From: Alphaproteobacteria bacterium
GTDB taxonomy: Bacteria; Pseudomonadota; Alphaproteobacteria; CAAHEQ01; UBA3637
Length of the DNA: 64,000 nucleotides
Assembly (NCBI GenBank): GCA_017453485.1
Contig: JAFTEW010000058.1
Location: forward strand, 1,890-65,889
Reading direction: 5' to 3'
Below, piece by piece: positions 1 to 64,000 of the stretch. Positions within the stretch are counted from its first letter, which is position 1; every line of letters begins with the position of its first letter. The notes under the pieces are model-generated. The model searched no databases and was not told the origin of the DNA. It worked only from the letters and a program-made list of their open reading frames with translations. The translations under genes were made by a program, and so were the position numbers.

Positions 1-20
1 CATAAGAATAATTTTTTCAT
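1..20 (-). CDS. 5' end only of a gene running off the left edge (MKKLFL...)
   Basis: On the minus strand, ATG at 20-18 is preceded by AAAGGAGG with a 5-nt spacer. Only 6 codons are visible. Confidence 0.35.
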
Positions 21-176
21 TTTTTCCTCCTTTAAATAAATACAACGAACAAAATATAGGAGGTATATTGCCCCAAAAACAGTCGCCTTCGGTCTAGGTT
101 GACGCGCCGGATATTCGGGGCCTATGTCCTTAAAGGTTGCAATATCGCAACAATTTTTTATTTAAGGAGAAAAGAA

Positions 177-761
177 ATGATTTATGGAACAAGATATCCG
201 ACGCTGGCTTTTCACACCGGCGGGGCCGGTCAGGCCGAAGACGGCATTCCGCCGCAGCCTTTTGAAACATTTTGCTATGATTCGGCTTTGACACAAGCCA
301 AAATTCAGGATTTTAACGTTATCCCCTATACATCTGTTTTACCGCCAGAATTATTCGGGAACATCGTTCCGGTAGACAAAGTTGCACATACCTTTAAACA
401 CGGAGCCGTTCTGGAAGTGATTATGGCCGGAAACGGGGCCCGCCGTGAAGATCATAAAGCTATCGCAACCGGTGTCGGCATCGTGTGGGGAAAAAAGAAT
501 GGAAAGTTTGTCGGCGGGTGGGCTGCCGAATATGTTGAATACTTTGATACCTATATTGATGATGACATCGCCAAAGCCCATGCCGAAATGTGGTTGACCA
601 AATCGTTAAAGCATGAATTAAAGTTGCGAGATATGGAACAACACAGCGATTTCCAATTTTTCCACAATCATGTCAATATTGAACAAGCCTTCGGCTATTC
701 TTTGACAGCTCTCGGTTTCTTGAACTTTGAAGTGGCTCCGGCGGTTGAATTGAAAAAATAA
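177..761 (+). CDS. aaxB: pyruvoyl-dependent arginine decarboxylase (AaxB/PvlArgDC-like)
   Basis: ATG at 177 follows AAGGAGA. The N-terminus [16 protein letters not shown]...[13 protein letters not shown]...IPYTSVLP closely resembles chlamydial AaxB as I recall it. Thr52-Ser53 lies at the expected self-cleavage position. The upstream TTG at 99 in the ORF track is probably not the start. Confidence 0.8.
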
Positions 762-823
762 AATTCGGTAAAAACGGGGACGGAATCATTCTCTCCCCGT
801 TCAAATTTTTCAAGGAGGATTAT

Positions 824-2293
824 ATGATTCAAAAAGGAATAAAACAAAAACAATCCGCCCCCTCCTCTGGTCGGTTGGGTGTTTTCGGATTAGCCGGTAT
901 CGTCATCAGTTCTATGATTGGCGGCGGCATTTTTTCATTACCGCAAAATATGGCCCAAAGTGCCTCGGTCGGTGCCGTCATTTTAGCTTGGGTTGTGACA
1001 GGTTTCGGGATATATTTTATTGCCAACACTTTCCGAATTTTATCCGATGTCAGACCGGATTTAACTTCCGGTATTTACATGTATGCCCGATCCGGTTTCG
1101 GACGCTATATGGGATTTAATATCGGATGGAGTTATTGGCTCTGTCAAATATTCGGTAATGTCGGCTATGCCGTGATTACCATGGATGCACTTAATTATTT
1201 TTTCCCGGGTGTGTTTACGGGGGGAAATAATCTGTATTCCGTTATCGGTGGGTCAATTTTGATTTGGTTCTTTAACTGTTTGGTTTTACGTGGTGTCAAA
1301 CAAGCAACTCTTATCAATCTGATTGTCACAATTGCTAAGATTGTTCCTTTGATTCTGTTTATTATCATTATGGCATTTGCGTTTCATATGGATAAATTTG
1401 ACTTGGATTTCTGGGGAGAAGCCGCCACAGATCATTTGGGTGATTTAGGGACCCAAATCAAAAACACCATGTTGGTCACACTATGGTCCTTTATCGGCAT
1501 TGAAGGAGCCGTTGTCTTATCAGGACGAGCCAAAGCGCAATCAGATGTCGGTCGGGCAACCGTTGTCGGCTTTTTAGGATGCTTGGCTATTTATGTTTTG
1601 CTGTCGGTGCTGCCGTTCGGATTTATGACCCGGACCGAACTTGCCGGCATTGCCAACCCATCCACCGCCGGTGTATTGGAAGCCGTTGTCGGGCGCTGGG
1701 GATCCTGGTTGATGAACATTGGGGTAATTATTGCTATTTTGGCCAGTTGGCTGTCCTGGACCATGATTGTGGCGGAAATGCCCTATGCCATGGCGAAAAA
1801 TGGAACTTTCCCAAGGATTTTTGCACACGAGAACAAAGCCGGCTCGCCGAATGTTTCCCTGTGGGTGACCAGTTTGTGTATGCAATTGGCCATGATATTG
1901 GTTTATTTTGCCAACAACGCCTGGAACACCATGTTATCCATTACGGGGGTTATGGTATTACCGGCATACTTGATGTCCTGTCTGTTTTTGTGGAAAATAT
2001 GCGAAGATCACAAATATCCCCAAAACAGCCCGGTTGGCCGGTTTGGAGCCCTTATCACCGGATTTTTGGGAACGCTTTATGCCGTATGGTTGGTTTATGC
2101 GGCTGGTTTACAATATCTGTTGATGGCTGTTGTTTTTATCGCTATCGGTATTCCGATTTATGTATGGGCCTGCCGCACGGAAGAAACAACCGAACCGCTT
2201 TTTACCTGTCGTGAAAAACTTTTGGTCGGGGGAATTGTTGCTTTGGCTTTGATCGCCATTTATGCCTTTGCTCATGGCCTGATTCATTTATAG
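824..2293 (+). CDS. aaxC: APC-family amino acid/polyamine antiporter (arginine/agmatine antiporter-like)
   Basis: 489-aa polytopic membrane protein with an APC-type N-terminus (GLAGIVISSMIGGGIF). It lies directly downstream of the aaxB-like gene. Confidence 0.75.
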   Translation: MIQKGIKQKQSAPSSGRLGVFGLAGIVISSMIGGGIFSLPQNMAQSASVGAVILAWVVTGFGIYFIANTFRILSDVRPDLTSGIYMYARSGFGRYMGFNIGWSYWLCQIFGNVGYAVITMDALNYFFPGVFTGGNNLYSVIGGSILIWFFNCLVLRGVKQATLINLIVTIAKIVPLILFIIIMAFAFHMDKFDLDFWGEAATDHLGDLGTQIKNTMLVTLWSFIGIEGAVVLSGRAKAQSDVGRATVVGFLGCLAIYVLLSVLPFGFMTRTELAGIANPSTAGVLEAVVGRWGSWLMNIGVIIAILASWLSWTMIVAEMPYAMAKNGTFPRIFAHENKAGSPNVSLWVTSLCMQLAMILVYFANNAWNTMLSITGVMVLPAYLMSCLFLWKICEDHKYPQNSPVGRFGALITGFLGTLYAVWLVYAAGLQYLLMAVVFIAIGIPIYVWACRTEETTEPLFTCREKLLVGGIVALALIAIYAFAHGLIHL

Positions 2294-2305
2294 GGTTCAT
2301 TTACA

Positions 2306-2336
2306 AAAATCCCCGTCGGATTGACGGGGATTTTTT
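2306..2336. terminator. bidirectional rho-independent terminator between aaxC and trxB
   Basis: aaaaATCCCCGTCggattGACGGGGATtttttt. A GC-rich 9-bp stem is flanked by an A-run and a T-run. Confidence 0.75.
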
Positions 2337-3252
2337 AAGGCTGCATCAAAAAATGCTTGGCGGATAAGGCCGCCCGACAACCGCTGCCGGCAGCGATAAT
2401 TGCTTGTCGAAAACGGGGAGCCTGCACATCACCGCAGGCAAAAACACCTGGAACGGACGTCATCTGAGTTTCGCAATCCGTCACAAGATATCCGTTGATA
2501 TCAATATTCAATTGATTGATAAATAACTGTGTATTCGGCACCTGTCCGACAGCTTCAAAAGCACCGGAAACAGAAAGTGTTTCCTGCTGTCCGCTTACTT
2601 TGTTATAAATGATTAGTGCCTCTAATCGTTTTTCCCCAACAAATGCTGATACCTCCGTTTGCGACAATGTTTTAATTTTTTGATTTTTAATGATTTTTTC
2701 AGATATAATTCCATCAAAAACCGGGGTTTCCCCGGGATATATCAAGTAAACCAACGAACATAATTGCGCCAAAAACAAGGCTTCATAAGCCGCCGTATTA
2801 CCGCTGCCGATAACGGCAACAGGCTTGCCTTTATGAAAAATACCGTCACAAGTCGCACAAACGGACACCCCATGACCGATTAATTTATCTTCCCCCGGTA
2901 AATGCAACCATCGGGCCGTTGCTCCGGTTGCAATAATTAAGGCTTTGGATTGAAATACCGTACCGATGGTGGTATGCACCCGAAAGGGGGATGAACGCAC
3001 ATCTGCCTGATCGGCTGTTTCATAAACAAGCCGGACACCGGCTTGTTCCGCCTGTTCGTGAAAGATGTCTGTCAAATCCGGGCCGGATATATCCATAAAG
3101 CCGGGGAAGTTTTCAACCTTATGGGTCAGAATTAACTGTCCGCCCGGCATCGGTCCCATTAACAATGTTGTCTTAAATCCGGCCAAAGCCGAATAAAGGG
3201 CCGCCGTATAACCGGCAGGCCCGGCTCCTAAAATAAGAATTTGTGTTTGCAT
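2335..3252 (-). CDS. trxB: thioredoxin-disulfide reductase
   Basis: GAGPAGYTAA FAD motif, CATCDG redox-active disulfide and a second GSGNTA NADPH motif. The start is placed at the internal ATG (MQTQILILG) preceded by GGAGG. The ORF-track start is 3267. Confidence 0.9.
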   Translation of the reverse strand: MQTQILILGAGPAGYTAALYSALAGFKTTLLMGPMPGGQLILTHKVENFPGFMDISGPDLTDIFHEQAEQAGVRLVYETADQADVRSSPFRVHTTIGTVFQSKALIIATGATARWLHLPGEDKLIGHGVSVCATCDGIFHKGKPVAVIGSGNTAAYEALFLAQLCSLVYLIYPGETPVFDGIISEKIIKNQKIKTLSQTEVSAFVGEKRLEALIIYNKVSGQQETLSVSGAFEAVGQVPNTQLFINQLNIDINGYLVTDCETQMTSVPGVFACGDVQAPRFRQAIIAAGSGCRAALSAKHFLMQP

Positions 3253-3285
3253 TGGTTTTTCCTCCAATGCAACAGATAGGCATCG

Positions 3286-3762
3286 TTAAATGTATTTAAC
3301 AGAGAGAATTTCGTAGGATTTTTCACCCCGCGGTGTATTAACTTCTACAATATCACCGATTTCTTTTCCGATTAAAGCCTTTGCCAACGGGGATAATAAA
3401 GAAATCAATCCCTTTTCCAAATTGGCTTCATATTGGCCAACAATCTGATATGTTGATTCCTGTTCGGTATCGGCATCTGACAATTGAACCGTAGCTCCGA
3501 ATAGAACTTTATCCCCTGACAGCGTTGCCGTATCAATGACCTGCGCATGGGACAAAGCTCCTTCCAATTCTTGAATACGTCCTTCAATAAAAGACTGCTG
3601 TTCACGAGCCGAGTGGTATTCGGCATTTTCGGACAGATCCCCATGACCGCGAGCTTCCTCAATCGCCGCAACGATCCGCGGCCGTTCTTCAAATTTCAAA
3701 TGTTTCAATTCTTCGTTCAGGTTTTGGTACCCTTGTTTTGTCATTGGAACGCGTTCTTCCAT
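3286..3762 (-). CDS. greA: transcription elongation factor GreA
   Basis: [23 protein letters not shown]...[10 protein letters not shown] is typical of GreA, and the 158-aa length fits. The start is chosen at the ATG 8 nt after AAAGGA. The ORF-track start is 3807. Confidence 0.9.
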
Positions 3763-3967
3763 AGTCATAATCCTTTCAAAATGATAAAAAAAAGAACCAC
3801 CGCACAATCAGGCGGCAGAATTTGGATGGTGTTAATATAGCACTAAAAAAAACAAAATGCAAGCCTTTTATATTTTTGTTTTGAGCCTCCTTTTCGGTAT
3901 CCGCTTCCAGGGGACTTGCAATTTTGCCTAAACTAGTATATAACACCTGATAACATAGGAGTTTAAT

Positions 3968-4753
3968 ATGCAAATGAATTTGACCTTTATAGATAAATTA
4001 GGACGCGTTGTTTTAAACTTTTTCCAAGCCGCCGGAAAACTTGGGATCTTTTGCGGCCAAACCCTTTATCATTGTGTCACCCCACCCTTTTATATCGGGG
4101 CTGTTGGTCGGCAGATGATTGAAATCGGGTTTTATTCTTTACCGGTCGTTGCTCTGACAACCGTCTTTTCGGGGATGGTGATTGCTCTGCAAACCTATGA
4201 AGCCGTTGCGCAATTTTCCGCTGAAGGTGCTGTTTCTATGGTGGTTCGGGTGGCTGTTATTCGGGAATTGGCCCCTGTCATGGCCGGATTAATGGTGGCC
4301 GGTCGGATCGGAGCTGCCATGGCGGCCGAAATCGGAACAATGCGGGTGACCGAACAGATTGATGCTCTTTCCACTTTATCAACAAATCCGTTTAAATACC
4401 TGATTGCTCCACGCGTTATTGCCGGGATTGTCATGTTGCCGTTACTGGTTTTAATCGGAGATGTCCTAGGTATTTGCGGCGGCTATATGATTGGTGTTTA
4501 TAAACTGGGCTTCAATCCGACAACCTACCTGATGAATACCTGGCAATACTTAAAGCCGATGGATATTATTTCCAGTATGACCAAAGCCGGCGTTTTCGGA
4601 TTTATCATCACATTACTCGGATGCTATAACGGTTTTCAATCCCAAGGCGGTGCCCAAGGCGTCGGTCGTGCCACCACAAATGCCGTCGTATCAGCCAGTA
4701 TTCTCATTCTTATCTTTAACTACATCCTGACAGAAATGTTATTTAACGCATAG
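3968..4753 (+). CDS. mlaE: phospholipid/lipid ABC transporter permease MlaE
   Basis: The VRELAPVMAGLMVAGRIGAAMAAEIGTMRVTEQIDAL signature is characteristic of MlaE/Ttg2B permeases. Confidence 0.85.
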   Translation: MQMNLTFIDKLGRVVLNFFQAAGKLGIFCGQTLYHCVTPPFYIGAVGRQMIEIGFYSLPVVALTTVFSGMVIALQTYEAVAQFSAEGAVSMVVRVAVIRELAPVMAGLMVAGRIGAAMAAEIGTMRVTEQIDALSTLSTNPFKYLIAPRVIAGIVMLPLLVLIGDVLGICGGYMIGVYKLGFNPTTYLMNTWQYLKPMDIISSMTKAGVFGFIITLLGCYNGFQSQGGAQGVGRATTNAVVSASILILIFNYILTEMLFNA

Positions 4754-4764
4754 GGGGATTTTAT

Positions 4765-5571
4765 ATGGCTTTATTATTTAAACAAGAAAAGCAACCCGTT
4801 CAACCCAAAATTCGGATGACCGACGTTTGCAAATCGTTCGGCAAGAAAAAAGTCCTGAACCACTTGAATTTGGACGTTTATCCCGGAGAATCATTAGTCG
4901 TTATCGGTGGTTCCGGAACGGGTAAATCCGTCACGATTAAATGTATCTTGGGATTATTGGAACCGGACAGCGGCCGGGTTGAAATTGACGGTAAAGATGT
5001 TTTATCCTTAACCGATAAAGAACGCGAGCAAGTCCTGAGTCAATTTGGGATGTTGTTTCAAAATGCAGCCCTGTTTGACAGTCTTTCCGTTTGGGAAAAT
5101 GTGGCTTTTTCTTTGCTTCAAAATCAACATTTAAACCGTAAAGAAGCCCGTAAAATCGCCATTAAAAAATTGGCTCAGGTGGGCTTAAAAAGTGATGTGG
5201 CCGACGCCTATCCTGCCGATCTATCTGGCGGAATGCGCAAACGTGTCGGCCTGGCGCGCGCTATTGCCACTAATCCGGCCGTTATTTTCTTTGATGAGCC
5301 GACCACGGGTCTGGATCCGATTATGTCCGATGTCATCAATGACCTTATCCGGGATACGGTCAAAACTTTGGGGGCAACGGCTTTAACCATTACGCATGAT
5401 ATGAACTCTGCCCGTAAAATTGCGGATCGAATCGCCATGCTGTATGAGGGGAAAATCATTTGGATCGGTACGGTTAAAGAGCTGGATAAAACCAAGAATC
5501 CTTATGTCCGGCAATTTGTCGCCGGGTCGGCCCAGGGCCCCATCCAAATGGAAGTCAAGGTGGATAAATGA
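4765..5571 (+). CDS. mlaF: ABC transporter ATP-binding protein MlaF
   Basis: Walker A GGSGTGKS, LSGGMRKR signature and Walker B IFFDEP. Adjacent to mlaE. Confidence 0.85.
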   Translation: MALLFKQEKQPVQPKIRMTDVCKSFGKKKVLNHLNLDVYPGESLVVIGGSGTGKSVTIKCILGLLEPDSGRVEIDGKDVLSLTDKEREQVLSQFGMLFQNAALFDSLSVWENVAFSLLQNQHLNRKEARKIAIKKLAQVGLKSDVADAYPADLSGGMRKRVGLARAIATNPAVIFFDEPTTGLDPIMSDVINDLIRDTVKTLGATALTITHDMNSARKIADRIAMLYEGKIIWIGTVKELDKTKNPYVRQFVAGSAQGPIQMEVKVDK

Positions 5572-6956
5572 CAAAACGGACAACACAATATGTTTGTCAA
5601 AATTGCGGGGCTACCTTTGCCAAATGGACCGGCAAGTGCGAGGCTTGCGGTGAATGGAATACCTTGGTTGAGGAAGACTTGCCAACGGCGGACCATCCCC
5701 ATATGACAGCCGGTAAGGGCGGACGCAAAATTGAATTTCATGATTTACGTGGCGCACCCGAATTGGTTTTTCGTTTAAAATCCCAAATCGGTGAATTAGA
5801 CCGTGTTTGCGGCGGTGGTTTGGTGCCGGGGTCTGTCATTCTTGTCGGCGGTGACCCCGGAATCGGCAAATCAACCTTGCTTTTGCAAACGGTAGCCCAT
5901 TTGTCAGATACGGTTAATAAAGAAGGTAAGCCGACAAAATGCGTTTATATTTCAGGTGAAGAATCCGTTGACCAAGTTCGCCTGCGTGCTTTACGATTAG
6001 GCCTTTCCCAAGCAGCCGTTGATTTGGCCAGTGCCACAAATATTCGGGATATCGTAGCCACCCTAGACGGCGGAGAAACACCGGATGTTGTCATTATCGA
6101 TTCTATTCAAACCATGTATTCGGACACATTGGATTCTGCACCGGGCACAGTCGGTCAGGTGCGAGCCTGCGGCAACGAATTAATTCGGTTGGCTAAGCGA
6201 TTAAATTTTACCTTGTTTCTGGTCGGTCATGTGACAAAAGAGGGGACTTTGGCCGGCCCACGCGTTTTGGAGCATATGGTGGATACTGTCCTTTATTTTG
6301 AAGGCGACCGCGGACATCATTTCCGTATTTTACGATCCGTGAAAAATAGGTTTGGTGCGACCGATGAAATTGGCGTTTTTGAAATGACCGAAGAAGGTTT
6401 GGCCGAAGTTAAAAATCCGTCGGCCCTGTTTTTAGCAGAACGCCGCGGCAATATTGCCGGCAGTTGTGTCTTTGCCGGAATAGAGGGGTCCCGACCATTA
6501 TTGGTTGAAATTCAGGCCCTTGTCGCCCCGATAAGCGGTCCTTCTCCGCGCCGGGCCGTTGTCGGTTGGGATTCCAATCGATTGGCAATGATCTTGGCTG
6601 TTTTGGAAACCAGATGCGGGGTTGTATTCGGAGCCAAAGATGTCTATTTAAACGTGGCCGGCGGATTAAAATTAACTGAACCGGCCTGTGATATGGCGGT
6701 GGCTATGGCTTTGGTATCGGCATTGACCGGGCATCCGGTGCCGGCCGACATGATTGTATTCGGTGAAGTCGGCCTGTCCGGCGAGATTCGAGCCGTTCCG
6801 CAGCCGGATTTACGATTAAAAGAAGCGGAAAAATTAGGGTTTAAAAGAGCCTTGATTCCGCCGCGGAGAAGTGCTAAAAAGGAAAAAGCAGTGTCGGATT
6901 TACGCATCATTGAAATCGGACATTTACGGACATTGATGGATACATTTCGGGAGTAA
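5568..6956 (+). CDS. radA: DNA repair protein RadA
   Basis: N-terminal zinc ribbon CQNCGATFAKWTGKCEACGEWNT, GDPGIGKST Walker A, KNRFG motif and a Lon-like C-terminus. Confidence 0.95.
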   Translation: MTKRTTQYVCQNCGATFAKWTGKCEACGEWNTLVEEDLPTADHPHMTAGKGGRKIEFHDLRGAPELVFRLKSQIGELDRVCGGGLVPGSVILVGGDPGIGKSTLLLQTVAHLSDTVNKEGKPTKCVYISGEESVDQVRLRALRLGLSQAAVDLASATNIRDIVATLDGGETPDVVIIDSIQTMYSDTLDSAPGTVGQVRACGNELIRLAKRLNFTLFLVGHVTKEGTLAGPRVLEHMVDTVLYFEGDRGHHFRILRSVKNRFGATDEIGVFEMTEEGLAEVKNPSALFLAERRGNIAGSCVFAGIEGSRPLLVEIQALVAPISGPSPRRAVVGWDSNRLAMILAVLETRCGVVFGAKDVYLNVAGGLKLTEPACDMAVAMALVSALTGHPVPADMIVFGEVGLSGEIRAVPQPDLRLKEAEKLGFKRALIPPRRSAKKEKAVSDLRIIEIGHLRTLMDTFRE

Positions 6957-6959
6957 ACC

Positions 6960-7601
6960 ATGACCTTGGGTTTGATTGATTTGATTTTGGCGATTGTCGT
7001 CGTTATTTCTGTTTTATTTGCTCTTTATCGTGGATTGGTGCGAGAATTATTGGGGATTGCCGCCTGGATTTTGGCCGGATTTGCCGCCCTTTACAGTTAT
7101 GCTCCGCTACAACCTCTGATGAATAAAATGATTGAGAATAAAACAACAGCCGGTATCGTCGGTTCTCTTGTCGTCGCTTTGCTTGTATTGGTCATTATGA
7201 CTTTGATTAATTCCTGGATTACCAAGCGTCTTCGTCAAAGCGCACTCAGCGGTTTGGATCGTATTTTAGGGTTAATGTTTGGGATTGGTCGGGCCGGTTT
7301 GTTAGCGGCTATCTGTTATTTAGGGGCTTCTATGTTTATGCCCGAGCAGAAACTGAACGAAATGGAAGAACAGAACATTTCGGTTCCCTATGTTCGCACA
7401 ATGGCCGGATGGTTAGAATACGTGATTCCGGATAACATTAAGGCCGATATCAAAGAATACGAACAGGGCAAATTAAATGATTCAAAAACAAAAAAAATCG
7501 GCATTGATTTGAAAAAAACGGTTAAGGAACAACTGATCGAATATCGCGAATCGGATAAACAATCTTTGGATGATATGATTGATAAAATTGCCGATGAATA
7601 A
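6960..7601 (+). CDS. cvpA: CvpA family membrane protein
   Basis: N-terminal pattern IDLILAIVVVISVLFALYRGLVRELL with 4 predicted TM helices. The radA-cvpA order is typical. Confidence 0.8.
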   Translation: MTLGLIDLILAIVVVISVLFALYRGLVRELLGIAAWILAGFAALYSYAPLQPLMNKMIENKTTAGIVGSLVVALLVLVIMTLINSWITKRLRQSALSGLDRILGLMFGIGRAGLLAAICYLGASMFMPEQKLNEMEEQNISVPYVRTMAGWLEYVIPDNIKADIKEYEQGKLNDSKTKKIGIDLKKTVKEQLIEYRESDKQSLDDMIDKIADE

Positions 7602-7732
7602 TTTCGGCTGCGAATCGAATAAAAAACAGGATTAATTATCGCATTATTTTTTCTTTTTTGTGTTAAAAATCCTTGCATCGTCTTTGTTTTTTTGCTATCC
7701 TGGCGAAAAATAGAGTATGGAAGGTTAACTTA

Positions 7733-9427
7733 ATGACGAAACAATTGATTACAAGTGCATTACCCTATGTTAACGGTTTACCGCATTTGGGGCACATGGT
7801 CGGCTGTTTGTTGCCGGCGGATGTATTTGCCAGGTATTTGCGTGCGAAAGGGGATGATGTCCTGTATATCTGTGGGACAGATGAACATGGAACGGTATCC
7901 GAAGTCGGCGCAGCCAAAGAGAATATGCCTGTGGAATCATATTGCCAAAAATACCATGATCAACATGTTAAAATGTATCAGGGGTTTAATTTGTCATTTG
8001 ACTATTTCGGGCGCACAAGTTCGGATCAAAACAAAGAAATTACCTATCGTATTTTTAAGGCTTTGGATAAGAATGACCTTATTGAGGAGCGCACAACAAA
8101 ACAGGTTTATTCCCCGGATGACGGCCGCTATCTGCCGGACAGTTATGTGATGGGTACCTGTCCGTATTGCGGCTATGACAAAGCCAAAGGGGACCAATGT
8201 GAAAATTGCACAAAGGTCTTGGATCCGACGGATTTGATTAACCCACGCAGTGTTTTATCCGGCAGCAGCAATATTGAAATCCGCGAAACAAAACACTTGT
8301 TTTTACGATTACCAAAATTAGAAGATGAATTGAATCAATGGATTGAAACAAAGAAGGGCATTTGGCCGGATATTGCCTATTCCATCGCCAAAAAGTGGTT
8401 AAAAGAGGGCTTAAAGGAACGGGGCATTACTCGGGATTTAAAGTGGGGGTTTGCCGTGCCGCGCCCCGGCTTTGAAAATAAAGTCTTCTACGTTTGGTTT
8501 GATGCTCCGATCGGTTATATCGGTATTACAAAACAATGGTCCGATGAAAAACCAACCGAACGCCATTGGGAGGATTGGTGGTTAAAACCCGATGAGGTGC
8601 ATTACACCGAGTTTATGGGCAAGGACAATATTCCGTTTCATACCATTTCCTTTCCGGCAACCTTGAAGGGGACCGGCGAAAATTGGAAAACTGTTGATTT
8701 TTTAAAGGGGATGAATTACCTGAATTTTGCAGGGGGCAAATTTTCAAAATCAGCCCATCGGGGAATCTTTTTAGATGACGCAATTGCCGAATTTCCAGCT
8801 GATTATTGGCGGTATTGGTTGATTGCTAACGCCCCGGAATCGGATGATACCAATTTTTCATTTGATCATTTTGCAGCTGTTGTTAATAAAGACTTGAATG
8901 ACGTGCTGGGTAATTTCATCAATCGGGTTTTAAAAATGACCGAAAAGAATTTCGGTGCTGTTGTGCCACCGATGGGACAACCGACCACGAATGAAATGGA
9001 ACTGTATCAAACATTGGACACTTTAATAACCGATTATCGTAAGTATATGGACGGGCTTGAATTCAGAAAAGCTATGGCAACCTTGCGGGAAATTTGGGTG
9101 GCCGGCAACAATTATATTGCCAAAACAGAGCCATGGAAAGTTGTCAAAGAAAACAAAGATTATGCTGGAACCATTTTGGCTACGGCCCTAAATTTGATTC
9201 GTCTGTTCGGACATATCAGTGCTCCCGTCATGCCGGAGTCTGCCGAAAAAATGCTGGCTATCATCGGGGAAAAATTACCATTCCGTTTCCCAACAGAACC
9301 AATGAAAATTTATTTGACGGGGATTGAATCGGGGCGGGCTTTCGCACCGTGTGAACCATTGTTTGCCAAAATTGCACCGGAACGCTTGGAAGAATTAAAA
9401 ATTAAGTATAAGGAAACGGAGGCCTAA
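7733..9427 (+). CDS. metG: methionine--tRNA ligase
   Basis: SALPYVNGLPHLGH (HIGH-type motif), KFSKS (KMSKS motif) and a zinc knuckle CPYCGY...CENC. The start is at the internal ATG (MTKQLIT). Confidence 0.95.
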   Translation: MTKQLITSALPYVNGLPHLGHMVGCLLPADVFARYLRAKGDDVLYICGTDEHGTVSEVGAAKENMPVESYCQKYHDQHVKMYQGFNLSFDYFGRTSSDQNKEITYRIFKALDKNDLIEERTTKQVYSPDDGRYLPDSYVMGTCPYCGYDKAKGDQCENCTKVLDPTDLINPRSVLSGSSNIEIRETKHLFLRLPKLEDELNQWIETKKGIWPDIAYSIAKKWLKEGLKERGITRDLKWGFAVPRPGFENKVFYVWFDAPIGYIGITKQWSDEKPTERHWEDWWLKPDEVHYTEFMGKDNIPFHTISFPATLKGTGENWKTVDFLKGMNYLNFAGGKFSKSAHRGIFLDDAIAEFPADYWRYWLIANAPESDDTNFSFDHFAAVVNKDLNDVLGNFINRVLKMTEKNFGAVVPPMGQPTTNEMELYQTLDTLITDYRKYMDGLEFRKAMATLREIWVAGNNYIAKTEPWKVVKENKDYAGTILATALNLIRLFGHISAPVMPESAEKMLAIIGEKLPFRFPTEPMKIYLTGIESGRAFAPCEPLFAKIAPERLEELKIKYKETEA

Positions 9428-9428
9428 T

Positions 9429-10541
9429 ATGAAACGGGCATCACGATTGAATTTAAACAATATTTTGTTTTCCCTATTTTGGTGGTTTATTCAAAAACTG
9501 TCCCCGAAATACGGCGAACAGATGTTGTATTGGGGATTACAATCGGGGGCCTTTCCCAATCGGTCCCACGAAGACCCGATTTTAAAAACAAACGTTTTGG
9601 GGTTTGATCTAAATACACCGATCGGAATCGGGGCCGGTTTTGACAAGCAAGTCAGCGTTATTGATGATTTGATCTTTATGGGAGCCGGCTTCGGTGAGTT
9701 TGGTCCTTATACCCTGGAAAAAGAAAATCCGGTTGTCGAAAAATTTTATTTACGTCGGGATCGGGCCATTGTTGCACAAAGTCTGGGATATCAAAATTCG
9801 GGGATTTTGAATATGTTGCCGGCTTTTATCAATCGGCGTTATTTGCCGAACATTGTCGGAATTGATATTACGATCACCGCTGAATTTGAAGGAGAAAATG
9901 TTAAACAGGGACGATTAATGTCTTATGCGGAAGAATTTGATATCATGACGCGAAAAATCGCACCTTATTGTGATTTCATTACGGTCAACTTTTCCCATCC
10001 GGAATCTGAATTATCCCGAATCCTACCGGACGAATCCGTCGTTGTCCCACTACTTAAAAACATAAAAAAAGCGGCAGAAGAGGCTGCGCCTATCCAACGC
10101 CCCCGTATTTTGGTAAAAATTCCCACCTCTATGACCCAGATGGAGCTACCGATGGTTTGCCATCACCTGATGGCTGCGGAAGTGGACGGTGTTATTGTTG
10201 GCGGTGCTCTTTCTTTATCCCAAACTAAGGTTAGTTTAAGCAAGAATTATTATGCCGGTATGCTGTCGGGTGCCCCCGCCAAACGGTATGTAATTGATAT
10301 GGTCAGTAAAGTTCACCAATTCACCAAAGGGCAATTACCGATTATTGCTTGTGGCGGTGTCTTTGACGGGATGGATGCCTATGAATGCCTGGCAGCCGGG
10401 GCTTCACTTATTCAAATTGGGACGGTTTTACGCTATGACGGCCCAAAAGCCGTCACCAAGATTAATCGGGAATTAGCGGCTATTTTGCGACACAAAGGTT
10501 TAAAATCGGTATCCGAAGCCGTTGGCATTGATTTTTATTAA
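9429..10541 (+). CDS. dihydroorotate dehydrogenase-like flavoprotein (divergent PyrD-like)
   Basis: PIGIGAGFDK and the C-terminal IACGGVFDGMDAYECLAAGASLIQIGT FMN-binding pattern are class-2 DHODH-like. The catalytic-loop motif reads NFSHPES instead of NxSSPNT. Confidence 0.65.
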   Translation: MKRASRLNLNNILFSLFWWFIQKLSPKYGEQMLYWGLQSGAFPNRSHEDPILKTNVLGFDLNTPIGIGAGFDKQVSVIDDLIFMGAGFGEFGPYTLEKENPVVEKFYLRRDRAIVAQSLGYQNSGILNMLPAFINRRYLPNIVGIDITITAEFEGENVKQGRLMSYAEEFDIMTRKIAPYCDFITVNFSHPESELSRILPDESVVVPLLKNIKKAAEEAAPIQRPRILVKIPTSMTQMELPMVCHHLMAAEVDGVIVGGALSLSQTKVSLSKNYYAGMLSGAPAKRYVIDMVSKVHQFTKGQLPIIACGGVFDGMDAYECLAAGASLIQIGTVLRYDGPKAVTKINRELAAILRHKGLKSVSEAVGIDFY

Positions 10542-10578
10542 TTCCTATGAAAATATGCTTCAAAAAATGTTTTTGGGG

Positions 10579-10607
10579 TTGACAGACCCCGATCTTTTTG
10601 ATACAAT
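10579..10607 (+). promoter_or_regulatory. sigma-70-type promoter upstream of rpoH
   Basis: TTGACA (10579-10584), a 17-nt spacer, then TACAAT (10602-10607). Confidence 0.6.
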
Positions 10608-10697
10608 ACGGCGTATTAGTTCATTTGATGATGGGCTGAGGCTTTTGCTAATTATTAGGAAAGCCGATTATATTGCTTAATGAAAGGATATAAAACA

Positions 10698-11573
10698 ATG
10701 ATGCAGACAAATGCTTTATCTTTATTATATTCGGGGAACTCCCTTTCTCTTTATTTGACCGAAATCAGCAAATTTCCCATGCTGGATGCGGAGCAAGAGT
10801 ATATGTTGGCCAAGCGCTATCAGGAAACTGGGGATTTGAATGCCGCACATGAATTAACAACCTCTCATCTGCGATTGGCTGCAAAAGTGGCATTATCCTT
10901 CCGGCATTACGGACTATCTTTGGCGGACTTGATTTCCGAAGCCAACATCGGATTGATGCAAGCCATTAAAAAATTTGATCCGGATAAAGGGTTTCGCCTG
11001 GCAACTTATGCCATTTGGTGGATTAAAGCCTCTGTTTCCGAATTCATTTTAAAGTCATGGTCCTTGGTCAAAATCGGCACGGTAGCCACACAAAAAAGGC
11101 TATTTTACAACCTGCATAAAATCAAGTCGCGGTTAGGCCTATATGATGAAACGGCCATGAACGATGAAACGGCGACAAAAGTTTCACGGATGCTCGGCGT
11201 TTCAAAAAAAGATGTCATTGAAATGGAACAACGGCTATCCGGTGATTCATCCCTGAATACCAACTTGTCCCATGATTCGACAACAAATCGCCAAGATATG
11301 TTGGTTGATGATCACGAATCCGTGGAAGAACAATTGGGTTCTTATCAGGATTTCAACTTAAAGAAAAAACTATTGGCCGAAGCCCTATCAACCTTATCTG
11401 ATCGGGAACAAGAAATTGTCAAAAAACGGTTTTTGACAGACAATCCGGAAACATTGGAGAACCTGGGGGCCACTTTCCATATCAGCCGGGAACGGGTTCG
11501 CCAAATTGAAACAAAGGCTTTTGAAAAGATGAGCCGTTATATCAAAACGGCCGCCGCAAAATTGATAATTTAA
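10698..11573 (+). CDS. rpoH: RNA polymerase sigma-32 factor RpoH
   Basis: Sigma-70 family regions 2-4 are present, and the ATYAIWWIKASVSEFILKSWSLVKIGT...QKRLFYNL RpoH box-like segment is typical of sigma-32. The start is taken 9 nt after AAAGGA. The ORF-track start is 10680. Confidence 0.85.
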   Translation: MMQTNALSLLYSGNSLSLYLTEISKFPMLDAEQEYMLAKRYQETGDLNAAHELTTSHLRLAAKVALSFRHYGLSLADLISEANIGLMQAIKKFDPDKGFRLATYAIWWIKASVSEFILKSWSLVKIGTVATQKRLFYNLHKIKSRLGLYDETAMNDETATKVSRMLGVSKKDVIEMEQRLSGDSSLNTNLSHDSTTNRQDMLVDDHESVEEQLGSYQDFNLKKKLLAEALSTLSDREQEIVKKRFLTDNPETLENLGATFHISRERVRQIETKAFEKMSRYIKTAAAKLII

Positions 11574-11591
11574 TTGCAATTTAGGGCAAAA

Positions 11592-11621
11592 GAAACGCCC
11601 CTTTGCTGGGGGGGGCGTTTC
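11592..11621. terminator. bidirectional terminator between rpoH and rubrerythrin
   Basis: GAAACGCCCC...GGGGCGTTTC inverted repeat between convergent genes. Confidence 0.6.
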
Positions 11622-11640
11622 CTTTATATATCCAGGTAAA

Positions 11641-12183
11641 TTAATAATTTTCGGCTTTGATCTGGAAATATGCCTTTTCATGGGCACAAACCGGACAAAC
11701 CTCTGGTGCTTTTTTCCCAATCACGATATGACCGCAATTAGAGCATTGCCAAATGGTATCTCCATCCCGGGAAAAGACAATACCGTCTTGTATATTTTTT
11801 AACAATTTACGATAACGTTCTTCATGCTCTTTTTCAATTTGACCAACCAACTCAAACAACGTTGCAATTTTATCAAACCCTTCCTCACGGGCCGTTTTGG
11901 CAAAGCCGGCATACATATCCGTCCATTCATAATTTTCTCCGTTAGCCGCATCTGCCAAGTTCGTCATTGTATTAGGAACCGCTCCATCATGGAGTAATTT
12001 GAACCAAATTTCGGCATGTTCCTTTTCGTTGGCGGCCGTTTCTTCAAAAATCTTTGAAATTTGGACATAGCCCTCTTTTTTGGCTTTTGACGCATAGTAT
12101 GTATATTTATTGCGTGCCTGGGATTCCCCGGCAAAAGCCGTCATTAAGTTTTGTTCGGTTTTGGACCCTTTTAATTCTGCCAT
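11641..12183 (-). CDS. rbr: rubrerythrin
   Basis: N-terminal ferritin-like diiron domain ([19 protein letters not shown]...EKEHAEIW...EKEHEERY) plus a C-terminal rubredoxin-like CSNCG...CPVC. Confidence 0.9.
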
Positions 12184-12267
12184 TTTCTTTTTCCTTTCAT
12201 TGTTGACAATGGGGGTATTTTACTGACTTTTGGTATAAAAGTCAAGGTAAATATACCCCCGTTGATA

Positions 12268-14076
12268 TTATGCCCGTTTTTTCAAGCGTTCGTTTAATAA
12301 GACCAATTCCGCATCCAATTCAATCGGCAATCGATCGGATTTACGGAATTTTTCAAAATGTTCAGCGATAGCACATGTATCCTGTAAAGCCAAATCCGTA
12401 TCAATCGCCATTAAATCGGCAAACTGCTTTTCCGTCAGATTCAACCCCTTCCAATTCATGTCCTGATATCGGGGCATCCATCCTAAAGCCGTTTGTTCGG
12501 CATTGGCCATGCCGGCTGTGCGTTTGACAATCCATTCCAGGACTCGCATATTGTCACCAAACCCCGGCCACATAAAGTTTCCTTTTCTATCTTTTCGGAA
12601 CCAATTAACCCGGAAAATCAACGGTAAATCCTTCACATATTTAACCATGGACAGCCAATGATTCCAGTAATCCCCCATATGGTAGCCGCAAAACGGCAAC
12701 ATCGCAAACGGGTCCCGACGGATTTCGCCCATTTTACCTTCCGCGGCAGCCGTTTTTTCCGATCCCATCGTGCTGGCCAGGAAAACACCGTGTGTCCAAC
12801 TGAATGCCTGATAAACCAACGGAGTATTAGTGGCTAACCGACCGCCAAAGATAAAAGCTGAAATCGGCACACCGGCCGGATTTTCCCAATCTTTATCAAT
12901 TGTCGGGCATTGTTTTGCCGGAGCCGTAAATCGTGAATTAGGATGGGCTGCCGGCCGCCCGCAATCGGGTGTCCAATCATTTCCCTGCCAATCAATCAAA
13001 TGCTTGGGGACTTTATCAGTCAACCCTTCCCACCAAACATCACCGTCATCGGTCAAAGCCACATTAGTAAAAATTGTATTTTTCCGACACGATTCAATGG
13101 CATTCTTATTGGTTTTCAAACTGGTTCCCGGTGCCACACCAAAAAATCCCGCTTCCGGATTAATGGCATAAAGTTTACCATCTTTCCCCGGCTTAATCCA
13201 AGCGATATCATCCCCGACGGTTGATACTTTCCAATCGGATAAGGCTTTGGGCGGAATCAACATCGCCATATTTGTTTTGCCGCAAGCACTCGGGAACGCC
13301 GCCGCCACATATGTTTTTAACTTCTGTTTTTTGTTTTCCAAACCAACAATCAACATATGTTCTGACAACCATCCTTCGTCTCGTGCCATGGTTGAAGCAA
13401 TCCGTAAAGCCAAACACTTCTTACCCAGCAACGCATTACCGCCATAGCCCGAACCGAAAGAAATAATTTCCCGCGTTTCCGGAAAATGTGTAATATAGGT
13501 ATTATCCGGATTACAAGGCCATGCCACATCTTTTTGACCCTTTTTCAGCGGAGCCCCCACCGAATGAAAACACCGAACAAAATTATCACCCTTAATGTAT
13601 TTCCAAACGGCTTTACCCATCCGGGTCATAATCCGCATATTAGCCACAACATAGGCCGAATCGGTAATTTCAATTCCGATTTTGGCAATCGGCGACCCCA
13701 AAGGTCCCATTGAAAATGGAATAACATACATGGTTCGACCGGCCATACATCCTTTCATCAGTTTATTCAGGGTTGCTTTCATCTTTTTCGGAGCCGCCCA
13801 ATTGTTGGTCGGTCCCGCATCGATTTCTTTTTCACAACAAATAAAGGTCCGCGCTTCCACCCGAGCAACATCCTTAGGATTTGAACGCGCCAAATAACAT
13901 CCCGGTCGTTTTTTGGGATTCAGTTTGATAAAAGTCCCTGCCCGCTCTAATTGAGCACATAGAGCCTGATTTTCGGCTTCGGAACCGTCACACCAATAAA
14001 TTTTATCCGGAGTTGTTAATTTTGCGATACCGTTCACCCAATCCAGAACGGCCTTGTTTTTTGTCGGTAATACCAT
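12268..14076 (-). CDS. pckG: phosphoenolpyruvate carboxykinase (GTP)
   Basis: GTP-PEPCK pattern including FPSACGKTN (kinase-1a), GDDIAW and WEGL regions. The start is at the ATG 9 nt after AAGGAG. The TTG at 14139 in the ORF track looks like a TTGACT -35 box. Confidence 0.93.
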
Positions 14077-14155
14077 TGTCATAATCTCCTTTTCAAAATG
14101 ATATAACTTTGTTTTAGGCTTTTTTGGAAAAAGAGTCAAGGGAAAAACATACCGT

Positions 14156-15853
14156 TTATAACACAGAACTGTTTTCTATTTCTGCTATTATTTTATTCAG
14201 CGAATAGATATCATCCCACATGTCCCCGGGATACCGGTATATATCTCCCAAACATTTTTGAATGTTTGGATGTTCTGTAACAAAGGCCAATTCCTGAAAC
14301 GAACCGTCCTGATTTTGGGGAACTGCAAATTGGTAATCTATCAGGTAAAGGTGCCCATTTGAAAAGATCAGATTTGCCGGCCGAATATCCCGATGCATAT
14401 AGTTAATTCTTCTTATTTCTTCAGAAAGCAGACGCAATTGTTTCAAAATCTGTTCTTTCTCATTTTTCGTCATCCCCAAGTGAATGAGTTCTTCCAAAGA
14501 ATACCCGGGGACAAAACGGGTAATAACCGTCAGGCTGATACGGTCATACAATATCGGTTTCGGAACAAACATTGGCATTCGTTGATAATATGCCTGCTGA
14601 CAACGAAATTCGTTTTCCACAATTTCGGGATTGCCTCCGATTTTCACAAATACACTTTTGTTATGGAAAAACCCGCGTCCGAAAGAACACTTTAACCCGG
14701 ATATTGTATCTACCTGAATAGATTGGTAATTATTTATTTTTAACAGCGATAATTGTTCCCGAATTTTTTGTTCTTGTCTTTCTTGTTTTTGCTTATGCCG
14801 ATTCAAAATACGTCGGTTTTGACAACAGCGAACAGGCAATCCCCGTAACGAATAACCTTGTTGTAAAACCTCACAGACTATCAACCGCTCCATAGCATGC
14901 GCCAAAGAAAAGATGCCGCGCCGGGATTCTTGAAAATCGGATAGGTCAAATTGCTGCCACCGTTGTAATAAATGTGCCCGAAGGCCAAAGCATGTCCCCA
15001 TGACAAATCGGTAATTTTTCGGAATAATTATTCCCCTTCGCTCGGCATATGCCGCAACTCGGGCCCGTCTTTCCGGGTTATCATCCGTTATCAGAGATTC
15101 GGCAGCGACCAATCCATCCCGCTTTGTATGCAACAAAGAATTTATTCCGCGATGAACGTTGGCCACCCCAAAACAACCGCTGAACAATTGATGAAACCAA
15201 TCATCCTTTTGGAAAACATGATCATAAGTTATTCTTTTTCGTTTTTTAGGTACTACTGATTTCGATTGAATATGATAAATGATATCATACTTTTTTAAAT
15301 CAAGTTTTTTTAAAACATGACAAAAAGGGCCGATATCAAATCCCCGATTATCACACGGGACCAGCACCGCCGATGGCCGAAAATTTAAAATCTCTGACAA
15401 AACGGCATTTGTTTTTAATTGTTCCGGATAGGTAACAATTAAATCATAGGGATATACGGATAAATTTTCCAAATAAAATCGAATGGCTTTCCATGAAGAA
15501 GCATAAAACAGATGCAAATGAACCAAAATACGGGCAGATTGATTCATACGGATTTGCTTGTAAAAAACAAACCGGTATATATGCCGTAATACAATATAGG
15601 GAAAACCCGGAACGGAATAGTGATTTAGGCGGAGATTTTTTTTATAACTGAATATTTTAATGTTGAATAAGTAGTATTGTCGGCGACCGTTTCGCTTCTT
15701 AACCTGCCTAATCAGGGCATGAACATATTTTCGACAATCCTCATTATCCGAAAAGGTTTTGTTTTCGCACCTGAAAACCGGAACACCGCAAATGCGACAT
15801 TCCCGAACCTGTGTGTCCTGTTCTGTAAATCGGCATATTTGATAAAATTTCAT
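14156..15853 (-). CDS. fusion protein: Cys-rich N-terminus + rhamnan-synthesis-F (RgpF)-like glycosyltransferase + C-terminal protein-kinase-like (LPS/sugar kinase-like) domain
   Basis: The central region ([13 protein letters not shown]...DLIVTYPE...[11 protein letters not shown]...) resembles the Rhamnan_synth_F family. The C-terminus [13 protein letters not shown]...LIDYQFA is a kinase catalytic-loop/DFG-like pattern. AGGAG lies 7 nt before the ATG. Confidence 0.7.
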
Positions 15854-15867
15854 TGTTATTCTCCTGC

Positions 15868-16121
15868 TAAAAACGAACCACCTGAAACAGGTGGTCGGAG
15901 AGTTAACAAATCAAAATCAAGCGATTGATCCCCTTGGTCTTTAAGGACTAATGCCTCTGGACAGACACCAAAGGCTCCCCGACCGTTTTGTCAGGGCACA
16001 TGAACATGACTTTATTTGGGAATAAAGTCGATCCGGCAGTTTTCCTGCCCGCTTGATTTTTAGAGTTTGTTAAGACTCCGGCACCGTTACAGGCACCTAT
16101 GACATACAACCCGCATGCCAC
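15868..16121 (-). promoter_or_regulatory. candidate structured 5' leader (riboswitch/attenuator-like) or sRNA of unknown class ending in an intrinsic terminator
   Basis: Minus-strand promoter at 16128-16156. Several hairpins: GACTTTATT/AATAAAGTC, GGCAG-gaaaa-CTGCC and ATCAA-tcgc-TTGAT. A long-range helix GGTCGGGGAG/CTCTCCGACC is also present. The terminator ACCACCTG-ttt-CAGGTGGT followed by tcgTTTTT (15869-15895) lies directly 5' of the SD AGGAG of the 14156-15853 gene. Confidence 0.5.
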
Positions 16122-16127
16122 GATCTG

Positions 16128-16156
16128 ATCATATCAAAATTTTTATCAAAAAGCAA
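16128..16156 (-). promoter_or_regulatory. sigma-70-type promoter (minus strand) driving the structured leader
   Basis: On the minus strand: TTGCTT, a 17-nt spacer, then TATGAT. Confidence 0.45.
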
Positions 16157-16181
16157 CCGTTATTTCATTCCTACTCCCCTC

Positions 16182-16210
16182 TTGACTTGTGTCGGAATGT
16201 TCGTTATAAT
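16182..16210 (+). promoter_or_regulatory. sigma-70-type promoter upstream of msbA-like gene
   Basis: TTGACT (16182-16187), a 17-nt spacer, then TATAAT (16205-16210). Confidence 0.65.
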
Positions 16211-16242
16211 GTCGCCGTTATTTTATAATTTAAGGACAAAAA

Positions 16243-18024
16243 ATGGCCTCTGATAAAAAAGAAAAATTGAGTTTTAAAGAAAAAATCAAAAACATGAATC
16301 TGGTTCAAAACTATCGGAAAATTTTACCGTATGTGCGACCTTATATGTTTCGGGCGATTTTAGCCTTGATTATTACAATTCCGATCGGTTCAATGGATGC
16401 TGTCATTGCCTGGGTATTGAAACCTTATATGGACACGGTTATGATTGAAAAGCGGGTGCAATCAACTTCCTTAATTCCAGCTTTGATTATTTTATTCAGT
16501 TTGGCTCAAAGTTTACTGAACTATGCCTCAACCTATTTGAATACCTGGGTTGGAACAAAAATCACTATGGATTTGAAATTTGATCTGTTCAAAAAATTGG
16601 TGCATAATGATCCCTCTTTCTTTGATCATAATACTTCCGGAGATATTCAGTTTCGTTTTAATACCGATGCGGAAATGGCATGCAGCGGATTGCTCAACAA
16701 CCTGAAATTATTTACGACACGCATTTTCTCATCTATTTCACTCATCGGTGTGTTGCTTTGGAATTCCTGGCAATTATCCATTATTGCCATTGTGGTGTTG
16801 TTCGGTGCTCTTTATCCGTTGACGGGTGTTCGGCGAAAGATCAAAGACATCATGAAGCAAACCGTTTTTTCCGGTTCAAAAATCATGACACATTATAATG
16901 AAGCCTTTTCTGGTAATCGCGTCATTACGTCCTACAATTTATATGAATACCAAACCAATCAGTTTAAAGAAACCTTGCGTTCCGTTTTTAAATTGGGCAT
17001 GAAAATGGTTAAGCGCACCGGCATGTTAACACCGATGATGCACTTTGTCATTTCCATCGGTATTGCCGGCGTTATTTGGGTTGGCAGCTATTTAATCGCC
17101 CGCAATCAATTAACCCCGGGCGGTTTTGTTTCTTTCATCACGGCTCTGCTGATGCTGTATCACCCGATTAAATCTATGGGGACCAGTTTTGCGAATGTCC
17201 AAATGTCTTTCATGGCGATGGATCGTGTCTTTGAACGGTTAGAGGAAATTCCCAAAATTCGCAACAAAAAGAATGCCCCGAAACTGGAAAAAATAAACAG
17301 TAAGATTCAATACAAAGATGTATCCTTTGCTTATGTGCCCGGACGCCCTGTATTAAAAAGCGTTAATTTAACCATTCCCAAGGGGCATACTGTGGCTTTT
17401 GTCGGCAATTCTGGCGGCGGCAAGACAACGTTTGTCAACCTGTTGCCTCGTTTTTATGATGTGACCGGCGGCGCAATAATGATTGACGGAACAGATATTC
17501 GGGATTTTGATTTGTATTCTTTACGGGATAAAATTGCTGTTGTGTTTCAGGATAACGTCTTGTTCGGCGGAACCATTCGGGATAACATTTTGTTGGGTAA
17601 AGAAGATGCAACGGAGGAAGAAATCCGTCAAGCCGTTAAGAATGCCTGTTTGGATGAATTTATCGGGACACTGCCCCAGGGACTGGATACCGAAATTGGC
17701 GAGCGCGGTATCTTGTTATCCGGTGGCCAACGGCAACGGATTGCCATTGCCCGAGCTTTCATCAAAAATGCGCCGATTGTCATTCTGGATGAAGCCACGT
17801 CCGCTTTGGACAACAAATCTGAACAAATCGTACAACAAGCCATCTATAACCTGATGGAAGATCGGACGGTCTTTATCGTGGCTCACCGCCTGTCAACGGT
17901 TCGAAATGCGGACAAAATCGTTGTTATTGACCATGGCGATATCGTTGAAACCGGAACACATGACGAATTAGTCGCTCGGGAAGATTCGATTTACGCATCT
18001 CTTTATAAAACACAGTTAAAATAA
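16243..18024 (+). CDS. msbA: ABC transporter permease/ATPase, MsbA-like lipid A exporter
   Basis: An N-terminal 6-TM ABC exporter domain is followed by an NBD with GNSGGGKTT, LSGGQRQR and ILDEATSALD. It sits in an LPS gene neighbourhood. Confidence 0.8.
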   Translation: MASDKKEKLSFKEKIKNMNLVQNYRKILPYVRPYMFRAILALIITIPIGSMDAVIAWVLKPYMDTVMIEKRVQSTSLIPALIILFSLAQSLLNYASTYLNTWVGTKITMDLKFDLFKKLVHNDPSFFDHNTSGDIQFRFNTDAEMACSGLLNNLKLFTTRIFSSISLIGVLLWNSWQLSIIAIVVLFGALYPLTGVRRKIKDIMKQTVFSGSKIMTHYNEAFSGNRVITSYNLYEYQTNQFKETLRSVFKLGMKMVKRTGMLTPMMHFVISIGIAGVIWVGSYLIARNQLTPGGFVSFITALLMLYHPIKSMGTSFANVQMSFMAMDRVFERLEEIPKIRNKKNAPKLEKINSKIQYKDVSFAYVPGRPVLKSVNLTIPKGHTVAFVGNSGGGKTTFVNLLPRFYDVTGGAIMIDGTDIRDFDLYSLRDKIAVVFQDNVLFGGTIRDNILLGKEDATEEEIRQAVKNACLDEFIGTLPQGLDTEIGERGILLSGGQRQRIAIARAFIKNAPIVILDEATSALDNKSEQIVQQAIYNLMEDRTVFIVAHRLSTVRNADKIVVIDHGDIVETGTHDELVAREDSIYASLYKTQLK

Positions 18025-18046
18025 ACAGATGGAGGGATTAAACAAT

Positions 18047-18658
18047 ATGGCAAAAATACAGGTTTATACAGGGGATTTACCCGCATCGGTTCGATTTGGT
18101 AAATCCGTTGCCGTTGATACGGAAACAATGGGATTAAATCTTCACCGGGACAGGTTATGCCTGGTTCAAATCAGTGATGAAAACGGCAATGTATCATTGG
18201 TTCAAATCCAACCAGGAAAAAAATATCCGAACCTAATTAAATTATTGACAAACCCAAAGATTTTAAAAATCTTTCATTTTGCTCGGTTTGATGTGGCCAA
18301 GATTAAGCATGATTTGGGCATAACCGTCACACCGGTTTATTGCACAAAAATTGCTTCAAAACTCTGCAGAACATCTTCTCCCTCACACAGTTTAAAGTCG
18401 TTGTGCTATGATTTATTGGGGGTTGAGTTGTGTAAGGAGCAACAGACTTCCGATTGGGGAGCAAAAACACTGACCAAAGCGCAACAACAATACGCCGCCA
18501 ACGATGTGTTATATCTGCATGCCCTTAAACAGAAGTTGGATGCCCTGTTAAAACGGGAAGGACGGGCCGAATTAGCTGCTCAATGCTTTAATTTCTTGTC
18601 GGTGCGGGCCGAATTGGATTTATTAGATTTTGACAATCCGGATATTTTTAATCATTAA
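18047..18658 (+). CDS. 3'-5' exonuclease, RNase D-like (DEDDy, no HRDC)
   Basis: VAVDTET (ExoI), FHFARFD (ExoII) and YAANDVLYL (ExoIII with Tyr). The start is placed after GGAGGG. The ORF-track start is 18029. Confidence 0.75.
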   Translation: MAKIQVYTGDLPASVRFGKSVAVDTETMGLNLHRDRLCLVQISDENGNVSLVQIQPGKKYPNLIKLLTNPKILKIFHFARFDVAKIKHDLGITVTPVYCTKIASKLCRTSSPSHSLKSLCYDLLGVELCKEQQTSDWGAKTLTKAQQQYAANDVLYLHALKQKLDALLKREGRAELAAQCFNFLSVRAELDLLDFDNPDIFNH

Positions 18659-18670
18659 GGGAGAGGACAC

Positions 18671-19642
18671 ATGACACCGGAACAAATTATATCCGCCGCC
18701 AAGCAGGTTTTGGAAATTGAAACCAAGGGGATGAATTTACTTAAAGACAGTATTGGTGATTCTTTCGTTCAGGCTGTCAACCTGATGTTTAATACAAAAG
18801 GACGCGTCATTATTTCCGGTATGGGGAAAAGCGGACATGTCGGACAAAAAATGGCAGCCACCCTGGCTTCAACCGGGACACCCTCTTTTTTTGTGCATCC
18901 CAGTGAAGCCAGCCACGGCGATTTGGGGATGCTGACAAAAAGCGATACATTGATCACCATATCCAATTCCGGTGAAAGCCGTGAAATGGGTGATATTATC
19001 TCTTTTTCCCGCCGTTTCGGTATTCCGATGATTGCTATTACCGGTTGTCCGACCAGTTCAATGGCTCAGGCTGCCGATATTGTATTGCTTATTCCGAATA
19101 AAAAAGATGCCCCCGAAGCCTGTCCGCTCGGGATGGCCCCAACGACATCAACAACCACCACCATAGCTCTGGGTGATGCATTGGCGGTAGCCTTGTTGGA
19201 AATGCGCGGGTTTACACGGGAACAGTTTCATGATCGCCATCCGGGAGGAAAACTGGGAAATGTTTTGCTGAAAGTATCCGATGTAATGGCCAAAGGGGAT
19301 GAGATGCCGATTGTTTCACCGACAATGATGATGGCTGATGCCTTGGTTATTATGACAGAAAAAAGTTTAGGCTGTTTGGGTATTGTTAATGAGAATGGTG
19401 TTCTAATCGGTGTTATTACCGACGGCGATTTACGGCGGCACATGACAGCGGATATTATTGTCCGCCAGGCGCAAGATATTATGACGAAAAACCCGAAAAC
19501 AATCCCTCCGAATATGTTGGGGACCGAGGCTGTCGGTCTGATGAACTCGGCCAAAATTACGAATGTCTTTGTGGTTGATGCGGACGGAAAACCGCTGGGG
19601 CTGCTTCATCTGCACCACTTATTACAGGCGGGGGTTGTTTAA
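18671..19642 (+). CDS. kdsD: arabinose-5-phosphate isomerase KdsD/KpsF (SIS + tandem CBS)
   Basis: SIS motif GMGKSGHVGQKMAATLASTGTPSFFVHPSEASHGDLG followed by CBS pairs. Confidence 0.88.
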   Translation: MTPEQIISAAKQVLEIETKGMNLLKDSIGDSFVQAVNLMFNTKGRVIISGMGKSGHVGQKMAATLASTGTPSFFVHPSEASHGDLGMLTKSDTLITISNSGESREMGDIISFSRRFGIPMIAITGCPTSSMAQAADIVLLIPNKKDAPEACPLGMAPTTSTTTTIALGDALAVALLEMRGFTREQFHDRHPGGKLGNVLLKVSDVMAKGDEMPIVSPTMMMADALVIMTEKSLGCLGIVNENGVLIGVITDGDLRRHMTADIIVRQAQDIMTKNPKTIPPNMLGTEAVGLMNSAKITNVFVVDADGKPLGLLHLHHLLQAGVV

Positions 19643-19648
19643 TTCGGT

Positions 19649-20692
19649 ATGTTTACACCTCGGCTGTTTAAATTAAAAAAGCATACACGACGTGTCTTGA
19701 TTTGCAAGCGCAGTTTGCCTGTTTTTGCTTTTTTACTGGCCAGCTTGATGATGGTGTGGCCGATGTTGTTTGCCGAACAAAAAGAACAATTTTCTTTGGC
19801 TGTTTCCCCTGATAAAAAAATGACCGATGCCAAAGTAGATATGGAAGACGTCCGATTTTTTTCTCAGGACAAAAAGAAGCAACCGTTGACTGTCACGGCT
19901 CCCCGGGTTTTGGAAACGGATACGGATAACGAGTTAATCACTCTTTACAAACCGACGGCAACATATATTTTATCATCCGGGGTTATGCTGACATCAAAAA
20001 CATCTTCTGGCCTGATTGATAAACCGAATGAGACCATGATGTTGGAGGATACGGTTATTTCAACTACCGACACGGGATATAAAGCTGTTTCCTCCAAAGT
20101 ATTCTGTAAGAATCGGGAAGGTATCATATCCAGTTCGGCACCCGTCACCATTACGGGACCGACCGGTAAGTTAAAAGCCGCCGGGTTTAAGATGTATAAC
20201 AAAGGGGATAACATTGATTTTTCCGGACATACGGACAGCACTTTATTTTCAAAAGATGGTGATATTCGTATCCGATCAGAAAACGGCCTGTTGATCAACC
20301 AGGTTCCCCAAACTGTCACGGCCGTTAAAAAGGTTAAGGTCACACAACAGGAGAAAACCATTACGGCTGACAAAATGATTTTGACATATTGGACCAAGGA
20401 ACAAAACCCGAACCATCGGGTCAAACAAATTGAAGCGATAGGACATGTCACAGCCGAATCACAGGGTTCTAAAATCACAGGGGATAAAGGTATTTATGAT
20501 CCCCAAAAAGGAACCGTCTCCATGACGGGGAATGTTATTCTTTATCAGGGCGGCAGCCATGTGGCCGGGGATAAAGCGGTGTTGAATCTGAATACAGGGG
20601 AAAGTACGCTATCCCCCGGGAAAAAGCAAACACAAAAACGGGTTAAGGGCACTCTTGTCCCCGCAGATATGAAAGGAATACATAAACAATGA
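19649..20692 (+). CDS. LPS transport periplasmic bridge protein, apparent LptC-LptA fusion
   Basis: An N-terminal TM anchor and an LptC-like half are followed by an OstA/LptA-like C-terminal half (ITADKMILTY...GHVTAESQGSKITGDKGIYDPQKGTVSMTGNVILYQGGSHVAGDKAVLNLNTGES). The reading frame is single and uninterrupted and overlaps lptB by 4 nt. Confidence 0.7.
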   Translation: MFTPRLFKLKKHTRRVLICKRSLPVFAFLLASLMMVWPMLFAEQKEQFSLAVSPDKKMTDAKVDMEDVRFFSQDKKKQPLTVTAPRVLETDTDNELITLYKPTATYILSSGVMLTSKTSSGLIDKPNETMMLEDTVISTTDTGYKAVSSKVFCKNREGIISSSAPVTITGPTGKLKAAGFKMYNKGDNIDFSGHTDSTLFSKDGDIRIRSENGLLINQVPQTVTAVKKVKVTQQEKTITADKMILTYWTKEQNPNHRVKQIEAIGHVTAESQGSKITGDKGIYDPQKGTVSMTGNVILYQGGSHVAGDKAVLNLNTGESTLSPGKKQTQKRVKGTLVPADMKGIHKQ

Positions 20693-21423
20693 TAGACACA
20701 CAAAAAGGGCTTGTCATTTCACATATCAGCAAAAGTTATAAAAAACGCCTGGTTTTACGGGATGTCTCTCTTTCGGTTCAATTGGGAGAAGCTGTCGGAT
20801 TGTTGGGGCCAAACGGTGCCGGTAAAACGACATCCTTTTACTGTGTTACGGGGCTGATTTCCCCAAATGCCGGTCATATCTACTTAAATGGCATTGATAT
20901 CACCAAATTCCCGGTTTATCGCCGGGCTCGACTGGGTATCGGATACCTGCCGCAAGAGGCCTCTATTTTTCGGGGATTAAATGTAGAGGACAATATTCGG
21001 GCTGTTCTTCAAATTGTAGAGAAAAATCCGGAAAAAATTGAGCATGAATTGGATGCTCTGTTAAAAGAGTTCGCCATTGAGCATTTACGTTTTTCTCCAT
21101 CGCGCGCTCTGTCCGGCGGTGAACGCCGGCGTTTGGAAATCGCCCGTGCCTTGGCTTCGCGTCCGTCTTTTATTTTGTTGGATGAACCGCTAGCCGGTAT
21201 TGATCCGATTGCTGTCGGTGAGATTAAAGATCTGGTTGCTCAATTAAAAACACGGGGATTAGGTGTTCTGATTACGGACCATAACGTGCGAGAAACATTG
21301 GGTATTATTGATCGGGCCTATATTTTACATGACGGGGTCGTGTTAAAACAGGGCACCCCGAAAGAAATCATTGCCGACGAAAGCGTCCGAAAAACATATT
21401 TGGGGAAAAATTTCTCGCTATAA
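20689..21423 (+). CDS. lptB: LPS export ABC transporter ATP-binding protein LptB
   Basis: GPNGAGKTT, LSGGERRRLEIARAL and ILLDEP. Typical LptB length and context. Confidence 0.92.
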   Translation: MIDTQKGLVISHISKSYKKRLVLRDVSLSVQLGEAVGLLGPNGAGKTTSFYCVTGLISPNAGHIYLNGIDITKFPVYRRARLGIGYLPQEASIFRGLNVEDNIRAVLQIVEKNPEKIEHELDALLKEFAIEHLRFSPSRALSGGERRRLEIARALASRPSFILLDEPLAGIDPIAVGEIKDLVAQLKTRGLGVLITDHNVRETLGIIDRAYILHDGVVLKQGTPKEIIADESVRKTYLGKNFSL

Positions 21424-21500
21424 AATGATTTTTTACTGGTAAAATCAAATAAAATCGGTTATACTCCGGCCACTTAATTTTAACGAAAGGATTTTTGGAA

Positions 21501-22595
21501 ATGACGCAAGAAACGAAACGAATCGGCGTTTTGACCAGTGGTGGTGATTGTTCTGGCCTGAATACCGCTATCCGGGCCGTTGTATTCAGTGCCATTACCC
21601 GCGGTTGGGAAGTTTATGGTATTCATAACGCAACAGACGGCTTAATCGCCAGGCCGCTTGATTATCGTAAATTAACAATGGCTGATTTTGAATTTCCGTT
21701 TGCCGCTTTGGGTGGCACAATGCTGGGAACAAATAATTCCGGCAACCCTTATCGGGTAACACGATCGGACGGAATGGTTCAAGAAATCACCGAGGACGAA
21801 TTGCTTCCCCGTTTTAAAGACGGTGTCGAACAATTGGGTCTATCCGCTTTGGTTGTTATCGGTGGTGACGGTTCCATGGCGATAGTCAGTAAGTATTGCA
21901 AAGCCGCCGGTATTTCTATGATTGGAATCCCAAAAACAATAGATAATGATGCCCCCGGCACGGAATTGGCTATCGGTTTTGCCACAGCCCGATCCGTTGT
22001 GACGGATGCTTTGGACAAACTGGATACGACGGCATCCAGCCACCATCGGGTTATGATTGCCGAAGTAATGGGACGCGGGGCCGGCCATTTAGCTCTGGAA
22101 TCAGCAATTGCCGGTTTTGCGGATGTAGCGCTTATTCCGGAAATTCCCTATACCTATGAACATGTTGTTGATCGATTAAAGGCTTCTTTTGCCGCCGGCA
22201 AGAAACACGCTTTGGTCGTTATTGCCGAAGGAATCAAGAAACCGGACGGTCAATTATCGTATGCGACAAACGGCCGGACTTTCGGCGGTGTATCGGCTTA
22301 TTTTGCCGAACAATTGGGGAAGGATGGTTTTAATGTTCGTGCTAATGTTTTAGGGCATATTCAACGGGCCGGACAACCGATTGCCGAGGACCGGATATTG
22401 GCTTCTGCATTTGCCGTTCATGCCGTTGATTTATTAGCAGCCGGACAAAATAATCGTGTTGTTGTTTATCGCAACGGTCGGGTTTCGGATGAGGATTTAG
22501 ACGCCATTTTGAACTTGGCCAACTCACCGGTTGATCCGAATGGGCCCATGGTTCAAACAGCCCGTAGTTTGGGTATTTATGTTGGTGAAAAATAA
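21501..22595 (+). CDS. pfk: 6-phosphofructokinase (phosphoryl donor not assignable)
   Basis: GVLTSGGDCSGLN, GGDGS and PKTIDND motifs. The ATG follows AAAGGA by 9 nt. Confidence 0.9.
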   Translation: MTQETKRIGVLTSGGDCSGLNTAIRAVVFSAITRGWEVYGIHNATDGLIARPLDYRKLTMADFEFPFAALGGTMLGTNNSGNPYRVTRSDGMVQEITEDELLPRFKDGVEQLGLSALVVIGGDGSMAIVSKYCKAAGISMIGIPKTIDNDAPGTELAIGFATARSVVTDALDKLDTTASSHHRVMIAEVMGRGAGHLALESAIAGFADVALIPEIPYTYEHVVDRLKASFAAGKKHALVVIAEGIKKPDGQLSYATNGRTFGGVSAYFAEQLGKDGFNVRANVLGHIQRAGQPIAEDRILASAFAVHAVDLLAAGQNNRVVVYRNGRVSDEDLDAILNLANSPVDPNGPMVQTARSLGIYVGEK

Positions 22596-22649
22596 AACTT
22601 GCATTCCGATATAAATGGACTATATTATACTATGTAAAGGAGATATACT

Positions 22650-22823
22650 ATGACCGAAAAAACACAAAAACATTTAGATGCTTTGAAACAACGGCACGCA
22701 GAATTAGATGCCAAAATTGCTGAGGAATCAGCCCGTCCGATGCCGGATGATATGAAGATTCAGGAATACAAAAAACAGAAATTGGTCGTCAAACAAGAGA
22801 TTGAAGAAATCGAAAACCAATAA
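22650..22823 (+). CDS. small YdcH/DUF465-like coiled-coil protein (57 aa)
   Basis: This ORF is absent from the supplied track because it is under 60 aa. AAAGGAGA precedes the ATG. The sequence HLDALKQRHAELDAKIAEE...D..I...KK.KL is the DUF465 pattern. Confidence 0.6.
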   Translation: MTEKTQKHLDALKQRHAELDAKIAEESARPMPDDMKIQEYKKQKLVVKQEIEEIENQ

Positions 22824-22843
22824 TTTATTGATATTATTTTCCA

Positions 22844-22866
22844 CCCCCTTGCTCAAAGGGGGTTTT
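22844..22866. terminator. terminator hairpin between DUF465 gene and amiC
   Basis: CCCCCTTgctcAAGGGGG followed by TTTTATT. Confidence 0.6.
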
Positions 22867-24028
22867 ATTCTGCCAAATTGTCAAAATAGCGTTGAACAGC
22901 TCGCACCAAGGCTTCGGCCAATTCTTTTCGGTAAGAGGCCTTCTGCAAGTTTTTATCCTCTGTCCTGTTTGACAGATATCCTAATTCAACCAACACAGAC
23001 GGAATACTAGGAGACTTTAAGACAACGAATCCGGCCATCCGATGGGCATTTGGGACCAGTGATACTTTTTTCTTCATCTCCTGCACCACATAATCCGCAT
23101 ATCGGGCAGATTTATTCATTGTGGCTGTTTTTTCCAAATCCAATAGGACGCTGCCGGCCATCGGATCAATATCAGACAAATCCATTCCTAAAATAATGTC
23201 AGCCTTATTTTCCCGTTCGGCCAGGGCCGCCGCCTCAGCATCCGAAGCCCGCTCTGAAATTGTATAAATAGACAACCCTTTTGCTGATGCGTTTTTGGCA
23301 CTATCCGCGTGGATAGATATAAATAAATCGGCATTGGCTTCATGAGCCTTCTTAATTCGGCCGCGCAACGGAATAAAAATATCCTTATCCCGAGTCAAAA
23401 CAACTTTATAGCCCGCTTTTTGCAGCAACTCCCTAGTTTCTTTGGCCATAGCTAACGTAATGTTTTTTTCATAGTGTCCCGAACGGGAAACCGCCCCGGG
23501 ATCCTGACCACCATGTCCGGGATCTAAAACAATGATTTTCTGTTTTGGTTTCGGCGGCGTTGTAAAGGGACGCACCCCCCCCCGCCCCGACGGTGATGAT
23601 TGAACGGTAGCCGGCATTTCACTCGGCGCATTACCGAATAAATCCAAAACAAAGCGCCAATTTTGACCGCTTTGCGGTTTTAGTAAAAAGTGTTTTTCCG
23701 TCAATCTTATACCGGGCAAATCCAACACAACCCGAGCTGTTCCGGCAAACGGCGTCCCCAATCGGACACCGCCGACAAAACCGGTCGGACCGAATTTTTG
23801 TTCTTTGGCTGTTTGCGAAAAAGATGTGTCCGGGAAATCAATAACCAATCGGGGCGGACTTTCCAATCGGGAAACTTTCGGAGCGGCTTCGGCTGATAAT
23901 TCAGCAACAAACCGAACAGAATCGGGAGTCCCGGCGGCTAACCGCATTTGCATTATTTCCACGGCTTCGGCTCGACCCGTTATCAAAAGCATTAAAAAAA
24001 GACCGATCGCAATCCATCCGTGTTTCAT
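22865..24028 (-). CDS. amiC: N-acetylmuramoyl-L-alanine amidase (AMIN domain + Amidase_3)
   Basis: Signal peptide, an AMIN-like N-terminal domain, then DPGHGG...ISIHAD...ELGYLSN amidase_3 motifs. Confidence 0.88.
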   Translation of the reverse strand: MKHGWIAIGLFLMLLITGRAEAVEIMQMRLAAGTPDSVRFVAELSAEAAPKVSRLESPPRLVIDFPDTSFSQTAKEQKFGPTGFVGGVRLGTPFAGTARVVLDLPGIRLTEKHFLLKPQSGQNWRFVLDLFGNAPSEMPATVQSSPSGRGGVRPFTTPPKPKQKIIVLDPGHGGQDPGAVSRSGHYEKNITLAMAKETRELLQKAGYKVVLTRDKDIFIPLRGRIKKAHEANADLFISIHADSAKNASAKGLSIYTISERASDAEAAALAERENKADIILGMDLSDIDPMAGSVLLDLEKTATMNKSARYADYVVQEMKKKVSLVPNAHRMAGFVVLKSPSIPSVLVELGYLSNRTEDKNLQKASYRKELAEALVRAVQRYFDNLAE

Positions 24029-24261
24029 AAAAAATATCCGATTGATTAAAAAAAACTTGCTTATTTACTCATATACCTATATAATAGGAAACGCAATCAA
24101 AAAGTGATTGCTCAAACAATTTTTTTAAAATCGGGAACGATAAGGATGGAAAGATATTTTATTTTTGAATGCTTACAAAATCTTTTGTCTCCGGTTTTAT
24201 CGAATGGAGACATTCATGGGAATGTCGATTTATTTTTTACAGATTTAAAGGATTTTAACAA

Positions 24262-26391
24262 ATGTCAAAACAAATGCTTATTGACGCAACGCATCACGAG
24301 GAAACACGCGTTGTCGTATTGGAAGACGGGAGGTTAGACGAATTTGACGTTGATACCTCAACCAAAAAACAGATTAAAGGAAATATCTATTTAGCCAAAG
24401 TGGTTCGTGTTGAACCATCATTACAGGCGGCTTTTGTTGATTACGGTGGAAACAAACACGGTTTCTTGGCTTTCGGGGAAATTCATCCCGATTACTATCA
24501 AATTCCGGTTGCAGATCGGGAAGCCTTAAAGGCACAAATGAAACAGGAAGCCGATGCGGAAAAAGCCAGTCATGAAACGGAAGAAAATTCGGAGAATACA
24601 ACCGAAGTTGAAGCTGTCACCGACAATGCCGACGTAGACGATGTTATCCGACACCGTTCTTCTTTCTTTCGGCGGTATAAAATTCAGGAAGTCATTCGCC
24701 AGGGCCAAGTCATGTTGGTTCAGGTTATCAAAGAAGAGCGCGGCAATAAAGGGGCTGCGTTGACAACCTATTTGTCCTTGGCCGGTCGTTTCAGCGTTTT
24801 GATGCCGAATAATAGCCGTGGCGGTGGTGTTTCCCGTAAGATTAGCAATGCCAAAGATCGCAAAACGCTTCGTGAAATCGTTGATAAACTTCCAATTCCC
24901 GATGGGATGAGTGTGATTATTCGCACCGCCGGTCAGGGAAAAACAAAAACAGAAATCAAGCGGGATTTTGATTACTTGATGAAAACATGGATGCAGATTC
25001 GCAAGACAACATTGGAATCAATTGCACCGAAATTAATCCACGAGGAAGGTGACATCATCAAACGTTCTTTGCGTGATGTTTTCACACCGGACACGGATGA
25101 AATTGTTGTTGATGGCGAAGAGACATTCAAAACGGTTCGCACATTCATGAAAACTCTGATACCGGCTCAGGCTAAAAAGGTTAAATTATATAAAGGAGCT
25201 CTGCCTTTATTTCAAGAATATCAGGTCGAATCTCAATTAGAAGCCATCCACAGCAATATCGTTCAACTGCGTTCCGGTGGCTATTTGGTGATTGACCAAA
25301 CAGAGGCTTTGGTTGCCGTGGATGTGAACTCTGGCCGTGCCACACGGGAACATAGTATTGAAGAAACAGCCCTGCGGACCAACCTAGAAACATGTGATGA
25401 ATTGGCCCGACAATTGCGTTTACGGGATTTAGCCGGTTTGATAGTCATTGACTTTATCGATATGGATGAACCACGTAATAACGCCGCGGTTGAACGGCGG
25501 TTAAAGGAAGCCTTAAAGCGGGATCGTGCCCGGGTGCAGGTCGGTAAAATGTCTGGTTTTGGCTTGATGGAAATGTCTCGTCAACGACTTCATTCCAGTT
25601 TCTTGGAAAGCAGTTATCACGTTTGTCCGCATTGTGGCGGAAAGGGTTTGATCCGGTCAACAGAATCCGGAGCTATGCATGCTCTGCATCTGTTGGATGA
25701 GGCCGCAGCGAAAAATCAAAACTGCACCTTAATTATGACATTACAGCCGGAAATTGCCTCTTATGTCCTGAATATGAAGCGTGCTACATTAAAAGATATT
25801 GAAGATCGCTTTCATGTCCAGGTTCAGATTTTGTCCGATGCGGGTTTGTTAAAAGTATCCGATTTCAGAATGGAACGGTTGCGCGATAACGGAGATAAAA
25901 GTCCTATCCATATGGACCCTCCTGTTTCCCGTAAAGTCGATAAAAACAACGAAAGGATGCAATCTATTGATGCCATTGTTCAAGCCGCAGCAGCGGAAGA
26001 AGCCGAAAACGGAGGCGGACATCGGCGGCGGCGTCGCAATCGGCGGGATTGGAAGCGTAAACAAAAACAGTTTGCCGAAAATCAGGCACTCGCCAATGAG
26101 GAACACTCAGAATCAATCGAATCGGAACAATCATCCGTTGAACCGAACTTTACCGTTGTGGAACAAGTCACATTAACGGAAACCGAAAATCAAGTTCGGG
26201 ACAATTCGTCCGGGAAAAAAGGAAAATATCGGAATCGCAAGAAACATCAACATTCCGATACCGAAAAAAATGTTCCGGCTATTCGGGAAGAACGCGTCCC
26301 AGCCACTAGGGAAGAACATCCGGCCCCCGTTGTGACGAAAACGAAAAATAAGCCGAAAAAAGGCGGTTGGTGGAACCGGTTGATGGGTTAG
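24262..26391 (+). CDS. rne: ribonuclease E/G family endoribonuclease (Rne)
   Basis: An S1 domain (GNIYLAKVVRVEPSLQAAFVDYG) is followed by the catalytic core (VAVDVNSG, DFIDM, CPHCGGKG zinc link) and an Arg/Lys-rich C-terminal tail. Confidence 0.92.
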   Translation: MSKQMLIDATHHEETRVVVLEDGRLDEFDVDTSTKKQIKGNIYLAKVVRVEPSLQAAFVDYGGNKHGFLAFGEIHPDYYQIPVADREALKAQMKQEADAEKASHETEENSENTTEVEAVTDNADVDDVIRHRSSFFRRYKIQEVIRQGQVMLVQVIKEERGNKGAALTTYLSLAGRFSVLMPNNSRGGGVSRKISNAKDRKTLREIVDKLPIPDGMSVIIRTAGQGKTKTEIKRDFDYLMKTWMQIRKTTLESIAPKLIHEEGDIIKRSLRDVFTPDTDEIVVDGEETFKTVRTFMKTLIPAQAKKVKLYKGALPLFQEYQVESQLEAIHSNIVQLRSGGYLVIDQTEALVAVDVNSGRATREHSIEETALRTNLETCDELARQLRLRDLAGLIVIDFIDMDEPRNNAAVERRLKEALKRDRARVQVGKMSGFGLMEMSRQRLHSSFLESSYHVCPHCGGKGLIRSTESGAMHALHLLDEAAAKNQNCTLIMTLQPEIASYVLNMKRATLKDIEDRFHVQVQILSDAGLLKVSDFRMERLRDNGDKSPIHMDPPVSRKVDKNNERMQSIDAIVQAAAAEEAENGGGHRRRRRNRRDWKRKQKQFAENQALANEEHSESIESEQSSVEPNFTVVEQVTLTETENQVRDNSSGKKGKYRNRKKHQHSDTEKNVPAIREERVPATREEHPAPVVTKTKNKPKKGGWWNRLMG

Positions 26392-27811
<1,420 letters not shown>

Positions 27812-28414
27812 TCGTGCCAGTCAGAACAAATGCGTGCCAAATCGCATGGGTGTATTTTTTCTTTTTCTGCACATAGAAAGCAATTCCCAGTGTATAAAAG
27901 CATCCCCCTAAAATCAGAAAGGTTAATCCCGTCTGGTTCAACGTTTTGAATAATGCGTGCGAAGCAAAAACGATTAACCATCCCATTAACAAATACAGCC
28001 CGATAGACCAAATTTTAACACCATTTCCCGACGTTATTAATTTCAAAACCGTTCCCAACAGAGCCAATCCCCAGACAATCCCAAAGATTGTCCAACCGAT
28101 CGTACCGCGCAAATTTACCAACAAAAATGGGGTATAAGATCCGGCAATTAAATAGTAGATGGCAATATGATCAAATTTCTTTAAAATCTTTTTGGCCTGT
28201 TGATTTGTGATTGCGTGATAAAGGGTTGATGCCGTGTAAAGAATAATCATCGACACCCCGAAAATGGTTGTCGATACAATGGTCCAAGCATTCCCGTATC
28301 TGGCAGAAAATGCCGCTAAAATAACCAAGGCAGCCACACTTAAAATAATCCCGAGCCCATGAACGGAGCAATTGCAAATTTCTTCAACAATGGTGTAGGG
28401 CCGTGCAACAGTTT

Positions 28415-29800
28415 TCATTTATGTTCCTCCTTATAATTAAAGGTTTCCTGTATCAAGTTAATGTTCAGGGCTTTTAAGGCCTCGTGAATTGGGATAAACA
28501 AGGATAAATGGGTTTCATTGGCATCGTCTGCAATGGTTCGGGATAAGCCGATAACATTACCATAAGAATCAGTCAGTGGCCCGCCGCTATATCCCGGAAC
28601 AGTCGGGACAGAAGCCTGAATAAATGGTAATCCCTGATGAACAAAGTATCGATTGGCCGATATAATTCCTTGTGTAATGGTTGCCCGATAGTTGTTATGA
28701 TAGGGTGTTCCGATAACATAAATCGGTTCGGCCGCATCAGGGCGTTGAACATCGGAAATCGGCAATGCAAAATTATTTGTGATATCCGCTTTTATCAGAG
28801 CCACATCTCGTCGTTCATCCGTTCGCAATACCTTTGCCCGATACTTGGTGCCATTCACATCCGTAATTTGGACAGACTTGGCATCACCGACGATACTGGC
28901 CGTTGTCAGGGCATATCCTTCTTGATTGATAAAAAAGCCGGAACCTTTATGGGATAATTCCGATTGAACGGAGATAACGGCTTTACGCATCACGCTGAAC
29001 TGCTGGCGCACCGGTTGATGAAATAATTTGGATCGCGTTGTTAATTTTAATTCCTTATACACGGTTTTGGGAATTAAATCTACCGGATCTTGCGTGGTCA
29101 TAATTCGTTTAAACCAATCCGTTTTTCCAAGGTTACGGGCAGCATCTTTGGCCGCCGCCATAAAAACGGCCTTATCCCCACCGGTCAATGGTTCATCAAT
29201 ATGTCCATATCCTTGCGTCGTATAACTACCCAAACTTTTTTCCCGAATGGTGTCGTAAATTTCCCACTCTGCCGTTATAACACCTTCGCCGCCGGCTCGA
29301 TCCATAGATTGCAAAGTGAAGGGCGCATGCACATAACATAAATTGAATTTCATATCTGTCACACGCATAGACAGCAATAGTTCGGCCCGGACTTTGTTTT
29401 TTAGATCATCAAAGTAGGATTGACGATGCTGTTTAATCTGATACCCCAAATCAATCAGGGCCTGTTCTACCTGGGTTCCCGTTTCGGTCGGCCAAGGCCC
29501 CAGAATATTCTCGTCCTCGTTCCAATAACTTTGTGAGCGGGCAAAGCGATGTTTCATGGTTGAATTGCAAACATAAAAGCCGACATTCACATTCGGCACG
29601 GACCAATGCCAATAAGGATAGGCTGCATAAAGATCGCCGCGCTTTAAATCAAACAAGCCACCGGCAAAGGCGATTTTTCGTTGCTCTGTGTAAGCTGGCA
29701 ACACATCAAAATGCGTCGGATTATCAACGGGTGGCAGGTTCAAAGCCCCCTGACAACCCGATAAAAGCAAACACAAAAATCCCCATATTTTTCTTTGCAT
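28415..29800 (-). CDS. lipoprotein with C-terminal trypsin-like (DegP/S1C-like) domain lacking the canonical catalytic His
   Basis: Lipobox LLSGC after the internal ATG (MQRKIWGFLCLLLSGC). The C-terminus reads GSGFFI...LTTASIV (Ser where TNxHVV has His), DVALIKA and GYSGGPL. Confidence 0.7.
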   Translation of the reverse strand: MQRKIWGFLCLLLSGCQGALNLPPVDNPTHFDVLPAYTEQRKIAFAGGLFDLKRGDLYAAYPYWHWSVPNVNVGFYVCNSTMKHRFARSQSYWNEDENILGPWPTETGTQVEQALIDLGYQIKQHRQSYFDDLKNKVRAELLLSMRVTDMKFNLCYVHAPFTLQSMDRAGGEGVITAEWEIYDTIREKSLGSYTTQGYGHIDEPLTGGDKAVFMAAAKDAARNLGKTDWFKRIMTTQDPVDLIPKTVYKELKLTTRSKLFHQPVRQQFSVMRKAVISVQSELSHKGSGFFINQEGYALTTASIVGDAKSVQITDVNGTKYRAKVLRTDERRDVALIKADITNNFALPISDVQRPDAAEPIYVIGTPYHNNYRATITQGIISANRYFVHQGLPFIQASVPTVPGYSGGPLTDSYGNVIGLSRTIADDANETHLSLFIPIHEALKALNINLIQETFNYKEEHK

Positions 29801-29915
29801 ACCTGCGTATGAGGGTATCACATTGCAAAGAAAAGTCAAGAAAAATGATTTTTTTCGTGACAATGACAAAAAAGATGTATACAATAGGCGTATCATTTAA
29901 CAGAAAGGAGAAAAA

Positions 29916-30356
29916 ATGATGATGAAAAAATTATTAACAGTCACAACTTTGGCTTTATTGACAACGGCTTGTGCCGGTCCTTTGTGCCAATCCCGCGGAT
30001 GCAAAGTTGTTTTATCAGATTCCGCCGCCAAAAATGCGCCGGTTTTGTTTGACTTTGATTCGGCCAAATTGACAGCCGCCGGTGAATCGGCTTTGGCTCC
30101 GTATGCCGAATACCTGAACAATAATGCCAAAAAGACGGCCACAATCGCCGGTTATACCGATGATCGCGGGGATGCCACCTACAATTTGGATTTAAGCCAA
30201 CGTCGTGCCAATGCCGCCAAAGCCTATTTGGTTGAAAAGGGTGTTGCCGCGAATCGTTTAAAGACGGTTGGTTACGGTGAAACGAACTTTGTTGCCGATA
30301 ATGCTTCTGCCGAAGGTCGGGCACAAAACCGCCGTATTGAATTGGAATTTAATTAA
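29916..30356 (+). CDS. OmpA-family peptidoglycan-associated lipoprotein (Pal-like)
   Basis: Lipobox LTTAC. The OmpA_C motif is present: GYTDDRGDATYNLDLSQRRANAAKAYL...GYGE...NRRIE. Confidence 0.85.
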   Translation: MMMKKLLTVTTLALLTTACAGPLCQSRGCKVVLSDSAAKNAPVLFDFDSAKLTAAGESALAPYAEYLNNNAKKTATIAGYTDDRGDATYNLDLSQRRANAAKAYLVEKGVAANRLKTVGYGETNFVADNASAEGRAQNRRIELEFN

Positions 30357-30373
30357 GATTTCATTCTTTCACG

Positions 30374-30402
30374 AATCCCCCGTATAATACGGGGGATTTT
30401 TT
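30374..30402 (+). terminator. rho-independent terminator after the Pal-like gene
   Basis: AATCCCCCGtataataCGGGGGATT followed by TTTT. Confidence 0.75.
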
Positions 30403-30543
30403 ATGCTTTGTCCAAACAATTTTCTTGTTTTTCCAAAATTTATCTGATATGCTCCATTTTGAATCGATTGGTTATCGATTCGGGGTTTGAAAGCCTCTTA
30501 AAGTTGCCCGGTGCGGGTATTAATAATGCACCTTTTGGTCGTT

Positions 30544-30646
30544 CGACTGGAAGGTCGCAAAATAGGCCGTTCAGTCGGCTAATATGCACACTATCACTTT
30601 AATAGCTTTCAACTTCCAGTCGTCCCTCACCAGGACGTACTTTTTT
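30544..30646 (+). promoter_or_regulatory. candidate transcription-attenuation leader (terminator/antiterminator) upstream of the pilin-like Cys-rich gene
   Basis: CGACTGGAAG (30544-30553) is perfectly complementary to CTTCCAGTCG (30613-30622). That element overlaps the 5' arm of the terminator-like hairpin AGTCGTCC...GGACGtACT followed by T6 (30618-30646). A second CAGTCG copy at 30572-30577 offers a third pairing. Confidence 0.45.
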
Positions 30647-30658
30647 AGGGGAAGCGCT

Positions 30659-32134
30659 ATGAAACGGAATAAGACAGAGTTGGGACGGAGTATGGTAGAG
30701 ATGTTGGGGACGCTGGCCATTATGGGGGTTCTCACCATCGGGGGGATTGCCGGCTATAACTATGCCATTACGAAACATCGGGCCAATACGCTGTTTACAG
30801 AAGCCAAAATGAATGCCGTTCAAATTGCCGGATTAGCATTGACCCACGGATTGCCGGAAGAATTTTCCTTAAACACAGATACTTACCATCTAAATTATGA
30901 AAAAGAATCCGATATCGGGTATGTTTTGTATGCTAATGACATAGCTACTGACGTTTGTCGGATCGTTCAACGAAACCGGAAAGTATCTTGGGCGGAATTA
31001 GTTCTGATTAACGAGGGACAAGGATGTTTGGACACGGATAACCTGATTGAATTTTATATCAACACCCGGATGGATACGGAAACGACCAATCCCGATCGGG
31101 CTGATTTGTGCGAATCCGATGCGGATTGCGGGGAATGCGGGACCTGTCAACCCGGTGGTGTTTGCCTGTTTAAAAATGATTCTTGCCCCGACCCTGCCAA
31201 ACCTTACTGTAATCGCGGCACCTGCCAGGGATGTGAAGACGGTAAGTATCGAAATGTGAACGGAACATGCGTCAGTTGCGATACCATCAGTAAAACAACC
31301 CCGTTTGAATGCCATACATGCCCCAACCATTTTATCTCCACACAAGGGTATTGTTACGATTGTGAAAATACGGTAAATGTTGCGCTGGCTGCAACGGATG
31401 AGGAATGTTACAGTTGCCCTAACCGATTAAATGCCGGTCGTTATTGTTATCACTGCAATTCAAAATTTTCCCATGAAACGGCCGATGTTGCGCTTTGTTC
31501 AAAATGCGCCAATCGCTATGTGACTTATCGGGGATGCTTTTTATGTGAGGGAGAGGTGTCCGCTGACCATAAATCCTGTATTTTTCACTGTCCGTCGGGT
31601 TATTTCGGCAGTCACAGAGGTTGCCAACCTTGTGATAGTTCCGAAGCACGCGTCTTTATGCAACCTGCCAATGATGCCGACGGCCGTGCCGATTGTGAAT
31701 CATGTCCCAATCGGGAATATGTTTCAAATGGGCATAGCAACCCCGCTGATGGCCGCTACTGCGCCATAAAATGTGATGATCCGGATAAATTTTTGGATGC
31801 AAATGGAAACTGTCGCAATTGTGACAGCGATTCATTTGCTTTGGGTTGGGATAACGGACCCAATGTGAATACGATTTATAAACCGTTTTTGGAAAAATGC
31901 TTATCCTGCCCAAATATGATCCGTGATAATAGCAATAGTGCTTCTTGTGTCAATTTGAACAGCACGGCCCAAACATGGTGTTTCACACCGGACCGATGCA
32001 AACAATATTTTAAGGGTAAACGCTATGTTGCTAAGGCAACCTGGGTCTATCAATGCACGCTGTGTCCGGAAAAAGATTCCGAAGCCTGGCATAACTTGAC
32101 AGCCGAGCAACAGGAACAATGTACCCCCGGTTAA
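30659..32134 (+). CDS. type IV pilin/pseudopilin-leader protein with large Cys-rich (CxxC / CxxCPN repeat) C-terminal domain
   Basis: The N-terminus MKRNKTELG|RSMVEMLGTLAIMGVLTIGG is a class III (prepilin) signal with Glu at +5 and a hydrophobic helix. About 43 Cys follow, mostly as CxxC pairs, with five CxxC(P/A)N repeats. The start is at the internal ATG after AGGGGA. Confidence 0.7.
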   Translation: MKRNKTELGRSMVEMLGTLAIMGVLTIGGIAGYNYAITKHRANTLFTEAKMNAVQIAGLALTHGLPEEFSLNTDTYHLNYEKESDIGYVLYANDIATDVCRIVQRNRKVSWAELVLINEGQGCLDTDNLIEFYINTRMDTETTNPDRADLCESDADCGECGTCQPGGVCLFKNDSCPDPAKPYCNRGTCQGCEDGKYRNVNGTCVSCDTISKTTPFECHTCPNHFISTQGYCYDCENTVNVALAATDEECYSCPNRLNAGRYCYHCNSKFSHETADVALCSKCANRYVTYRGCFLCEGEVSADHKSCIFHCPSGYFGSHRGCQPCDSSEARVFMQPANDADGRADCESCPNREYVSNGHSNPADGRYCAIKCDDPDKFLDANGNCRNCDSDSFALGWDNGPNVNTIYKPFLEKCLSCPNMIRDNSNSASCVNLNSTAQTWCFTPDRCKQYFKGKRYVAKATWVYQCTLCPEKDSEAWHNLTAEQQEQCTPG

Positions 32135-32163
32135 TCTTTTTCGGAAGATGGATGAAAAAAGGC

Positions 32164-32192
32164 TTGCATTTCAAAATAAAATGGGTTATAAT
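32164..32192 (+). promoter_or_regulatory. sigma-70-type promoter for tRNA-Arg
   Basis: TTGCAT, a 17-nt spacer, then TATAAT, ending 12 nt before the tRNA 5' end. Confidence 0.6.
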
Positions 32193-32204
32193 ACAACCCA
32201 TGAT

Positions 32205-32281
32205 GCGCCCGTAGCTCAATTGGATAGAGCATCTGACTACGGATCAGAAGGTTGTAAGTTCGAATCCTGCCGGGCGCGCCA
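32205..32281 (+). tRNA. tRNA-Arg (anticodon ACG)
   Basis: Cloverleaf folded by hand. Acceptor GCGCCCG/CGGGCGC, D arm GCTC-AATTGGAT-AGAGC, anticodon arm TCTGA-CTACGGA-TCAGA, T loop TTCGAAT, encoded CCA. Confidence 0.9.
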
Positions 32282-32343
32282 TTTAATACCGATCCTTTGG
32301 GTCGGTTTTTTTATGCCTGTCATTTCTAATGACTCTTGCTCTT

Positions 32344-32829
32344 TTACTTTCCGGAATTATAATGCGCCAATATCCGTCGTTTTTCTATGTTCCAGTCACG
32401 CTTTTTGATGGTTTCCCGTTTATCTACCACATTTTTTCCCTGGGCGACGGCAATTTTAACCTTGGCCAGCCCCCGCGCATTAAAATACAATTCCAACGGG
32501 ACAGCCGTCCGCCCTTTTTTGGTAATCTCATCACGAATGTGTTTTAATTCCTTTTTGCGAAGCAATAGTTGTTTTGGCCGCGTGGCATCCTGTTCAACAA
32601 AGCCCCCTTTGGCCCCGGCATAATCCAGTATATGTGCATTGATCAGGTAAAAACCGCCCCGTTCAAAAGAGGCATAACTTTCATTGATGGTTGCATGCCC
32701 GGCACGCAGAGATTTGACCTCTCCGCCCGTCAAAATAATGCCGGCTTCAAACGTTTCCAAAATCGTATAGTTAAAATGGGCCTTACGATTACTGGCAACC
32801 GATCCTGTTGTAATCAATGTTTTTACCAT
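32344..32829 (-). CDS. smpB: SsrA-binding protein SmpB
   Basis: NRKAHFNY.ILETFEAGI.L.G.EVKSLR... canonical SmpB sequence. Confidence 0.95.
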   Translation of the reverse strand: MVKTLITTGSVASNRKAHFNYTILETFEAGIILTGGEVKSLRAGHATINESYASFERGGFYLINAHILDYAGAKGGFVEQDATRPKQLLLRKKELKHIRDEITKKGRTAVPLELYFNARGLAKVKIAVAQGKNVVDKRETIKKRDWNIEKRRILAHYNSGK

Positions 32830-32847
32830 GGGTTCAATATATCAAAT

Positions 32848-34485
32848 TCACTTGAAAAAGTCAAGTAAAGGCTCTAATACAACTTGTTCCGTGTCAGACA
32901 GATTCGGCATAATTCTTTCCCGAATTCCCTGATGGTAAGAACGCAACCAACCCCGTTCTGAATCGGTTAACAGATTAAAATCAATCAATCGACCATCAAA
33001 CGGCACCCAAAGCAGATTTTCTAAAATCAGAGAAGCATTCGGTCCCGCAACGGTTAGAATCATATTTTCCAATCGAATGCCAAAACCGTTTTCGCTGTCA
33101 TAATAGGCTGGCTCATTGGAAAACAACATCCCTGGTTGTAGGGGGGTATCGGATTTTTCATAAATGACTGGCGGAGCCTCATGAACAGCTAAATACATAC
33201 CGATACCATGTCCGGTTGAATGACCGTAATCCACACCGTCTGCCCGTAAAAAAGCCCTAGCATTTTGATCCAAAGCGATCGGTAAATCGCCCTGCTTTAC
33301 AACCGTTGTTGCCAATGCAATATGCCCTTTTAACACTTGCGTGTATCTTTTTTTCATCAAATCGGTCGGTTTTCCCACACAGATGGTCCGCGTCATATCC
33401 GTTGTTCCGTTCAGGTAATTCCCCCCCGTATCCACCAATAACATTGGTGCAGATAACACCGGCACATCGGATTCTTTTGTGGCTATATAATGGGCCCGGG
33501 CCGCATGTTCCCCTACGGCTGCAATTGTTTCAAAGCTGTCCCCGCGATACAGGGGGGATTCGGCTCTTAATTCTTTCAATTTTTGATCACAATCCGATTC
33601 CGTGATTTGGTCTTTATTTTGTTCCACCCAAACCAAAAATTTACATAGGGCCCGGCTTTCAAACAAACAAGCTTGGCGAATGTTGTTTTGCTCAACGGTA
33701 TTTTTAATGGCTTTCATTTGTTCAACAGGATCGGGCGTGTTGACAATTGTTGCCACCGCTTTTATTTTTTGAAAAACCGATACCGGGGCCAAGGCCAAAT
33801 CCAAACCGACTTTTTTCCCGCTCAATTCCGTCATTTCGTTCGATAATTTATGGTATTCCCCGTCCGCATATACCACCCATCGTTCAAAGATAACCGGATA
33901 TTGCGGAACAAGCAAACTGCGTTTGTTCAATAGCCAGGATACGCTATCCGGCACCGTTAATACATAGGCATCCAACCGCAACTCTTTTAACCGTTGGCAG
34001 ACGCGTTTTACTTTGTCGGCTGTCGTTTCACCGCAATAGGAAAGATCATAGTCAAATGTTTTGGCTTGTCGGATCCCCTTGATCGGAAATAGGGATTGCC
34101 AAATCGATTCATCAATCGGTTCTGTTTTAACGCCTTTTTGTTCCAAATAATTGACCCATAAAACCGACCGCTGTCCCGGATAATATGCCATCGGTTCATT
34201 GGACAGGTTTTGTTTCATCCAATCCGATGGTGTTGTTTGTGTCGGCACTTCCCAAACCGTAAAATCCGATTCGATTTTAGCCTGCTCAGTATAGCGTGAA
34301 TCAACGAATAAGATTTTTTCGGTCGGTGTGATAACGGCAACACCGGCTGACCCGGAAAAGCCCGTTAAATTCTTCAAACAATCTTTTTCCGGCGGATAGT
34401 ATTCGCTTAAAAACGAATCCGTCCGCGCAACCAACAAGGCACCCCATTTTTTATCTTTCAACAATTGCCGTATTTTTTGAATCAT
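32848..34485 (-). CDS. pepP: Xaa-Pro aminopeptidase (M24B, aminopeptidase P-like)
   Basis: The C-terminal M24 pita-bread motifs are present: VDTGGNY, GHSTGHGIG, HE.P and the NEP.Y/E ligand region. The start is at the internal ATG (MIQKIRQLL), 2 nt after the prmA stop. Confidence 0.85.
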   Translation of the reverse strand: MIQKIRQLLKDKKWGALLVARTDSFLSEYYPPEKDCLKNLTGFSGSAGVAVITPTEKILFVDSRYTEQAKIESDFTVWEVPTQTTPSDWMKQNLSNEPMAYYPGQRSVLWVNYLEQKGVKTEPIDESIWQSLFPIKGIRQAKTFDYDLSYCGETTADKVKRVCQRLKELRLDAYVLTVPDSVSWLLNKRSLLVPQYPVIFERWVVYADGEYHKLSNEMTELSGKKVGLDLALAPVSVFQKIKAVATIVNTPDPVEQMKAIKNTVEQNNIRQACLFESRALCKFLVWVEQNKDQITESDCDQKLKELRAESPLYRGDSFETIAAVGEHAARAHYIATKESDVPVLSAPMLLVDTGGNYLNGTTDMTRTICVGKPTDLMKKRYTQVLKGHIALATTVVKQGDLPIALDQNARAFLRADGVDYGHSTGHGIGMYLAVHEAPPVIYEKSDTPLQPGMLFSNEPAYYDSENGFGIRLENMILTVAGPNASLILENLLWVPFDGRLIDFNLLTDSERGWLRSYHQGIRERIMPNLSDTEQVVLEPLLDFFK

Positions 34486-34487
34486 AT

Positions 34488-35345
34488 TTAATCCTTTTTC
34501 ATGACCAGGGTGCTCCACCCATTTATTCGATACCGCCGCACAAAGGACAGACCGGCGGCCTCATGGGCTTTTTGAACCCATTTTTCCTGATTGATCAGGA
34601 ATCCCGACAAAATCGCGATCCCCTGGGGATTTAAATGCCCGGCCAAATCCGGTGCCATCTCAATTAAAGGCTTGGCTAATATATTACAAAAAACCAGGTC
34701 ATATTTTCGGGAAACACCGGCATATCCGTCACTTTGCCAAATATGCATATATTTTTCCAAACCGTTTTGTCGGGCGTTTTCCTGAGCCACCCGAACTGAT
34801 TCCGGGTCAATATCTACGGCATCAACCGATTGTTGAAATGTTTTGGCAAAAGCCATTGCCAAAATCCCGGATCCGCATCCGACATCTAAAACTGTTTTCG
34901 GTATTGATTTCAGGTTTGATAAAGCCTCCAAACAACCATGGGTCGTTTGATGTTCACCTGTTCCAAAAGCCGTTGCCGCATCAATTTTTAACGCAATCAT
35001 ATTCAATGGCGGCGGTGTTTCAATATGCGAACCATAGATGTAGTATTGCCCTACACGAATAGGCGGAAAACCCTGATAACTGGCTTCCAACCAATTCACA
35101 TCCGGCATCTTTTTTACGCGTAATATCGGTGTTTTAATATGTGCCTGTTCCGCGGCAATATCCAACAATTGCTTTAACGTGCTCCGATCGGGTTCGGCTT
35201 CATAGATTGCCTGAAATTCCCATTTTCCGGTATGAACTCCCTTTTCCAACAACCGCGTCAAAACAGCTCCTGCCGAATCGGCCAATGCATTTTCAAAAAA
35301 CGGGACAGCCGCTTCCGGCAAAATCAATTTAAATTCAAATGGCAT
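34488..35345 (-). CDS. prmA: ribosomal protein L11 methyltransferase PrmA
   Basis: FGTGEHQTT...VLDVGCGSGILA SAM-binding motif. The start is at the internal ATG (MPFEFKLIL). Confidence 0.85.
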   Translation of the reverse strand: MPFEFKLILPEAAVPFFENALADSAGAVLTRLLEKGVHTGKWEFQAIYEAEPDRSTLKQLLDIAAEQAHIKTPILRVKKMPDVNWLEASYQGFPPIRVGQYYIYGSHIETPPPLNMIALKIDAATAFGTGEHQTTHGCLEALSNLKSIPKTVLDVGCGSGILAMAFAKTFQQSVDAVDIDPESVRVAQENARQNGLEKYMHIWQSDGYAGVSRKYDLVFCNILAKPLIEMAPDLAGHLNPQGIAILSGFLINQEKWVQKAHEAAGLSFVRRYRINGWSTLVMKKD

Positions 35346-35492
35346 AAGCACCTTCCTTTTCGGGTTTAAGTATGGCAAAATTTTATCCGAAACGCAAGGG
35401 AAAAGGCATATTATTCTTCCTTGTTTTGTCGGTTGCATTTTAGATCGTTTCGTGCTAAGTAGAATTTAAAGTTGTTTTTGTCGGGGGATTAA

Positions 35493-36473
35493 ATGCATTC
35501 AAAGAAAAAATCATTTGCCGTTGTTTATACTTTAACCGGTCAGGGAAAGGCCGTGAAGCACACGCCGATTCGGTTGGATATACCCGATGAAGATAAACCG
35601 ACTTGGATACATTTGGATTTATCGGATGATCGCTCCTTACGATGGCTGAAAAGATATTTTAAAAAGAACGAGTGGATTTTGGAAAATCTGACAAATCCGG
35701 ACATTTGTGATCCGCGCCTGCGTGTTCGGCAAAATCAACTACTTTTGGTGCTTCGAACGGTCAATCGAACCCCGAAGTCCGAGCCAGACGATTTGGTTTT
35801 TTTGCGCCTGTTTGCCCGGGATAATCTGCTTATCAGCACGTCGGCTACTTCTGCCATTAATTTTTCTGAAATGGATGATTTGTTCGAAGATGAGGATGGC
35901 CCTGATACGATTGCCGCCCTTATCCCGACGATTTTGGAAAACACGCTGGACAGCGTGACAGACTCAATCAATGCCATTGAAGATCAAATTGATGATTTGG
36001 AAGAAACGATCATTATCGGTTCACCGCCTGAAGGGTCTTATCAATCTTTATCCGAATTATTGCGGCAAGTCATTGTCATCCGTCGTTTTATGTTGCCCGA
36101 GCGAGAGGCTTTGGATAACCTGATACGCCATGGCACCCATTGGTTTCACGGAGAGACAGAACGCTTTATGCGGGATAATTTTGACCGTATTCGACGCATT
36201 GTGGAAGATATTGATTTATTGGAGAAACGTATTCGAATCAATCAGGATGCTCTGTCTCATATTGAAGATAAGCAAACCCAACGCAATACCTATATGTTAT
36301 CCGTTATTGCCGGAATTTTTCTGCCGTTGTCTTTTTTGGCCAGCGTTTTCGGTATGAATCTGGGGGGTATTCCGTTGGATTCATCCCCCTACGGTTTCAT
36401 TGCTGTTAATTTGGTGATGGTATGCATCGGATTGCTTATCTGGTTTATATTCAAAAGATTACGTTGGATTTAA
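35493..36473 (+). CDS. CorA/ZntB-family divalent metal ion transporter
   Basis: C-terminal two TM helices with the GMN motif (VFGMNLGGIP). Confidence 0.8.
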   Translation: MHSKKKSFAVVYTLTGQGKAVKHTPIRLDIPDEDKPTWIHLDLSDDRSLRWLKRYFKKNEWILENLTNPDICDPRLRVRQNQLLLVLRTVNRTPKSEPDDLVFLRLFARDNLLISTSATSAINFSEMDDLFEDEDGPDTIAALIPTILENTLDSVTDSINAIEDQIDDLEETIIIGSPPEGSYQSLSELLRQVIVIRRFMLPEREALDNLIRHGTHWFHGETERFMRDNFDRIRRIVEDIDLLEKRIRINQDALSHIEDKQTQRNTYMLSVIAGIFLPLSFLASVFGMNLGGIPLDSSPYGFIAVNLVMVCIGLLIWFIFKRLRWI

Positions 36474-36543
36474 AAAAGACTTGCTTTTTTTATAAAAATC
36501 GGCTAAAAGGACCTTGGTTTAATTTTTTTGAAGGAGATATAAT

Positions 36544-36777
36544 ATGCCCTCAGTAGTCACAGATTCTTGCGTTATGTGCAAATCTTGCGTTGAAGTTTGC
36601 CCGGTAGCCGCATTCCATGATGCCGGCTCTCAGGTTGTTGTTGATCCGAACACATGCATTGATTGCGGTGTTTGCATTTCCGAATGCCCGCAAGGAGCCA
36701 TTCAGTCCGCCGATGAGGCCGATGCTAAATGGGTTGAATTCAATGCAACAAAGGCTGCGGAATGTCCGGCTGCCTAA
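36544..36777 (+). CDS. fdx: 2x[4Fe-4S] ferredoxin
   Basis: Two CxxCxxCxxxCP clusters: CVMCKSCVEVCP and CIDCGVCISECP. Confidence 0.9.
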   Translation: MPSVVTDSCVMCKSCVEVCPVAAFHDAGSQVVVDPNTCIDCGVCISECPQGAIQSADEADAKWVEFNATKAAECPAA

Positions 36778-36795
36778 TCAACCGTTAATTTTAGG

Positions 36796-36820
36796 AAGGC
36801 CCTGTTTTCAGGGCCTTTTT
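36796..36820 (+). terminator. rho-independent terminator after ferredoxin
   Basis: AAGGCCCTGttttCAGGGCCTT followed by TTT. Confidence 0.7.
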
Positions 36821-36828
36821 CCAAAACC

Positions 36829-37779
36829 ATGTCCACCGTTTTACCTGCTACATCTGAAAATATCCGTTATGGCGCCGAATTGATTCGGGCCGGCCGATTG
36901 GTTGCTTTCCCGACGGAAACCGTTTACGGATTGGGTGCGAATGCCTATTTAGCCGATGCGGTTGCTCACATCTTTGAAGCCAAAAACCGCCCGACATTTA
37001 ATCCTTTGATTTCCCATATTGCCGACATCGATTTTTTAAATGAATATGCCCATACGGATGATCGTGTCTTATCGTTGGCCAAACATTTTTGGCCGGGGCC
37101 GTTGACGTTGGTTTTAAAACGAAAAGATATGTCGCCCTCACTGGATTTGGCCTGTGCCGGTTTATCAACCGTTACGGTGCGAATGCCTAATCATCCCGTT
37201 GCCTTGAACCTTATTCGGGCCAGCGGTGTTCCCATTGTGGCGCCTTCGGCCAACCGTTCTCAATCAATCAGTCCCACAACGGCAGATCATGTTTGGCAAA
37301 GCCTGGGCGATCGGGTTGATTTGATTTTAGACGGAGGTCCCTGCTCTGTCGGTGTTGAATCAACCATTATTGATCTAACAGGCAAGCAAGTGGTTATGCT
37401 ACGACCCGGCGGTCTGGCCCGAGAAGATTTGGAGTCTTTTTTGAATGAACCTATTCTTCTGTCCCACGGAAATCCCGATTTACCCAGTTCTCCCGGACAA
37501 ATGTTGAAGCACTATGCGCCGACACATCCTTTCCGCATTAATGTCAATATGCCGGAACCGGATGAATTTTTTATCGGGTTTGGTGACATTGGGGTAACGG
37601 CTCCATTGAATTTAAGTCCCTCCGGTGACTTATGCGAAGCGGCGGCACACTTATTTGATTATATGCATCGGGCCGATGAACAGACAACCTATCCGAAAAT
37701 AGCCATGGCTCCCATTCCGGAACAGGGATTGGGTCTGGCAATCAATGATCGGATTCGCCGTGCTTCATACCGAAAATGA
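36829..37779 (+). CDS. tsaC: L-threonylcarbamoyladenylate synthase (Sua5/TsaC type, with Sua5 C-terminal domain)
   Basis: FPTETVYGLGANA...KNRP..NPLI.H...SANRS motifs, with the length of the long Sua5 form. Confidence 0.88.
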   Translation: MSTVLPATSENIRYGAELIRAGRLVAFPTETVYGLGANAYLADAVAHIFEAKNRPTFNPLISHIADIDFLNEYAHTDDRVLSLAKHFWPGPLTLVLKRKDMSPSLDLACAGLSTVTVRMPNHPVALNLIRASGVPIVAPSANRSQSISPTTADHVWQSLGDRVDLILDGGPCSVGVESTIIDLTGKQVVMLRPGGLAREDLESFLNEPILLSHGNPDLPSSPGQMLKHYAPTHPFRINVNMPEPDEFFIGFGDIGVTAPLNLSPSGDLCEAAAHLFDYMHRADEQTTYPKIAMAPIPEQGLGLAINDRIRRASYRK

Positions 37780-37785
37780 AATCCA

Positions 37786-37813
37786 TTGACAGAGTAAGAA
37801 AAATTGGTATAAT
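37786..37813 (+). promoter_or_regulatory. sigma-70-type promoter with extended -10
   Basis: TTGACA, a 16-nt spacer, then TGgTATAAT. Confidence 0.6.
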
Positions 37814-37843
37814 CAAGACGCAGGCAAACAAGGAGATCCAGAT

Positions 37844-38218
37844 ATGAGTTTTTTAGATAGATTAAAACAAATGGTCAGACGCCATGAACAGATGTCCAGA
37901 TTTAGGGAACAAAATAAAATTTTGGATAAAGTTGATGCCAGAACAACGGAATACACAGAATACCATGAAAATGGTCAATTGCTTGATCGGAATGTCTATA
38001 TTGATGGTGAAAGTGTGACAAACTCTCTGGAAGCAAAGGAAAAATATTTGGCTGGTGCATCAGCAGATGCTCGTAAAAAGCGGGAAAAAGCCGTTTCCAA
38101 AGCTGAATCCAAAAATCGCCCGTTATCCGAAGAAGAAGTTATGTCTTTGCGTAATGCAGAAGAAAAAAAGCGTTTTGAAGCAGCCAAAAAGATTGCCGAT
38201 ATGAAGCGCCAACATTAA
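37844..38218 (+). CDS. hypothetical charged/coiled-coil protein
   Basis: An ORF with a strong promoter and AAGGAGA RBS. I recognised no family. Confidence 0.5.
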   Translation: MSFLDRLKQMVRRHEQMSRFREQNKILDKVDARTTEYTEYHENGQLLDRNVYIDGESVTNSLEAKEKYLAGASADARKKREKAVSKAESKNRPLSEEEVMSLRNAEEKKRFEAAKKIADMKRQH

Positions 38219-38245
38219 ATTCGCCGATCATCTTATCGCAAATAA

Positions 38246-38983
38246 TTATCGGGTATATTCCAATTTTTGATACCGGAAAGAGAACGCTTTTCGGGACAGA
38301 AAAATTGGTTTTGCAGCCGAGTGTCGGGGTAGTTGCACCCTTGCCACCGTTCCCGTCCCGGCACTTGAATCATAGAATAACTGCGTCACACTTATCGGTT
38401 GTTGATTTTGCTTTTGTATGAATTGCAAATCCAATAAACAAGGATTTTCTTCCCGATACGAAACGGATAAATTCAAACCGTTCGGACAATCTTTATTTTG
38501 ATAGGTTGTCACCGTCATATGCCCGGTTTTAGTTCGACAAATTAAAAGGGTATCTTCCGTATCCCGAACAAGATTTGTTAATCGTTCCTGATAAACAGAC
38601 GGTTGTATCGGTTTCCATTCTTGCGTTTGCGAATCAACTTGAAAATGTCGGCAAGACGGCTTTTGTTCTATTTTTTTGCCAAAGGAAACAAACATCTGCC
38701 GATAGGTACCTTCCGACCCGAAAAAACGAATCCCCACCATATCGGCATCAGCAATCGCTACATGGTAGCCTGCTGCTTTTTGACGTACTTTCCGAAAGAT
38801 ATTTCGTGATTGTTCTGACAAATGAATCCCTTTGTTTAAGGCTTCTTTCAAATAGGGATCCGTATCAGACGATGCTTCTTTTTCAAGATTCCCTTTTTGC
38901 GTCACCACCATACGACGGGTCATCAATCCACCACATATAGCCATCAAACAACATCCGGTGTTCAGAATTATTCTTTTCAGCAT
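38246..38983 (-). CDS. hypothetical protein with N-terminal hydrophobic/signal-like segment
   Basis: 245-aa ORF preceded by GGAGGGA. I recognised no family. Confidence 0.5.
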   Translation of the reverse strand: MLKRIILNTGCCLMAICGGLMTRRMVVTQKGNLEKEASSDTDPYLKEALNKGIHLSEQSRNIFRKVRQKAAGYHVAIADADMVGIRFFGSEGTYRQMFVSFGKKIEQKPSCRHFQVDSQTQEWKPIQPSVYQERLTNLVRDTEDTLLICRTKTGHMTVTTYQNKDCPNGLNLSVSYREENPCLLDLQFIQKQNQQPISVTQLFYDSSAGTGTVARVQLPRHSAAKPIFLSRKAFSFRYQKLEYTR

Positions 38984-39073
38984 GTTTCCCTCCTCTCCCC
39001 CTCGGGAAAGTCTATTATACCATAAAATGCTTTTTTTGTCAATTTTGGGGAAGATATAAATATTTTTTGGACA

Positions 39074-39108
39074 CCCTCTTGCATTGTTCGCTTCATAATC
39101 CCATATGT
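39074..39108 (+). promoter_or_regulatory. sigma-32 (heat-shock) type promoter upstream of hsp20
   Basis: CCCTCTTGCA (-35; consensus CNCCCTTGAA), a 15-nt spacer, then TCCCATATGT (-10; consensus CCCCATNT). rpoH is encoded in the same window. Confidence 0.65.
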
Positions 39109-39170
39109 GAGATGTCAGTTGTGAGGCATCACGCCCCCAACAACAGGTTTAAAAAAGGAGATTTTAAGTT

Positions 39171-39638
39171 ATGTCACATTTAATTTTAAGAAATCAACAT
39201 GATCTTGAACCGCGGACAACAGACGTCTGGGGATTACAATCCGATATTAACCGCCTGTTTGACGCATTTATCAATCCGTTTAACGGGGGTGAAGACCGCT
39301 CAATTGCAATGACCCCTCGCTTGGATGTTGCCGAATTAAAAGACAAATATGAAATTAAAGCCGAGTTGCCCGGTTTGGACGAAAAGGATGTTGAATTGGC
39401 CTATGATGACGGCCTTTTAACTATCAGCGGCGAAAAGAAATCAGAGTCCGAAGACTCCGGTAAAGGCTATTATGTTAAGGAATGTTCCTATGGCTCATTC
39501 AGTCGTTCCGTTCGTTTACCGGAAAATGTTGCTGATGATAAGATTGAAGCTCAATTCAAAAAAGGAGTCTTGACCATTTCCATTCCGAAGAAGGAACCGT
39601 CACCGGCCAAAACACGAAAAATAGCCATTAAGGGTTAA
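39171..39638 (+). CDS. ibpA: small heat shock protein, Hsp20/alpha-crystallin family
   Basis: Alpha-crystallin domain: P.LDV.E..D.YEIKAELPG...D.V...DG.LTISGEK...F.R...LP...D...I.A.F..GVLTI.IPK. Confidence 0.9.
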   Translation: MSHLILRNQHDLEPRTTDVWGLQSDINRLFDAFINPFNGGEDRSIAMTPRLDVAELKDKYEIKAELPGLDEKDVELAYDDGLLTISGEKKSESEDSGKGYYVKECSYGSFSRSVRLPENVADDKIEAQFKKGVLTISIPKKEPSPAKTRKIAIKG

Positions 39639-39660
39639 AACAACTTTTGGACATTTTAAA

Positions 39661-39693
39661 AGACACGGAATCGTTTTCGATGCCGTGTCTTTT
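39661..39693 (+). terminator. rho-independent terminator after hsp20
   Basis: AGACACGG...CCGTGTCT followed by TTT. Confidence 0.65.
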
Positions 39694-39759
39694 ATTTTAT
39701 CTAAATACAAAAATATATTTATTTTATAATTTGTTATTCGAATATAATCTATACGTTAT

Positions 39760-39788
39760 TTGACAAAAAACTGTAATTATGCTATACT
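39760..39788 (+). promoter_or_regulatory. sigma-70-type promoter
   Basis: TTGACA, a 17-nt spacer, then TATACT, in an AT-rich intergenic region. Confidence 0.55.
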
Positions 39789-39820
39789 GTTCCTATTAAG
39801 GGGGAAGCACTCGGTTTATC

Positions 39821-40777
39821 ATGTGGATATCAAAAAATTCATTGTTGTTGTCAATGGCATTGCTGGGGACATTTTTTTCAGGTCCCCTGTCGGCAGCGAC
39901 CCTGCGAACTGGAACTGCTAAATCGATTGCCGGAAGAACGGCAACCGCTTTACCGATAAATCAATCTGAAAAGGACATCTTACTGGATGCTTATCTGCCT
40001 ATTTTGAAATTAAATGAGCAATTAAAACTACATTTTTATCGCTGTTCCAAACGTAAAGTGACGGTTGGCTATGGTTCCAATGTGGAAAAGAACTCCGGTT
40101 TGTTGACAAATGTGACAATTTTTTATTCGGGCAAACCGCTTAATGCTGCTCAAAAGAAACTTTTTTTATCCTCCATGACCAGTAAAACAGACGCTGAATT
40201 AAAACAATATACTATTTCGGCCCACGATGCGGAAAAATTGATGAGGACTTTTGCTGAAAACGCCATTACCAAGATATCTCAAACTTTTACAGACTCCAAA
40301 ACCAAGAAGTCTTCTTTTTATGATTTACCTCTGTGTATGCAAGCGCTATGCCTAGACATTTTCTATAATGTCGGAGAAGAAGGGTTCAAGGGATATAAAA
40401 AATTTCAAGCAGCATTGAAAGCCAAAAACTATACGCAGGCCCTTAAAGAAAGCGTTGTTTATACCAATAAAACTTTGCGTAAGACGAATAAAGAACGGGA
40501 ATATCGCAAGAAACGATTACTGGCCGTCATGCAAATTGTTCAAAAATATGCCAATAACCCGGCCGGGGATATTATTCATCATGTGCAACAAGATAATGCA
40601 CGGCATCAATTACCGAACTACCCTCAATCTGTTTTAGATCAACAATTATCCATTGAAAAGGGCTTGGCAACGGCGGAAAAAGCGCATATGATGTTAATGC
40701 AGAAACGCGCACAAAAAGCCTTGACAAAAGTGGCTCCGGCACTACTCCGCCGACATGCCGTTCAAGGAAATGGTTAG
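39821..40777 (+). CDS. secreted T4-lysozyme-like (GH24-like) protein with C-terminal extension
   Basis: Signal peptide ([17 protein letters not shown]). [27 protein letters not shown] aligns by eye with T4L [52 protein letters not shown] aligns with [29 protein letters not shown]. Confidence 0.6.
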   Translation: [318 protein letters not shown]

Positions 40778-40817
40778 CCCCCTTGTCTGCGCGGCTGTTT
40801 TGTGATATCATGACCGT

Positions 40818-41495
40818 ATGATTCGATTAAAAATAGCTTCTGATTCTTTAAAACTGATGGCTTTAATTGCCATGACATTAGATCATATTGATAAAATTTT
40901 GGGATTCGGAGGTTATCTCGGTTGTACCATTGGTCGAACGGCTTTCCCGATTTTTGCCTATCTGCTGATTCAACATTTTTGTGTCTTTCATCCGGTAAAA
41001 AAATATCTTGTGCGTTTGACGATTTCCGGCTGTTTGACAAGTTTTGTTTTATTGCCGTTTCAACCTGTTGGCGGGAATATTCTGTTGACTTTTTTACTGG
41101 CGGTGATTTTTTTGTCTGCCTGCGAATTTATCTGTGCCAAAGTATCCTCGATTTTTTGGCAAGCCTATCTCCTAATTGGTTTATTCTTAATTTTATTACC
41201 GTTTATTTTAGTATCTGATTACAGTCTGCTCGGTTTTCTGTTTATCTTATCGCTTTACACCTATACACGATTCCCGATAAGGACAAATTGTGCTGCTGTT
41301 TTTCTGACTGGTGTTTTGATGAACACAAACACTCTTTCGGCGGCATTGATAACGGCATTGACCTTGCTTATTTTATTGTTTGGTATAACTGTTATTTCCG
41401 GGAAAAGGCGTTTAAAGTGGTGGGTGTTTTATGCCTATTATCCGGGACATTTATTTCTTTTATATCTTATTCGGGATGTATTGCAAAACATATGA
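40818..41495 (+). CDS. TraX-family membrane protein
   Basis: LKLMALIAMTLDHIDKIL N-terminal motif and a polytopic profile typical of the TraX family. Confidence 0.65.
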   Translation: MIRLKIASDSLKLMALIAMTLDHIDKILGFGGYLGCTIGRTAFPIFAYLLIQHFCVFHPVKKYLVRLTISGCLTSFVLLPFQPVGGNILLTFLLAVIFLSACEFICAKVSSIFWQAYLLIGLFLILLPFILVSDYSLLGFLFILSLYTYTRFPIRTNCAAVFLTGVLMNTNTLSAALITALTLLILLFGITVISGKRRLKWWVFYAYYPGHLFLLYLIRDVLQNI

Positions 41496-41872
41496 AAAAA
41501 TTGATTTTATTTTTATTGTTTTACTGTCTGACTGCCTGCCGTCCGGAGCCGGATTTAACAGCCCAAACTTATGAAATGACAACACCATCCGGGCTGGTTA
41601 TTTTACTTCGTTTTGATCCGAATGAAAATCGTTATTTCGGACGGGCCGTTAATCATTATTTCGGCACATATCAATTAAGCGATCAAGCCTTGACCTTTGG
41701 GCCAACCGGATCAACAATGATGATGGGGCTTTCGGACCAAATGACAGATGAAGCCGCCTATTTTCACAAACTATCACAGGTTCATTCCTATCAACTGACG
41801 CCGGAATCCGTTGTTTTTTATTTATCGGATGGCACCTCATTCCAAATGTATCCTAAACCGCCTAAACAATAA
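41492..41872 (+). CDS. META-domain (HslJ-like) lipoprotein
   Basis: Lipobox LTAC after MKKLILFLLFYC. The GRAVNHYFGTYQL.DQALTFGPTGSTMMMG pattern is present. The start overlaps the traX-like stop (ATGA). The ORF-track start at 41288 lies upstream in the same frame. Confidence 0.6.
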   Translation: MKKLILFLLFYCLTACRPEPDLTAQTYEMTTPSGLVILLRFDPNENRYFGRAVNHYFGTYQLSDQALTFGPTGSTMMMGLSDQMTDEAAYFHKLSQVHSYQLTPESVVFYLSDGTSFQMYPKPPKQ

Positions 41873-41935
41873 ATCATCTTAACCGCCATTGACAGCCCTT
41901 TTCCATTATGATATACTTCGAGGTAGAGGTTTTTT

Positions 41936-42532
41936 ATGCATACATTGTCTTTTGATACCACGGCAAACAGCGTTTCCATCGCCCTTTTGCGGGATGATGT
42001 CGTTTTAACCAAAATCCAAAAGGATATGGTTCGTGGCCAGGGGGAAGCTCTTATTCCCATGATTCAAGATTTATGTGTCCGGGAAAACTTTCCGATAGCC
42101 AATATCAATCGAATTGCCGTTTCAATCGGTCCCGGTTCTTTTACCGGTGTTCGGGTCGGTTTGGCGGCGGCCCGCGGTATGGGATTGGCTTTAAATATTC
42201 CTGTTTACGGAGTGACAACTTTACAAGCACTTGCTTATAAAACGACAGGTCTGGTTCTGGCGGTATTGGATACGAAGCGGGGGGATTATTATACTCAACT
42301 GTTTCGCGATGGTACACCGATGGAGCAACCTTCCGTTCGTTCTTTGACCGACATTTGTGCTTTGACCGACATTTCTTTGGCCGGTCCTGATGCTGTGGCC
42401 ATATCAGCGCAAACCAAACAACCGATAGCGGATAACCACCTTTTAATGGCCGAAGCCGTTGGCTTGTTTTCATTAGTTCAAGCCTGTCCCCCAGAACCGC
42501 TTTATTTACGAGAAGCCGATGTTCATTGCTAA
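41936..42532 (+). CDS. tsaB: tRNA t6A biosynthesis protein TsaB (YeaZ)
   Basis: LSFDTT......AL........GPGSFTG.R.G...A.G.A pattern, with the conserved tsaB-rimI order. Confidence 0.82.
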   Translation: MHTLSFDTTANSVSIALLRDDVVLTKIQKDMVRGQGEALIPMIQDLCVRENFPIANINRIAVSIGPGSFTGVRVGLAAARGMGLALNIPVYGVTTLQALAYKTTGLVLAVLDTKRGDYYTQLFRDGTPMEQPSVRSLTDICALTDISLAGPDAVAISAQTKQPIADNHLLMAEAVGLFSLVQACPPEPLYLREADVHC

Positions 42533-42947
42533 CGGTCAGACCGCTTTTGCACCCGTCATTGCCGAATTACACCAAAATTGTTTTTGGGCTTCTTGGTCTG
42601 AATCAGACATTCGGGATCTACTTTGTCTATCAACAACCGTCGGTTGGTTGACAGAGGCTTCTTTTTTGCTTTGTTCTCGGGTAGCAGACGAAATGGAAAT
42701 TTTAACCATCGGTGTTTTACCGACCTGCCGCCGACAGGGACTTGCAGCAAGTCTGATGACCGAAATGATTTCTTACGCCCGACAGAATCATATTCATCGT
42801 ATTTTTTTGGAGGTTTCCGCTCAAAATGAACCGGCACAAAGGTTATATGATCATTTCGGCTTTATTCAAACAGGCATTCGGCCGGGATATTATAAAACCG
42901 CCGATGGGATGGTAGATGCACTCTGTCTGACCAAGACACTTGACTAA
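42519..42947 (+). CDS. rimI: ribosomal-protein-alanine N-acetyltransferase RimI (GNAT)
   Basis: GNAT motif A (RRQGLAASLM) and LEVSAQNEPAQRLYDHFGF. Confidence 0.8.
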   Translation: MFIANGQTAFAPVIAELHQNCFWASWSESDIRDLLCLSTTVGWLTEASFLLCSRVADEMEILTIGVLPTCRRQGLAASLMTEMISYARQNHIHRIFLEVSAQNEPAQRLYDHFGFIQTGIRPGYYKTADGMVDALCLTKTLD

Positions 42948-43675
42948 TTCGGTTCCATCTTTTTTTGAATGGCCTGTAAATCTTCCCAGGCTTGTTTCTT
43001 TTGTGCCGGTAATTTAATCAATGTTGCCGGCGGAACAGAAACCCGTACCGGAATATTTTGATAAGCATGCCAACTGCCCCTAGCCTTTGACAAAGCTGAA
43101 ATACCTAATAAAATTTGGGATAAGCCGCTTCCAAAAATCAAAATACATCGTGGTCGCAATAGCTCAATTTCTCGGTTAAAAAACGGCAGGCAACAGGCGA
43201 TTTCGGCCTCAGTCGGTTTGCGATTTCCGGGGGGTCGCCACGGTACCAATGCCGTCACGTAAGCGTTCCGATTCAGGTCCAATCCGATAGCTCCCAGCAT
43301 TTTATCCAACAGTTGCCCCACAGCCCCACTCATTATAATTCCGCTTTTATCATCTTCCGTGTCGGCTGCCTCTATGACACATAAAATCGTAGGTGACGAA
43401 CCGCCTCGTCCGTTAACGGTATGTGTAGCCGTTTTTTTCAACGGGCACCCGTTAAAAGTCTCTCTGGCTTGATAAAGTTCTGTCAATGTTTGCGCCTTTT
43501 GTGCCAGTGCTTGTGCCTGTTGTGATAGGGCTATATCCGCTTTTGGCTCCATTTCAGGTATCGGCTCTGTTTTTATCGGTGTCGCTTTTCGTTCAAATCG
43601 ATTAATCGGCTCTTCCCCGATAGTTTCAGTGACTCCCGATAAAATCAACCACTTTAATTTTTGAATGATATTCAT
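42944..43675 (-). CDS. uracil-DNA glycosylase family-4-like protein with N-terminal extension
   Basis: C-terminal UDG-superfamily pattern (...GQLLDKML..IGL.R...Y.T..V.WRPPGNR.PT..E...C.PF...I.L..P..I...G). The active-site loop is divergent. Confidence 0.65.
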   Translation of the reverse strand: MNIIQKLKWLILSGVTETIGEEPINRFERKATPIKTEPIPEMEPKADIALSQQAQALAQKAQTLTELYQARETFNGCPLKKTATHTVNGRGGSSPTILCVIEAADTEDDKSGIIMSGAVGQLLDKMLGAIGLDLNRNAYVTALVPWRPPGNRKPTEAEIACCLPFFNREIELLRPRCILIFGSGLSQILLGISALSKARGSWHAYQNIPVRVSVPPATLIKLPAQKKQAWEDLQAIQKKMEPN

Positions 43676-43737
43676 TTTTTACTTTCCAAATGCTGACGTC
43701 TATGATATCATAAATTGATTCAAAAAGGAAGATAAAA

Positions 43738-45459
43738 ATGATTATTCAAACAAAACAAGTCGGACTGTTGCTGTGTGCTTTGGCTTTATTTGTCGGTGTT
43801 GGCTTTTTAATCGGTAAACAGCAGAAAAGCACCGTTATATCCGCTACATCATCGGATTTACCGGTTTGGACGGCTCCCGTTTCTTTGGAAAATAATCAAT
43901 ACGGGGCTTACTTATCCGGTTTTTTAGCTCAACAAAATCAAGATTATGATCGGATGACAGCATCGTTTGAAAAAGCATTAGCCATTGATTCCGACAACGA
44001 AAAGCTGAAAACAACGGTCTATCTATTAAAGGCTGTTCAAGGTAAAATTGATGAAGCACTCCCTTTGGCAGCGTCCCTGGGTTCCATAAAAAAACCGGAG
44101 TTGCTGACCGATTACGTGTTGATTGCCAATGCTTTTAAGCGGGGGGATTATGATGGTACCTTACATCTGTTAAAAACAAAAACACATTATGGTCCGGATC
44201 GTGTTTTAAAACCAGCCTTACGGGCCTGGGCTTATGCCGGTCAAAACAAAAAAGCCGCTGCCGAAAAAGAGTTGGAAGTATTTAATAAGCCGCAGTCTAA
44301 ACAACTTTATTTATATTATCGGGCTTTACTGGCATTGGCTTTTGATGACCGCGACGGAGCGAATAAATTCTTCCGTCGAATGATGAAAGATCCGGCAGAA
44401 TCCTATCCTTCACTGACGGCTGTTGTATTTGTTCGTGATTTCTATATGGCCCGCGGAGAATGGAAAACAGGATTGCCGGCTTACGACCGTCTGATTCCGT
44501 TTTTGCAAAGGACACCATCTGTCCGGGATGTTATTCAAGAAATGAAATCCCCGAAACAAATGACCCCGCAAATTGGTGCCGCCATTGCTTTTTATGATGT
44601 ATCGGTAGCGTTGGCTCCTTTAAAAACGGAAGAAACAAGTTTAATTTTAAATGAATTGGCTATTTATTTGGCCCCTGATGCTTTGACACCGAAAATTTGG
44701 GGGGGAGAGTTATTGGAAAGTGCCGGAAATAATCGGGCAGCCAATCGGGTTTATGATCGTATTCCCCATCCGAATGATGTGATTATGCTGAAAAAAGTAA
44801 TGAATTTTATTGCTGTGGAAAATTATACGGATGTATTACCGTTATTACAAACGCTGTTGGACCATAATCCCGAAGATGCCTTTCTATATCGTTTGGCCGG
44901 TGAAATTTACACTGAACGGAAAGAGTATGCTACTGCCATTGATTTTTATAAAAAATCCGTTGCTTTATTTAAAAAGATGGGTTTATCCGAAGAAACTGGC
45001 CGAACATTATTTGCCTTGGGTGCGGTTTATGACGCGGCCAAACAACGGACATTGGCCGAGCAAGCTTTCTTGGAATCCGTTCGCCTGTATCCAAACAATG
45101 CCCAAGCCCTCAACTATTTGGGGTATATTTGGTTGGAACAAAACAAAAATATTGATGAAGCCTTTCAACTGGTATCTTCGGCCGCTCAGTTGGAACCGGA
45201 TGATCCCAACATCACAGATAGTTTGGCATTGGGGTATTACCGAAAAGGCGATTATACCCGGGCTTTGGAATTGGCTGAACAATCAATTGATCGCCTTTCT
45301 TACAGTTCCGTTGCATATACCCACTTGGGGGATATCTATGCAGCCCTGGGACGCCATCGCGAAGCAAAATACCAATACCGGAAAGCACTGGATTTAACCG
45401 CCGATATGACACCGGAATTAAAGCTGGAATTACACAAAAAATCAGGCCTGTCCCGATAG
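43738..45459 (+). CDS. membrane-anchored TPR repeat protein
   Basis: An N-terminal TM helix is followed by multiple TPR-like repeats (A...Y..AL.L.P.N..AL..LG). Confidence 0.7.
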   Translation: MIIQTKQVGLLLCALALFVGVGFLIGKQQKSTVISATSSDLPVWTAPVSLENNQYGAYLSGFLAQQNQDYDRMTASFEKALAIDSDNEKLKTTVYLLKAVQGKIDEALPLAASLGSIKKPELLTDYVLIANAFKRGDYDGTLHLLKTKTHYGPDRVLKPALRAWAYAGQNKKAAAEKELEVFNKPQSKQLYLYYRALLALAFDDRDGANKFFRRMMKDPAESYPSLTAVVFVRDFYMARGEWKTGLPAYDRLIPFLQRTPSVRDVIQEMKSPKQMTPQIGAAIAFYDVSVALAPLKTEETSLILNELAIYLAPDALTPKIWGGELLESAGNNRAANRVYDRIPHPNDVIMLKKVMNFIAVENYTDVLPLLQTLLDHNPEDAFLYRLAGEIYTERKEYATAIDFYKKSVALFKKMGLSEETGRTLFALGAVYDAAKQRTLAEQAFLESVRLYPNNAQALNYLGYIWLEQNKNIDEAFQLVSSAAQLEPDDPNITDSLALGYYRKGDYTRALELAEQSIDRLSYSSVAYTHLGDIYAALGRHREAKYQYRKALDLTADMTPELKLELHKKSGLSR

Positions 45460-45900
45460 GCTTTCCAACACGACCGTCCCTTTTTTCTGACGGGCGATGG
45501 TATATTGTTTTCTTAACGCATCCCGAACCATATGCGGATTCGGGATTTTATACATGCATATTGAACCCGTCATATCGGTTGAATCAATCGAAATCGTTCC
45601 CAAATTAGCCATTACATCAATCATACTTTGAGTGGTTGAACTGTTGACAATACGAAAAAGTTCAATTTCGTCAACGGTTTTACTTAAAATTCCGGTAATA
45701 ATAATAAGTCGCTGATTTGTTAAAATATAGGACCGATAAATCCGCTTTAATTTTAAAGCAATCAAAAAAATCCCCAACGTCAATACCGTTAAGATCCAAT
45801 AAACCGGGTTATATTGAACATCGGCGATAGATCCTGTCACATGCCAAATAAAGTCCTCATCATTATTGATGATATTTCGAATAATATTTTCGTTATTCAT
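45442..45900 (-). CDS. bacterial PH-domain (bPH_2 / YdbS-like) membrane protein
   Basis: A two-TM hairpin is followed by YILTNQRLIIITGILSKTVDEIELFRI, which is typical of bPH_2. Confidence 0.65.
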   Translation of the reverse strand: MNNENIIRNIINNDEDFIWHVTGSIADVQYNPVYWILTVLTLGIFLIALKLKRIYRSYILTNQRLIIITGILSKTVDEIELFRIVNSSTTQSMIDVMANLGTISIDSTDMTGSICMYKIPNPHMVRDALRKQYTIARQKKGTVVLESLSGQA

Positions 45901-45959
45901 ATCAATATCCTTTCCTATCCTATACTTATCATATCAGAAAAAAAACAAAAAGACAACTG

Positions 45960-47906
45960 CTATTTCGATCGGCCTTTTTTCTTTTTGATCGGCGGATCAA
46001 TCACTTTAAAAATCTTCACATTTGTTTTCGGATCAACATAATCCAACTGCAACCAATCCGACATATCTTTTGTTTCGTAATACACACTGTAATGAAAACT
46101 ATTTTCTAATCCGTCATAGTTCTTTTTGGTCTTCGGGTTTTTAAATAAGAATCCTAAACAATCGGGATTTTGCAACAGAACGGTGCTCACCTGATGCTTT
46201 TTCAATAATTCTTTGGCTGTTGTGAACGGTGGCCGATCCAAAGCTATCACAGCCGAATCTGTGATACCGTCCACATTGCGATCATACGGCCCGCCTAATC
46301 CCGGTCGACCGGTTTCCCAGTTGATTTGCGGAGCCGAGAATAAATCACTGAACACAGCACCATCCGCGAATGTTCCCTTCATTTTTTCCAATACCTTTTC
46401 CGACAATGAACAAGCATATCCTTTTGCGGTATTATTTTCGTTATTTTTGTTCTTGACCGTATTTTGATTAGGTTGTTCTTCTTCCTTTTCATTTTGAATA
46501 ATTTTATCAAAGCTTTCTCTTAAAAACTCGGGGATATCAATATCTTTGTTTTCCCGGTATTGGTTCAAATAGTATCTGGCTCCCCAGGATTGAAAATGCC
46601 GTAAAATGGTCACCCCTTTTATCATGGCACCAACAAAGACTAAATAAAACGCCAAAAAGATCAGACTGCGCATAAATGATTTTTCCCGAGGCGCAAAAGT
46701 CAGGTTTAAATACCCGGCACCCAAAAAGCAAAAGAACGCATTTTGACTGATTCCGGCCCGAATATGAAAAATCATAATGGTTGCATAGAACAGCGTTCCG
46801 ACAGATACCATTAACATAAAGGGAGCCATCCTGTTTTTCCCCCACCGAACAAGGCTCCATATACAAAGACACGGTGCTAACATCAACGGCAGAATGGCCA
46901 ATGTTAACAGTTCAATCCAGTTTTCGGATAACGGGCGCATTTCACTGACTTTTGATGTCCACAGGTAATACATAAACGGGTCCACCATCGGCACCAACAA
47001 AACCGAATGAAAGCCGAACAACAGCACACATCCCAAAATCATAACACCCAATAAACCATATATTAGACGACAAACTCTATTGCGCCGAACCCCCGAATAG
47101 GATAATCCCCCCATTAAAATCAGGTTAAATACGCCCAATAAAACATGAAACAGCGATGGCCTGGCAAAATCAAGCGTCCAAAATCCTGCCATCGGATGAT
47201 CAAAAGTCATAGCACCTAACAAAACGATTGTATATGCCCCCGTATAGAGCAAAGCCGGTTTCAAAGATCGATTATGCCATAACCAACCAAAAGCCATCGG
47301 AACCATCAACAAATAAATGTTGATGAAAAACTCCGGTGTTATCCATGTACCCAAAGCCGACAAAACACCGGCAGCGATAAAATAACCGTTATTTCGTTTA
47401 ACCAATAATCCGCGAGCAACAAGCCCGATACTCCACACCAACAACATAAAATGGAAACAGTGGTGGTCAAAATAACCGACAGAAGCCTGTCCCCAACTGT
47501 ATCCGATACCGCATAAAAACAGCCAGAAAGCCCCAAATGCCATCTTGGGTGTCAAATATCCCCGACAGGCAAAAAAGAACCCGCGAACCGCTACAAGCAT
47601 CACCAAGACAGGCACAAAATAAGACATGATTTCCAATGCCCTTTTTAGACCCCAATTCGGAATAAACGGCCAGGCAAAAGCATATCCGATGATATCCAAC
47701 GGCCGTGTCCAGTGCATTTCAAATCCGAAAGGATAGTTTTGTCCGAATACCACCTGTTCCCGCCAAGGGAAACCGGCATTGGCCCATTCCATAATCCGGC
47801 TCATCCGGGCCCATACATCGGTTGACCAAAAAACCGAAAACGGCACATAGACAAACAAAGTCATCAGGGCCGCTAACCAAAAAACACGCTTATAAGATGA
47901 AAACAT
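45960..47906 (-). CDS. polytopic GT-C-fold membrane glycosyltransferase, STT3/AglB-like, with C-terminal soluble domain
   Basis: First-loop Asp (STDVWARMSR; compare DPWFNYR), NYPFG...RPL, GYFDHH (compare SYDNE / archaeal DHH) and KVSEMRP (compare the SVSE EL5 motif). The WWDYG position reads SWGARYY. About 13 TM helices plus a roughly 200-aa C-terminal domain. Confidence 0.6.
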   Translation of the reverse strand: MFSSYKRVFWLAALMTLFVYVPFSVFWSTDVWARMSRIMEWANAGFPWREQVVFGQNYPFGFEMHWTRPLDIIGYAFAWPFIPNWGLKRALEIMSYFVPVLVMLVAVRGFFFACRGYLTPKMAFGAFWLFLCGIGYSWGQASVGYFDHHCFHFMLLVWSIGLVARGLLVKRNNGYFIAAGVLSALGTWITPEFFINIYLLMVPMAFGWLWHNRSLKPALLYTGAYTIVLLGAMTFDHPMAGFWTLDFARPSLFHVLLGVFNLILMGGLSYSGVRRNRVCRLIYGLLGVMILGCVLLFGFHSVLLVPMVDPFMYYLWTSKVSEMRPLSENWIELLTLAILPLMLAPCLCIWSLVRWGKNRMAPFMLMVSVGTLFYATIMIFHIRAGISQNAFFCFLGAGYLNLTFAPREKSFMRSLIFLAFYLVFVGAMIKGVTILRHFQSWGARYYLNQYRENKDIDIPEFLRESFDKIIQNEKEEEQPNQNTVKNKNNENNTAKGYACSLSEKVLEKMKGTFADGAVFSDLFSAPQINWETGRPGLGGPYDRNVDGITDSAVIALDRPPFTTAKELLKKHQVSTVLLQNPDCLGFLFKNPKTKKNYDGLENSFHYSVYYETKDMSDWLQLDYVDPKTNVKIFKVIDPPIKKKKGRSK

Positions 47907-48830
47907 TTATTGTTCCTTTTGATAAAGAGGGGTAGCCAAATACTTCATACGCCGAAATTCCTGTCGGGATTTAGCCACGGAATCCAAGATCAGAGCCAAT
48001 GTTAAACTGACACCGGCGCACAGCATCAGCCCGACGGATAAAATGGTTGTCGGCACCCGCGGGACAAGACCCGTTTGCCAGTATTCATAAATAACCGGAA
48101 TGGCACACAATACCGACAAAACCGCCAACCCGACGGCACCCAATCCGAAAAACAGTAAAGGTCTTTCTTCCTTGATTAACAAAGCAATCATTTTTAATAT
48201 CCGCCATCCATCTTTAAAGGTAGACAATTTACTGACCGACCCTTCTGGCCTGGCATAATACGGTGTTTCATAATCCGCAACCGGCAATCGCATAGAAGCT
48301 GAAAAAACCGTCAGTTCCGTTTCGATTTCAAACCCCTTGGAATTGGCCGGATAGGCTTTCACAAACCGCCGGGAAAAAACACGCAATCCGGACAACATAT
48401 CTTCTGTCTGCTTCCCGAAAAACAAATGCACAATTTTGGTCATCAATCTGTTTCCAAACTGATGACCTGCCCGATAGGCCTGTTCGGATTGACTTTTACG
48501 AACACCCGTCACCATATCCAAATTTTCATTGATAAGTTTATCAATCATTTGTGGAACACTGGCAATATCATAAGTTGCATCCCCATCTGTCATCACATAA
48601 ACATCGGCTTCCACATCGGCAAACATACGCCGAACAACATTTCCTTTGCCCTGATGTGTTTCACTGCGCACAATGGCACCGGCATCCCGCGCCACCTGAA
48701 CCGTGTTATCCTTTGAATTATTGTCATAAACATAAACCATCGCCTGGGGCAGGTATTTATGACACTCTTTAACCACCTGCCCGATAGCCAGTTCTTCGTT
48801 ATAACAGGGAATTAAAATCGCTATTTTCAT
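47907..48830 (-). CDS. GT2 polyprenyl-phosphate glycosyltransferase (GtrB/ArnC/DPM1-like)
   Basis: IAILIPCYNEE...YDNNSKDNT...DGDATYD (DxD) followed by two C-terminal TM helices. Confidence 0.85.
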   Translation of the reverse strand: MKIAILIPCYNEELAIGQVVKECHKYLPQAMVYVYDNNSKDNTVQVARDAGAIVRSETHQGKGNVVRRMFADVEADVYVMTDGDATYDIASVPQMIDKLINENLDMVTGVRKSQSEQAYRAGHQFGNRLMTKIVHLFFGKQTEDMLSGLRVFSRRFVKAYPANSKGFEIETELTVFSASMRLPVADYETPYYARPEGSVSKLSTFKDGWRILKMIALLIKEERPLLFFGLGAVGLAVLSVLCAIPVIYEYWQTGLVPRVPTTILSVGLMLCAGVSLTLALILDSVAKSRQEFRRMKYLATPLYQKEQ

Positions 48831-48842
48831 AGTAAACTCCTT

Positions 48843-50465
48843 TCATCTTTTTTCTTGATCCGCCATTTCCAAAATAAAACGATCCGTTTGACCGGGGGCC
48901 ACATCTATGCCACGCCAAATACCGTCTTTGATTTGTCCCGCAACAATAATGGTATCACCGACCCAATTTTCGGGATTTCCTGGTTTCAAATTGATTTCTT
49001 GCCGAGGGAACAAATCCGGATTTTTTTCAAACATCTGTTTCACTTTTGCTATCGATGAAATAATCAATACTTTTTTGTCCCTCAATAAATCATAATAGGT
49101 CTGTTTTGTTTGCTTATCCCACGGCAACGGTGCCGTCAATGTGGCCAACGGCCAACCCAGGACCGGATTACTTGTTTTGATATACGGCACGACATATGAA
49201 TTTAAATTTTCCGCAACGGCCACGATCGTATCATCGGCCACCGTTATCGTTGTCATCGGCATATATGTTTCATTTGAAACGGTTCGAAAGGAGGAATAAC
49301 CGAACGGAAAAAGAACAGATACAACGACCAGCATTCCGGCTAAAATCCGTTTGATTCTTTCTGTCATTTTAAACCGTTTTATCATAAGAAAGATCATCAA
49401 GCCCGATAAGACTTCTAACACAATTGCATACCGTAGAATGGAGAACAACACCAACCACACCACATAGGAAACATCATAAAGTAAGACAACTGCCTGTTCC
49501 CGCCGCTCTTTTATTTTTCCGACCAGACACATTCCTGTCAAAGCAATAGCACAAATAAACGGAATAATGGCGTGATATATTTTTTCTTTTAATTCCGGTT
49601 CCGTCATATATCCCGAATCCGTTCCCCAATAAAGCGGATAAAACAGCCATTGACCGATTGTTTGCGGTAAAAAGCGGATATCCCGAACACTTTCCGCCGG
49701 TATCAACGACGATTTAAAAATATGATTAGCCATCGGGAAAATCGGATTGCCCGTTTTTTGCCAAACCAAATATAACCACCATCCATCCGTCAGACCAAAC
49801 CCGATTAAAAATCCGATTGAGATGATCAACAGTGCCTTTATCGGCCGTTTAAACTGACCGATTGCGGCACAAAACAAAACCAAAGCCCCAAAGCCGACGC
49901 ACATCGGAAAAATCGTTAATTTTAACCCCAGAACGCCCCCAACCAAACCGCTGATACCAAATAGGAGCCATTCAGATGCTTTTTTTTCAAAAAATACTTT
50001 CTTTACAAACAGATAAAAAGCCGTCAGGAATATGATGGCACAGGTTATTTCATGTGTTGTGCTTCCGATTTGTTGCGTATAAGCATATCCCGTTATGGCA
50101 TATAGCAACAAAGCAACCATCATCCACAGATCTGTTTTATTTTTCACTGGTATGAATAACCGCAATATGGCCCAGGCTATTAAAATGATCACTCCGTGAA
50201 AAGCACCATTCATAAAAAAGATAAGTTGCGGATAATTGTTAAATGTCTTTATTTGCAAATACGTCAAACTATCCAACAGCGGCGCAAAGAAAGTGTAAGC
50301 CCCCGATACAAAATAGTTTGAAAAAGTCTTACCGTTTAAAAAGGCCCATCCGTTATAAAAATGATAATTGTGCAAATCATACCAAATTTCGTTCCTGGAA
50401 TAAGCCGCCCACCATCCGCAGCAAAGCAAAACCAATATCGGTAAGAGGTATTTAATATGCCGCAT
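48843..50465 (-). CDS. polytopic membrane protein, putative GT-C glycosyltransferase (DUF2029/PimE-like)
   Basis: At least 11 predicted TM helices, a first-loop WYDLHNYHFYNGWAFLNG motif and a C-terminal soluble domain of about 140 aa. The start is at the internal ATG (MRHIKYLL). The ORF-track start is 50498. Confidence 0.55.
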   Translation of the reverse strand: MRHIKYLLPILVLLCCGWWAAYSRNEIWYDLHNYHFYNGWAFLNGKTFSNYFVSGAYTFFAPLLDSLTYLQIKTFNNYPQLIFFMNGAFHGVIILIAWAILRLFIPVKNKTDLWMMVALLLYAITGYAYTQQIGSTTHEITCAIIFLTAFYLFVKKVFFEKKASEWLLFGISGLVGGVLGLKLTIFPMCVGFGALVLFCAAIGQFKRPIKALLIISIGFLIGFGLTDGWWLYLVWQKTGNPIFPMANHIFKSSLIPAESVRDIRFLPQTIGQWLFYPLYWGTDSGYMTEPELKEKIYHAIIPFICAIALTGMCLVGKIKERREQAVVLLYDVSYVVWLVLFSILRYAIVLEVLSGLMIFLMIKRFKMTERIKRILAGMLVVVSVLFPFGYSSFRTVSNETYMPMTTITVADDTIVAVAENLNSYVVPYIKTSNPVLGWPLATLTAPLPWDKQTKQTYYDLLRDKKVLIISSIAKVKQMFEKNPDLFPRQEINLKPGNPENWVGDTIIVAGQIKDGIWRGIDVAPGQTDRFILEMADQEKR

Positions 50466-50895
50466 CTTGCCTTTTCCTTCCCATTGGCCGAAACGCAATA
50501 TATTTCAACATCAAATAACTGTTGACTGTCACCAGTATCAAGGCAATGGCTTGGGATAAATACGGGTTCATATCCAACCACAAAAATACCGCTAACAACC
50601 CGGCATTCAACACATAACTGACCCCCCACCCCATCAGGCAACGTATATATTCATTTACATAATTACCGCGGGTATTAAATACATAAAATTTTTGTGTCAG
50701 ATAACCATTCACGGATGAAACAACAAAGGCCCAAAATAACGCCGCTTGCGGATTAACCTTCAAAAAGACAAACATCGTATATAAAGCATAAGAAACAAGG
50801 GTGTTATAACCGCCCACCAGTATATATCTGATTTTTTCCGGAAATCGCATCCAGAATTGAAATAAAATACCATACCATTTTATCAGTTGTTGCAT
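50452..50895 (-). CDS. GtrA-family membrane protein (polyprenyl-P-sugar flippase-like)
   Basis: Four TM helices, with the pattern R(Y)ILVGGYNTLVSYALY...YLTQKFYVF typical of GtrA. Confidence 0.75.
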   Translation of the reverse strand: MQQLIKWYGILFQFWMRFPEKIRYILVGGYNTLVSYALYTMFVFLKVNPQAALFWAFVVSSVNGYLTQKFYVFNTRGNYVNEYIRCLMGWGVSYVLNAGLLAVFLWLDMNPYLSQAIALILVTVNSYLMLKYIAFRPMGRKRQDAAY

Positions 50896-50937
50896 ATAAA
50901 AAACCTAGCAGAAAGGACCTATCCTGTCAACTTTTTA

Positions 50938-50966
50938 TTGAATTTTTACGCTTTTTCTGATATAAT
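50938..50966 (+). promoter_or_regulatory. sigma-70-type promoter, possibly producing a leaderless queH mRNA
   Basis: TTGAAT, a 17-nt spacer, then TATAAT. The ATG at 50974 starts 8 nt after the -10 box and no SD is present. Confidence 0.5.
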
Positions 50967-50973
50967 GGCAACC

Positions 50974-51516
50974 ATGAAAAAAGATAAACTTTTATTATTA
51001 TCTTGTTGTGCCCCCTGCTCTATCGGTGTTATTCATGATTTATATACCCAAGGGGTTGATTTTACCGTTCTGTTTTATAATCCGAATATTCGCCCGGAAT
51101 CCGAGTATATCCGCCGGCGAGACGAAAACAAGCGAATTTGTGATGAATTAGGGGTTCCTTTTATGGAATTAGCCTATGATAACGATAGTTGGATTCAGGC
51201 AACCCGGGGATTTGAAAATGAGCCGGAACGGGGTAAGCGATGCGACATCTGCTTTTTACTCCGATTAAGGGGGGCTGCTCGCTTTGCGCGTGAAAATGGA
51301 TTTACCCGATTTTCTTCCGTCTTGGGCATTTCTCGCTATAAGGATTTTGAACAGGTTTGCCGTGCCGGTCAACAAGCGGCTGAGGAAGAAAATATCCCCT
51401 ACGACCTGACAAATTGGCGAAAAAACGGGGGGGAACAACGGGCGAATGACCTGGCCCGAAAACATCATTTATACCGCCAAAATTATTGCGGTTGCCATCC
51501 CCGATCTCAGGAGTAG
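50974..51516 (+). CDS. queH: epoxyqueuosine reductase QueH
   Basis: LLLSCCAPCS...FYNPNI.P..EY..R motif of the QueH/DUF208 family. Alternative starts are 50965 and the ORF-track 50887. Confidence 0.8.
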   Translation: MKKDKLLLLSCCAPCSIGVIHDLYTQGVDFTVLFYNPNIRPESEYIRRRDENKRICDELGVPFMELAYDNDSWIQATRGFENEPERGKRCDICFLLRLRGAARFARENGFTRFSSVLGISRYKDFEQVCRAGQQAAEEENIPYDLTNWRKNGGEQRANDLARKHHLYRQNYCGCHPRSQE

Positions 51517-51519
51517 CCC

Positions 51520-52104
51520 ATGCCATCAACTTGCCCGGATTTATGCATTTCCGTCTTAAAAGCCGTATCGGAAGGAAAACCGATCCAAACAATTTTAACC
51601 TCTATCCGTCAGGCAATCATTCAAGGTGTTTCTCTGTCTGAGAGCAACTATTTTTTGCTGAGACAACTGATTGATTCGGATATCTATTTGAAAAACAGAT
51701 TGTGCCTTATCCGAAGGATAATTGCCTTACCGTCGTTTAAATATGAGGCCAACCAAAACCCGGCCGGATTGGTTAATTTATTAGCGATAAGTGCTTATTG
51801 GCTTGATTTAAAACTATTTGATAAAAAAGCAATTTATCACATCGGTTCTTACCGAACCGTTGATCCGGCACAAACAACACATTTAATGCTGTTGGATATT
51901 GGTGTCGCTCTGATTAACAAGGGGTTTCACTTTTCGAATAATGTTATTCGGTTTAATAATGCCAACGCTTATTCAACCTTAGCCCCCTACTCGCTAACCT
52001 TTTTAAAGCAGTGTCGTGAACGCTATCGATTTCTATCAAGGAAAAAGGCCGGCTACTTACATGCCGAACAATTAACATCATACATTCGCCAACGGGAAGA
52101 TTAA
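51520..52104 (+). CDS. hypothetical protein
   Basis: 194-aa ORF starting 3 nt after the queH stop. I recognised no family. Confidence 0.45.
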   Translation: MPSTCPDLCISVLKAVSEGKPIQTILTSIRQAIIQGVSLSESNYFLLRQLIDSDIYLKNRLCLIRRIIALPSFKYEANQNPAGLVNLLAISAYWLDLKLFDKKAIYHIGSYRTVDPAQTTHLMLLDIGVALINKGFHFSNNVIRFNNANAYSTLAPYSLTFLKQCRERYRFLSRKKAGYLHAEQLTSYIRQRED

Positions 52105-52694
52105 CCTTTTACTTTGGCATCTAACCTGTTTTGAACTTTATTTATGGCTTCAAAAATATCTTCGGGATTATCAACAAATCCGACATAGTCAACCTTATCC
52201 TGGTTTAAGGTTCCTTCCTGCAACATATTCAACATCAACGCCCGGAATGGTTCCCAAAAATTATTATAGTTCAAGAAAATCATCGGTTTTCGCTTTACTT
52301 CCCCTGTTTGAATCAAAACAGCAAATTCCGAAAACTCATCAATGGTCCCCCATCCACCGGGGCCAACCAGGATAGCTTCTCCCATTTGGAACATATCTTT
52401 TTTACGGTGGGACAAATCGGCTACAATTTTAATTTCCCCCAATTTAAAAACCGTTGGATCCTTGCATTGCAGTTCCAATAACTTTAATGTTGTAATACCG
52501 ATAACATTCCCGTTTTTATTACGAACCCCCTGGAACATACTCCCCATTAATCCGTTATCACCGATACCAAAAACCATTGTGCTTCCATGCTCGGCCAAAA
52601 TTTCCCCCGTTCGCCGCATCGGCTCATAATAAACGGAAGAAATAGTCGGGGCCGCCCCACAAAAAGCCGTAATCATTTTATATCGTTTCATCAT
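52101..52694 (-). CDS. LOG-family nucleotide 5'-monophosphate nucleosidase (TIGR00730-type)
   Basis: PGGWGTIDEFSE (PGGxGTxxE) motif and a Rossmann-like N-terminus. Confidence 0.8.
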   Translation of the reverse strand: MMKRYKMITAFCGAAPTISSVYYEPMRRTGEILAEHGSTMVFGIGDNGLMGSMFQGVRNKNGNVIGITTLKLLELQCKDPTVFKLGEIKIVADLSHRKKDMFQMGEAILVGPGGWGTIDEFSEFAVLIQTGEVKRKPMIFLNYNNFWEPFRALMLNMLQEGTLNQDKVDYVGFVDNPEDIFEAINKVQNRLDAKVKG

Positions 52695-52800
52695 GAATCC
52701 TTTCAGTTTGGTTTCATTATAACTTCTTTTTTGTTTTTTTCAACAAAAAAGTTGTTTTTGGCAGGGAAACAGGCTATGTTATTTTGGAAAGGAGTTTTTC

Positions 52801-53409
52801 ATGGATTTAACCGTTTTATTCACCATTTCACATGGCGTCTATTTGACGGGTGCCCGTGATTTAGACAATCGTCTGGTCGGCAGTTGTATTGATGCCGTTA
52901 TGGTGGTTGAAGCCTCTCCCGCACAAATTCTTGTTTCCCTAAATAAACAATCATATACGGCACAAACGGTTTTGAAAACACGACGTTTTTCTCTGACTGT
53001 TTTATCTGATGATGCATCATCAGATCTCATTCAACTGTTCGGTATGAATACTTCTCGCACCACGGATAAGTGGTTGACAGGTTCATATACCCTAACGGAT
53101 GATTTACCGATACATAACGACGCCGTCGCCGGTTTAATTGTCACCGTTGATTCCGTTTCGGAAACATCTGGGCATTATGTGTTGTTGTGTTCTGTTGAAC
53201 AGGCTATTCCTGGGACGATGAAAAACCCTTTGATATATCATGATTACCAAAATAGAAAAAGAAAGGAAAAAATAATGTCTGAAACAAAAAAATGGGTTTG
53301 TTCCGTTTGCGGTTATGTCTATGATGGAGAAGTTCCGTTTGAAGAATTACCCGAAGATTGGGTCTGCCCTTTATGTGGTGAACCGAAATCCGTTTTTGTC
53401 CAAGAATAA
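52801..53409 (+). CDS. flavin reductase-like domain fused to C-terminal rubredoxin (high-molecular-weight rubredoxin-like)
   Basis: N-terminal flavin_reduct-like domain (SHGVYLTGA...[10 protein letters not shown]). The C-terminus reads [12 protein letters not shown]...EDWVCPLCG, a rubredoxin pattern. Confidence 0.8.
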
Positions 53410-53453
53410 AGTCGGACAAAGCATAAAAAGTAGTTCCTGTTTTTATATTCTGC

Positions 53454-53482
53454 TTGACTTTTTTCAAGAAACGGCGTATAAA
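53454..53482 (+). promoter_or_regulatory. sigma-70-type promoter for tRNA-Ala
   Basis: TTGACT, a 17-nt spacer, then TATAAA. Confidence 0.55.
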
Positions 53483-53497
53483 AGCATTACTTTTTAT

Positions 53498-53573
<76 letters not shown>

Positions 53574-53598
53574 AAGCCTTTTTAACAAAGGCTTTTTT
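53574..53598. terminator. bidirectional terminator shared by tRNA-Ala and the convergent four-gene operon
   Basis: AAAGCCTT-tttaaca-AAGGCTTT followed by TTT. The 8-bp stem starts at the terminal A of the CCA (53573). The stop codon of the minus-strand 159-aa ORF lies in the T-run. Confidence 0.65.
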
Positions 53599-54076
53599 AT
53601 ATGCTTTTTTCCATATTCATACCCGTCGGCAATTTCTTTTGAATCGGCTGAATCATATAGTTCAAAAAATCCACAAAAGTTGCAAAATGCAGGATGACCT
53701 GATAGGTGTATCTGTCCAATAATTGATATTCCTTGACACTGAAATCATAAACAATCAAAGTTTCCCACCCGTATCCCAATAACAATTTTTTTCGCATCAC
53801 GGCATTATTTTGGCAAAATTGATAATTTTGCAAAATACCGGGATGATGAAAAGCCCCCTTATTTCGTTCAATGTTTTCCAAAGAAAACAAATCCACGCCA
53901 TTCCAAGATAATCCGTTTGTCATCGCCAAAAAGGATACATAATCCAACGGAATGGGGGGCACACCGGCCTTAACTAATTTGACAGAAGTCTGTTGCACCA
54001 ATTTCGGCTCAATGGCCGGAAAAACAACGGCATAATTTTCATACAGACATTTTAAGCATTGTTTTAATTCAGACAT
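53597..54076 (-). CDS. SUKH-1 (SMI1/KNR4)-like putative immunity protein
   Basis: ...GVPPIPLDYVSFLAMTNGLSWNGVDLFSL... and the C-terminal ...LLLGYGWETLIVYDFSVKEYQLLDRYTYQV...FATFVDFL match the SMI1_KNR4 pattern (LP.dY..FL...NG; ig..g....l.d; sF.eFL). The gene starts 4 nt after the HNH-like gene. Confidence 0.6.
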   Translation of the reverse strand: MSELKQCLKCLYENYAVVFPAIEPKLVQQTSVKLVKAGVPPIPLDYVSFLAMTNGLSWNGVDLFSLENIERNKGAFHHPGILQNYQFCQNNAVMRKKLLLGYGWETLIVYDFSVKEYQLLDRYTYQVILHFATFVDFLNYMIQPIQKKLPTGMNMEKSI

Positions 54077-54080
54077 CGGA

Positions 54081-54761
54081 TTACCTCCCCGGCATTGTTT
54101 TTAGGGCTATATCCCGCAAAGCACTTTGGGTAAAGCCCGACAAAACAGAACGGTCTTGTTTATTTTTACCGCCGGAACCGGTAAACAATCCCATCGGGAT
54201 ATACACTTTCCCCCGTGGTACCGGCACATAAAGTTGCTTCGGAGTCAGATATCCTTCCGGTCCGATAATTTGTTTATCAATATAGCGATGGATTAAATCG
54301 TGAAACGGACGAGCCTGGATAAAGACCATATTCTCAAAAGAGATTGTTCCACCATAATCCAACGGATATTTTAGATGGACAACAAAATTTTCAGGTTGTT
54401 GTCCCCGTTTCATATAGAATAATCCTTCTTCCGTCACGCCGGCTGAGCGTAAATCATTGGCGTGATGATAGGATAAAAAACGTACAAAGTCACGGATAGT
54501 CCGATTTAATTGTTTCTGACGACCGATCAGATCCGAATTATCCTGTGCATAATGATTAACCGCCATTAAATCCATACCCGGAAAATTCATGCTGTTAAAC
54601 AAATTTTCCCAGTAAGCCTGCCCCTGTTCTTCCAATTGTAAATTGTTCAGTTCGGCATCATCAAACAAGGGTGTTTCCAACAACTGATTCCAATCGCTGA
54701 ATACATCTTCCGCATTCAATGTGGTTGACAAGGACAGTTGTTCCGTTTTTTCTGTTGTCAT
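54081..54761 (-). CDS. putative nuclease toxin/effector with colicin-DNase-like HNH (beta-beta-alpha-Me) domain
   Basis: DFVRFLS...MKRGQQP...VVHLKYPLDYGGTISFENMVFIQARPFHDLIH aligns by eye with colicin E9 DNase DFRKKFW...MKVGKAP...[32 protein letters not shown]. The N-terminal ~110 aa are acidic, there is no signal peptide, and the C-terminal tail is basic. Confidence 0.6.
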   Translation of the reverse strand: MTTEKTEQLSLSTTLNAEDVFSDWNQLLETPLFDDAELNNLQLEEQGQAYWENLFNSMNFPGMDLMAVNHYAQDNSDLIGRQKQLNRTIRDFVRFLSYHHANDLRSAGVTEEGLFYMKRGQQPENFVVHLKYPLDYGGTISFENMVFIQARPFHDLIHRYIDKQIIGPEGYLTPKQLYVPVPRGKVYIPMGLFTGSGGKNKQDRSVLSGFTQSALRDIALKTMPGR

Positions 54762-54762
54762 T

Positions 54763-56958
54763 TTATGCCTTTAATTGTTCGTCGTCGTCTTCCAATTCCA
54801 ACATATCATTCTGCATTAAGGCTCGCAAAGCAGCCATATCCGTTTCTTCCCGTTGGGCAACCACCCAATATGGGACAAACGGTGCCGTCGGTAAAGAGCA
54901 TTTTTTACGCATTTTTTTATCCAAATACCAACGGGGCGCATCCGCCAAAATCGGCCGATTTAAAAAGCCCTGAAATAAGACATATTGTTTTAACATATTC
55001 AAACTCATCATTTCGGAAGCTCCAACAACATTGGAACTTTGTAATGAGCGGGATACGTTGGCCGCAAACGGATTTGTCTGCATAGACACCCCTTCCGTCC
55101 GAGATGAACTGGCCACTTCAATGGTCCGCGAACCAATCATTTTAGAAAACCGTTCAGCGGTTTGTTCATTGTTTTGGGCTAAAATAACTTTGGCGGCCGT
55201 TGTTGTAATGATTGTTTCCAAATCATCTTTTCCATATTGACCGGAAATTTGTCCCAAATCTTGTCCGATTAACAAATAAGCCACTTTTTGCCCCCGTCCG
55301 ACAGCCGGTCCGTCTTTAACGGCAGCTAATTTCGGCATTTGCGGGAATTCGTCCAAGACAAATAACACCGGATAAGGTCCGACTTTAACCCCATCTGACC
55401 CCATATCATTCGGCTTATTGGAAATCAGGTATGAACTCATCAATTCAACAAACACACCTGTAATCACGTTTAATGTCCGGGCATCAACCTGATTAACTGA
55501 CAAGTAAACCGATATTGGCTTCATTTCACCGGTAATGGGATCAATCATTCCCCGCAAATCACGGAAGGTTAAATCACTGAATTTTGTCCGTGTCCGAACA
55601 GCCGAGTTTTTAAAGATGTTAATGCCGGAAAATGCCGTTGACAAAATAGATCCGCGTTCCTTGTCCGGAGTTCCGGCTAACTGTGATAATTCAACTGTCG
55701 CCCGTCGGGCATAACCGAATCGTTCACTTTCGGCAATTGCCAATTTTAACGCATCTGCCCCGGCATCTGCAAAAGCCGCCGCCTGATCCCCTTCATCTTG
55801 GCGCCGTTTTAAGTCGGCATTAATTTTCATTTGGATATCTGTCCACCAATCAAAAATCATAGCAATACACGGCTCATTTCCTTGCCAACTTTCCGGCAAA
55901 CCTTCCCAGGTTCCGACCGGTGCATAATTATCCAACGTCAGCGTTCCCTCTTTTAACGCTTCCAGAGAAATACGCGCACTCGGATCTGTCATATCCATAT
56001 AATAGGTTTCCAATACTTCGGCATCTTCTTTATCAAACGATCCTTCACTCAATTTTGAAATAAAGTAATCATTGGCTCTGGCCCGCTCGCATTTACTGCA
56101 AATAAAGTGTAGAAAACCGGACATAGCGTTTCGTCCTGTTTTAGACCAGTGCGGATCTGCTCCGCCTTTCGGTTCTTCTACCAAGACCGCCACCATTGAG
56201 TCAATATACATATCCCGGCCCGGCCCTAACGGTGGCAAACAAGTTGGGGATAACGGGTTCCAACTGGGATAATAAACACCTTTTTCCGGATCATCCTCGG
56301 CTCCCCAGTTAATCACAAAGACCGGTCCTTGTGTTGCCCGATACCCAGACGTGTTATAACACAATTCAGGTTTGGGGTCGTTAATAATTAAACTTAATCC
56401 CGGTGATTCCAATATGGTTGGGATCACAACCCCAGCTGTTTTACCGGTTCCCGGAGGTGCCACCACCAAAGCCGATAACGTTTCCGGCATTTTCAATAAT
56501 TTTCCCTTAAATCGTCCCAAGACAATGACAAAGCCCTTAAAAAGTCCCATTTTTTCAACATCAGCATAGGTTGCTTTTCGGCCGCTGCCAAACACATTGG
56601 GGCGATAACTATAAGGATTTGTCACAATGCGATAGACAACAAAAGCACCGGATAAAACAAATGCCATATAGGGTAAATACAAAATCGGAGATGGATTATT
56701 GGTTGTTTTTAAAACGCCCAGATACTGGCGAAAAACACCGACGATTCCACTCAACGGAGAAACAACAGACGGCTTCCAAACTTTTGTCCATGCCCATCCA
56801 AGGGATTCAACCCCGAAACCGACCAAAACAAAATTAACCACCGGAATAAAAATAAGCAACAACAGCCACGTCAACGGTATCGCTAAAAAGAAACTTAATA
56901 AAATTCTGGCAATACACTTTTGTTGTTCTTCGTATGCTTCGTCTCGTTTAAAAGCCAT
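54763..56958 (-). CDS. virD4: VirD4/TraG-family type IV coupling protein (T4CP)-like ATPase
   Basis: Two N-terminal TM helices, FGSGRKATYADVEKMGLF (compare hGsArwA), Walker A APPGTGKTAGVVIPT, Walker B PVLFVLDEFPQM and IGQDLGQISGQYGKD...TAERFSKMIG. The C-terminus is acidic (ELEDDDEQLKA). Confidence 0.85.
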   Translation of the reverse strand: MAFKRDEAYEEQQKCIARILLSFFLAIPLTWLLLLIFIPVVNFVLVGFGVESLGWAWTKVWKPSVVSPLSGIVGVFRQYLGVLKTTNNPSPILYLPYMAFVLSGAFVVYRIVTNPYSYRPNVFGSGRKATYADVEKMGLFKGFVIVLGRFKGKLLKMPETLSALVVAPPGTGKTAGVVIPTILESPGLSLIINDPKPELCYNTSGYRATQGPVFVINWGAEDDPEKGVYYPSWNPLSPTCLPPLGPGRDMYIDSMVAVLVEEPKGGADPHWSKTGRNAMSGFLHFICSKCERARANDYFISKLSEGSFDKEDAEVLETYYMDMTDPSARISLEALKEGTLTLDNYAPVGTWEGLPESWQGNEPCIAMIFDWWTDIQMKINADLKRRQDEGDQAAAFADAGADALKLAIAESERFGYARRATVELSQLAGTPDKERGSILSTAFSGINIFKNSAVRTRTKFSDLTFRDLRGMIDPITGEMKPISVYLSVNQVDARTLNVITGVFVELMSSYLISNKPNDMGSDGVKVGPYPVLFVLDEFPQMPKLAAVKDGPAVGRGQKVAYLLIGQDLGQISGQYGKDDLETIITTTAAKVILAQNNEQTAERFSKMIGSRTIEVASSSRTEGVSMQTNPFAANVSRSLQSSNVVGASEMMSLNMLKQYVLFQGFLNRPILADAPRWYLDKKMRKKCSLPTAPFVPYWVVAQREETDMAALRALMQNDMLELEDDDEQLKA

Positions 56959-56975
56959 TTAACCCCTCATACTCC

Positions 56976-58091
56976 TTAAAATAAATCCCTGATTTCGTTT
57001 AACTCCGTTTCTGTCCCTTTGGATTGTGCAACCGGCAATGCCGATCCGAATGCCGGTAATTCTTCGGGACCGCCCAAATCGGTCCGACAGACAACAACAT
57101 CCATTTTCTTCCACGTTTCCATCATATCGGCCGCATTGATAATCGTGCCTTCTTTTTCAATCAAGATAGGAACAACGGTCTGCGGGAACCCTTTATCGGT
57201 CACCTTTTTAGCAAAAGTTTTTGCCTCTGTCAAGAGCGTATAAACCGGCGATGTCCGATGGGATGTTTCCGAAAACCAAAGCGGTTCCTCATCGTTAAAG
57301 AAAGCCTCATCCGCCAACCAATCTCCTTTTTCCCCATCCGTCAGACATAGGACAATTTTATCCGTTGAAATACCGACATAGGACAAATTTGCTTTTCCGA
57401 TACTTACATCTTTGACAACCTGATAGTTTGCTGCCGATAAGATAGCGACCAAATCTTCCTCTAACCGGATTCGTTCCGGCATTTGAATATCCTCCAAAGG
57501 CATATTACTGATTTCTTCACTCAGGAACGCCGGCGGCTCGGTCATATCTGCATTAGCCGGAGCCATCTGCGCCGACATATTATAGTTATTTGCCGGTTCA
57601 TTTTGCGGTGAAACTTCCATCCTGGTCGGACCGACAGCGCTTTTTTCGGCATCCATTGTTCGACCCGTCTGTTTAATAGCCGGTCGTCCGGCAGAGACCA
57701 ACGGTTTAGGCCGCACTTTTTTATGAGAAGCCTTTGATTTGATTTTGATTTTTTTCCGAATAACTTTCTTTTGATCGGGTTTAAAGAAAAAGGATTTGAT
57801 TTTTTGATAGATCAGTTTAATTGATTTGCGCCAGGAAATTTTAACCGACACCCACCACAAAATGCCGAATATGGGAATCATCAGTAAAACGCTGATCAAC
57901 CAAAACCAAGAATAGGAATTTGAAATAACCCATCCGGATTGAAATTCTGACCAGACATGTTGCCAATGTCTCACTGAAAACAGGCGGAATTCCCAATTTT
58001 TATAAAAATATTCACGCCGATACCAGCCGAAAAAAATAATTCCGACCACCAATCCGACCCTGACAGTTCGTCCCCAATTACGCATGATCAA
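56976..58091 (-). CDS. membrane-anchored protein with Lys-rich linker and C-terminal NERD-like domain (tentative)
   Basis: Two or three N-terminal TM helices and a KKIKIKSKASHKKVRPKP linker. The C-terminal ~170 aa (LSYVGISTDKIVLCLTDGEKGDW...SPVYTL...VVPILIEKEG) loosely resemble NERD / restriction-endonuclease-like architecture. The gene ends 17 nt before the virD4-like gene. Confidence 0.4.
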   Translation of the reverse strand: MIMRNWGRTVRVGLVVGIIFFGWYRREYFYKNWEFRLFSVRHWQHVWSEFQSGWVISNSYSWFWLISVLLMIPIFGILWWVSVKISWRKSIKLIYQKIKSFFFKPDQKKVIRKKIKIKSKASHKKVRPKPLVSAGRPAIKQTGRTMDAEKSAVGPTRMEVSPQNEPANNYNMSAQMAPANADMTEPPAFLSEEISNMPLEDIQMPERIRLEEDLVAILSAANYQVVKDVSIGKANLSYVGISTDKIVLCLTDGEKGDWLADEAFFNDEEPLWFSETSHRTSPVYTLLTEAKTFAKKVTDKGFPQTVVPILIEKEGTIINAADMMETWKKMDVVVCRTDLGGPEELPAFGSALPVAQSKGTETELNEIRDLF

Positions 58092-58167
58092 CCTTTCGTT
58101 TTCAATCGAATTGACCCCATTATAACCAAAAAAGAGTCAAAAAACCAGTAAAAAATTCTTTTTTATG

Positions 58168-58204
58168 AAATAAATCCGAAAGAGAACCTCTTTCGGATTT
58201 ATTT
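58168..58204. terminator. terminator hairpin downstream of the autotransporter gene
   Basis: AAATAAATCCGAAAGAG-aacc-TCTTTCGGATTTATTT inverted repeat. Confidence 0.6.
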
Positions 58205-58223
58205 TGACCCGATACCTATGCAA

Positions 58224-60026
58224 TTAGAAGTGATACTTCAAAGTCGCATAAACACCATTCGTGTATTGTTTTTTCCGGAAAGCACCTTCATAGGTTGCCG
58301 ACAATTCCATCGGTCCGTTTGTCAGTTTCAAACTGGCACCGGCTTCCGTTCCGAACCGTTTCATTTTTTCACCGCGATAGGTGTATAATTTCTGTCCGGC
58401 ATAGCTGACACCGGCTTGATCATCGCCTTGCTTGATATCATATGTCAAGGCTAAATGAGCCGACGGCACCAAGCGCCAACCATGATCTTCTTTAAAGACG
58501 TGTTGGACATGGACTCCGGCCAAACCGGTCACGATATCCGTATTTTTGGTATGAACATCAACACCATAGGCATTTTTATAGCTATCAGAATCGATCCGGA
58601 TATAACGGGCACCGACACCGGCATCAATCCAGCCCCATTCATAGCCGACCGTTCCCTGACCGCCATAAACATCTGCATCCCATTTAACACCGTTGTTGTC
58701 GTATTTCATTTTGCTGTAACTGGCCATAGCGGAGATAAAGAACTGACTCGGCTTCCAAGCCCCATAGACAAATCCCGTATAACCGTCCAAGTCTGTTTTG
58801 CCACCGATATCGGCATCAAAACGACCGGATGTTTGGCTGTATCCGATACCCAATAATGTATTTGATCCGACAAATGTATCAATACCCAGGGCAATACCGG
58901 CTTGATGCATAGCGAAACCTTGTTTATCCATATCATTGCGGGTATGTGTATATAAGCCTTCTACCCACGGTGTAATATGGTTGCGTTCCCGCATACCGGC
59001 CAAAATTTCTTCATCATGTGCCGGCACAATGTGGTTATAGATAGCCCGAATGGTTGACACGGTTGTTTCCACAGCCGCATATTGGGCAGCGGCCGTTGCC
59101 GGACGCAAGTGGTCCAAGGCCGAAGCCACATTGGCGGATTGTCCCATTTGGACCAAGGTTGTAATGTTATCAAAGAAAGCATTACCACTTGTTCCCATCA
59201 TGGTTTTCAACAACGCCGCCTGTTCCGAAGTATAACCTTGCTCGGAAATACCGTTTTCATCTTTTTGTGTAACGGTATAGGCACCGCTGTTTTCTTGAAT
59301 GTTATAAAGCGGATTGTCATTAACATGCAACGAATTCTGGTTGGCATCAATACTGACATCCAATCCGTTTTCGTCAACGACACCATTGTCAATCACAAAA
59401 TTGACATTACCGGTGACGGTATCGGCTTCCACCAAAGTTTTACCACGGGTGTTGGTTCCGATACGAATACCGGCATTGCTGTCAAAGTTAACCGTTCCCG
59501 TTCCGGCGGAAGAACTCCAATCTGTATTATCAAAATTTTCAATCCCGTTTTGGAAAGAAATCGTTCCCGTATTGGTAACCCCACCATTGATGGCTGAATC
59601 ACCGTTTTGGAAAGTCATTGTTCCGGAGTTTGTAATATTTCCGTTCATTCCGGTTGTTCCGTCAAAGGTCATTGTCCCAGCATTTTGGGTATTACCGTTG
59701 ACCGTGTTATCTTTATTCCGGAATGTTAAAGTCCCGGTATTTTCAATATCACCGTTTACATTGATATCATTGGATTCAAACACAACAACTTCCGGTGTTT
59801 CCACATAGACGGCCTGTGTATAATCATCCGTTCCTAAATTGATTTGTTCCCAATCTGTTTTCGTAAAAACCGCACTTCCGTCTGTTGGTGCCTGAACACC
59901 ATTTTCCTTATAGTCAATAATACCTGAACCATAAGCGGAAAAGTCCGTAATATTTGTTGTTGCATTGGCGGTAAGGGCACACATACACCCCAAAGCAACG
60001 ATCGCTGTCATCATTTTTGTTTTCAT
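58224..60026 (-). CDS. autotransporter (type Va) outer membrane protein with repeat-rich passenger
   Basis: Signal peptide (ALGCMCALTANA). The passenger carries iterated N.G..N.GT.TF repeats. The C-terminal ~280 aa form a beta-barrel domain ending ...TLKYHF. Confidence 0.8.
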   Translation of the reverse strand: MKTKMMTAIVALGCMCALTANATTNITDFSAYGSGIIDYKENGVQAPTDGSAVFTKTDWEQINLGTDDYTQAVYVETPEVVVFESNDINVNGDIENTGTLTFRNKDNTVNGNTQNAGTMTFDGTTGMNGNITNSGTMTFQNGDSAINGGVTNTGTISFQNGIENFDNTDWSSSAGTGTVNFDSNAGIRIGTNTRGKTLVEADTVTGNVNFVIDNGVVDENGLDVSIDANQNSLHVNDNPLYNIQENSGAYTVTQKDENGISEQGYTSEQAALLKTMMGTSGNAFFDNITTLVQMGQSANVASALDHLRPATAAAQYAAVETTVSTIRAIYNHIVPAHDEEILAGMRERNHITPWVEGLYTHTRNDMDKQGFAMHQAGIALGIDTFVGSNTLLGIGYSQTSGRFDADIGGKTDLDGYTGFVYGAWKPSQFFISAMASYSKMKYDNNGVKWDADVYGGQGTVGYEWGWIDAGVGARYIRIDSDSYKNAYGVDVHTKNTDIVTGLAGVHVQHVFKEDHGWRLVPSAHLALTYDIKQGDDQAGVSYAGQKLYTYRGEKMKRFGTEAGASLKLTNGPMELSATYEGAFRKKQYTNGVYATLKYHF

Positions 60027-60044
60027 TTTTCAATCCTTTATTGA

Positions 60045-61109
60045 TTAGTTATTAATACGTTCAAATTGATTTTGTAATGTCATTTTATAAATGGCTGTTT
60101 TACCATTTTCCTGACTTGAAATCAATTTAGCCGCTCCATCAACATACCGAACGGGAACACCACCCAAAGATGTTGCGTAAGACGTTCCGTTTGTATTTCC
60201 GACATAAAGCGTCGTTCCGTCAGAAACCATTCCCGTCATTTGAGCTCCGTTCAGGTTAAATACAGACGGTGTTCCGTCACAATATAATTCCGTTCCGGTT
60301 GTCCAAAATAATTTTCCACCGGCAACTGCCATCTCTTTTACTGTGCCACTGACAACTTCCGTTCTGGTTGCATCCGATGTATTTTTGGCATCATAGGAAA
60401 TAATACCGTTACCATCAGAGAAATAAACTTTATCATCGGATTGCGTAGCCATTGTCGGAAAATACGGAGCATGTTCCCGACCGTTTTGTTTTGTTACATC
60501 AAACCGATCCCCACTTTTTACTGCGCGAGTCACGGAACCGATAGCTGTATTTCCCGTATTGATACCCAGAATAATGATGTTGTTTTCATCATACATATAG
60601 GCAACCGGGCTTTTTAATTTAGCCGGACTTGTCGCATGTTCTTGGGCATACACTTTATTTGTTGTTGTCGTAAAACCACCCAAAGCGTTGCCATTCGGTG
60701 TGTTTATAAACACATTACCGTCTTCATCAGCTGTCGCGACGACACCGGTCTGTTCATTAACCAAGGAGCCGGCATTGGCACCCAAGACACCCTTACCACT
60801 GGCAAATCCTTGCTTGCCGTCCAAAGAAACCCGCACAAACGGCGCGGAGTTGGTGACTACCTCCATTCCTCCGGCCGGATGCGGATAGGTTACACCATCA
60901 ATCACTACTGTCCTGGCTTTTGGAACCGTATATTTCGCTTGACTGCGGTATGTCATAACAAATCCGTTAGACACTCCCAACACCTTATCAATCGGTGCAT
61001 TATCAAAGCAACCGGACTTTACGTCGATTTCGCCCTCATAGGCTCTTGCCCCGAAAACAGAACTTAAAGCCAACAACCCCGCCATCAGCGGACTTTTTTT
61101 GATATTCAT
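60045..61109 (-). CDS. secreted hypothetical protein (Gly/Thr/Asn-rich, beta-rich, possibly propeller-like)
   Basis: Signal peptide (LLALSSVFGARA). The gene ends 18 nt upstream of the autotransporter gene. I recognised no family. Confidence 0.5.
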   Translation of the reverse strand: MNIKKSPLMAGLLALSSVFGARAYEGEIDVKSGCFDNAPIDKVLGVSNGFVMTYRSQAKYTVPKARTVVIDGVTYPHPAGGMEVVTNSAPFVRVSLDGKQGFASGKGVLGANAGSLVNEQTGVVATADEDGNVFINTPNGNALGGFTTTTNKVYAQEHATSPAKLKSPVAYMYDENNIIILGINTGNTAIGSVTRAVKSGDRFDVTKQNGREHAPYFPTMATQSDDKVYFSDGNGIISYDAKNTSDATRTEVVSGTVKEMAVAGGKLFWTTGTELYCDGTPSVFNLNGAQMTGMVSDGTTLYVGNTNGTSYATSLGGVPVRYVDGAAKLISSQENGKTAIYKMTLQNQFERINN

Positions 61110-61287
61110 ATTTTTTACTCCTTTGTTAAAATAATATCGTGATTGGCATTCTACACCATTTCTAAAAATTTGTCAAGTATTTTTTAATTCTGCCTTTCGT
61201 ATATGATTCACATTATTTATATTTTTCAATTAATTAAGGTCTATCTTTAAACTGAAGTATTACTTGAATTTTGCCGATTTTGTTATC

Positions 61288-61316
61288 TTGACATATGCCA
61301 TATTATCATATATACT
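61288..61316 (+). promoter_or_regulatory. sigma-70-type promoter
   Basis: TTGACA, a 17-nt spacer, then TATACT. Confidence 0.55.
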
Positions 61317-61349
61317 GCGTCCACTTTTAATTTTAAGAAAGGAAAAAAA

Positions 61350-62246
61350 ATGTCGTTTACAAAATTTTTATTGGCCGGGGCTTTATTGTTTGCCGTTCCG
61401 GCTTTTGCGGCCGAAACAGCCGATAAAGCAGCAGATGGAGCCAAAACATCGGCGGCAGCCAAAGGTGGCACCTTAAAGGCTAACCTGCGTCGCTTGGGCC
61501 TGGAAATGTCGTCAACCGAGGTTAAAAACGCAAAATCATACAAAGATTCGCCTGTTTCTCAATTCAATGCAGACAGTCAAACGGTTATTAAAGGCATTTT
61601 TGACGGGGCTTTGGAATATGATCGGTCAAACTTGAACTGGACAAACAGCCTGTTTATGGAATACGGTAAAACAAAATTAAAACCGGCAGACGGTAAAAAT
61701 ACAACCAGCGAAAATGCCGACCAAATTTTATTGACCAGTGAATATACTCATAAACTGTGGTCTTCCCACGGGCTTGATTTCGGTCCATTCGTCAGCGCCG
61801 GCTATCAAACCGAATTTACGGATAACCAGGATGCTCCCCGCACAAAAATTCTTCGGGGCAAAGCCGGTGTTAAGTTATTCAACGGCTCTATTTTAAAGGA
61901 TTTATATGTTGCCGGTGTTTACGAATATGATATGACCTACTCTGACCACGTCAGTAAGTCTGCCGGCGAAGTCGGTTGGCGGTTAGAATACACGCTGCGG
62001 GAAGGTGTTGCCTTTTCAACAGATGGTTATTTCCGGGATTATTTTTCATACAGTTCCTATATCCCGGAAGATTTAAAGTATGACTTGAAAGCAACGGCCC
62101 GAATGGATGTCAATCTAACAAATAACTTGACATTTGGTCCGTATGTGTCGTATCGTCAGGGTAAATCTCGGGTCGCAAAAGATACCGCCAGCAATACAAT
62201 GATTGGTGTTTCTTTGACCTATAAAGATTTGTATAACATTTTTTAA
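61350..62246 (+). CDS. putative outer-membrane beta-barrel protein
   Basis: Signal peptide (LLFAVPAFA|AE), alternating amphipathic beta-strand pattern and a C-terminal aromatic residue (...DLYNIF). Confidence 0.6.
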   Translation: MSFTKFLLAGALLFAVPAFAAETADKAADGAKTSAAAKGGTLKANLRRLGLEMSSTEVKNAKSYKDSPVSQFNADSQTVIKGIFDGALEYDRSNLNWTNSLFMEYGKTKLKPADGKNTTSENADQILLTSEYTHKLWSSHGLDFGPFVSAGYQTEFTDNQDAPRTKILRGKAGVKLFNGSILKDLYVAGVYEYDMTYSDHVSKSAGEVGWRLEYTLREGVAFSTDGYFRDYFSYSSYIPEDLKYDLKATARMDVNLTNNLTFGPYVSYRQGKSRVAKDTASNTMIGVSLTYKDLYNIF

Positions 62247-62262
62247 TAAGAAAGGATAGAAT

Positions 62263-62760
62263 ATGATTAAAAACATTTTGATTGAATTTAAAAAGTTCGC
62301 TATGCGCGGTAATGTGATGGATATGGCTGTCGGTATTATTATCGGGGCCGCTTTCGGCAAAATCGTCGATAGTTTGGTGAAAGACATCATTATGCCGCCG
62401 CTCGGTTATCTGATGGGACAGGTTGATTTTGCCAATAAATACATTACCTTAATTGACGGCAAAACCGTGGCCGGCCCGTATGCCAGCCTGGACGCCGCAC
62501 AAAAAGCCGGTGCCGTCACCATCAATTACGGTTTGTTCTTAAACACAATTATCAGTTTCCTGATCGTCGCTTTTGCCGTATTTATGCTGATTAAAGCCAT
62601 GAATACTTTACAGGCCAAGTTGGAAGCCAAGGAAAAGAAAGAAGAAAAAGCCGCGGCTCCGACAACGAAAAAGTGTCCGTATTGCTGTTCTGATATTCCT
62701 TTGGCAGCAACAAGATGTCCGCATTGCACATCAGAATTGGATGCTAAAAAGAAAAAGTAA
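62263..62760 (+). CDS. mscL: large-conductance mechanosensitive channel MscL with C-terminal CxxC...CxxC zinc-ribbon tail
   Basis: [36 protein letters not shown] is a canonical MscL N-terminus. The tail reads [24 protein letters not shown]. Confidence 0.9.
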
Positions 62761-62773
62761 TTTCTTGGAATTA

Positions 62774-62805
62774 AAATCCCCTGCTTCATGCGGGGGATTT
62801 TTTTC
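62774..62805 (+). terminator. rho-independent terminator after mscL
   Basis: AAATCCCC-tgcttcatgc-GGGGGATTT followed by a T-run. Confidence 0.7.
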
Positions 62806-62840
62806 TTTCTTTTTTCCGTTGATTATGCTATTTTAATACC

Positions 62841-64000
62841 ATGGAAAACAATGATCAACCGATTCTATCTGTCACGGAAATATCCCTTTCTTTAAAAGGG
62901 GTCGTTGAACAAGTGTTTCAATCCATCCGTGTTCGCGGAGAAGTTTCCGGTATTAAAACAGTTGCTTCCGGTCACACTTATTTTTCGTTAAAGGATAAAG
63001 ATTCTGTCTTGTCGGCAATCTGTTGGCGTGGCAGAAGCCATGAAACAATGGCCGCTTTGCAAGAGGGATTAGAAGTTATTTGTTCCGGAAAATTATCCAC
63101 TTATCCGGGGCGGTCCAATTATCAAATGATTGTGGAATCGGCCGAACCGGCCGGTGTAGGTGCTTTGTTAAAATTATTAAATGAACGACGTGAAAAATTA
63201 GCCAAAGAAGGGTTGTTTGATGAAGCACACAAGCAAAAAATACCATTCTTACCAGAGAATATCGGTGTTATTACCAGCCCAACCGGTGCTGTGATTCGGG
63301 ATATTATGCATCGTTTGTCCGATCGCTTTCCTAGACCCGTTTATTTGTGGCCTGTTGCTGTTCAAGGAGAAGGTGCTACTGAACAAATTGTTCAAGCTAT
63401 TCATGGATTTAATGCTATACCGGCGGAAGGATTACAAACATCAAGTGGTATTATTCCCAGACCGGATGTTTTAATCGTAGCCCGCGGCGGCGGCAGTTTA
63501 GAGGATCTTTGGTGTTTTAATGAAGAGTCCATTGTTCGGGCTGTATTTGATTCAGCCATCCCTGTTATTTCGGCTGTCGGTCATGAAACAGATACTACCT
63601 TAATTGATTATGTGGCTGATTTACGGGCCCCAACGCCGACCGGAGCCGCCGAAAAAGCCGTTCCCGTCCGTCATGACCTATTATTGCAAGTGCAAAATCA
63701 AACAGTGCGCTTAACCGAATCTTTATATAGATATATTGAAAATCAAAAATTGCGGTTGGATCGGTTAATTCTTCCCAATTTAACAGATGTCGTTTCAACT
63801 CTGGTGCAAACGCTGGATGACCGCTCTGAACGATTGGAAAATGCAAAACAAGGGTATTTTCAAACGATCAAATTAAAATTTGAATCAATATCTAAGTTAT
63901 TGAAATCATATTCATATCAATCAATTTTAGAACGTGGATTTGCTCTTGTTTCAGGGGCTTCCGGAAAAATTATCGAGCAATCACAGGCTGCCAAGCGCGA
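62841..64000 (+). CDS. xseA: exodeoxyribonuclease VII large subunit (3'-truncated by window end)
   Basis: LSVTEISLSLKGVVEQVF..IRVRGEVSG.K....GH.YFSLKD OB-fold N-terminus, then GVITSPTGAVIRDI and ARGGGSLEDLW. The frame stays open to the window edge. Confidence 0.88.
   Translation, partial: MENNDQPILSVTEISLSLKGVVEQVFQSIRVRGEVSGIKTVASGHTYFSLKDKDSVLSAICWRGRSHETMAALQEGLEVICSGKLSTYPGRSNYQMIVESAEPAGVGALLKLLNERREKLAKEGLFDEAHKQKIPFLPENIGVITSPTGAVIRDIMHRLSDRFPRPVYLWPVAVQGEGATEQIVQAIHGFNAIPAEGLQTSSGIIPRPDVLIVARGGGSLEDLWCFNEESIVRAVFDSAIPVISAVGHETDTTLIDYVADLRAPTPTGAAEKAVPVRHDLLLQVQNQTVRLTESLYRYIENQKLRLDRLILPNLTDVVSTLVQTLDDRSERLENAKQGYFQTIKLKFESISKLLKSYSYQSILERGFALVSGASGKIIEQSQAAKR

Follow-up and report, generated by a model that had tools for sequence, protein, structure and literature searches.

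What is a toxin-like HNH protein doing beside a coupling protein in an uncultured, host-associated clade of Alphaproteobacteria? Coupling proteins are usually seen as gatekeepers of conjugation or effector secretion, and polymorphic HNH toxins as fast-evolving weapons. The question is raised by a 226-aa open reading frame (ORF), the target, in the 64,000-nucleotide stretch of DNA analyzed here (the window). The initial annotation took this protein for a potent, nonspecific DNase of the colicin/pyocin type that is recruited for translocation by the adjacent coupling protein. The HNH core it proposed is a true relative of the HNH (beta-beta-alpha-Me) superfamily and of toxin origin. The target is more likely, however, a repurposed toxin fold than a potent colicin-like DNase.

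The operon and its neighbors

The annotated 226-aa ORF exists and starts with ATG, and we place it on the minus strand, in an operon with three other genes:

56976..58091, minus strand: 371-aa membrane protein; helices at the N-terminus, a polybasic stretch, a disordered linker, and a PD-(D/E)xK-like (restriction-endonuclease-fold) domain at the C-terminus
54763..56958, minus strand: 731-aa VirD4/TraG-type coupling protein (T4CP), ending 1 nt before the target ATG
54081..54761, minus strand: target ORF (from the ORF list), 226 aa, ATG start, HNH-derived protein
53597..54076, minus strand: 159-aa YrhA-family (SUKH-type) immunity-like protein, starting 4 nt past the target stop codon

This order is the same in 64 of 64 gut or rumen alphaproteobacterial genomes, and the adjacent coupling protein of the initial annotation holds throughout, the target being co-operonic with a VirD4-type T4CP in every genome examined. 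Across 64 species the target gene occurs as a single, non-polymorphic copy passed on vertically, and the operon sits among housekeeping genes. A tRNA-Ala-integrated island was considered and rejected, since the tRNA abuts the operon in this genome only and ten related loci have no adjacent tRNA; the upstream MscL-DUF3078 synteny, common to close relatives, also counters it. Literature searches on this operon type, or on secretion systems of RF32/CAG-239 gut Alphaproteobacteria, turned up no pertinent work.

The immunity partner that a colicin-type DNase would require has a counterpart directly downstream, but it is of the YrhA/SUKH type and not of the colicin Im type. The 159-aa protein scores 58.6 bits against NCBIfam NF038335 (cutoff 55), with weak SMI1_KNR4 matches as well. 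The partner proteins of true HH toxins are homologues of it (E=2e-7 and 9e-6) and themselves score 124 and 158 bits against NF038335. Its pI of 8.4 rules out a small acidic VirE1-like chaperone. The 731-aa protein matches Pfam T4SS-DNA_transf (1e-52), TraG-D_C and TrwB_AAD_bind. Walker A (APPGTGKT) and Walker B (VLFVLDE) motifs can be read from its sequence, hydrophobic segments lie at its N-terminus, and its C-terminus is acidic (-7 over the last 40 aa). The 371-aa protein has 820 homologues with conserved motifs and no Pfam match. Its AF2 model (pLDDT 80) gives XisH, NucS/EndoMS, N.BspD6I, Hjc and FokI as best Foldseek matches (E 0.015-0.5, probability <=0.9). A DotM-like identity was rejected, as the Foldseek matches listed are restriction-endonuclease folds, with no DotM among the 50.

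One could consider the operon as a relaxosome-like module for DNA processing and pumping, in export or import. A ribbon-helix-helix (RHH) protein, where present, would mark the DNA, the restriction-endonuclease-fold protein and/or an attenuated HNH protein would nick or hold it, and the T4CP would pump it, which puts the HNH-like protein in the relaxase's place of RHH-T4CP-relaxase operons. HNH folds bind DNA, and MOBC relaxases, which are akin to restriction endonucleases, are encoded beside a T4CP (CloDF13 MobB/MobC). In the present operon a PD-(D/E)xK-like fold likewise adjoins the T4CP, and about 39 of the 64 loci, as well as locus L086, have an RHH_4 gene on one side or the other (upstream or downstream), but the window itself has none. 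ComEC genes occur near the operon in several loci, a proximity that is sporadic. Neither an oriT nor a relaxase motif nor a covalent-linkage residue was identified, the restriction-endonuclease-like protein is membrane-anchored with an acidic motif that is not the canonical D...(D/E)xK, and HNH catalysis appears disabled (see below), all of which make DNA pumping quite unlikely. An anti-phage or anti-plasmid defense system, built from an FtsK/HerA-superfamily ATPase and nucleases, would fit the make-up of the operon and a weak PADLOC mad8 match of the T4CP (E=7e-4). The other three operon proteins have no PADLOC match, however, and strict vertical conservation amid housekeeping genes in 64 species is not the patchy pattern of defense islands, so that this explanation is very improbable.

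Layout and ancestry of the HNH protein

The target can be divided as follows:

54621..54761, minus strand: aa 1-47, acidic, predicted-disordered N-terminus (net charge -10; pLDDT <70)
54192..54620, minus strand: aa 48-190, globular core, a homologue of the polymorphic-toxin 'VHH' HNH domain
54267..54386, minus strand: aa 126-165, beta-beta-alpha-metal motif, FVVHLKYPLDYGGTISFENMVFIQARPFHDLIHRYIDKQI, with H129, N144, H154 and H158
54372..54377, minus strand: codons of H129-L130, translated 'HL', with L130 at the general-base position (colicin E9 His103)
54084..54191, minus strand: aa 191-226, Gly hinge and conserved basic C-terminal tail, GLFTGSGGKNKQDRSV..ALRDIALKTMPGR

The residues quoted in the initial annotation (DFVRFLS, LFYMKRGQQP, VVHLKYPLDYGGTISFENMVFIQARPFHDLIH and the tail GGKNKQDRSVLSGFTQSALRDIALKTMPGR) are all found in the translation. 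Its acidic N-terminal part, positive tail and missing signal peptide are also borne out: residues 1-47 carry a charge of -10 and residues 191-226 a charge of +4, and no hydrophobic segment was found in the ORF. The N-terminus varies in length among homologues, with long insertions in some, and contains a conserved W-x-x-L-[LFM] motif including the Trp. The tail ends in PGR and averages +4.1 over 118 homologues; within the clade it is a highly conserved motif and not a loose charge cluster. It has no counterpart in 78 of 104 full-domain representatives, most of which end 0-5 aa past the core. The basic tail is a clade-specific add-on that is missing from free toxin domains.

None of the 118 target homologues (43-100% identity) is annotated, and the target itself had no match in Pfam or NCBIfam (both at E<=1) or in PADLOC. 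In the AF2 model, pLDDT exceeds 90 for residues 48-190, and DSSP assigns strands at residues 126-130 and 145-149 and a helix at residues 150-165, all with pLDDT >90. In a Foldseek comparison with the PDB, a check that the initial annotation had proposed, HNH domains make up six of the ten top matches, though with weak scores (best E=0.22, TM <0.2).

A search with a profile of the close family (A1) retrieved 559 relatives. The core is found as the very C-terminal tip in MuF_C, Portal_Mu, PT-HINT, RHS and Hcp proteins, and these match Pfam HNH (PF01844) below threshold. An 'HNH endonuclease' of IncHI2 plasmids matches the target in BLASTP with E=5e-15 over 131 aa, and an Escherichia coli Hcp-fused ORF matches it in tblastn with 35% identity and E=2e-9. 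Homology to the target extends over the whole ~130-aa domain in the 'VHH' toxin tips of Hcp-fused (YhhZ-like), Rhs, PT-HINT and MuF proteins, with 31-35% identity. Like the target, they have a YrhA-family partner directly downstream, for example, the IncHI2 'HNH endonuclease' followed by a 'YrhA family protein.' Unlike the target, they form the C-terminal end of delivery modules or occur by themselves on plasmids, stop at the domain boundary and have no adjacent coupling protein, whereas the target carries an acidic N-terminus and a basic tail of its own and is a fixed member of a T4CP operon. The Hcp-ET1 HNH-DNase effectors have been reviewed (PMC6730261).

The resemblance to colicin E9, which the initial annotation had seen by eye in three segments, was reproduced by hhalign with the family profile A2 against the verified E9 DNase sequence (E=2.3e-4 over 72 columns), pairing RDFVRFLS with DDFRKAVW, YMKRGQQP with SVSKGYSP, and the beta-beta-alpha cores. 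The same profile matches the pyocin AP41 DNase (4uhp; HMMER, E=0.0015), the Cas8f-HNH (E=1.7e-4) and a group II maturase HNH (E=0.003). The match of the A1 profile to E9 is weak (hhalign, E=0.057), and searching PDB sequences with A1 and with single sequences found nothing useful. The resemblance to colicin E9 thus exceeds chance. The HNH motif of the colicin E9/E7 and pyocin AP41/S2 DNases aligns with the target at its first His, at the Asn and at the distal H-x3-H; the helix ahead of it and the 'M.(K/R)G..P' segment align too. The target differs from them in an 11-residue deletion ahead of the motif and has no receptor or translocation domains, and its partner is of the YrhA/SUKH type in place of the four-helix Im protein. 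With no Pfam Colicin-DNase match either, the assignment to the colicin/pyocin type does not stand, and the likeness is at the superfamily level only. By sequence, the target is closest to the 'VHH' toxin tips with YrhA/SUKH immunity and more remotely related to the DNases of colicin E9 and pyocin AP41.

In colicin E9, His103 is the general base, and His102, His127 and His131 are metal ligands (bioRxiv 10.1101/2020.04.29.068437). The equivalences are V127 for Glu100, H129 for His102, L130 for His103, N144 for Asn118, H154 for His127 and H158 for His131, and hhalign, HMMER against pyocin, BLASTP against the IncHI2 HNH endonuclease and the gap-free family alignment all agree on the placing of H129 and L130. 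The Asn and the distal HxxxH of the initial annotation are thus present. It had, however, matched the first His to the general base His103 and given Val at the His102 position. H129 fills the His102 position, L130 the His103 position and V127 that of Glu100; because the register was off by one, the position thought lost is kept, and the catalytic base thought kept is lost. The register in which H129 equals His103 was rejected: it would require shifting the strand by one residue in the face of gap-free alignments at 30-35% identity, and the conserved spacing of H-x-x-P would be lost. Two residues of the E-x-H-H quartet are therefore replaced (V127 and L130), and the target reads V-H-L-K-Y-P where the intact toxin motif, with its general-base His, reads V-H-H-K-x-P.

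Catalytic residues and the question of delivery

Among the 118 close homologues, the dipeptide at positions 129-130 is HL in 107, HM in 5, HI in 4, HV in 1 and LL in 1; HH, which is found in 85 of 147 distant representatives, does not occur. Leu, Ile, Met or Val thus follows H129 in place of the general-base His in 117 of the 118. The other motif residues, whose conservation the initial annotation had made a check on its reading, are kept at 97-100%: N144 in 118/118, H129 in 117/118, H154 in 114/118 and H158 in 115/118. About 12 representatives lack all three His and keep N144, K131, P133, Y136-GG, Q164 and a Gly-rich tail. Remoter relatives without the three metal-binding His still keep the fold and the partners.

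Genomic context differs between the residue classes. Every context examined for relatives with H[LIM] is downstream of a T4CP, and no examined context of HH toxins follows one. The class without His retains both the membrane protein and the YrhA-like protein, along with an RHH protein, even where a T4CP is missing. Some T4CP-linked relatives have no basic tail. Given these tail-less relatives and the class without an adjacent T4CP, the wider family as a whole shares neither the tail nor the T4CP link.

Could the target still be an active HNH DNase toxin, countered by the downstream YrhA/SUKH immunity protein, recognized by the T4CP through its basic tail and injected by a type IV secretion system (T4SS) encoded elsewhere? 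The toxin-family homology, the immunity-type partner, the strict T4CP adjacency, the conserved metal triad and Asn, and the add-on tail with its net charge of about +4 and terminal Arg would all fit. There is also a precedent in TfdA of Stenotrophomonas, a T4SS-delivered GHH (HNH superfamily) nuclease with an immunity gene; in TfdA and the Xanthomonas X-Tfe effectors, the C-terminal region is proposed to engage VirD4 (PMC11253643). Like the target, the effectors of the X-Tfe/X-Tfi and TfdA pairs combine an HNH-superfamily domain with an adjacent immunity-type gene, but they have an XVIPCD of ~120 aa, an intact HH pair, a VirB/D4 cluster in the genome and a patchy distribution, whereas the target has a tail of 36 aa, lacks the general base, has no VirB genes close by and is strictly conserved by vertical descent. 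No VirB genes were found in a scan of the ten largest ORFs of the window and the operon neighbors, or within 10 kb of the operon in 64 loci. In addition, the general-base His is missing in all 118 homologues with Val at the Glu100 position, relatives in homologous operons have none of the His, the gene is not polymorphic, and relatives without the tail are still T4CP-linked. The absence of a general base, the loss of metal-binding His in remoter relatives of the same operon type and the lack of nearby T4SS channel genes make the potent nonspecific DNase of the initial annotation unlikely, and delivery of an active toxin is accordingly doubtful.

The proposed role of the protein and its meaning

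The best explanation, to which we give a probability of about one half, is that of a domesticated HNH toxin-immunity pair serving as cargo or adaptor of the coupling protein, through binding rather than potent cutting. The ancestor would have been a 'VHH'-type HNH DNase tip with YrhA/SUKH immunity, as in the YhhZ-like Hcp, Rhs/PT-HINT/MuF and IncHI2 cassettes. In one lineage, this pair would have been captured into an operon with a VirD4-type ATPase and a membrane-anchored restriction-endonuclease-like protein. The captured domain would have kept its fold, the structural Asn and, in the target clade, the three metal-binding His, so the target probably still binds a metal ion, perhaps zinc. The general-base His (now Leu130) and the Glu100 equivalent would have been lost, and the target would therefore no longer be a potent DNase. 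It may act by binding the YrhA-type partner, the coupling protein or the membrane protein, and possibly DNA; the Gly hinge with the basic C-terminal helix, which is clade-specific, and the acidic N-terminal motif are likely docking elements. The target would be either shipped by the coupling protein as non-lytic cargo or retained as an adaptor subunit. From homology, the residue census, synteny and the identity of the partner, we infer the activity loss, metal binding, docking and role.

Of course, there are counterpoints to domestication. The metal-binding His and the Asn are conserved at the level given above and the immunity-type partner is kept, as in an active toxin. Also, another residue or a metal-bound water alone could support slow or specific cleavage.

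Similar histories and arrangements are known elsewhere. In Bartonella, the toxin-antidote pair VbhT/VbhA gained a C-terminal secretion element and became T4SS-linked; the concept is alike, but VbhT, an active FIC toxin, carries a BID domain, and both fold and signal differ. Accessory subunits of T4CPs, such as DotM/DotN/IcmSW for DotL and TrwA for TrwB, are small, co-encoded with the T4CP and needed for its function, and one of them is a membrane protein encoded directly upstream of the T4CP. No sequence or fold similarity to accessory subunits of the DotM/DotN/IcmSW or TrwA type was found in the operon proteins. A more far-reaching and tentative idea, less probable than not, is that the HNH and YrhA/SUKH proteins are non-catalytic core subunits of an undescribed inner-membrane machine. 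It would be built around the VirD4-type ATPase and the membrane-anchored restriction-endonuclease-fold protein and vertically inherited clade-wide in gut Alphaproteobacteria, without a neighboring (perhaps any) T4SS channel. If this is true, a coupling protein would have been put to a new use, and the HNH protein would be a clear example of a pseudoenzyme derived from a polymorphic toxin domain.

Either way, a toxin-derived HNH protein whose catalytic base is gone and a coupling protein are joined here in one strictly conserved chromosomal operon. For three of its four proteins, namely, the target, the membrane restriction-endonuclease-fold protein and this subtype of T4CP partner, the defining domain belongs to no curated family. 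With four genes and one residue to revert, the operon is a simple and testable system. Should the target still be secreted, it would be a T4SS cargo acting by binding instead of cutting; if it is not, a toxin-immunity pair would have been recycled as structural parts of a coupling-protein complex.

The operon and its surroundings

The 226-aa target protein was first proposed to be a colicin E9/pyocin-like DNase effector, translocated after recruitment by the adjacent coupling protein (T4CP). Its gene belongs to an operon of four tightly packed minus-strand genes and starts 1 nt past the T4CP stop. The ORF list bears out the length and coordinates first assigned to it and places it on the minus strand.

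Features of the operon and its flanks
53498-53600: tRNA-Ala(cgc); an AAGCC...GGCTT hairpin followed by a T-run separates it from the operon 3' end
53597-54076, minus: 159-aa YrhA-family protein, starting 4 nt past the target stop
54081-54761, minus: target, 226 aa
54763-56958, minus: 731-aa VirD4/TraG-type T4CP (Pfam T4SS-DNA_transf 1e-52)
56976-58091, minus: 371-aa membrane protein
58224-61109, minus: 600-aa autotransporter (Pfam Autotransporter 1.7e-27) and 354-aa ORF, between the operon and DUF3078/MscL

A synteny scan with one genome per species gave 64 loci, labeled as 61 uncultured gut/rumen Alphaproteobacteria MAGs, one "Pseudomonadota," and two "Lactobacillales," the last two probably mis-binned. 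In every locus where the contig allows, the gene for the membrane protein is followed by those for the T4CP, the target, and the YrhA-like protein, with identities to the window proteins of 29-64%, 63-94%, 41-79%, and 29-76%, respectively. The operon is conserved and uncharacterized, and HNH toxin/immunity pairs and T4CP-associated proteins are already known kinds. That it serves as a defense system is very improbable because its conservation is strictly vertical.

Clustering of every ORF that flanks the operon in the 64 loci revealed just two proteins recurring beside the four genes: a J-domain protein in 34 loci and one of the RHH_4 type in about 39. The remaining flanking ORFs sampled were housekeeping, and no T4SS channel gene was found among them. 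Upstream of the membrane-protein gene, in about half of the loci (L001 and L003, for example), there is often a small RHH_4 gene with a divergent J-domain gene; both proteins are absent from the window. At L003:14164-15720, L052:11007-13025, and five similar loci, the operon has a ComEC (Competence) gene no more than a few kb away, which may be coincidental.

The window is otherwise ordinary chromosome (PEPCK, MetRS, RNase E/G, QueH, MscL). Two of its large ORFs have no Pfam match at E<=1e-5: 45960-47906 (minus, 648 aa) and 30584-32134 (plus, 516 aa). In four close relatives (L006-L009), nothing separates DUF3078/MscL from the operon, and neither the autotransporter nor the 354-aa ORF was matched in related loci, so these two ORFs have the look of an insertion specific to the lineage. 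Only the window's genome has the tRNA beside the operon, and the hairpin with its T-run probably acts as a shared terminator.

The window T4CP shares 33-35% identity with its nearest plasmid counterparts; in Sphingosinicella p1, whose context was inspected, the plasmid T4CP adjoins VirB9/10/11-type genes. This makes the window ATPase a VirD4-type protein that is set apart from any channel genes here. The membrane protein represents a large family (820 homologues, all unannotated) without a curated model. It has helices at its N terminus, carries a polybasic stretch (+12 over 36 residues), and joins through a variable linker to a conserved C-terminal domain. A restriction-endonuclease-like fold is predicted for this domain, and all its best structural matches share that fold (XisH, NucS/EndoMS, N.BspD6I, Hjc, and FokI; E 0.015-0.5, probability up to 0.9). 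Residues D252, D261, E262, H278, and R279 are invariant, and a motif reads PLWFSE.SHR.SP. One could consider a DNA-handling module, in which this protein or an attenuated HNH domain processes DNA for the ATPase, but such a role is quite doubtful.

Residue register against colicin E9

The target has no match in Pfam, NCBIfam, or PADLOC, and none of its 118 homologues (43-100% identity) is annotated. By sequence computation, the net charge is -10 over residues 1-47 and +4 over the last 36 residues, in keeping with the acidic first part and basic end that the initial annotation described. A hydrophobic segment was looked for and none is present, which agrees with the reported lack of a signal peptide.

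The broader family profile was compared with the colicin E9 DNase (a query 100% identical to an annotated colicin-E9 plasmid gene) by hhalign, giving E=2.3e-4 over 72 columns. The alignment recovers the three segments first matched by eye, so that observation was sound; the residues then quoted are all present in the translation. Against solved structures, the same profile matched Cas8f-HNH at E=1.7e-4, the DNase of pyocin AP41 at E=0.0015, and the HNH of a group II intron maturase at E=0.003.

Target residues and their colicin E9 equivalents (hhalign)
V127: Glu100
H129: His102
L130: His103
N144: Asn118
H154: His127
H158: His131

The register is identical in the pyocin, BLASTP, and gap-free family alignments. 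The general base of E9-type DNases is His103; their metal is always bound by His102 and His127, His131 is a zinc ligand or proton donor, and Mg-dependent activity needs Glu100 (bioRxiv 10.1101/2020.04.29.068437). The HNH motif first noticed is thus real, including its Asn and two distal His, but its register was wrong: H129, taken for the general base, occupies the metal-ligand slot of His102, to which a Val had been assigned. The target has kept the metal-site residues and lost the catalytic base, with L130 in its place.

Conservation, read from 42 of the 118 homologues, extends to this motif: N144 is invariant, and conservation of H129, H154, and H158 is at least 90% each. Among the best-conserved stretches is also the tail, GSGGKNKQDRS...MPGR. 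In P0086, a close homologue from an L056-type locus ("Lactobacillales" MAG title), the three His become L, A, and R and the rest is retained. Such joint loss would be expected if they form a single site, and is consistent with that site being dispensable.

The AlphaFold model is confident over residues 48-190, with strand-strand-helix at 126-165. Six of the first ten Foldseek matches in the PDB are HNH domains (Cas8f-HNH, Gme HNH, Cas9 HNH). All these matches are weak, the strongest reaching E=0.22, and the first 50 include neither a colicin nor a pyocin.

Relatives among polymorphic toxins

A search of 1.84 billion representatives with the family profile returned 559 relatives. In most, a ~130-aa core sits at the very C terminus of a longer protein carrying MuF_C, Portal_Mu, PT-HINT, or RHS modules, each with a sub-threshold Pfam HNH match at the expected position. 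In a further setting, an Hcp-fused E. coli ORF with an N-terminal T6SS_HCP match (2.5e-11) ends in this domain and adjoins ggt, as yhhZ does in K-12. The domain also makes up a 191-aa "HNH endonuclease" found on 446 conjugative plasmids, mostly IncHI2, where a "YrhA family protein" gene follows; by BLASTP, the target aligns with this plasmid protein over 131 residues at E=5e-15. Another such toxin, P0204, has a YrhA-family partner as well. The window's 159-aa protein, itself YrhA family (NCBIfam, 58.6 bits versus a cutoff of 55) with weak SMI1_KNR4/SUKH matches, is homologous to both partners (E=2e-7 and 9e-6). On the strength of these homologies, the target and its neighbor descend from a polymorphic-toxin cassette of HNH toxin and YrhA immunity protein.

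Some relatives (P0141, P0143, P0160, P0188, P0256) are proteins of 455-665 aa that contain the domain in two or three tandem copies, and several of them have degenerate motifs. The 301-aa P0145 (L073:67-972; contig too short for context) closely matches the T4CP-linked clade (P0122-like) in its first half, with near identity, and has the intact VHHK motif of an "HH" toxin in its second, a chimera-like arrangement that suggests recombination between domesticated and active forms.

All retrieved proteins were aligned to the family HMM for a census of positions 129/130. Close homologues have HL (107), HM (5), HI (4), HV (1), or LL (1), never HH. Among 147 distant representatives, 85 have HH, namely the toxin tips; ~43 pair H with L, I, M, V, R, or Q; and ~12 lack His at all three of positions 129, 154, and 158, retaining N144, K131, P133, Y136-GG, Q164, and a Gly-rich basic tail.

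Genomic context, T4CP or not, tracks this split. Four more relatives without His at 130, from other lineages, each directly follow a T4CP of 63-72% identity. Where the contig continues, a gene for a 143-146-aa protein comes next, and the one scanned is YrhA family (65.8 bits). In the four HH-class contexts examined, no T4CP adjoins the toxin gene. One no-His relative belongs to a module laid out differently (L086:7192-11295, on a 45-kb chromosomal contig): genes for a 595-aa protein, a membrane-protein homologue, the target-like protein, a YrhA-like protein, and RHH_4 stand in that order, with no T4CP within 10 kb. The 595-aa low-complexity protein has no Pfam match, is unrelated, and is not a T4CP. 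The module belongs to an AT-rich lineage and is set among ribosomal and amino-acid biosynthesis genes.

The tail is absent from 78 of 104 full-length domain representatives, most of which stop 0-5 residues past the core, and from some T4CP-linked relatives. The Gly hinge and basic helix are therefore an addition within part of the T4CP-linked group.

A proposed path from toxin to coupling-protein partner

T4SS-delivered HNH-superfamily nucleases exist, TfdA being an example (PMC11253643). With this precedent, the retained metal triad, and the retained immunity-type partner, the target could be an active translocated DNase effector, as first proposed, but this is unlikely. Toxin ancestry, T4CP linkage, and an immunity-like partner stand from that proposal; membership of the colicin family does not, and potent DNase activity probably does not.

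The data fit a history in which a toxin-immunity cassette was captured into the coupling-protein operon and then freed from selection for catalysis. Each T4CP-linked member examined has lost the base, and remoter members have lost the metal ligands. Selection would have continued to act on the fold, on the partner, and on the new terminal extensions. On this basis, we infer, with a probability of roughly one half, that the target's role is binding, as cargo or adaptor, instead of DNA cleavage.
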